Origin: Saccostrea cucullata
Taxonomy: Eukaryota
DNA length: 64,000 nt
Assembly (NCBI RefSeq): GCF_032062105.1
Contig: NW_026938715.1
Coordinates: 186,001-250,000, forward strand
Reading direction: 5' to 3'
This document shows, piece after piece, positions 1-64,000 of this stretch. Below the pieces are notes generated by a model. It did not search any database. It was not told where the DNA came from and saw only the letters and a list, made by a program, of their open reading frames with translations. The translations under genes were made by a program, and so were the position numbers. Each line of letters starts with the position of its first letter. The stretch's first letter is position 1.

Positions 1-11532: not shown

Positions 11533-14500
11533 TTTGGGTAGTTTTATGCAGTTAGAGTGATCTGCCCTTAGATGTAAGATTAAAGAAATTTTTATTCACC
11601 GTTAATAACATAATTTTTAATAGATTAAAATATTTTTAGCATTATATAAGACCAAGAGTAAGAAATTTAATTAATTATTTTCATTAATTTTCCCATTGTA
11701 AGTAAACAACAGTGATTTCTGCTCACAAATAGTCCATTGTCTTTGAACATTTTTCCTGTGCAAATTAGGCACGTATCCATGTTCTGAATGAATGAAAGAG
11801 TCTCAATATGCGTATCTTTTTTTTTTTATATTTTTTTTCTCTGAGTCCAAAAAACACTTTCTGTTAGTGTTTAGAGCTTCCTTAAGAACTTTTTCACTTT
11901 TGATCAGTTAGAACCAGGGCTTTCAATATTTCAGAGGTATATGAGAAAATTCAACCCTCACCATAAGCTGCCATAAGAGGGTATCAGTATTTCACAAACA
12001 CATCTTGTTTATCTATGAAAAGAAAGGTTGAAAACATCCAGTGCCTACGGATCAAAGATGGAATTTTAATTTGGCCTCGACATCTTGCATTTCCTTGTTC
12101 CTCAATATATATTCACCCTTCCATTGCATTTATTGTACTTGTCAAATAATTACAAGCAAAACAACAACACAAGGTATAATAAATCAACATTTTATTCTTC
12201 ACCAAGTTAATATCCTGATGCAAGTCTTGTGTTCAACAAAGGTAAAATGTTTGGGGGATGACAGAGAGTTCACAGATAACAAAAAGACATATCAATGTAA
12301 AATCCAAGCTTAACCAAACACTCAAAACACCCTGCTAACAGACATAACATTTCCTTTTAGACTAATACTGTAGAATTTATGTGCTTGTATTGGTGCATAT
12401 TTTTGTACTAGCACGGCTCCACTAATCTATGTATTAAGTCTGCCAAATGAATATAAATCTCAAATAATGTGGGAAAAATATTTTGGATTACATATTCAAG
12501 ACTGCTGAAAAATGTACATATAACTCAATGACATCAAAGTATGGGACACTGTAGTGAGAATCCAATGATAATGAATTTGTGGAGACTTTATGTAACGGGA
12601 AAGTTTCAATGTTGCAATTCATTTCTTTACAATTGTCATCTTAGCTTGTTTAATTTTAAGAAAAACTAAATAAAAATCTGTAGAATTAGCTACAAATAGG
12701 AAGAAAGTAGGTAAACATAGATATGTGATACATGTATGTGTAGAAGTAAAAAAAAATTCCACTGACAATTCAGCTTCACTGACTGACCTTCTATAGAAAA
12801 GTGATTACACAATAAAATACAGTACAGTTGTATATAACTTAACACTAATTAACACTAATAAACTTATTCTGCTACCCTAACCCCTTAACATAATAAATTC
12901 TTAACAAGGCTTTATTCACTTGATACAAATGTCAAACTCACTGGGAAATCTGGATTCTTTTTTTAAATTAAATAAAAGAAATAAAAGATAACAAACAAAA
13001 AAAATACATGTACATGTACTTATAATTAACAAGAATCATTTATACAAATATTGAAAAGGCATAGTCTGCCAAAAAAAAAGAGAGAGGGAGGGAGAGAGAG
13101 AAAATTGACTGATATGATTATATTCAGGAACACAGGGTTTGCAATCAAACAAAAACAATTATAGTTAAAACAGGTAAACTTATGTATCTTGAACATCGAC
13201 AAGTCAAATACACACTACCTCTGGGTATTTTTCAAAGTGAGTTGGAAAGTCCTGCAGACTTTACAATCTCAACAAATAACTCAAACATCTCAAAAAATAT
13301 CTCAAACATCTCAAAAGTTTTAAATCATCTTGTCACGTAATGATGTTCGAGCAGATGGATTTTTTAATTACATAATCCAGGTCACCTTGACCTTCACATT
13401 AAAAAATCTCCCAAGGTCACAAATACTAAGAAATTGTAATAAATAAGAACTAAACTACACATGGATAATCTCTTAAGTGACTCTACAATACATCTGAGTC
13501 ACTTTAAATAACAAGTTTCAAATTCTCAACAATTCCGTAGAAGAAAATAAAAACTCCACCTGTTTCTTGATTATTCTGTTAAAGCTCTCACGATTCCATT
13601 GTCAGAAAAATCAAAAAATAAAATTGGCACACACATATATTTTGCAAACAGAACTTTTACTCCACATTTAGTAATACATGTAGCTTTATTTTACTACAAG
13701 CACTTTTAGTATGGCGCAACAGTAGAAAATATATTCTCTGTAAAAGTATTCCACTTCAATATGGATCAAGTTTGTCAAAATATAAATAGCACTATCTCTT
13801 CAATCATTATTAACACTTCCTTTCTTCTCACACAGTTTTTCACATTTGTTTTCTTTTCACAGACAATGGAACAAAGCAAATAAGTTCCCCGATCATTGAT
13901 TCAGCAGTCAAACATTTAAATAGAATTTTAACATTCCCTTTCTGCTTTTTTGCAATTTCAGCTTTGTATAAGAATTAATTCAGTCTGTCAGTTTGTTCTT
14001 TGAAAATTGCACGTTACTCTTCACTTTTTGGCATACACAAGTCAAGCTTACTGCATTGACATTAGTAACCATCTTACATTCTACTTCAAAGTGAAGCTTG
14101 TTTCATTTTCTGTTCAAATCTGAACAATATAAATGTCTTGTAGCAATTTGCTATAATTAATAATATTTAATTAATTAAATATGTTAATCATTAATTCGTT
14201 AAATATTAAATTTATAAATCACAACACTTCATTTTGCAGATCTAGTGGGGGTCAAATGTATATGCAACACTAAATACCTTTAGAATGCTTTCACATCCAC
14301 AAAATTAATAAATACATGTAATGTATCACTATTAATGCATGTAAAGAATAATAAAAACAGTACTAAAAAAGAAAAAACAATTTGTTCGAAGCGTAACAAA
14401 AAATGATTCTTGTATGAGACCCAGACTCACTTCTATGATAAAGTCATGCATGCTCCTGATTTAAAACTTGTGTGATATTTCTTATAATGGCACTAGGATG

Positions 14501-14622
14501 AAATTGGTAGATGACAAAAGTAGAGAATGAATTGTGTGGTTAGTTATATAAAAAAAAGTCTTGGAGCAAGCTAAAAATAAAAACAAATAAATCGATTTCT
14601 TAACACTTAAATAGCAATATCA

Positions 14623-17600
14623 TCATAAGAATTTCTCTTTTTCAAGTGTGAGTCGTACAGCGTCAAATACATTTTCTGTCGTGTGTTTCGGTTTCACGAG
14701 TTCGGGGTCCAGGACGAAGTCTCTGTGGTTACGATGTGATGCCGTGTGGCTGTTGCTGAATATTCCTGTACACACCAGAATGGAGGAACAACTAGTGGAG
14801 TAATTGCCCTGCCCTCCTTCCTCGGAAACTAATTCCTCATCATCATCCTCAAATTCAAAGTCGGCCCCGCCCCCTCCAGCAGCCATTTTGCGCTTCATTT
14901 TCTTCTGGACTTTGTGGGCCTTTCGCTTTTTCAGGTAACGGTCGTAAACATTGGCACCGTATATATCTGTGTTGGGGTTATCGCTGTAAATGAACCATAA
15001 ATATTTTTTTTAAAATAATGTCCACACATTTATTATAATAAAAATATCAAATGTTTTAAACCAGCAAATGCTTTTTAAAATAGTTTATGATTGAGATACA
15101 CAATGTGAAATCACCAATTCTCATGAGGGTTTAATTTTTCGTTGTTTTTGAGTGCAATAAGACTCTAAATTTATATCCCACTTGAAATGTTAAATTTTTA
15201 TGTATATAAATTATTCAACTCTTCTCCAACTAGGAGATCAAATTTCTAAGAATCAATTTTTCTCCTAATAACTATTTTTCTTCTTAAATTTGAGCCCAAA
15301 ATATGTGAGTTTATAGTAACTCTTTTCAAAAACATATAGTAACTCTTTTCAAAAACAAAGTTTTAAAAGAAATCTTTAATATTCTTACCCCACACAGTAT
15401 ATAGATTTCAAACTTCTAAATCCCAGTTGCTTTGCATGTTTCCACAGAACGTTGTCTGCATAATGATAAGTAAAAAGACTAGGCTTTCCGAGTAAGGCAG
15501 AGTACTTCAGTTCTCTTCCCGTGTATTGCTATGAATGAAGAAGCAAGGTTATTAGTATAACTGTAGTTGAAAATCTCTAATAGTGTCACTGTGGAAACAG
15601 TTGATTAAAGTTCCACCAGAGTTAGATAAAGAATGATAAAGATAGCTGTCTTACTTGATATGCAGTTTCCAAAAAGGTCAAAAACATTCCATGGCCAAAT
15701 CTAGAGAAAGAAGTGTAAATTCCTATTATGATCAAAATTATTTATATATACTTATCTGAAGTTGCAATAATTAATATCTTTCTGCTTTTTACCTCTGCTG
15801 TTTCAATAATTAAGGTCAAGGAAATTAAAATACCCATATCAAAATTGTAAAAACAAATTTTCAAAGGAACGCAATCCTGTGTTCAAATATTCCAACAACG
15901 GAATCTATTTCTCAGTTCTTGAACAGCCCTGTATAAATACCAGGTACAGTAAAACACCCTTGTAATGAACTGCCAGGTATGGGCAATATTGCTTCATTAT
16001 AAACTTAATTCGTTATATCTGTTAGCTTTACAATACATTTCAAAATCACGGGAATGAAAATCACCTCACTAAGAGCATCATTTCATTATAAGCGTGTTCA
16101 CTATAAGTGCATTTTACTGTAAAACACAACTATTACGCTTATTGTTACCTTGGTATAGGAACTTCTGCCATCCAGAACAAGTCCATGTTACAGGCCACTA
16201 TAGGGAGGTGGGTGGAGGGGAACTCTTTGGGGAGATGAGAGGGCATTCCGTTACAGACCAGCACGTCCACGATAAGCTGTAGCTTGGAGTCCCATTGATT
16301 GGGTTCTCCAAATAACACAACCGCTGAAGAAAAAAAAATTGGATTATTATTAATTTATATAGATCTATGAATGAAACATTTATGCATTTATACCCCCGTA
16401 TTTTTTTCTAATCTTAGTTCTTTAGTTTTTTTTTTATTTTTCATGTCAATGGTAAAATTTTTCATATCAGTTTCATTACCACACACTTTTTTTTAAAATT
16501 AAATCATACAACATGCTTTAGACAAGATTTCAGAGTTACTCCCCTTTAAAGCATCAATTACATATAATTAAATATAATTATTACCTTCAATTGGTTTAAA
16601 GTTGGCAAATTTAACTGGACAAGGCTGAAATTATAAAATTAAAAAGTCATTGGTTTACAGCATTCACAATATAACTCTGCTTACTAAATGACAAAATCAA
16701 TATAACAGTGCTGTGCAGGGCTTAACTTCTGCAATTAGGCTTTCAATATGCTAATCCAAGCAAAAATAAACTCCATACAGACTGAAAATCTACACCTCCC
16801 TAATTCTTACTGAATAGTGCAACAAAGGGCAATAAATACTGAAATATTAGCAATAATATCAAAAAATTTTTTTTTGTTGAGTGAATTATGTTTGCACTTG
16901 AAAAAAAAAATGTCTTGCTAATTTCTGGGGGAAGCCAGAAATGCAATCAAATATGTCGCAGCAATGTTTGACAATAAACATGATGAAGTCTTACAGTGAG
17001 ATTAACCAAACATAGATGAGCTAATACTGGAGCAATCCAATGAAGAACTTGAATATTTCTCTTGGAGAACAAAGGAGCCCCATTCATTGCAGGAACATCA
17101 ATTCATATAATCTAAGACTATGTAATATGTTTATTCTTTTCAGTCCTGTTTAGTAAATAGCATATTGATCGCAATAGCTTTTCTCCTTTCCTTGTCCTCA
17201 ACCATTTTCCTTTTCTTGCAAAAACCTTTTTTCTCCAAGAGAAATTTTAATTAGACAAGGTAATGCAATATGCCCCTTGTGTACATTTGAATGATGAAAT
17301 ATCTAGAAACGTACAATATCCTATAAAAATTTACAGTGAAACTTGTTTAATCCAAATGTTGTGCATTCCGAAGACTTGCTTGATACAATGTAAATTTTAA
17401 GTTCATTTCAGAAGTTTCAATTGTGTAAAATTAATGTCTTTTATCATATACCTAATGTGTATCACTGAATTTTACTGCTGATTTTATGCAATCACGTGAC
17501 ATCGTGATCCGAAATTCTGGATCACCACACTGTGGTTCACCACTCTCTGAAACTGATGACGTAGTACACAGAAACATGACGTTATCTTTCTTGCGCGTCA

Positions 17601-20600
17601 AAAAGTCCCTCGTTATTATGCTTTGTTTTATGGATAAATGTTGTACAATTGATCTCCAAAGTTTTCTTTCGCTATATTTTTCTAGTTATGAGGGGGTATA
17701 TTCGTATAAGTTCAGGCGCGGATCATCAGATCAAACTCGACGCTTCGCATCTGTTTGAAATTCGATGTGATAAGACCCTTATCAAGTTACTGTTATAATA
17801 ATATATATTTATTATATACCTAACGTGTATCACTCAATTTTACTGTAGAATTAACGCAATCACGTGACGTCGTGATCCGACTTTTCGGATCACCACACTG
17901 TCGTTTTCTGAATCCATATCACCACTCTCTGAAACTGATGACGTATTACGCAAAAACATGACGTTATTATTTTTTTTTGCACGTTAAAAAGTCCATTGTT
18001 TTTATGCTTTGTTTTATGGATAAATATTATACAATTGATCTCTTAATTTTTATCTTGCTATATTTAGCTAGTTATAAAGGGGTAAATAATAAATTCATCA
18101 TTATAACAGTTTCCAAAGAATTTTTACGTTTCAAAAAATTTTGTTATAATAATATATATATCTAGAATGTTGTCTATTCCAGCCAATTTCTTTGGAACCA
18201 GTGGTCAAGCCGTAAATCTGGAAATTTTTACATCCATTTTATTTTGCAAACTCGGGTCAAAATGCTGTTGTTTAATTTTTACGTTTCAAAATTTTGCAAA
18301 TGACCACTGCTTTGTTTACATTTTCTTATTGCTAATTTATTTTAAAGAAAAATATTTTTGCGAATGCAGTGAAAATTTATCTACAGCAAAAATTTCCAGA
18401 TTTATGGTACACGTTTTGCTGTAATCCACAATTTACCTCCACTTTCCTGTGTGAATGATCCACCATGTCTAAATATGGAAACAGTTCCCTGAGTTGATCT
18501 ACAGTAGTGATGTTGGTGAAGCCCAGGTCCCGGGCGATGCCCTCGATGGGCCCCTGCCCACAGATCAGGGTGTGCATGTTGTGGAAACGCTTAAACATCT
18601 TGAGTGGACTGTGGGACATCACAAGCTGTTCTGTACTAATCTACAAAACAGTCAGAAAATACATTTAATGTCAAATTAAAAAATATTAAAAGATTAAATA
18701 ATTAAACATTCAATACAACAAATGTACTTAGCTATCAAGACCATGTATATTACCGGTTGGCAAAAAAGTGCATCAATAGCAAACTTTCAATTGTTCAAAT
18801 CAAACCTCATGATAAATTTACAGAAGAAAAAATACAAATCAAATGAGAGTCAAATTGCACTGTTTACAAACCCTTTCCAACTTGCATAAAAATGTGCTAT
18901 TTCATGATGCACACATGCCAGCATCATTGATTTAAAAATTCATCTACAATCCAAGAGGCTCATAGGACCTTTTCTTATACACCTTGCTTGGGTCTCTAAG
19001 GCCTAGAAGATGAGATTCTGAGATTCACTGACTCATGGATAGGGCACAATTCCACTGCTGGTTTACCACCCCCCACCCCCAACCCCTACCCCCATAAGAG
19101 TTGAATGAAGACAACTGTACACAACTACAAATGTCCATAAAGGGGTTTGAGCCAGTGACTGATCTTTACAATTACTGGCCAGGTACCTAATCATTGATCA
19201 TTTATGCCTCACAATCAAATCAGCCTTTGTTATACTTTTTTTATCAATGGCATAATTTCTTTATTTTTAAATAAAAGAATTATTAAAAGTACAAAAGGAA
19301 GATATGTGAATTAATAATATCATGGTACTTAATTTTCATTTAATTCATATTTTACAATATTTAGTTTTTCAGCCAGTGCAAGAAATTGTTAATTGAATAA
19401 TTGACACTTAAAATTTATAAATATCTAATGGTCATAATTAACATGATAAAGTAATGATCAATATATTATACATCAATGAGCACATGATGAGTAAAACAGG
19501 TATTATGTCACATCAACTAAGCTGCCATCATTAACTTGATACAGCATCCTATTAAAGTAATATTGTCAGATATACTATAGTACTAAGTACTAACGTACAT
19601 TCACTCTAATGATTCACCTATAGGTGTAAACAATGTACCGTATACTATTACTTCATACAGTCATTCATGTAATAGTTAGATCATATTAAGTAAAATTTTA
19701 GTGGTTAAGAAGGGGCGGAGGGAGCGAAGCGACCGAGCCCCCTTCTTAACCACTAAAATTTTAGTTAATAATGATCTAACTTACTTAGAACCTATCGCGC
19801 TTTTTCATTGGCTAATTAGTCAGCCCGCGGAGATACTGCGCCAAAAAATGGGTTAGAGGTCAGTTGAAAACAATTAGGCCTAAACATGGCAGGTTCTGGT
19901 GACGAGAGCGACATTTTTAAGGATGTAGACTTTTTACTCTGTGACTTTTTACCGGATGATGATTCAGATGGTGTTTTATCGCAAAGCCTTGTGAATATTC
20001 CCACTCAGCAGCTTTTCAAGGTAGAAAATGAGACCGATCATGTAAGATTTGCATCGCCCGTGTCGGGAGCGGATCTCAAAATTAAGCAAGCTGCCGGGAT
20101 TCCGAAAAAGACTCGCCAAGCAAATAATTGGGCAGTCCGTTTATGGACAGATTGGGCTAGATTCAGAAATACAAGACCCGAGACATATATGGAAGGTGGT
20201 GTTATTTCTGAGAATATATGCGGTCTTTCAAATGAAGCTTTGAACTTTTGGATGCAACGATTCATAATAGAAATTCGCAGAAAGGATGGAACGGCTTACC
20301 CCCCTAATACGTTAACTCAGATTGTAGCTGCATTACAGCGGTATCTAAGGAGTAATTGCGATGACAGGCAATTTAATTTTTTTAAAGACGACGATCTTGT
20401 TTTTCGGGATTTTAGAAAAACTCTGGATTCACATATGAAAAGCCTGACTAGTCAAGGTATCGGTGTAAATAAGAAGAGGTGTGATCCTGTCACAGAAACG
20501 GATGAAATGAGGATGTGGGAGACAGGAGTATTTTCTTTAGAAACAGCGTCAGGATTGAGTAATGCAATTTTTTTCTATAACGGTAAATGTTTCGCATTCC

Positions 20601-23600
20601 GTGGAATGAGTGATCATAAACAATGTGACGCAGACCAGTTTGAAATCGGATTCGATCATGAAAATTCTCGTAAGTATGTTAAATATACTCCAAGGGTAAC
20701 AAAAAATGTGCAGGGTGGCTTAAAGCATCGCAGAATTGAGATAACACCTATAAAACATTATGAAGATAAAAACAATCCAAGGTGTCTAGTTATTCTGTAT
20801 GAAAAATATTTGTCTCTTATTCCACGTGTGGGGCCACTTTACAGAAAACCTTTGGATTCTACCGGACCTCATGGCCCGAAATTCAGCGCCAATAACATTC
20901 CCATGAACCAAATGTCACAGATGTTCAAAAAGTTTTTTAGTCAAGCCGGAATTGATACTTCTGATAGGAATATTTCAAATCATTCAGGACGAGTAACGTG
21001 CTGTACAAGGCTTTACAATAATGGATTTTCTGACAAGGCTGTTGTGAGTCGAAGTAATCACCGAAGCAACGCGGTTCATACGTACCAAAGAGAACAGTTT
21101 AAAATTTTGCAGGATATAAGTAATACGCTTGCGCCACCCGCACCTAGAGATAACGCTATTAAATCGGAACCCGTGTCTACTGTTGTAAAATCTGAATCTG
21201 CACCATTTAATAGAGAATCTGTCCCTGCATCGGAACCCACCCCAGCCATTCCATTTGATCCTGAGAACAGTGAAAACAACACACTAACGGTCTTTGTTCC
21301 TTCTGGAGTTGACTGTATCAAAATTATAAAAGATGGCAAACACATTTCTCTAAATATTTGAATTCTGAACAAAATATTTGTATTTTCTTCAATAAAATGT
21401 TTTTTTCTTCATCATTTACTCTCATGATTTTTTGTTTCACAGCTGGCTGTCAATCAAAATGTCACGTGACTAAAGATTTAGACAAAAAATCTTAACAATT
21501 AAGTGATCCACTTAATAGAAAATTTAGCAGCTGCTGATTGGATGAAAAAGCGGGTTAGGTTCTAATCAATAATAAACACAGATTGAGAATTTTCTATTTA
21601 GATAATTCTGAAACATGGGTGATGTTTGTTATTGATCAATGAAAAGGGAAGAATATCTGTTTACATAAATGCATGTCTATCATCTGTTGTTTTGTTTTGG
21701 ACATTTGGATACATGTGATATTATAAATGTCACATTCCACGATTCGGAGCTTGTTTACATCGTATAATTAATTCAAGCTAACATTTGTGTTATCATTATT
21801 TTCATAATATTTATGACGTAAATTTTCTCTCTACAGTACTACACACTTTTTTTTAAAAAGGTCAATGCTATAAGTATTTTTCATTAATACATAACGATTC
21901 CTGTTTTTGCTAGAAACTCCAGTGTGCATAACCTTGGTATTGCTGATATGGTATAGGACATTTACCTTCACAAGTAGAACTAGAATTATCCTGTTATTTT
22001 ACTTGTATAAGTACTGACAATCTTTATTCAGGTGCCTTTTTTTACCTAACAATTCTATTTTCAGCAAGTAAGCCAAATTTATATATGCAAGACAGCTAAA
22101 ATGGCCTAGGTATTCATGTATTTTAATGTCACATCTGACAAAAGAACAATGTCGACAGTTTGTTTGGAGCCTTCATTTCCTTGAAATTTTTTTAGCTGTC
22201 AAAAATAATTGTGGCTGTTTAACTTCTACTGAATAACATTTCAGTCCTTATATTTTAAATATTTTGCTGAATAATGATTTTATCTAAAGCTACTAAAATA
22301 ATTTCATTAGCAAATTTAACATGATTCCATTTTAATTCCTTTAATGAATGATAAAAAAGAATCTTCCTTCACCAATTTTCCTTATAAATACATGTATATA
22401 TACACTGTGTTGTAATAAATAGGTGTGCGTTTTAAAAATCTGTTGAAAGAAACTAGCTTATAATTCTCTTTGTGAGAATGGTGACTGGTCCACTGCACAG
22501 TAACTATTTAGTCTTAGATAAAGATTTTGAAATCTTGTCTTTACATTGATGAAACTGTATGTACACATAATCTTTTCAAATCTAACAATAGCCAAAGTTT
22601 TTCGTCTAACTGAATGAAAATGAGGGTAGGGAAAATAACCATCTGGTACACTATCAAGAAAAACATCTGTCTGCCTACCTCTGTAACTTTAAAAATTGGA
22701 AATCAATTCAAAACATGACCTATAATTTGGAGGGGGGGGGGGGGGGCAATTTTTACTTCAAATAAGAGGACAAATTTCTTGCCATTAAAAAGTTAAGGTC
22801 AAAATTAAAGTTAATTTGACCAATGACCAGCGTTCAGTGGGTCACTGTCAATACATCTCTTTGTCCCCTTTGAAAATATGGCTATGACAAGTATAATCAC
22901 TTTTCTGAAAATCACCTTGAACTTGTATTGTTAATCTTAGGTCAAGATCTTGAAAAACTCTCTAGTCATAAATACAGGTGTCACTGTCAATACACCTCTC
23001 CCTCCCCTTTTCAGGCCATGAAGAAGTAATATTTAATTGTGTGAACTATCTTCTCAATTAAGAAAATATGGCCAGAACTTTTAAATTTATCTCCCCTATC
23101 AAAGGGTCATCCCTCCTTAACTCCTCACCTTTATTCCTAAAAGTTCAGAAAGCTCGTCAGCTTTGGTTTGTCTAAATGTGTTCCCTGCATTCGTAACAAA
23201 TACAACTGGTAGTCGAAACTTCCCCGATTCGTCGGTCAGGAGCTGGAATGCCTCACGGGCTGACGGAAGAATACGCTTTCCTCTCTTGATCACGCCATCA
23301 ATGTCAAATAAAAATCCGAAATCATGTCCTCTGTTTGACTGAAATATAAACAAAATGAAAATTTAAATAATGTATATTCTACTTATCATGATGCTTATAT
23401 ATGTATTAACTGTATATGGTCAAATACTTCAACTTGTTCAATCTGTACGTTTAAAAAAATTAGTAAATGTTAAGGGGAGACAGGGCACATGTCACATGAC
23501 TAAAAAGACATATTACGTCATAATCGGTGATGATATACATGTTAAACGGTGTAAAATCAACAGTTCTTGTGTAAATTTATTCTAAATTCTAAATTAAATT

Positions 23601-23735
23601 GTTTTTTAAACATTTAATTTTAGAAATTATTATTAATAATTTTTTTAAGATCTTGCCATCATTTAGATATTTTGAAGTTGCCGAATCCACTCATTTGTTT
23701 CTCTTTACCCTGCAGTCTGACGTCAGTGACGTCAT
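14623..23735 (-). CDS. HDHD5: HAD-superfamily IIA hydrolase HDHD5 (CECR5), 8 coding exons
   Basis: Exons 23709-23735 (MTSLTSDCR, least certain), 23129-23338 (FGFLFDIDGV motif I; VFVTNAG), 18437-18640 (VMSHSPL), 16585-16624, 16149-16323 (ACNMDLFWMAE), 15655-15700 (RFGHGMF), 15389-15528 (GKPS), 14623-14983 (GDNPNTDIYGAN; SILVCTG). Confidence 0.93.
15947..16119. mobile_element. Tc1/mariner (pogo-like) MITE
   Basis: TA|CAGTAAAA...TTTTACTG|TA termini. Confidence 0.65.
17441..18160 (-). mobile_element. Head-to-tail dimer of a ~370-bp non-autonomous Crypton-like element
   Basis: Two diverged copies (17441-17808, 17809-18160), each starting TTAT..ATACCTAA.GTGTATCACT and ending TGTTATAATAATATATAT. 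Copy 1 has a GCTTCGC-looped hairpin. Confidence 0.65.
19667..21570 (+). mobile_element. Crypton-type tyrosine-recombinase DNA transposon in HDHD5 intron 2
   Basis: 5' hairpin 19674-19781 (~44-bp arms, GCGAAGC in the loop). A 24-bp inverted repeat (19785-19808 / 21542-21565, 2 mismatches) encloses the recombinase ORF. Confidence 0.85.
19886..21361 (+). CDS. Crypton tyrosine recombinase (DUF3504 / ZMYM-QRICH1-KCTD1-related), 491 aa, intronless
   Basis: Core-binding region WAVRLWTDW...RFIIEIRRKDGTAYPPNTL. Catalytic motifs in order: FRGMSDH (R), TKNVQGG (K), NHSGR (HxxR), SNHRS (H), HTYQR (Y). Confidence 0.92.
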   Translation: MAGSGDESDIFKDVDFLLCDFLPDDDSDGVLSQSLVNIPTQQLFKVENETDHVRFASPVSGADLKIKQAAGIPKKTRQANNWAVRLWTDWARFRNTRPETYMEGGVISENICGLSNEALNFWMQRFIIEIRRKDGTAYPPNTLTQIVAALQRYLRSNCDDRQFNFFKDDDLVFRDFRKTLDSHMKSLTSQGIGVNKKRCDPVTETDEMRMWETGVFSLETASGLSNAIFFYNGKCFAFRGMSDHKQCDADQFEIGFDHENSRKYVKYTPRVTKNVQGGLKHRRIEITPIKHYEDKNNPRCLVILYEKYLSLIPRVGPLYRKPLDSTGPHGPKFSANNIPMNQMSQMFKKFFSQAGIDTSDRNISNHSGRVTCCTRLYNNGFSDKAVVSRSNHRSNAVHTYQREQFKILQDISNTLAPPAPRDNAIKSEPVSTVVKSESAPFNRESVPASEPTPAIPFDPENSENNTLTVFVPSGVDCIKIIKDGKHISLNI

Positions 23736-23860
23736 AGACGTAGTGTTTGAATTCTCAGTGCAGCGAGATCAAGTACACACCCGTTGTGATCAGTTTTATT
23801 TCTTTATAAACAGGTCACAGTCAATGTATCGTGATAAATTTCTGAAGCAGATTTTTTTAA

Positions 23861-24610
23861 CAGGGCTCTCGATTCTCTATGAACGGCCCCGTTCCCAATG
23901 CAAAAAAGGTACCTTTTTTCCCAAAAGAAAGGTGTAAATTTCCCAATTTCCATCCAGAGTAAAATATTAATTAAAAAATAAAAGTCCATCAAAACTAATC
24001 GCAAAAAAAAAAAACCCAAACAAAACACATTTGCAAATGAAAGTGAAAATGTACTACTATTTTATCAGTTCGCGCCAAATGCATTCGTAAACTGGTTCGG
24101 GGAACCAGGTTATTGTTTTTACAAAAATGTATACAACTATGAGTGCAGAGTATCTTGTTATGTAGTTTCGACAAAAACCATCATTTTGGTTTCAAAAATA
24201 GACATTTCATTTAAATATTAGTAAGCTGCACTTAGAAACATACCCGCGCTTTGGCATGTTCAGTCTCGCGCTGTATTGGTAAGCAAAGTTGCCCATGTGA
24301 TCGAGGAAATTCAGGACTGTGTGACTAGCGACTGTCACGCAGTACGACATATAACCGCAATATCAACACTCAAAGATAGTAATGACAAAGCTAATGTACT
24401 TTCATAAATTGCCTACGTTATGACCCATATTTGTTCTGTTTAACTGTTTATTCAAACCAGAGTTAGCATTGATGATAAAATGCTAGAAAAGCAAAATTTG
24501 AGGATTTTTTTTTAATGAATTTGTGTTATCCAACTTTTCCCAAAATGACGATAATTTTCCCAATTTGAACGGCCCCGGCCCCAGTCCCAAAAAGTGGTGC
24601 GAGAGCCCTG
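23861..24610. mobile_element. hAT-like non-autonomous element upstream of HDHD5
   Basis: TIR CAGGGCTCTCG/CGAGAGCCCTG; internal repeat TGAACGGCCCCG near both ends; no clean TSD. Confidence 0.65.
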
Positions 24611-27388
24611 TTTAAATTAATATTTTTTCGTGTTTAGTAGCAAGATTCTCTCTATTTAGATAATTTTGAATGTTTATGTTTTCGTGTGACGTCACAATTG
24701 ATTTCCCGCACTCGGAAAATACAAACATGAAGCGTTTGTATCATGTTTACGTCTAATTCAACGATGTCCTGTGCGATATTGAGGTAAGCTTCACCCTGTG
24801 ATATTTATGCAGTAAATAATTACGATGAAGGACTGACATTCAATCATAAATTTAGAAATATTTATTGACAGAATTTTTTCCAAATGAGGTTTTTGTCGCT
24901 AAAGCTGCCTTGAAAAATGTAGAAAGTATCCCAACCAAATACTATATAAAATTAGAACAATTGCTTTCAGATAATTTAAACACTATGAATATTCTGAAAT
25001 ATTTGGGTATATAGTGTTATCAATCATATTTATCGTTTGTGCGTAAAAAATTCGCATTATGGACTCCGTTATCATGGTTATGGGCCACTAAACATGAAGT
25101 ATCTAAACTCCATACAATCTCTAAACAGGGCGGTATTTGTGGGGCGATATCTTTTAAATAAGTCAAGAAATCCCATGACAGGACCGTTTAAAAATGTTTA
25201 GAACATATTAAATTAGTAATATAAAAAATACGAAAAAAATTCAGTGACAGGATTTTTTTCAGCTAAAGGTCCTGTTCCTCCTTAAGGAATTTCAAAGCTG
25301 ACTTCCATTAAAATAACACAACCATATTTGACAGTTGTCATTGATTCTGTACATCAAGTTGAGGAATGTGGTTATCAACATATTAGTTTTTGAATTTGTG
25401 AAAAATTAGAAGAGCTTCCAATTTTTTCTCTATTCTTTTTATTTATTCCACGTTTGAATTTAGTAATCATGGTAATAGGCACATAATAGATCATATTTAA
25501 TCTTCAAAACTTAGAAAGCAACAATATCATTTTTCTTATCATTTATTGTTAATTAGAACAATTAATGGTTGAAAGCTATAAAATGCCGAAAAGCAATTTC
25601 ACACTCCTGAACCTAGTACACTGGTGGCATTTAGTAGTGATACATCATATATGAGGCCTATGTGTACATTATAATATTTATATTTAAAAACAGTGCAGGT
25701 CTAACATTCTGAAATGCAAGCTAGCTGTCATATGATATGTTAATTTCTTTGAATTTAAGAATTTGATATAGTTCACCTGGTACATGTGGTACAAACAATG
25801 AATCACAGTTTCAACATGTACAAGGATCTAGTTATATAAGTATACAAACACCCAAAAGGTTCTGATAACATCACTGAAACTCAGGTTAATTCATCCTACC
25901 CCAAAAACATAGTGTGGTCAGTATATATACCTCTAGTTACCATGGTTACTTTCCATGGCCCTATTAACCGCGGAAATGAGGGGGTTAATTTTGCCAATAT
26001 ATTATAGAATACTATAGATGAGACACGACATTTAGATTTTGAGCATGTTGAGTTGACATGGTTACCAGTTAACATGGTGGCCGGATGGGGGCCGGGTGTT
26101 TATAGTATGTATTCTAGATTAGTAGATGCCAGAATTTTTTTTTAAACATACAGTAAGAAGTGTCAAGTCATACTCCTAATGTCTATCTATTCATGCTCCT
26201 TGCACTATTTGTAAATAAAAAAGAAAAATACCCAAGAGTTGATGATGCAATAATTTTTATCATGCATGAGTGATGATGCAATCAATCCCCAACAAGAAAA
26301 TGCAGATGAACAGTATACAAAATGTAAACAAAGTTAAACAAACCTCGTTTGTAAAACTATGGTAAACTTTAAAATTTTCAAAATTATACAAGGTTTGAAG
26401 TCCGAAGGTCGCGACGCAAAATAACATAATAACCGTTTTAATTCATTTTAAAAGACAGTTGTTGTTTGCACGTCGGAAAAAGATGTCTAAAAGTGGTCTA
26501 CTACTGAAGTTTTTCATTTAAAAAGAAAATAAATACTTAATTTATGAACACGACGGTAAATATTTTAGCTTTTTTTAAACATCATTATTATTATTCCGGA
26601 AATCAGCTGTTTTTTAAGGTCAAGTAAAGTTTGAGTTTTTCAAACCTGTTTTTCAATGAAATTTAATGTAAAGAATTAAAAATAAACCTACCTTATGATT
26701 AATATGTCTTCTAAACATTCGCTTACATATATTAGTCGACACTTTTCCACTTAGTAAATCGCCTAGATTTAGAGATTTTACTAAAATTCTTCCACTGAAC
26801 GCCATTTCAGCTCAACACCAAACCGTGGTCGACCTTCACCTCGATGTAGGTGTGTTGCTATTTCGCCAATGAAAATCCACTGACGTCACAACTGAACTGA
26901 TCACGTACACTTCCTAGACGAACGAAAAACAAAATGCGCCGAAAACCGCTCTAGATGTTGAAGAATAGATGTACATAACACTGTTTCAGGCGTATTTTGT
27001 TTATTACTATGATTACTCAAGTTTGATAATTTATAAAATTCTAAATATATTTCTCAAAACTTCGCAGCTGTGATTCAAGATCGGATTAAATTAATTTAAG
27101 CCATTTTGAAAATCAATTTAAGGCACTTTGAAAAAAAATTAAAGTGCGTTAAAGTTGGGACAAAATCAATGCACAGTGAAAATGTTTTTCAAAACATATT
27201 TCTATATCAATACGTCATGTACATTTTAAGCATATTAACACAATTGGTATATGACATACTTGAGTTAATTAACATAAAAATATATGGAGAAAAAAATGAA
27301 ATAAGCTTTCCGGCGCGAAAAAAGAAAAAGAAAAAGCTAGTAATTAAAGAATTATAAGAGTCTCAAGGACCATGTCGCTGATCTAAGC

Positions 27389-28664
27389 CGCCGTTTACAA
27401 AACACGGACAGGTCACGGAATCACGGATGCACGGAAATATAGAAAATAGTACAAATCACGGATTGTTTTTTGCACGGAAAAAATACATTAAAAAAATCCG
27501 TGAGATCTATAAATAAAAATAAAACAAGTATCGGGAGAAAATGTTACAATATTTAATAACAAAGATTTATATGATAAACTTAGTCTTACAATTACATTTG
27601 ATGGTTTTAGACTTTCTAATTTGTTTTTCACTAAGTGTTGTATGACATCGTGGATAAACCACTGGCGACACTTAGTGCAATTAAACATGAATCCATGTTC
27701 AGGCATTCTGCACGTGCAGAACAACTTCATATCAAATGTAAACTCTATTGACTGTTGGCGTTTACACGGAGATGACGGAAACTTACGGAAAATTCCGTCA
27801 GTGATACATTTCATTAAATGGGGCCTCATTGCTTCAGTGTGGAAATGAGTATTCTCTGGAAGTCCACCGAAACATATCTCTTAACTGCATTTGCAATGGC
27901 ATACAGTCCACAGTCGTTGCCATTTTTCTGGACATCAGAATTCATAAAGTGGACTGTAATGTTTTCCTCTGGAGAATGCATTATATTAGCAATGCTTTTA
28001 ATTGCGCTATCATAAAGTTTAACGCAAGATGCAAATTTTACATTCATAGTTGTAAACATTATCCAATGTTGACCACCAGTTTTAGGGTGTGTATGTACAA
28101 TTTGAATAAAAGTCAACAACTTGGACGAAAGCACGGCTTTTATAGACACAAAATCAAGTTTGACAGCATCGATCAAGGTATCGTGATCCGTTATCTACGG
28201 AACCATTAATCCGACCAAGTGATTCATCCGTGATTGTTACACCCACGGATTCAACACTTGCACGGACATCACGGACATCAGCTGTTTCCTTTTGGGCGAA
28301 ACGGCATTTGTGAATTATGTTCTTTATATAATATTAAATGTTTAACATCTCTAACACTTAGGCTAGAGTGCCTATTCGAAATTATAGGTTGAACTTCTGT
28401 AGCTTTATCGTCATCCATCTCGCGCCAAATCCTAGCTCTATTTGTGACGTCACCGTGGATACCATTGTTACGTATATAGTAAAGCTATACGGATTTCCGT
28501 AAATAAGTAAAATACTGATAATAATTACCGAATAACAGAAAAAATATTATGTAATTTAAATTTTCCGTATTGTACATAAAACTTTAATTTCTCGTATTTT
28601 GTAAACTTATTTCCGTATTCCGTGCATCCGTATTCCGTGACTTATCCGTGTTTTGTCAACCTCC
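27389..28664 (-). mobile_element. Mutator-like element (MULE) with 9-bp TSD
   Basis: TSD GATCTAAGC at 27380-27388 and 28665-28673; ~45-bp TIR built from CACGGA repeats. Confidence 0.88.
27488..28176 (-). pseudogene. Frameshifted Ulp1/C48-like cysteine protease plus PHD finger carried by the MULE
   Basis: IQIVH...HWI...LYDS...QKNGNDCGLYAIA (H/D/Q/C motif order), then FCTCRMPE...NCTKCRQWFIH in another frame. Confidence 0.8.
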
Positions 28665-30760
28665 GATCTAAGCAACAGTAGCCAAGTTTTAATTAAACCA
28701 ATTGACTACACTTTGTCCAAAGTACATGTAGCTTTACAAAATCAAATACAGTTCAGTGATGTTGCATCAATTTCGAAAGGGGTGGGGATCAGAGGAAAAA
28801 AGGAAAAATATATCCAAACTCGAAATTTCTATTTTGTGTGTGCAGGGGGGGGGGGGTGTATAAAGGCCAACTTCTTTCGGTACCATATTTTTTATAAATC
28901 AAAATACTACCGGGTATGTTTATTTCACTAAACTGCAGCAAAAAGTTGAGCTGGCCATGGGGTGTGGAACTGGACTTTTAATGAACATTTATTATACCAT
29001 AAAGGTGCACATATAGCACTTCTACTGCAGCAGAACTGTAGCTCTCCGAAAAAACATAATTGACAGACCGGAGAGCTACAGCTCCCAATTGAAAATACTA
29101 CATACATTTATTGCGCACAACTGATGTAAGAATTTGGAAGAATTAATACAGAAACCAGTGGATGGCACTGTAGCTCTGGATCCGGTCTGTTAATATATGT
29201 AAAAGGATTTTGAAACCAATTTGACATCCCCGGTTGAAAACCTTATACTGCGATACAGGACATGCACTCGCCTTGACATTCCATAATATATGAATGTCAA
29301 TGGGCTATAGATAATACTAGAAAATAATGTAAGAGAAAAGAGAAGTTCATTGAACTTAAGTATTTTGGTTTTAAAAAAAGAATGCGTTTCTGGTATAAAA
29401 AGTGATAACAAATTCTGAGACCTTTCTGCACATTTAACATTCCAAAACATGGAAGGACCATAGGCGCTTGGTTACAGGATGGTGTATTTTGTGTATTATG
29501 TGTTTTTATATACAGTAAATATGACATTTTAAGAATTTTTATTTTTATTTTAATGAGGGTATTCAGACACACCTAGAAAAACATATAATACACGAAATAC
29601 ACCATCCTGAAACCAAGCGCCTATGGGAAGGACTACTTACACTCGAAAAAAAAATCTGCAAGAGGAGTTTATGGAACCTGAATTTTATTGGAAAACTACA
29701 TTTGATGTTGAAAGAAAATTTAAATTTTTCTACATTCACGTGTGAAGGAAACTCCAACATTTACATTAATTAAGGACAGATGATACAAACAAACTTTTGT
29801 CCAAAAATTTGAAAACAACTTGGACCATGTTTTAATACTAGTAAGTAAAGTGAACTGCGACAAGTTCCACATGTACTTTTTATTTTTTTATTCAAAGTTT
29901 AGATTTGAAGTGAAAATATTTGTACAGATTAATAACGGTGGTTTCAGAAGGGTAGACTTTTGAACATCACAGAAAGTTTCCAATTTCTTTATATTCTAGA
30001 AATTTATTTTTTGCATCACATGCAATTGAAATTAGGGCAAAAAATATACAAATCCAGGCGTCCATTTTTTGTTTGTCTCATCTGTCCATAAAGTATACTT
30101 TGGATTTTTCATCCAGAAAGTGGATGAAGGTGAAGCCCGTCCATTCTCTAAATAGAATAACTTTGGGTGTACAAGGGTTCTTCAATGACTTTTTAAAAAA
30201 CAAAATATTTGTCTATGACATATTCACAACGTTTTACTACTGAAAAATCCAAAATTTAAGCTAAAACTAGCCTTCTATAAAAATCATACACTCTGATACT
30301 AAAACCGAACCTGGAATTCTATTCGTAATTTCATAAGTTAATTTATCAAGTTGGATTCATGCATCACATAGTTACACAATAAAGAAAGAGGACCAAAAGC
30401 GAAAAGATCGTTTCATATTGTTACAGTGTTGTAAGAGCGATAACTCGAAAACAAAAATCTCAAAGAATACGTGAGTTATCTATCTTTGATCAGTACTCTC
30501 CAGTGAATTTTTTGATAGCGCGCAATATTTATGCACGGAGCACACGGATTACATCAAATGTGAGTATTAATTTAAGAGTGAGAAACAATCTTTGTGAAGG
30601 ATTTTAATAGGCTATTTAGTACGATAAATAAACGATTATTTAAACAGAAGCAAACAATAAACACGAGTCGTCTGCTTTCATGCACATGTAAACAAACCTC
30701 GCGAGATCGCGCGAACTGTCAAAGTTATATATGCTGAAGAAACTTATTTTTTTTCCCCAG

Positions 30761-33102
30761 ATGAATAGAAAGACTACACCTTTAGTACCAATTTTCAACT
30801 GCAAGAAAAGAACAAGAGAAGCCATCATTGCTGAGGAGGGTGAAAATTACGCATCTTCATCCGATTTGGTCCATTATGGACAAGGTATGCAGACTTCACC
30901 AACGTCTTGTAAAATAATTTTATAATTTTAATCTATCAAAAGGCCTTTTTCTGCATAGGCGTCGGAACAAGGGGGGCTTAGCCCCTAACTTTTTATCCAA
31001 ATATATTTGTATAATAATTTTAATTTATCATAAAACCTTATTCTGGTAAGTTCATGTACAAACCTTGACACATATAACACTATGTATGGGAAAGTTATTG
31101 ACCAAGGTATACTTAAAAGAACTGTTAAACAGGTAATTTACCACCAAAATGATTGTGTTTTTTCCCCTTATTTCTAGGTGATTCACATAATGATGAAATG
31201 CAACATATCAGCTTTGACCACAACAATCAAACGGCACCACATTCCTACCAGAATAATAAAACATGGGAAAGTGAGCAAAACTTTAATTACCAACCCCGGA
31301 GTCAAGGGATGGACAATAACACAAGGTACAGCATGATGAATTTAAGAACATTTTTTTGGTTTGCATTGACTAATTACAGTTTTCAAAGTGACTAAGATCA
31401 CCACAATTAAAATCGCCCAAGCTCCCTGATTTTATAATTTAGTTAAAATTAAGCCACACATTACATCGTCTGTAACTTCTCACATCTGTAGCCAAAATTA
31501 ACCACTGTTCATGCTGTTAATTTGAAGAAATGTATATCAATCTGATTAAAATCAGATCCTTTGATCCGCTCACTTAGATCGCTACACAGACCTTGTGTAG
31601 CGATCTATGTGAGCGAATCAAAGGATATTAAAAAGATTTTGGAAAAGAAATGTTATGACTGTACATGAGGGTTTTTGTTTGTTTTTGTTAAACTGTTATT
31701 GTGGAAAATTTAGGTTTCAATATCAGCAGAGTGCCTCACAAATGAACAGAGGAAGACCAAGGAACTTTAATCAGAGTTCCTTTCACAGTCAGGCAAGAAA
31801 TTCCCAGAGATCAAACATGGACTTGATACCCCCAAACCCTCCAAATCCAAAATCAGCTAAATTCACTGCAAACCAAAGATCATCAGGGGCAGGAAACAGT
31901 CAGCAAAACAGACCCACAGGAGGGGGGCAGGGCCCCACTAACAGAGGGGGGTATGGGAAACAGGGCACTGCTAACAGAGGAGGGTACAGACAAAATGCCA
32001 ATAGTAAAGGGTTTGGTGGAGGCAGCAGTTATGTAAAGAATACCATGCATCCAAGTGCTACTTCCAGTAGTTCTTATCCGAAACAGGGTCAAAGCCAGTG
32101 GGACAAAAGCAAACAGTGGAATAGCAGGAGCAACCAGGGAAGCAGTAGTAGCAACCAATGGGACAATAGAAGCAACCAATTGAAGAGCAGTAGCAACCAA
32201 CAAAATCATGTTAACAGCCAATGGAGTAGTGGTAGCAACCAGTGGAATAGTGACAACAATGAGGGAAAAAGTTGTAGTGGTAACTTTGACTTAAGAAATA
32301 AAATAGGTTCAGCAGAAACAGGTTTTTGTAGTGGAAATCAAAGTTGGAGTCAGTCAAGAATTGGTGTGCAGAGACAACCAGAGAGCCAGTGGGGTAGAGG
32401 TGGTCAAATATGGCCGGCCATTGACATGAGTGGCAGTGCCAGCAATATGGACAAAAGATATGCACCAATTGCTTCCTCATTTCAGGTACTAGATTAAAAA
32501 TTTTAGTGTTTTGCAGAAATTTGCAAAGACCTTTCTCTTGCAAATTTTGAAAATGTATATGCAAGTGACTTCATACAATTAATTAAAATGCATTTAGAGT
32601 ACCTTTATTTTTAACTACATATTGAATTATAGATTCCCAATGCCACTGGAGATGGTATTCCCCAACATACTGTCAGCAGTGACTCCTGGCATCAAAATGT
32701 GTGGACAACACAGCAGCAGGGGAATGAAAGAGCTTCTCAAATGACCAAAGCCCCAAACACAGCTGAGGTACAAAATAATTCCTTGATTATTAAATCTATT
32801 TTAAAAATTTACACAATAAAGCTTGGACTAATCTGGACGTCACTGGTCAATTAGATGTGTGCCAGGTTAGACCTTGAGGTGGTTGTGACTACTTCAAGGG
32901 GGAGAAATACTCCTTGTAGGCACTGAACCCACATTTGGAATTTTCAAGGATCCATTTTGTATACCCTGTTCATGAATTTATATTTCTTACAGTTTTTTTT
33001 AGATCACACATACACTTTTCTTCATCTTGGTCATCTCCATGCACCTTTTTCATTACTGTAGAAAATTGAAGAATATTTTACAAACTTTTATGTTATTGTA
33101 TG

Positions 33103-33135
<33 letters not shown>

Positions 33136-35275
33136 TGTAAAAAAATTGTTTAAATTATGGTCTGATTTCACACTTTACTGAGTTTATGTCAAAAACAATA
33201 CATCAAAATTGTAGTGTTTGTAGTTTACTTGGTATCCATTCTCTAAAAATTTCATTTAAACAATATATTGCTTTCTTTGTTTGTTATTACTGGAATTAAC
33301 GGAAGCAGCTGTTGCAGAAAAAATACATAACCCGCTTATGCGGGTTATGTAAATTTTTTCTGCAATAGCTGCGACCGTTAATTCCAGTAATAACAAACAA
33401 AGAAAGCATTTTATTGTTTATATTTATATCTGTTTAAATAATCATTTAAAGTAGGATTAAAAAGATTGATTATTGTATTAATGATGCGAACGTCTTTATA
33501 CGTTTCATTGATGGAACAGCCACTGATCAATCTGAAATCTGTATTCAGTGGATGAAATAAAGGAGAAAATATATAGTAAATATAGATTGATGAATAGATA
33601 GCTGCAATTATTGTGTGGGAAAATGATATTCTGGTAAATTTTCTTTCCTTTTTTTTTTTTAAATTTATTAGTTAATTTAATCCAATTTTTTAAAATTAAA
33701 AAGTTAATTTATTATCTCTTTTTTTATAAGACAAAGACAGCCCAGAAGCCAGTGTTGGACAGATCCCTGAGAATCATAACTACAGACCTAGCTGGGATAC
33801 AGAACTGGGAACACCTCCGAGGGGTGTTCACTTTTCTGTTTGAGATATTTGGTAAGAATATATATTTAACTCAAGTTTGATGTATTTTATTGTACATTTC
33901 TTAAAATGAATACTGCAATAATATTAACAAGTGATTGGTAAAAGCTTTATTTAAAAAGTTACAATACATTTAAATGTTTTCCTTTATTGACTTTTTTTTT
34001 TTCAAAAGATTTGAATTGCATAAATTGATTTAAAGATACATGTAGATTTAAAAATACTATTATTTTCTAAACTTGAAATATTATTATTATAAGAAATTGA
34101 TTATCTATATTTGATTTTTTTTTTTATTCAAGCCCAGGTGAATTCTGCAACAGTTAAGGTTCCAGATGTTGATGCCAAAAAGTTTTCAATCAAGGAGGAT
34201 AATGCATCTATGAACTGTATCTTCTATGAAATTGTAAGGTTTACAGTACTAGTGCATCCTATAACAAACTTTAAATATACATGTAATATGCATGATTTGA
34301 GCATGATTGGTTTCACTTAACAAATTTTTTGCATAATTTTTAAAATACAACATTATGATTAATTTGAATTCAGGTACCATAAGTTTATAATATTTTAATT
34401 CTTATTTTTCTCACTAGAAACTATAACCAATTGCTATAAACCAAGAGTAAACTTTTTAATTAAATTGATTATTGTGATAGATTTGATTGATACATTGTAG
34501 GATCACTGTCTACCAAAGCTTACCAGAGGAAAAATATACAGGTATTTAAAACTTAAAAAAGACCTCCTCCCTGAACACTTTTAAGAAAATTACCTAACAT
34601 ACATAAAGTCCCTATATACACAATATTGTATTTTATACACATAACTGAAGATTAAAGAAAAATAATTTCATTATACCCCCCGCTTCAAAAGCGGGAGGGT
34701 ATATGGTAATCGTCCGTCCGTCCGTCCGTCCGTCCATCTGTCCGTCCGTCCTGTTGTTACGCTTTGGGGTACCCATCTCTTATCCGCAACTCCTCTCATA
34801 CCACTGAATGAAATTTGATGAAACTTTCACAGAATCTTTATTACATATTGCCATTGTGCACCTCCTATTTTACTTCTTGATCCGACACATATTTTGGGTT
34901 TCCCGGCCACAGGAAAACATGGACTTTTTCACCAGTTAAAACCATATGGGAGGCGGGGGGTATCATTTAGTGAGCTCATCGCTCACAGTACCTCTAGTTA
35001 ACAATTATTGTCATATACAAAAGCAATCATAATCCAAAAGTAGATGCATTGAAAGTATCAATTGTATGTATTTGTCAAAATGATAAGCTAAATAAGATTT
35101 ATAGTTTCTGATCTTTTTTGACAGAATTGTGGGATCCTATGACAGCCACCAAAATTTGATCAAATGTGTGTCGATCCGAGAGGCCATGCAGGAGGAGCAT
35201 GTAGCTCATCAGAAGAATGTGGAGGTGTGTGCAGAGTATAAACTGAAGCTCTCCAGTCTCGTCAGGGAGCAGTAA
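30761..35275 (+). CDS. SPATA22: Spermatogenesis-associated protein 22 (meiotic OB-fold partner of MEIOB), 8 coding exons
   Basis: N-terminal PLVPIFNCKKRTR motif. Exons 30761-30884, 31178-31325, 31714-32485, 32633-32767, 33731-33851 (SLRII...LFEIF), 34133-34233 (CIFYEI), 34501-34541 (DHCLPKLTRGKIYR), 35125-35275 (IVGSYD...KCVSIR, TAA). Phases are consistent. Confidence 0.9.
31556..31626. repeat. 71-bp near-perfect palindrome (mini-MITE)
   Basis: 33-bp arms ATCCTTTGAT.CGCTCAC.TAGATCGCTACACA around a 5-nt loop. Confidence 0.85.
33104..33134. repeat. poly-C tract
   Basis: About 31 consecutive C. Confidence 0.9.
33257..33420. mobile_element. Long palindrome (~80-bp arms), probable non-autonomous Crypton-like end
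   Basis: TAAACAATA..TGCTTTCTTTGTTTGTTATTACTGGAATTAACGG mirrored around ACATAACCCGC-TTAT-GCGGGTTATGT. Confidence 0.65.
34671..34998 (+). mobile_element. Non-autonomous Helentron-type (HINE/DINE-1-like) element
   Basis: Subterminal IR ATACCCCCCGC / GCGGGGGGTAT, (CCGT)n microsatellite, 3' hairpin GTGAGC..GCTCAC, ends CTAGT in a TT context. Confidence 0.8.
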
Positions 35276-35500
35276 TTAAGTTACCGTTACACACCTTATA
35301 CTAAGAGTCTTGTCAAGGAGCAGTAATTAAGTTACCACTGGTACACACTTTATGCTAAGAGTTTAGTATAAACTGAAGCTCTCCAGTCTTGTCAGGGAGC
35401 AGTAATTAAGATACCACCGTTACACACTTTATACGAAGAGTCTTATCAGGGAGCAGTGATTAAGTTAACACCAGTACACACCTTAACCTAAGAGTTTAGT
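35235..35500 (+). repeat. Tandem duplication spanning the SPATA22 stop codon
   Basis: Four copies of TCA(G/A)GGAGCAGT(A/G)ATTAAG arranged as two ~130-bp higher-order units. Confidence 0.85.
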
Positions 35501-36104
35501 GTCAAAGCTTACATGAACGTCGTTATAAAGCAGCTGATTGAAAAGAAAAAAGTGTTCGTTTAAAGTGTGCACATTGTAAATCATTTCACAAGGAGATGTG
35601 ATATTAAGACCTGACTATTGTTATTTGTTATCCAAATATTTGTTTTATTTAGAGGTTTTATTTATTAGGAACTTTTTTTAATTTAACAATAAAACAAGAG
35701 GTCATTGTTTTTAGGAATCCTAAGACCATTAAGAATACAGGTTATTTTGATAAGTTTTAATTAAAGTTTTTTGAATTTTACATACATTGTATTTCAACAA
35801 AGAGAACTAAACTGAATTGCTTGAAGCACCTGTGCTCACTGCTGGTTGACTGGATTTCAACATATTCTGACTGATAATTGGAATATTTGTTACTGGTTCA
35901 ATCTTATTAGTATACAAGGATTGTATATACTTACAATTTATTTTGTTTCTTTTGAGATTTATAATTTGTTTCTTTTGTGATTGAAACTTCTGCCAATTAA
36001 AAGAATAAAAAAATCTTATTTGTCATTTATCTATACACAACCTTTTTTTCACCTGAACATTAAGATATTGAACCAATGTCTTCATTGCAGTAAGCATTAA
36101 ACTC

Positions 36105-36230
36105 CCCACAAGTCTTGAACTAAGGGTCAGAGATTCTGAACTCGATCCCACTAGTCTTGGACTAAAGTTCAGAGGTTCTGAACTGCCTATAAGTCTTGGA
36201 CTAAGGGTCAGAGGTTCTTGAGTTAGGGTG
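36105..36230. repeat. Short ~40-bp tandem repeat (about 3 copies)
   Basis: AGTCTTG(G/A)ACTAAGGGTCAGAG(G/A)TTCTGAACT recurs. Confidence 0.7.
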
Positions 36231-36243
36231 AGTCTCTAATGAT

Positions 36244-36650
36244 TAGGGATGTGCGATTTTATGGGTATACCGGTATATCGCGATTTTTTGTTGCGTGATA
36301 CGTATCGTGATACAGAGACCTAAATACCGGTATTTAGGTACATATTATAAAGTCCAGAAATTATTCATTTATTTGTTCAATCTTTCAAATTACAATCATA
36401 GAAAGTCTAAAAAATGTTGTAAAAGGTGGAAAGAACGGCATCTTACCATCCAAACATGATTAATTTTATGTACATAAAAATTTCAAAAAAGCTAAATTTT
36501 GTTTTTCTAGAATATTTTAAGAAAAATAATAAAAATTCATTAAAAATCATTGTAAAAATTGCTGGTAAAAATATCATGATATTATCGTGATATTTTGGGA
36601 AAAAATCATGATATATCGCGATACAAAATTTTTAGCGATACCCATCCCTA
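36244..36650. mobile_element. hAT MITE with 8-bp TSD
   Basis: TAGGGATG...CATCCCTA termini; CTAATGAT on both flanks; subterminal CGATA repeats. Confidence 0.9.
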
Positions 36651-36954
36651 CTAATGATCACATAAATAAGTGCATATAGCTGTGTAGGTCAAACACAATG
36701 CATATTTATAATTAGCCAGGCTGCCTCTTTTAAAATCGGGGGTTTTATGGGATCTGGATCTAGGGTGTTAGGATGTGGTTTTATTGATTTCAAAGTGATA
36801 ATCATTACTCCTCTACAAATCTTCTCTGCTCCTGCATAGTTTGAAACAAACTTTGCATATGGTTGTGTGAGCAAAGGCTAGAGTGCCTATAGTCTTGGGC
36901 CAGGGTTCCTTGTAAAAGGTGGGGCTCATTTAATACTTACTATAGAGCAGAGTA

Positions 36955-37300
36955 AAGACGGATCTCAAAACATAAGAGGCAGGATCAGGTGCCTTTGAGG
37001 GGTGAGCATCCCCTGCCGACCTTTCACACTTGCTGTGTGCTCCTTGTAATGATCGGGAAATAACGGAAAAATCCGTGGACAATTCAGTGCGTAAATAATG
37101 GCCTAACAATTAGTATGAAAACATTAATCAGCATTTGACTTATTAATAGAGATTGTATTTGCTGACAAGGTCATTGTATCGTCCATAGAACTTACAAAAT
37201 GATGACGTTAATCGAGATTGCTGATATTCTTGATTCATCAACTTAATCAACAACTTACATGTACCTTGACGATTGAAAAGTTAAAGTCATCGCCTTTATT
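36955..37300 (-). mobile_element. 3' remnant of a Penelope-like retroelement
   Basis: GGATCAGGTGCC...AGCATCCCCTG motif shared with 43575-43640, 49525-49570 and (inverted) 58195-58255; degenerate RT C-terminus (KFYGRYNDLV). Confidence 0.55.
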
Positions 37301-37414
37301 ATAAAACTTGGTTGTTAGATAACCATTAAATTCTTCTTCTAGTAAATATCTAAATTTGAAACATATATGTCAGAATCTGTGGTATATTTTATTTTAAGCT
37401 CACCTGGATCTAAA

Positions 37415-37775
37415 TATTTCTATGTGTTTTCTCTGTGATAACTCTCTGAAAGTTACTAGAGTTAATTTCTTGATCATTCTACCCGAATGTAAATTTCGCC
37501 AAGCGACAGACCTGTGAGGAGCTATGGAGGCCTAATATGCATGTATATAAATCTCGTGCGGCTGTCTTTGAGTTTGACGTCACTGGGCGGGGACAATTGT
37601 AATTGACATATGTAATACCCTTTTAATTGAAAATCCATTAAATCCTAATTTACAATTTTATTTCACAATGTTCAAAATGAAAATATAATGAATCACTGTG
37701 TAGTTAACAGAGTATGCCAGGGCATCAACGATCATAGTTGGAAACGTGGGATAACCTGCATAACGGGCTTCGCTT
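37415..37775 (-). mobile_element. Truncated copy of the 47368-47839 Crypton-like element
   Basis: Reverse-complement homology to 47450-47830; ends exactly at the hairpin loop GGGCTTCGC. Confidence 0.75.
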
Positions 37776-49800: not shown

Positions 49801-51619
49801 ACCTAAAGTATGCTTTTGCACATTTTCTCTTGTACATTTTCCTTATTCGTCTTGTTTTTCCGCCGAAGTATCGCCGAAAATAGACAATGATGCATAATGA
49901 AATCATGCCAAACGATAACACAATAAAGTATTGTTTATCTTTACATTCTTTTTTGTGTAAAAATAGTAAACTGTTACTATTGAAAAGAAATATGTTCTTT
50001 TTAACTTTTGCGGGAAGGCTGATCTTTTATGATAGTAGATTTAAAAAATTAACCCTGAAAAAAGCCAGCTTTTTGACATTGAAAGCAGTCGAACAGATGA
50101 GAAATACTGATATCATCTTGCGCTCTACAGTCATGTAAATATACAGAAAATACAGAGGTTACATAAGCTACACTGTTTCTGTGTCTAGACAAGGCAACGG
50201 ACTGCTTGAAAAAGAACTGATACAAAGACGGTTTTACAAGAAACCATGAATACCATTTGGGAACTGTCAAATTCTATCATCCAAGAACATATCAAAATCC
50301 TACCAATTATTATGTTTGAATTAAGTTTGAAGTTAGTAAAATGAAACTTGAATTAAGTTATTGTTGTCTCCTTATACACTTTTGCAGTATTGTGCCGTTA
50401 ATTTGTTCGAAAAACCATGTAAGTTGAAAAAGGGCCTGGAGCTGCATAATTTGGATGCATTGTTATATGAAAGACATCAGAATAATGGCGAAGTTAAATC
50501 CAAATATTATTGCCTCATATCGACCAACCTTGCATATATATGATTTCACATAAATGTAGCATGTTTTGTTGCTGTACTACTTTTGTAATATGTTTTTTTC
50601 TTACACTGATGGCATATGGAAAGATTCACTCTACTAGTGATCCTTATAAGCTGCACGTATGTCATTAACGTGAATATAACCGGGTTCCTTGACTTCAGTC
50701 ACACTTTGCAAAGATGATACCACTTAAACTATGGGGATGATTACGTTTACATATATATGAATGTATACTTAAGTTTTTTGTGCAACCTTGTATAACGATG
50801 AATCAGATTGTCTACGTTTAAATTTAAAATTTTTCCTAGTATTGTGTGGTCGGTACATTATTCTGAGTAACTTAAAATTGTCCCATTTTTTAGTCTATCA
50901 CGATTCTAAAAGGAACTCTTAAAGAGTTTATTAGTAATTGTGCTGTATACACAGAACAATTAACCTTTTATAATTTTCAATTATTCTTTATTCATAAATG
51001 TGACCTCGTGACTTTTGAAAATAAATATAATACTGTAATCAGTTTTACCTATTCTAAATATTTTGCTGATTTACTTAAGAATATTTAATGATAAAAGAAG
51101 CAGGAATCATAAACGATAACTTCTATATTCAAAAGGGTAGGTCATTATGTAAAAACAAAGAAATATTCAGCTCTAATCGCTAAACGGCCATGAAAGTCTC
51201 TTCCAAAGTACATGAAAGCATAGTAATAATGCCTTATTTTCTTCGGATTGCCAGAGTAGCAAGATCGATCTGATCTGCAAACCCTTTTGTACATTGTTTT
51301 TGTAAAATATGAGGAACATGAATATTTGGAAGTAAATAAATAAGAATTTTAAACCAAACGTTTTTAGTTTACCAATTATAAAGAAATAAATTTTCATGTT
51401 CTTTATCTAATAATTAAGAAAGCAAATTGCTTTTAAAAAATATTATATAACAATTTTTTAATATATATGACTTAGGTCCATTTTTGAGCCAAGGCGTACA
51501 GTTAGAATTTTAGAAATTAAGGTTATTTTCCTAAAATAAACAATTTGCAGATATAATAATGTTTAATATATATAATGTCTTCGGTGCTCGGAAAGAAGCA
51601 AAAAAACCCTTTCAATGAT

Positions 51620-52630
51620 TAGATATTCTCCGTTAATTAAAGCGTATGCCCGAAACATTTGTTTCCAACTTCTGATTGTTTTCAGTGCACATTTTTGTGT
51701 ATGGCCCTTTGTATACTGGGATATGGCAGTTATTATCTGCCAATTATTATCTGGACTTTTTTCTTCTTTCTAAAAGTTTTTTTTTCAAGTTTGAAAAATG
51801 GAACAAGTCAAAGGTTGAACGATCTGGCGAATTTTGTTGGTTTGATAAAAAATTAATGTTCTGTTTATCCCCCAAAGTCCTTTACTCTTCTGGGCGTGTG
51901 GTTTTGGACTCTGTCATGAAGAAATTTAATGTAATGGATTCCTGATTCTTGGTCTTTCCTATCATAGATCTCTCGATTTTTTATCAAAATTTTGCTTTCG
52001 AGACTCCTCGAAAGAATTTGAACAACAAGACCACTAATATTTAAGAAAATGGCATATAAAACTGTCTTTGTGCGCTCTTGCAATTCTTTTCTTTCCTCAG
52101 ACCATTGCTGCTTTTGTCAAGTACATCTTATTGTAAATTTGTTTTGAAGGTTTAAAGCAATGGATTCGAATTCATTATCTGTTTGAATTTCAGACAAAAG
52201 TGGAAAACTACAATTTCTGATTAGAAAAAAATTGTATAGATATATTTGCACGCTGTAGTTTTAACTCATTTTTCAAAACATATGGTGACCTTTGAGTACC
52301 AAGCTTATTTGCTGTCAAAGTTTCTTTAAAGCAATGTGAACTACCCCCAAAATGATACCTATACAATTTGCTATGTGTTATAAAGTCAATCTAACATTAT
52401 TAGTAATAATTTGTTGAATTTTGGCAAACAGTGCACTCAGGTTGTTGTAAGTCTGTCGTCAAGGTCAGTATCCATTACTGATGCCCAAAATATAATTTTT
52501 TATCATTGAAATCCACCTGCTCAGCCGTTTATAAAGCAGACATTGGTTGCTGTAAATTTCACATATTTCAGTGAATATTTCTTTTGGATTCTTAACAAGT
52601 TTTTCAAAGCTTTAATGAAGCGTTTAATTT
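51620..52630 (-). pseudogene. Degenerate mariner transposase
   Basis: Fragments in order: KNPKEIFTEICEIY...RW (HTH), HIANCIGI..GVVHI, KTVLYAIFLN, IKFLHDRVQNHT (LLHDNA..HT), NSPDRSTFDLFHFSNLKK (YSPDLAP.DF), INGEYL. Many stops and frameshifts. Confidence 0.8.
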
Positions 52631-54080
52631 CACTCTACTTTACTTTACTGATTTTCTACCATTCGTTTTTAATGCAGTGTCTCGAATATCCCTTGTTTTC
52701 CAGCTTCTCACATTGAAACTATGTGATGAAAAGTGGTCACATAAACTGCTATCTATTCATTAAAGATTTAATCATGAGAAAAAGTCAAGTTTAATGTTAT
52801 AAGATTGCTATGTTGTATGTCATAGAGTTCAGGACATTTTTATTGAACAGCTCTCGTATATATATTAATGGCAAACAGTTAAGTTTTCAATAACAAATGT
52901 ATATTGGGAATTCAAACATTGGCTAGACAAAAAAAAAATAATCTTTTTTTTTTCTTTCACAAGATTGAAGTAAAAACATAGAATGATAAAGCCATTGCTA
53001 TTTTCCTTTAAGATAAAAGTAATTTTTTATTAATTAGAAACTAGTTGTTTATTTTTCCTCAATAACTGTTGGCTTTACTTGTACGGATTGATTGTTTGGC
53101 GTAAAATTTATAAACCTATATGTTAGAAAGCCAGTGTAACATTATTTGACTCATTCATAGTAAATCATATCATTGGCTGTTTGCAGTAATAAATATAGAT
53201 TTTGATTTTTCCACATTTTTGTCATTTAAATCTTGTACTTTCTAGATTTCATAACACAAAGTCTATTAATGTTACTTTTCTTATGTTCTAATGTTAGAAA
53301 AGAACTTATTTTTATAAAAAGAATTCTTGAATATAACAACTAAAGTCATCTTTATATTTTTAAAATTTTTATACGTTCAATTGAAAATTTTGTTACTTTC
53401 CAAATTTTCAAAATAATTAGGATAAGGATGGAAACAGAAAAGTGGAATTTTTTCAACATCGTAGTATATACATGTATGTTTACAATTTTTCAATATCTCA
53501 TTTGAAAAATTATTCTAAATTTTTACAACCAAAATAGTTCCCAAAACATATACAATTTTTACCATATTTTCTTCAGTTCTAATTGTGCAAATAAACTTCA
53601 GCCATTTCTATCACAGTTATCTAAATCAATAAACTAGATTAAAAAGAACTAAAGTAAGAATACACCGAGATACAAAAACTTCTTTATTATTATCATAAAA
53701 ACATTATTGAAAACGATACAAAAATCAGCAAGTCTAACATCTTCTGAAACAATTTTTTTATCGTACACTGATTTGTTTACACAGATGAGAGCCTGTCCAT
53801 GAATGCTATTTTCATAGAATTTAATATCTTAATCAATGACTGTCTATCGTTGAGAAAAAATGAAAGGAGATAAATTCTAAACTCGATCAAAATTTAATTA
53901 TAAACGAATAGTTAGAAACGTTGGGATGAAAGAAATCATCTGAAACAACTTCTTTCTAATTACATGTGTTGATACTCTTAAGGGATATAAACATCTGACT
54001 AATACTTGTATAAATAACCGGAAAATCCTAGAATGCTGAGTTATATGAAAGAAGTATCACTGCATCCTGAATTTTATATG

Positions 54081-54085
<5 letters not shown>

Positions 54086-54172
<87 letters not shown>
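54086..54172. repeat. (GA)n microsatellite
   Basis: About 43 perfect dinucleotide units. Confidence 0.97.
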
Positions 54173-54174
<2 letters not shown>

Positions 54175-54543
54175 AATCTGATGAACAATCTTTTTCCATA
54201 TTCATATTTCCATAGTATAAAAAAGACATTTTCGATTACGCATGTATATTTCATATACACTGTATATTGAATTATCAATTTACATCACAAAAGAAGCTCT
54301 ATACTTTAAGATTTCACAATTTCATTGTAATGAAAAAATACCAGAGCATATTTTGTGAGTACCAATCAACCGTAGTCAAGAGCACCGAGGGTTATTTGGG
54401 TATCACAGAATATGTAATTGATTAAAAAAAATTCAAAAAATATATGCCAAAAATTTAAACCACTGGTACTCAGTTTTGTTCCAGTATTCGTGATATACAT
54501 GTACGAGTCGTTTTTTTTTTACTATCTGTATATTGTTTTTTTT

Positions 54544-55686
54544 TTATTTTGCATTTAATGGACAGCTGTCTTCTAGACTCATTGGCATGTAATCATCTGT
54601 GTCCTCAAATTTAACATCACCAGGTCGACTGTTGGACATGTCCAAATAATCATCGACATTTCCAGACTTACGCACTGATGGTTCTGAGGTACTTTTGGCG
54701 TTTCTAAATAGTAGCCTCAACCTGTCTCTTAATACCTTGGGGTCGTCCACATATCTGCCAGGACTGTCAACAGAAATGCTTTTTTCTGGAGGTTTGTGAG
54801 CTCGTTCATGCTGAGCAGACAGGTCTGGACTTGTGTATCTGTGTTTGAAAGGGGTAAAGTTTTTAGAGAACTTTGGCGGTGGTGGTCTGGCAGGCTTTGG
54901 CTTTTTAGCTGGTTTCGTGGAAGATTTGGTTAGATCGTTCGAAACATTACTTGAAACAATCACCGATTGGGACTGAAGTCCTCTTTCCTCTATGCAATTG
55001 TCCATTCCCTGATTCAATTCCGATTTCTTTTTCTCTTTTTCATCCTCCGAATTTTCGGTTTTCTGTACAGTTCCAGGCCTATGTGCGAATTCATATTCAC
55101 AAGTTTCATCATTCTTCTTACTTACATCTGACGTAGATCCAGTTTGTAACACAACATTTTGATAACCCGATTCCTGATTGTCGTTTTCTAATTTAAATTC
55201 AAGTTGCTCAACGTTTTGATAAATACTACTTGCTTCTCCATTTTCTTCTCCTTTAATATCAGAGGAATCATCTGATGCTTTTGGAGTTTTACACGTTTCG
55301 ATGTTTTCATAAAGACATTCTTCAACAGGTTGTTTGAGCTTGTTTTCTTCCTCGGGAAATACATGTGTCGTGGGATTAACAATAGCAACCTTTTTCATTG
55401 ATTTCGATTCATTCTGCATGTCAGCAACCGGTTGAAGATAATCATCAAGACTATCGTCAGTGCTGTTGCTGGCAGTAGAATGCAATGACCGGTTATTTCT
55501 CATCTGCAAAGATTCTATGACGTCATCATTGAGTTCTTCTGCTGATTTTGAGCGTTTGAGATCATAACCCGGGTTATTTACACCAACGTCATGAAGACTT
55601 TCCAAACTACTGAGATCAGAGATGGATTGACTTTGTTCCTTACATTTGCTGTGTGAGAAAAGTCTCAGTTTGCGCAGCAGGAACAT
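54544..55686 (-). CDS. Uncharacterised disordered protein rich in pTyr motifs with PARPPPPKF (putative signalling adaptor, paralog B), 380 aa
   Basis: 1143-bp ORF behind an acceptor at 55700-55701, with an in-frame TAA just upstream of the ATG. Motifs YLQP, YENI, YQNV x2, YEFA, YLDM, YMPM. Confidence 0.82.
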   Translation of the reverse strand: MFLLRKLRLFSHSKCKEQSQSISDLSSLESLHDVGVNNPGYDLKRSKSAEELNDDVIESLQMRNNRSLHSTASNSTDDSLDDYLQPVADMQNESKSMKKVAIVNPTTHVFPEEENKLKQPVEECLYENIETCKTPKASDDSSDIKGEENGEASSIYQNVEQLEFKLENDNQESGYQNVVLQTGSTSDVSKKNDETCEYEFAHRPGTVQKTENSEDEKEKKKSELNQGMDNCIEERGLQSQSVIVSSNVSNDLTKSSTKPAKKPKPARPPPPKFSKNFTPFKHRYTSPDLSAQHERAHKPPEKSISVDSPGRYVDDPKVLRDRLRLLFRNAKSTSEPSVRKSGNVDDYLDMSNSRPGDVKFEDTDDYMPMSLEDSCPLNAK

Positions 55687-57399
55687 TCTTTTTTACCTCC
55701 TGGAATAGAAGAGCTTTTAATTAAAACATAATTAAAACATAAAACTTAAACCTTTATTTTCATTATAAATAATATGTGCAAGAATACATAGCAATTTTTA
55801 TTTTTTTTTTAATTCGTGAGGCCTATACCTATAAGTCTTAAACTGCAGCTTGTTTTTTTTATCTTTATTACACAACACGAACGTTGTATACAAACAATTA
55901 TGCTGAACTACTTATATAAGAAACACTCATCTGCCTCACGTTTATAACAACATTTAATGCGTATAATTTCCGGGAACTAATGCCTAAGTGTACCAAAAGA
56001 CCTTGGATGTTGTCTGAGTTTACTTGACTCATGAAAAGGGATGTGCAAGCACACTCGCTGTCTGGGAAAATACATTCAAATTAAGAGAAAGGTACTTTTA
56101 AAGCAGTGTGTGACATAAGTAAATTGATTACACAATAAAACCTACTTGAAGATGCATTATTCCCTTTGATATGTTTTTGTCATTTCAATAGTGAAGCAAC
56201 CATGTGTCAGCATTGAACATAGTGACAGGATGCAGTCAGAGTCATCTTCCAATTGCGAAACATCCCAACAAAGTTAATTAAAGTTTAAAGAGAGTAGAGA
56301 CCAATTTTAGCGAGGAAAAAATAAATTCAAAATTTTTTAGGGGTTCTGCAGTTTTATTATTATTATTATTAATTACGAAATCTTATACCTTGAATTGGAA
56401 TTTCTTTTTTTTTCTCTCTCTCTCTAGGAATAAAATTTTAATCCTTCTCGCGAAATGTTCAAATACATTTTGTGCAGTTTAGATTAATGATAAGTTTGAA
56501 AAGTTGAATAAATAAAATTTGTTTACCATTTATTAGATACAATTAGATTTAGATTTGTCATTTATTTTACTCTAGTTTATAGTTTAAATGTCAACGTTAA
56601 AATTCAAATTCAGTATGATTTAGCAACTGGATATTAATATGTACATGCATCTTAGATATTTTAATTATACCCTATTGATTAAAACTTGTGCTCTATTTAT
56701 CCTTTTCTTTTTGACAAATAATTACTCCAGACAATTATAAAAGTCTCCTTCTCTTAGACTGTGCGAACAGTTCGAAATTGTGCATTTTTTCATTTCTAAT
56801 TTAGATTATATAGAAAACTTTTTTTTATTTTACATCTGGGCTTTTTGTAAAAAATTATCACATAAACATATATGCAGACTAATTTACAATAGAATATTAG
56901 TGAAAAGAAGTTTTTGCTGATTAGAATATTGGAATGTCGAAGTTCCAAAATAATGAATTTTAATCTTATGAAAAATAAAGCACTTACATGAAGTATATCT
57001 GGATTAATAGCCACTCAAAGAGAATTCGTCTTGTGAAATATTTTCCTGTACAGAATATAATTTTGACAACATACCGAGACAAAGGTTCCGGAAGCTCTCA
57101 ACAGATGGCGGAAATTGGTCAGTGTATAACAGTCAACATCCGGTAGTAAGTATCCCTCGATGAATTGATAAGTTAGTGGCGGATCAAGGATAATACAAGG
57201 AAAATTGTAGATTTTTTAAATAAAAATCAAAACATATTCATAGTTAAGCATCCCACCTTAATTTACCCCAGTAGGGAAAGTTAAGGGGTCGAGTTTAAGC
57301 ATGCTCGATTCTACTTTACATGTGACGTGTACTAAGGTTGTTTTCAAAAAATATAAATCTTTCGTGATAACCCTAATTAACTGAGAAGAAAACTTTGAA

Positions 57400-57996
57400 G
57401 GTTTTCTCCATTTACTGCTATCTTAATTTTGATCGCTCATTGTGGTTACAAGCTACCCCTTGGGGTCTTAATGGTTCCACTCTACCCCTCGGGATTATGA
57501 TTTTAATAAACTTGAATCTACATGAGGATAATACTTCATTACGACGTTGACTAACGATGGCTTTAACATCGTATTTACTGACTGACTGTTATTGAGAAGT
57601 TTTTTTTATAATATTCTTGCGTATCATTTTGATCGTTTAGTGTAACATTATCCTAGCACGGAGAGGGGTTCATAATTTCGATAAAGAAGCTTGTTAAATT
57701 TTTATCATTTTTGAACTAGTGATAACTGAGTAAAAGATTTCTTTTAATGTCATTTTATTTTTATTAAGTATCTATACCTCCCTTTGCAGGAGAATATAGT
57801 TCTTCATTTGAGCAAATTTTAGTCCCCTTTAGCCAATGATACTTTTTGGCAAGTTTGTTTGAAATTGGCCAATTAATTCCGTAAAAAAAGAAAATGGAAA
57901 GAAAACAGAAAAAAAGATCGATGTGACACTCCAGACGGACACCGGACATTCTTCAGTTTGAAAGCTGACCTGAACTTTTGACAAAAGTGAACTAAA
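57400..57996 (-). mobile_element. Old degenerate Helentron/satellite-type element
   Basis: Decayed copies of the units at 58860-59607, with a similar terminus (AAAGCTGACCTGAACTTT...GTGAACTAAAAA). Confidence 0.5.
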
Positions 57997-58859
57997 AATC
58001 ATTTCCCAAAGACAAAAGAATGTTGGTTATCAGATCAGACGACAGCAGCCCAAGACTTTTAAAACCCTTTCACCAAGAATGAAAATAGGCTTAATCGTTT
58101 AACCTATATTTGATCTTGTCACACGAGTAAATTTGGAATAAAAGTTATTTTTTGTGCAGTATATCTTTGTAAATGCTACCCGATCAATGCATAGAGCTCA
58201 CGGCGAGAGTTAGTCGTCAACAGGGGATGCTTACTCCTGCTAGGCACCTGATCCAATTTCTAAAATTGTCAAGTGTCCTTCCTAAATATCCTCTTTACAT
58301 ATCTGTATTGTTCATTGAAATTTGTTCAGATCGACTACTGGTTGTTATCGCCATCTTTTTAATTTGAACACAAACGAACGCATAAAATCTCAAAAATAAA
58401 AAAAATATAATTATTTATATAACATCAAATGATAATATTACAAAAATCAATTTTTATTTTTTATGTAAGCAAAGATCTCTTTAGTAATATATCTTTCTGT
58501 CCGTAAATACTTTTAAACAAATATGAATCTTTTTATTCGAGAATTATTGTGTGGAAAACCTGGTTGAAATGTTAGAAGACAAATTCAGAAGCTTTTTATT
58601 GAAAATAGACACATGAATAAAACAATCTAATTTTTAGCCAAAGCATAACGTAAAAAGTTTAAGAGTAAAAAATGTGCTTGATACAAACAATATAAAGCTT
58701 TTGATATGTACAGAAAGATTGACGAATTACAATAGATATTAAATAAAATGTGAAATTTTCGTTCTTTCAACAGTATTCAACGAATTATCATATAATTAAA
58801 TAAATCAAGTAGAAATGGAAATATGTATACGAGGGTTGAACCAAAAATAATGTCAAAAT

Positions 58860-59429
58860 GTCCATTTTAAAAATATGATTTATAGTAAAACTTCGATCCC
58901 CCATTGTGGCCCCATCCTCTCCCTGGGTGTTGTGATTTGAACAAACTAGAATCTACTTTATCTGAAGATGATTTCAAATAAATATCAATAATCATGGCTT
59001 CATCTTTCCTGGCCCAGTGATTCTTGAAAAGAATATTTTTAAAAAGATTTTTCCTATCTACTACTATGTAAAACTTTGATCAGCAATTGCGGCCCCATCC
59101 TACCCCTAGGGGTCATGATGTGTACAAATTTGAACCTATACTACCTGAGGATAATTTCATCTTTTCGTCTTTCCTGGCCAAGTGGTTGAGGAGAAGATTT
59201 TAAAAGATTTTTCCTATACACTCCTATGTTAAACTTTGATCGACTATTGTGGCCCCGCCCTACCCACGAGGATCATGATTTGAAAAAAAATTAATTTTAC
59301 ACTGCCTGAGGATGCGTCCCCATGAGTTTCATCTCCCCTGGTTCAGTGGTTATTGAGAGGAAGATTTTTTTTTAAATGCCATTAATTTACGCTTATTCAT
59401 AATTATCTCCCCTTGGCAGAGGACATGGT

Positions 59430-59462
<33 letters not shown>

Positions 59463-59607
59463 TAAGAATACTTTGTGGCAGGTTTGGTTTAAATTGGTTA
59501 AGCGAGGAGAAGATTAAAAAGTTTACGACGACGAAGACAACGGCAGACAACGGACAAATTTTGATCAGAAAAGATCACTTGAGCCTTCGGCTCAGGTTAG
59601 CTGAAAA
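58860..59607 (-). mobile_element. Helentron-type non-autonomous element with ~170-bp internal tandem repeats (oyster satellite-like)
   Basis: About 3 units of TGTGGCCCC..CCTACCC...CATGATTTGAACAAACT.GAATCTAC; terminus GACAACGGAC...TCACTTGAGCCTTCGGCTCAGGTTAGCTGAAAA. Confidence 0.75.
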
Positions 59608-59954
59608 GTTCCCATCATGGGTAAAATATTTAACAGAATCTTTATATCAATTCATTAATTAAATTCTGTAATTTCAGACTGGTAATGAATTAAGTATATG
59701 AAATATATATAAGAGGCTTATAGATCACATGGTCACCTGAAAGTTTTATGCTCAATTTGACGAATACATGTACAGTGATAATTACATAATGATACATTGA
59801 GGTTTTGCGTGGAAAACGCAATATAAAGGAGTGTGTTTACCTTAGTGCAGTTATACTGTCTCCTGACTGCATCTAGTTACTATTAAAATTAATTGAGAGT
59901 TAATTGGATTTTAATTAATCTGATTGATCAATTTGGTCGAATTTCAATTTTTTA

Positions 59955-60655
59955 AGAACAAAGAGAGGTGTGATGCCAAAGTAAGAGAGACCAAGTTAGA
60001 GCCTGGGATGAAGTTTTGGTTTGGAATGTTGGTTTAAATGGTAAGAACAAATTAGCTGAAAAGTGGGAGGAAACTATTTATACTGTTAAGGAAATTCCAA
60101 ATCCAGATGTTCCTGTTTTCAGAGTGAAAGCAAAGGGTATACCAGGCAGAACAAGAACTTAAATATGCTTCTCCTTTATTCTGTTTTCAGGAGGGGGGAA
60201 GGAAATACAGAGAAACCAACTAGAAGGTAGGAAACAGAGGCAAAAACAAAGCGGAGATAGACAGGTGTCAGCAGCGACAAAAAAATTCATTCATTGGATT
60301 CATCAGAAACAAAGGGTAAAAGTGACAAAGAAGAGTTGACGACGAGAGTGAAGAGTGTTGAAGACAATTAAGATCAACGGAAGACAAACCTGCACAGCCC
60401 TCATCTACCGGTATTCAAGATATTTCATCAGTAGTTGATGAAGGTTATAGTTATTCAGGTATTAGTCTAAGTTTCAATTATCATTTCAGTACTCGGAGCT
60501 GGGGTTAACGATTCATCCCACAGTGGAAATGAGCCAGTTAAACTAAAGACAGTGTACTTGAAGTGTCACAGAGAGCTCTAACCTTAAGTCGCTCAGCAAG
60601 AGTTAAGAAGCAGCCAGACTGGTATGGTCAATGGCTAAGTTCAGAAAAACATTGA
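59955..60655 (+). mobile_element. Gypsy LTR-retrotransposon integrase C-terminal remnant
   Basis: LEPG/DEVLVWNVGLNGKNKLAEKWEETIYTVKEIPNPDVPVFRVK...RTL, and terminal LSRSARVKKQPDWYG; frameshifted. Confidence 0.75.
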
Positions 60656-60944
60656 TTGAAATATAGACGCTCGGAGTAAAGTGATTAGTGAACTCAAAGA
60701 CTTCTTTGAAGTGAAGATAGTGTTTTATCATTGTTTGTTTTTTACTTATATAAATATTTTTCTAAATAAATGAATTTATGCATTACATTCATTGATACAT
60801 GTTGTTTATTTAAAGATAAAAAGTTGATACTCTGATTTACAGTGCAACCATATTCCGACCTTGTAATGGTCCGACAGTGTTATGGTCCGACACCATCATA
60901 GTCCAAATTATCTAAGATCAGCAAAAGATTGGCTCCCTCAGCGA

Positions 60945-61597
60945 AGATCCGACGTTGAATCAATGTTAGCAATTCAACTCAATTTGAATTCAATGTTGAT
61001 TCAACGTGAAATTTTCAACGTTGAAAAGTCAACGTTGAATCAATATTGAATCTAGATTTATCAACGTCTAAACTCAACTTCAACTAAAATTCAACGTTAA
61101 AACAACGTTGTGTGACTGCTGGGTAAACTCAACTTCAACTATTATTATGCCTCATATAAATAAACACAATTAAAGAAGAATTTGATTGGCTGAGGTAGTC
61201 ACGTGATCGTCGTTTTCGCCCTGCAACAAAACTTCGTGTTTCTCGCATTCGGTTCACCTCGGCTGACTACGCTATCATACATCTAGATGTAATCAGCTTG
61301 GTTTACAGAACGTGTTTCACGCCGTGTTCCCCAACTGTGACGTCACAATGCGGCGAATGCAAGTTGGTTTTTCATATTGTTCTCATAATTTTTTTACTTT
61401 ATTTATTGGATTCTCTTTATATTTTTTGCATTGTGCTTGATTCGGTATAATAAAATAATTATTGCATGATAGTGAGGGAGACATTGCCCTCGGGGAATAT
61501 GATTTTTCATGGGCGAAGAAATCTTCATGTCTCCCTCACTATCATGCAATAATTGTATAATATATAACGTTTAAATAACGTTGTGTGCCTGCTGGGC
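60945..61597. mobile_element. End of a DNA transposon with TCAACG subterminal repeats; duplicated terminus interrupted by an insertion
   Basis: Repeated (T)CAACGTTGA units; terminus AACGTTGTGTG.CTGCTGGG at ~61123 and ~61597. Confidence 0.55.
61142..61560 (-). mobile_element. Non-autonomous Crypton-like element
   Basis: Terminal hairpin 61456-61554 (AATTATTGCATGATAGTGAGGGAGACAT arms). Adjacent 61428-61450 is an imperfect inverted copy of the far end 61144-61178. The element splits the host repeat. Confidence 0.7.
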
Positions 61598-61704
61598 CCA
61601 TAACAAAATATTGACATTACCATCATATTCTTACCTATGACGTCACATATGGCGGCTTCTGAATAACATTGAATAACATTTGATACGACGAATTATTCCT
61701 CTAT

Positions 61705-63201
61705 TTATCACATGACCGACAAATTTTTCTTTGATCTTCACAAGGGTGTATTTCTCATATGAACAAAAGTGTTGTGATATATTAAATATCACATATGTGA
61801 TATAAAGCTAGTGATATCCAACCGTTATACCCTAGATGTAGGAGGAGCTATGCAAATGAGACAAAAATTCGTTTCTAGATTTTAATGAACTAACAGAAAC
61901 AAGAAAAAAACACACACAATACAGATAGTTAACACAGTTTAAATCAAAATGCACAAATCTTTACAAAACAAGACACTGACACGGTCTAGCGGAGCATTTC
62001 TCGAAGCGGATAGCTTCATCTCCCATAGGAATTCGCACATTCAATGGTAGTTTCCTTTCGGGCATCCTCTGAAAAGTTCATTTCATGAACACTTTGCTCT
62101 TATGCACAGTAGACTATCGGAACAGATTTGATATAAAGTTCTCGATCGGGGTAGGGAAATCCGTATGCACCCCTGGCTTCAATTACAGTGTACAAAACAT
62201 GATATAGTGTTCGAAAGTTCTTGGTATATAAAAGAGAGTATTTCGGGAATGATTTTAAACTCACCAAGTTGTTGTTTCGCTGAGATTTCCAGTCGTTGAA
62301 CACTTGAACCATGTTGACTGCCCATGAACTGATGAATTGTTACGGCGTGTGGTTTTACTTTCTTGATTTTTTAAGCGCACTTATTTCACTGGCCGACACA
62401 TGTTTTCCGAATCTGTATAGCTAGTATATTCAGTCCATTCCGTAAAATTTTCCCTTTTCGATTCCGGAAATGATCCCAAACACCAACACGGTAAATCGAA
62501 ATTCATAGAAGTCCTGGCCACATGGGCCATTTTTAAATCCGATCGCCTGAGTTCATACAATGTGAACTGCTTGACTCGATTGAAAATGATCCTCGTCGTA
62601 GGCTTGCTGCAAAAAGGCCATTCTTTACGCTATAGACCCCTTCTACTACTTTCTCCAAATCCATAGAATACAAATGAATTGATTATCTCAAGAAAATGAT
62701 CACGTGGTACAGTACTAAGAAAATTTACCAAATTTGTAAATCCGTTACTTGGATACCAAAAACCCTTCGCGTTAAGACTATCACGTGGTTCTGATTCAGA
62801 GTCTTTATTAGTTGATACAAAGAAAATACCTAATATGGGAAGAGGTCAAATGAAGGGTCATGGGATAAATCAGTTACATGATTGACAGCTCGATGATGCA
62901 TACAAAATATCGTTTCGTTATTGAAAACTCGGAGGCTAACGCCTCCTCGCGTGCAATAACTCAACGATATTTTGTATGCATCATCTCGTGTCATCATGTA
63001 ACTATTACATACATTACCGAAAAAACAATATATAGCAAAACATGGACATTATAGGAGGCGGGGGTATCATTTAGTGAGCTCATTTCTCACAATCCTTCTA
63101 GTCGATATGCAATATCACTATCAATATATCACAACACTTTTGTTGATATGAGAAATACACCCTTGTGAAGATCAAAGAAAAATTTGTCGGTCATGGGATA
63201 A
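61705..63201. mobile_element. Composite element bounded by 79-bp inverted repeats, containing a Crypton remnant, a second hairpin and a Helentron 3' end
   Basis: Arms 61705-61783 / 63123-63201 (~2 mismatches); hairpin 62872-63003; Helentron end 63045-63102 matching 34915-34998. Confidence 0.75.
62100..62420 (-). pseudogene. Degenerate Crypton recombinase N-terminal fragment
   Basis: RFGKHVSASEISALK/NQESKTTRRN/SWAVNMVQVFNDWKSQRN...VIEARGAYGFPYP aligns by eye to RFASPVSGADLK...KKTRQANNWAVRLWTDWARFRN...IIEIRRKDGTAYP of the 19886 ORF. Confidence 0.75.
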
Positions 63202-64000
63202 CTTATTATATTTTGTAATTAAAAGTAAAATCAGTAAGGATATTGGTAATTTTGTAAAGTATTACCCCTGGTAATTGCTGATTATAAAACATCATGTTGT
63301 TACCCAGACTGCCCGGCATGTGATTTTTTAATGATTGTAAAATATCACCACTTAGCACTTCTAATTGTATGTCTATATTTTGCCGTTAACTATTAAGTTA
63401 TTTTATTTTAAGAAAAAACAGTGCAAATAAAGTGAGAGTTCAGACAGTTTTGATTATGGTTGACATACTGAATTAACTTCGTTTACGTCTGCGTTGAAAA
63501 ATTATCCATGTCTGATTCTAAGGCAAGATTCGTGGTTTTCTTCATTTTTTCTTGTACATTGAAATTAAAAAATAAAATATACTCTTAATGCACATAAAAT
63601 ATCCCGATCAAGATTAATTACAGAATGAAAATTAAAACGTCTTTTATAGCCTTTTTGTGTATAAGAAGAAATGTCTTAATAAACATCTTAATTGATACGA
63701 CTAACCGGTTAATCGGTCGAAACGTCTTGTGGTTAAGCAATTAGCAATTCTGTAATTGATGGCCATCCCTATTATTATTATTATATTATTTCCACCAACA
63801 AGAGGTCCATGGGCCTTATTGGCCACCTGAGTATTGCGTAACAACTTTCAAACAATGGATGTATTCGCTTTGACAAAAGGATTGACCTATAGGAGAGAAC
63901 AATTTCCCGGAAAAAGTGACATTCCAATATTAATCTTTATTCGCTATTTTCTATTGTATATGTGTCTAAAGTTTTCAAATTTGTATTTTATACCTAATAT

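Follow-up and report, generated by a model that had tools for sequence, protein, structure and literature searches.

How do Cryptons move? To our knowledge, no other eukaryotic DNA transposons are believed to rely on a tyrosine recombinase alone, and we know of no study in which the transposition mechanism of Cryptons has been worked out or their ends described as anything but featureless. Several conserved animal genes (ZMYM2-4, QRICH1, KCTD1, and KIAA1958) descend from Cryptons. The CryptonA group of these DNA transposons was treated by Kojima & Jurka 2011 (PMC3212892; see also Goodwin et al. 2003), and animal Cryptons were described as having no terminal repeats, either direct or inverted (PMC3212892, section 8). 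A locus of the oyster Saccostrea cucullata, within a window of 64,000 nucleotides (the whole stretch of DNA analyzed, to which all positions refer), raises the question in concrete form.

Identity, ends, and copies of the element

The element at 19669-21565 is a multicopy one with sharp ends (>40 copies in the genome), and a second full-length copy has 99.6% identity. Loose ends of reads are found at 19667-19669 and 21565, matching the ends defined by the copies. The initial annotation had taken B' as the right end, and this is indeed the exact terminus (21565), while its left end, ca. 19671, has to be moved to 19669, where the copies start with GTAAT. The recombinase is the sole long ORF within the 1,897 bp. 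Its 491-aa product matches the Pfam families DUF3504 (3.8e-18), QRICH1 (1.1e-13), and Phage_integrase (1.6e-8), and the catalytic R..HxxR..H..Y set (R239, HxxR at ca. 366-369, and HRS..Y) is conserved in active-looking mollusc homologues. The Latimeria homologue, likely a domesticated protein, is missing the same residues. No reverse transcriptase, DDE transposase, long terminal repeat, or long terminal inverted repeat appeared in the element by ORF list and Pfam, and its extreme ends are not mutual inverted repeats because B is internal. A single recombinase ORF, conserved catalytic residues, and many copies with sharp ends bear out the earlier classification as a Crypton, and the element is an intact CryptonA transposon that has probably been active recently.

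Non-autonomous derivatives of ca. 260 bp retain 19669-19839 and 21479-21565. The deletion joints (19837/19839 to 21479/21482) are present in both reads and contigs, and these copies hold precisely the hairpin, B, and B', i.e., a minimal cis set (Table 1). Such ORF-less derivatives with the hairpin have been amplified to dozens of copies. In poly-A RNA reads, coverage of the recombinase ORF was very low. An ATTGG similar to those next to the repeats adjoins both B and B' in Ostrea and adjoins B' in Mercenaria.

Table 1. Features of the element, in positions of the window
Feature	Start	End	Strand	Remarks
Complete CryptonA element, 1,897 bp	19669	21565	+	Ends set by >40 copies in the same genome
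Left terminal pentamer GTAAT	19669	19673	+	Junction-side spacer; crossover directly 5' of its G
Hairpin arm A	19674	19716	+	Box TTAGATC at 19676-19682
Hairpin tip	19717	19736	+	GCGAAGC minihairpin (19724-19730) between GGAG (19717-19720) and CGAG (19734-19737)
Hairpin arm A'	19737	19781	+	Box GATCTAA at 19773-19779
Internal site GATCTAA-CTTAC-TTAGAAC	19773	19791	+	Inverted copy of the joined ends, 5-nt spacer
B, internal complement of the right terminus	19785	19808	+	Complementary to B' at 22/24 bases
CATTGG, inverted CCAAT-box-like, candidate promoter element	19806	19811	+	75 nt upstream of the ATG
Segment missing from ca. 260-bp non-autonomous derivatives	19837	21482	+	Derivative copies; deletion joints
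Tyrosine recombinase ORF, 491 aa	19886	21361	+	Pfam matches
GATTGG adjoining B'	21536	21541	+	Sequence; same orientation as the motif adjoining B
B', right-terminal 24 nt	21542	21565	+	Ends in box GTTCTAA (21559-21565)

Hairpin, terminal repeats, and covariation

Self-comparison confirmed that A pairs with A' and B with B', as had been noted from the sequence. The pairing of the arms reaches 97% over a 32-nt core, the full palindrome is 108 nt long (self-BLAST E = 9e-25), and B begins 3 nt past A'. The GTAAT left end was found in 25 of 27 inspected copies; in other families and species the hairpin is preceded by GTAAT, GTAA, GTA, or GTTAT. As the left terminus is at 19669, directly joined ends read GTTCTAA-GTAATAG-TTAGATC, with a 7-nt spacer. 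The proposal that the element carries an internal inverted copy of its own circle junction is correct overall, but the joined spacer is N7 and not N5 as claimed, so that the two sites are inverted copies of each other save that the junction has 2 nt more (7 versus 5). The box-5 nt-box layout of the internal site is also present in Ostrea and Patella. The best explanation for this arrangement is that the cis-acting recombination site is a composite palindrome, B'-GTAAT-A-tip-A'-TAC-B, which is complete only once the ends are joined or brought together.

The same layout (GTAAT, hairpin, 1 to 3 nt, B, ORF, B') was found with unrelated sequences in at least seven families of the oyster genome, and also, at single loci whose termini rest on single copies, in Ostrea and Mercenaria, with a weaker case in Mytilus. 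B' is the copy-defined right end in four of the seven families, and many copies fix those termini. The covariation between A and A', between B and B', and between the internal site and the termini, which the initial annotation had proposed to look for, holds across families and mollusc species: B and B' covary at the same positions over 24, 22, 18, 13, 13, 9, and 25 nt (seven families and species), and hairpin arms of 40 to 65 nt remain complementary even though their sequences have fully diverged between families. Hairpins of unrelated sequence, 81 to 143 nt long, are present in at least 15 families; the one of Patella has 42 nt. In every one of the seven families, the spacer on the junction side exceeds the internal one by 2 to 3 nt (5 versus 3, 5 versus 3, 3 versus 1, 4 versus 2, 5 versus 2, 5 versus 3, and 4 versus 1; 7/7). 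A positional arrangement shared by seven families of unrelated sequence is far more than expected by chance. Inverted 7-nt junction boxes are clear only in the family of the 19669-21565 element, L043, Ostrea, Patella, and Mercenaria L075, and the GC-rich CGAG/GNA tip is absent from some relatives (Patella L074, Mercenaria L075, and L058).

Strand signatures and integration targets

Within the hairpins, the ORF strand carries CGAG and CTCG at a ratio of 27:1, versus 106:105 in the background. CGAG faces CGAG at exactly mirrored positions of the palindrome, giving tandem G.A, and the mismatch oppositions on this strand amount to ca. 32 G.A versus ca. 4 C.T. The tips follow a common grammar (CGA, a covarying GC stem, C-GNA-G, and GAG) that is shared by at least nine families, with a near-identical tip loop in one Mercenaria family. 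The sequence d(GCGNAGC) is a known DNA minihairpin motif, which requires a C:G closing pair (PMC13037366, PMC3201870). CGAG could instead be a sequence-specific binding site in duplex DNA. With ViennaRNA, in whose energy model sheared G.A pairs are missing, the permuted ORF strand folds into one stem of ca. 85 bp (dG of -69.7 kcal/mol) with one bulge, AT, where the ends join. Of 20 hairpins, 16 are more stable on the top strand than on the bottom one. The predicted 2-nt bulge would lie 1 to 3 nt past the crossover. What the initial annotation had pictured as a dumbbell with a mismatched spacer is thus predicted to be one long hairpin with an AT bulge; the folded-DNA idea itself finds circumstantial support in the strand-specific G.A and CGAG, the GNA loops, the conserved bulge, and the single crossover.

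The targets of integration are TTTAW^N6-TTAA dyads (p ~1e-6 at positions -3, -2, and +8). Some 155 insertions have a common crossover point, with one left start and a fixed phosphodiester, and the footprint of a staggered overlap was absent from them, their right flanks never starting with GTAATAG. No target-site duplication was seen among the inspected insertions. The spacers are unequal (7 in the junction and 6 in the target), and identity between target and element end is short (left flank TTTAW versus right end TTCTAA); of the 35 copies of the L050 family, 26 are preceded by TTAA or TAA. A single crossover without the 7-nt overlap footprint is consistent, if indirectly, with the exchange of one strand. 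However, the flank pattern is no proof of a folded donor, because single-strand exchange is also possible from a duplex circle. The back-joint from 21565 to 19669 was not found in two assembled-contig runs and two poly-A RNA runs, and neither circular nor single-stranded intermediates appeared in those contigs and reads. A sister family has one genomic head-to-tail junction, with the B' end abutting GTAAT, on four contigs.

A folded recombination site, its rivals, and its relatives

The recombination site may well be a folded att site of the ORF strand, like attC or that of the CTX phage. The ORF-sense strand would fold by pairing A with A' and B' with B, so that the termini would flank the 2-nt bulge within a rebuilt box-spacer-box core (GTTCTAA / TTAGATC). 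A recombinase dimer bound at this core would cut the ORF-sense strand between TAA and GTAAT, and the cut strand would be exchanged with the top strand of a core-like duplex target. This would be the only strand exchanged, and replication would resolve the intermediate, as in attC x attI and CTX attP(+) x dif. The bulge and the short 5-nt internal spacer would leave the junction side as the sole cleavable site. The complete pathway, in which animal CryptonA elements move as ORF-sense single-stranded DNA, with ends joined by intrastrand pairing, cutting of the folded strand at the bulged core, and completion by replication, we put forward more tentatively, as possible rather than probable.

It is rather unlikely that the site works only as a duplex, in a double-stranded circle where the hairpin arms, together with B and B', would serve as arrays of recombinase binding sites (core plus accessory), like the lambda attP arms or the Xer accessory sequences. 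The internal site with its 5-nt spacer would then be a noncleaved architectural or decoy site, and replication or host enzymes would resolve the one-strand exchange. The canonical tyrosine recombinase, the classical box-7 bp-box core of the junction, and the duplex-type dyad of the target all fit such a site, and so do the short identities between target and right end (TAA, TTAA, and TCTAA), as for other Cryptons (PMC3212892). However, binding arrays need no complementarity along whole arms, which here is kept over 40 to 65 nt despite complete divergence, and CGAG, repeated in the same direction at mirror-image places of the palindrome, would be odd for dyad-symmetric duplex binding. The covarying apex stems, the GNA loops closed by C:G, and the large excess of G.A over C.T on one strand also speak against it. 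Inversion as in the 2-micron plasmid with FLP, an alternative raised by the initial annotation in which junction and internal sites would recombine and flip part of the circle for amplification, is scarcely credible. The joined form does hold two inverted core-like sites, but their spacers differ by 2 to 3 nt in all seven families, which is incompatible with productive exchange. Moreover, in none of the 27 inspected copies has the asymmetric loop been flipped with respect to the ORF side, its orientation being fixed in all families, and CGAG lies on the ORF strand in every one of them (27:1).

A role in transcription or as RNA, in which the hairpin, incidentally close to the terminus, would serve as a promoter with its GC and CCAAT boxes, as the folded 5' leader of a transcript, or as a precursor of small RNAs, is improbable. 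The GC box GGGGCGGAG in the tip and the CATTGG upstream of the ATG would suit a promoter, and the fold signatures are on the sense strand, where G.T(U) oppositions are tolerated. There are also miRNA-precursor-like Rfam matches below threshold, but these are far under the gathering scores and on the opposite strand. Because the hairpin starts 5 nt from the end of the element, a promoter carried by the element could transcribe it only after joining of the ends. The ORF-less derivatives keep the hairpin in dozens of copies, an RNA leader has no need for the pairing of B with the far terminus, and the ORF has hardly any RNA coverage. Tandem Py-GA-Pu mismatches are a hallmark of DNA rather than RNA folds. 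The same holds for GNA triloops (PMC13037366), and both are found here. Quite improbable, too, is that the hairpin is not a recombination substrate but serves to start or prime the replication of an extrachromosomal copy, either single-stranded or rolling-circle, for which the single-stranded DNA phages and the parvovirus hairpins are the models. Stable strand-specific minihairpins of the GCGAAGC type occur at origins of such phages (PMC13037366); those of the oyster element recall them, and its hairpin motifs have the strand asymmetry. However, the element codes for no replication protein, and recombination is indicated by the precise placement of both termini at the base of the hairpin and by the conserved length difference of 2 to 3 nt right at the crossover.

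Compared with published Cryptons (PMC3212892), the oyster element is alike in its single DUF3504-related tyrosine recombinase ORF without reverse transcriptase or DDE transposase, the lack of target-site duplication, the short target-end identity, and the abundant non-autonomous derivatives, but differs in its defined dyad target, its conserved subterminal hairpin, and the internal segment that is complementary to the far end. With the integron attC/IntI system (PMC2727003) it shares a tyrosine recombinase, an imperfect palindrome whose structure, not its sequence, is conserved, and a sharp crossover beside a G. Unpaired or extrahelical bases beside the crossover set strand and site choice in attC, a part that the predicted bulge might play in the Crypton, for which a one-strand substrate and a one-strand exchange resolved by replication are likewise proposed. 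The attC sites, in contrast, are bacterial and shorter, in cassettes without a recombinase gene, whereas folding of the Crypton, predicted from its sequence, would join both transposon ends. In the CTX phage attP(+), Val et al. are said to have found in 2005 that two inverted core-like sites ca. 90 nt apart fold into a hairpin substrate. The likeness to CTX attP(+) and XerCD-dif lies in inverted core-like sites on one strand, an imperfectly paired central region, a target dyad of the TAA-N6-TTA type, and the exchange of a single strand pair (proposed for the Crypton); CTX differs in using host-encoded recombinases and in having a packaged single-stranded genome as the source of its single strand. 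At the left-end "bubble" of the parvovirus MVM, the asymmetry between GA and GAA arms picks the active one of two mirror-image sites. This small difference in arm length of a palindrome is similar by analogy only, since MVM uses an HUH nickase and a replication origin and no tyrosine recombinase. Elements of the DIRS1 type (PMC13465315) have an internal segment complementary to their joined termini, a related recombinase family, and a presumed circular intermediate, but they encode a reverse transcriptase as well, their inverted terminal repeats are long, and a terminal hairpin is lacking. Their internal complementary region is thought to act in cDNA synthesis (PMC13465315). The oyster element is not a DIRS1-like retroelement, as Pfam gave no reverse transcriptase domain and the one feature in common is an internal segment complementary to the ends once joined. 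Strand-biased circularization has been reported for Vibrio integrative elements with a tyrosine recombinase (PMC9345347), which are bacterial and multigene and make a weak comparison.

The conserved hairpin and the mirror copy of the joined ends suggest recombination of a folded single strand, without proving it. The cis-architecture is now precise, conserved, and testable: its termini are exact, and it comprises four boxes and a 2-nt asymmetry, along with a target consensus and a minimal derivative of 260 bp. It opens the question of how Cryptons move to direct experiments. As far as we know, recombination of folded single strands has so far been found only in bacterial integrons and the cholera phage. 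If true, the integron attC and CTX phage pathway would gain its first counterpart in eukaryotes, operating in animals through a DNA-fold grammar of its own (GNA minihairpin tips and tandem G.A in CGAG/CGAG), and there would be a compact pair of recombinase and site whose specificity would be set by DNA structure.

The element, its termini and its joined ends

The assignment to the Cryptons, already made in the initial annotation, is secure; the element is a CryptonA-type tyrosine-recombinase transposon. Its single ORF matches the Pfam families DUF3504 (3.8e-18), QRICH1 (1.1e-13) and, in the C-terminal half, Phage_integrase (1.6e-8), and in an alignment with mollusc homologues it keeps box-I R239, HxxR (NHSGR), HRS and the tyrosine of HTYQRE, the last two of which are missing in a Latimeria relative. 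The nearest named proteins come from Saccostrea cucullata (96%), Ostrea edulis (63%), Patella caerulea (50%) and Mercenaria mercenaria (45 to 52%), and a PDB sequence search matched human QRICH1 alone. The hairpin formed by arms A and A' and the B/B' pair were both found as first described, with self-BLAST E values of 9e-25 (108-nt palindrome) and 4e-4, respectively.

Features of the element, of the window and of related loci
Feature	Sequence	Position	Strand	Remark
CryptonA element	window	19669-21565	+	1,897 bp
Arm A	window	19674-19716		hairpin
Tip motif GCGAAGC	window	19724-19730		
Arm A'	window	19737-19781		hairpin
Internal site	window	19773-19791		
B	window	19785-19808		
ATTGG inside B	window	19806-19811		CCAAT-box-like
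Recombinase ORF	window	19886-21361	+	491 aa
ATTGG inside B'	window	21536-21541		CCAAT-box-like
B'	window	21542-21565		right end
Segments joined in deletion derivatives	window	19669-19839 to 21479-21565		
Long palindrome	window	29458-29626		
Long palindrome	window	33254-33423		90% self-complementary
Long palindrome	window	47365-47535		90% self-complementary
Second Crypton-type hairpin	window	62872-63003	-	132 nt, L041/L042 family
Left end of second Crypton	window	about 63004-63008		
Head-to-tail pattern	C15495	10135		
Head-to-tail pattern	C15547	12005		
Head-to-tail pattern	C16608	24108		
Head-to-tail pattern	C23851	1467		
Tandem derivatives (L017, L026, L027)	G000:C18246	38224-39192		352-bp period
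Locus L012, holding a derivative copy	G000:C21005	872984-876154		
Palindrome 3' of ORF	L042	2461-3226		794 nt, 82-83%
Palindrome 3' of ORF	L046	743-1506		794 nt, 82-83%
Extra palindrome	L036	996-1127		
Extra palindrome	L038	766-897		
Extra palindrome	L040	2662-2780		

A DNA search of the S. cucullata genome recovered a second full copy (99.6% identity), several 5' fragments and dozens of deletion derivatives of ~260 bp. Genomic copies also fix the termini. In the alignment of 27 left and 21 right ends, homology begins at G19669 (GTAATAGTTAGATC...) and ends at A21565 (...GGTTCTAA), so that B' is the exact right terminus and the hairpin begins 5 nt inside the left one. Loose ends seen in public reads and in contigs coincide with these termini. 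In two poly-A RNA runs (reads X22 and X23), a consistent loose-end consensus on both sides, at 19669 and 21565, marks one non-autonomous copy within a poly-A transcript; the full-length ORF is covered by only 1 to 2 reads. At locus L012, the 13-nt left flank of the derivative copy, AACTATAGTTTAC, recurs 8 nt past the right end. It is preceded there by GGTTTGTA, a sequence similar to the B' end, and this odd duplication is not accounted for by the simple model.

The predicted exact joint of the element is ...GGTTCTAA|GTAATAGTTAG...; the joined ends read GTTCTAA-GTAATAG-TTAGATC and the internal site reads GATCTAA-CTTAC-TTAGAAC. The internal inverted copy of the junction is real, and the two sites mirror each other except that the junction side is longer by two bases; the spacer of the junction is therefore N7 and not the N5 that had been supposed. 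The corresponding back-joint (21565 to 19669) was not found among the reads placed on the window from two contig runs and two poly-A RNA runs. This negative carries little weight, since rare forms are lost from assembled contigs and the joint would not be expected in RNA. A loose end in X2 ('TAGGTTCTAAGTA' before 19674) was rejected as a junction; it is the internal site on the opposite strand, with a 3-nt spacer.

A genome pattern search for the predicted junction matched four places (reversed control, 0), all reading GGTTATGTTCTAA-GTAAT-AGTAAGATCAT. At the one on C15495, that GTAAT starts a + strand copy of a sister family, similar to locus L043, and the preceding 13 nt align to the complement of B; the two ends thus abut directly, in a genuine head-to-tail junction. 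This match comes from a short query, as L043 itself carries an inserted, unrelated repeat. The head-to-tail junction in this family probably represents one or two events found on several contigs. An apparent tandem array on C18246 was rejected as head-to-tail: three non-autonomous derivatives repeat together with an identical 92-nt flank at a period of 352, i.e., a segmental duplication that includes the insertion.

Conservation of the architecture across families and species

Searched at the protein level, the same genome yielded hundreds of candidate Crypton loci (31 to 52% identity). Nearly all of them carry a palindrome of 93 to 143 nt, of unrelated sequence, that precedes the ORF by a few hundred bases. 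Termini were defined from many copies in four families (the window family, L057, L050 and L039, the conclusions for the last two coming from alignment coordinates). All four start with GTAAT, GTAA or GTA directly 5' of the hairpin, have B 1 to 3 nt after it and end with B', the complement of B, as the final 13 to 24 nt (window family, 24 nt; L057 and L050, 13 nt each; L039, 18 nt). Single or few copies gave a B/B' of 9 nt in L059, 22 nt (18 matching) in the Ostrea locus L073 and 25 nt (96%) in the Mercenaria locus L075. In Mytilus, the hairpin is present with a degraded B/B' (21/28), and hairpins were also seen in a distant Logan contig (27% identity) and in Patella, where a search within the locus found no B'. 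Position is conserved rather than sequence, which amounts to family-level covariation, the test called for in the initial annotation, in the four copy-fixed families and three more. The junction-side surplus in the spacer is present in all seven families with B' (junction versus internal, 5 v 3, 5 v 3, 3 v 1, 4 v 2, 5 v 2, 5 v 3 and 4 v 1), being 2 nt in five cases and 3 nt in two. The 7-nt local inverted boxes were dropped as a universal feature, since only certain families show them clearly.

Kojima and Jurka described animal Cryptons as lacking terminal repeats, direct or inverted, even when 50 copies were compared, and Cryptons generally as having only 4- to 6-bp direct repeats (PMC3212892). 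The hairpin/B/B' architecture is conserved, and full-text searches of the literature found no description of it.

In Saccostrea and in the Ostrea locus, ATTGG lies just inside B and again, equally oriented, just inside B', forming a direct repeat within the otherwise inverted arrangement; in the Mercenaria locus, it adjoins B' only. The second Crypton-type hairpin of the window has four CGAG on the minus strand and GTAAT before it, and its element would extend leftwards from ~63008. Loci of its family (L041/L042) have a large palindrome just 3' of the ORF, and no B' was found within them. In one Crypton family (L036, L038 and L040; 48 to 52% amino acid identity to the window ORF), an extra palindrome of ~120 to 130 nt and of a different type is located 300 to 600 nt 3' of the recombinase ORF. 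The three other long palindromes of the window (170 to 180 nt) lack CGAG and could represent foldback elements or MITEs of another kind.

Target sites and the crossover

The flanks of the aligned copies are biased at the left (T at -5, 18/27; T at -4, 20/27; T at -3, 21/27; A at -2, 21/27; A or T at -1, 23/27) and at the right (T at +7, 14/21; T at +8, 18/21; A at +9, 15/21), with binomial p ~1e-6 at -3, -2 and +8. The target is therefore a dyad, TTTAW^N6-TTAA, which resembles the joined ends, TTCTAA^GTAATAG-TTAGATC. Families L057, L059 and L050 have the same tendency. Many copies of the L043-like family align from 3 to 6 nt before GTAAT, with a TCTAA/TCTAT-like flank, so that the identity between target and right end (TTCTAA) is longer there than in the window family.

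The crossover lies at the boundary between left box and spacer. A tyrosine recombinase bound to a box cuts the top strand at the box/spacer boundary, and here the enzyme bound to the left box would have made that cut. Were both strands exchanged, a staggered second exchange 6 to 8 bp away would leave heteroduplex overlaps, with GTAATAG on the right and absent from the left in half of the insertions. GTAATAG begins none of the 21 right flanks, about 155 copies from four families share one left-end base (at most two exceptions), and the spacers are unequal (7 in the junction versus 6 in the target). Classical two-strand exchange with a 7-bp overlap was thus rejected, given these right flanks, the unshifted left ends and the direct abutment of target TA(A) on GTAAT; Tn916-like coupling sequences were rejected on the same flank evidence. 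The pattern is consistent with a one-strand exchange resolved by replication, and in this it matches attC x attI and CTX phage integration. By itself, it fits a folded single-stranded donor or a duplex circle alike.

Strand-specific signatures and a candidate folded-DNA mechanism

With DNA parameters, the circularly permuted ORF strand of the window element (its final 60 nt followed by its first 170 nt) is predicted to form one stem of ~85 bp at -69.7 kcal/mol (bottom strand, -62.1). At the junction, this stem is broken solely by a 2-nt bulge (AT), 3 nt past the crossover; other families are predicted to fold alike. The strands also differ in sequence. In 15 representative hairpins, the ORF strand has 27 CGAG versus 1 CTCG (106 versus 105 in the remainder of the same loci). 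The copies are at exactly mirrored positions, adjoining the tip and 12 to 20 nt above the hairpin base, and CGAG faces CGAG, creating two G.A oppositions between closing C:G pairs. Oppositions of G.A number about 32 and those of C.T about 4. Tandem sheared G.A pairs in a pyrimidine-GA-purine context are a stable DNA motif. The tip runs CGA, a covarying GC stem of 4 to 6 bp, loop, complementary stem and GAG, the loop being GAA, GCA, GGA (GNA), GTTA, GCAA or TT with a C:G closing pair; this GC tip is missing in Patella, the Mercenaria locus and L058. GCGNAGC minihairpins, an example of which is in the window tip itself, and C:G-closed d(GNA) loops are extraordinarily stable DNA structures (PMC13037366, PMC3201870). 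An Rfam search gave generic miRNA-hairpin matches only, all below threshold.

The palindrome could serve simply as a set of duplex binding sites for the recombinase, but this gives no reason for complementarity along the whole arm, for CGAGs in direct orientation or for covarying tip stems. The initial annotation had also offered inversion of a circle between junction and internal site, as the 2-micron plasmid does at FRT. This is disfavored, because the two sites are of unequal length and the asymmetric tip has one orientation relative to the ORF in 27 of 27 inspected copies and in all families.

The folded-DNA reading would work as follows. In the integrated element, A could anneal to A' and B to B' on the ORF strand when this is single stranded, stacking two stems and bringing the two termini to within a few nucleotides of each other; once the ends are joined, such pairing would produce a continuous bulged hairpin holding the box-spacer-box core. 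The recombinase would recognize this folded core, cut the ORF strand between TAA and GTAAT and exchange it with a duplex pseudo-core in the target, and the surplus of 2 to 3 nt (equivalently, the too-short internal spacer) would leave only the junction side reactive. The analysis establishes the anatomy of the element, the covariation, the strand asymmetry, the target and the single crossover; folding in vivo, a single-stranded DNA source and the chemistry are inferred. On this sequence-level evidence, a folded-DNA mechanism, as first proposed for this element, is the best-supported reading of how these Cryptons may move.
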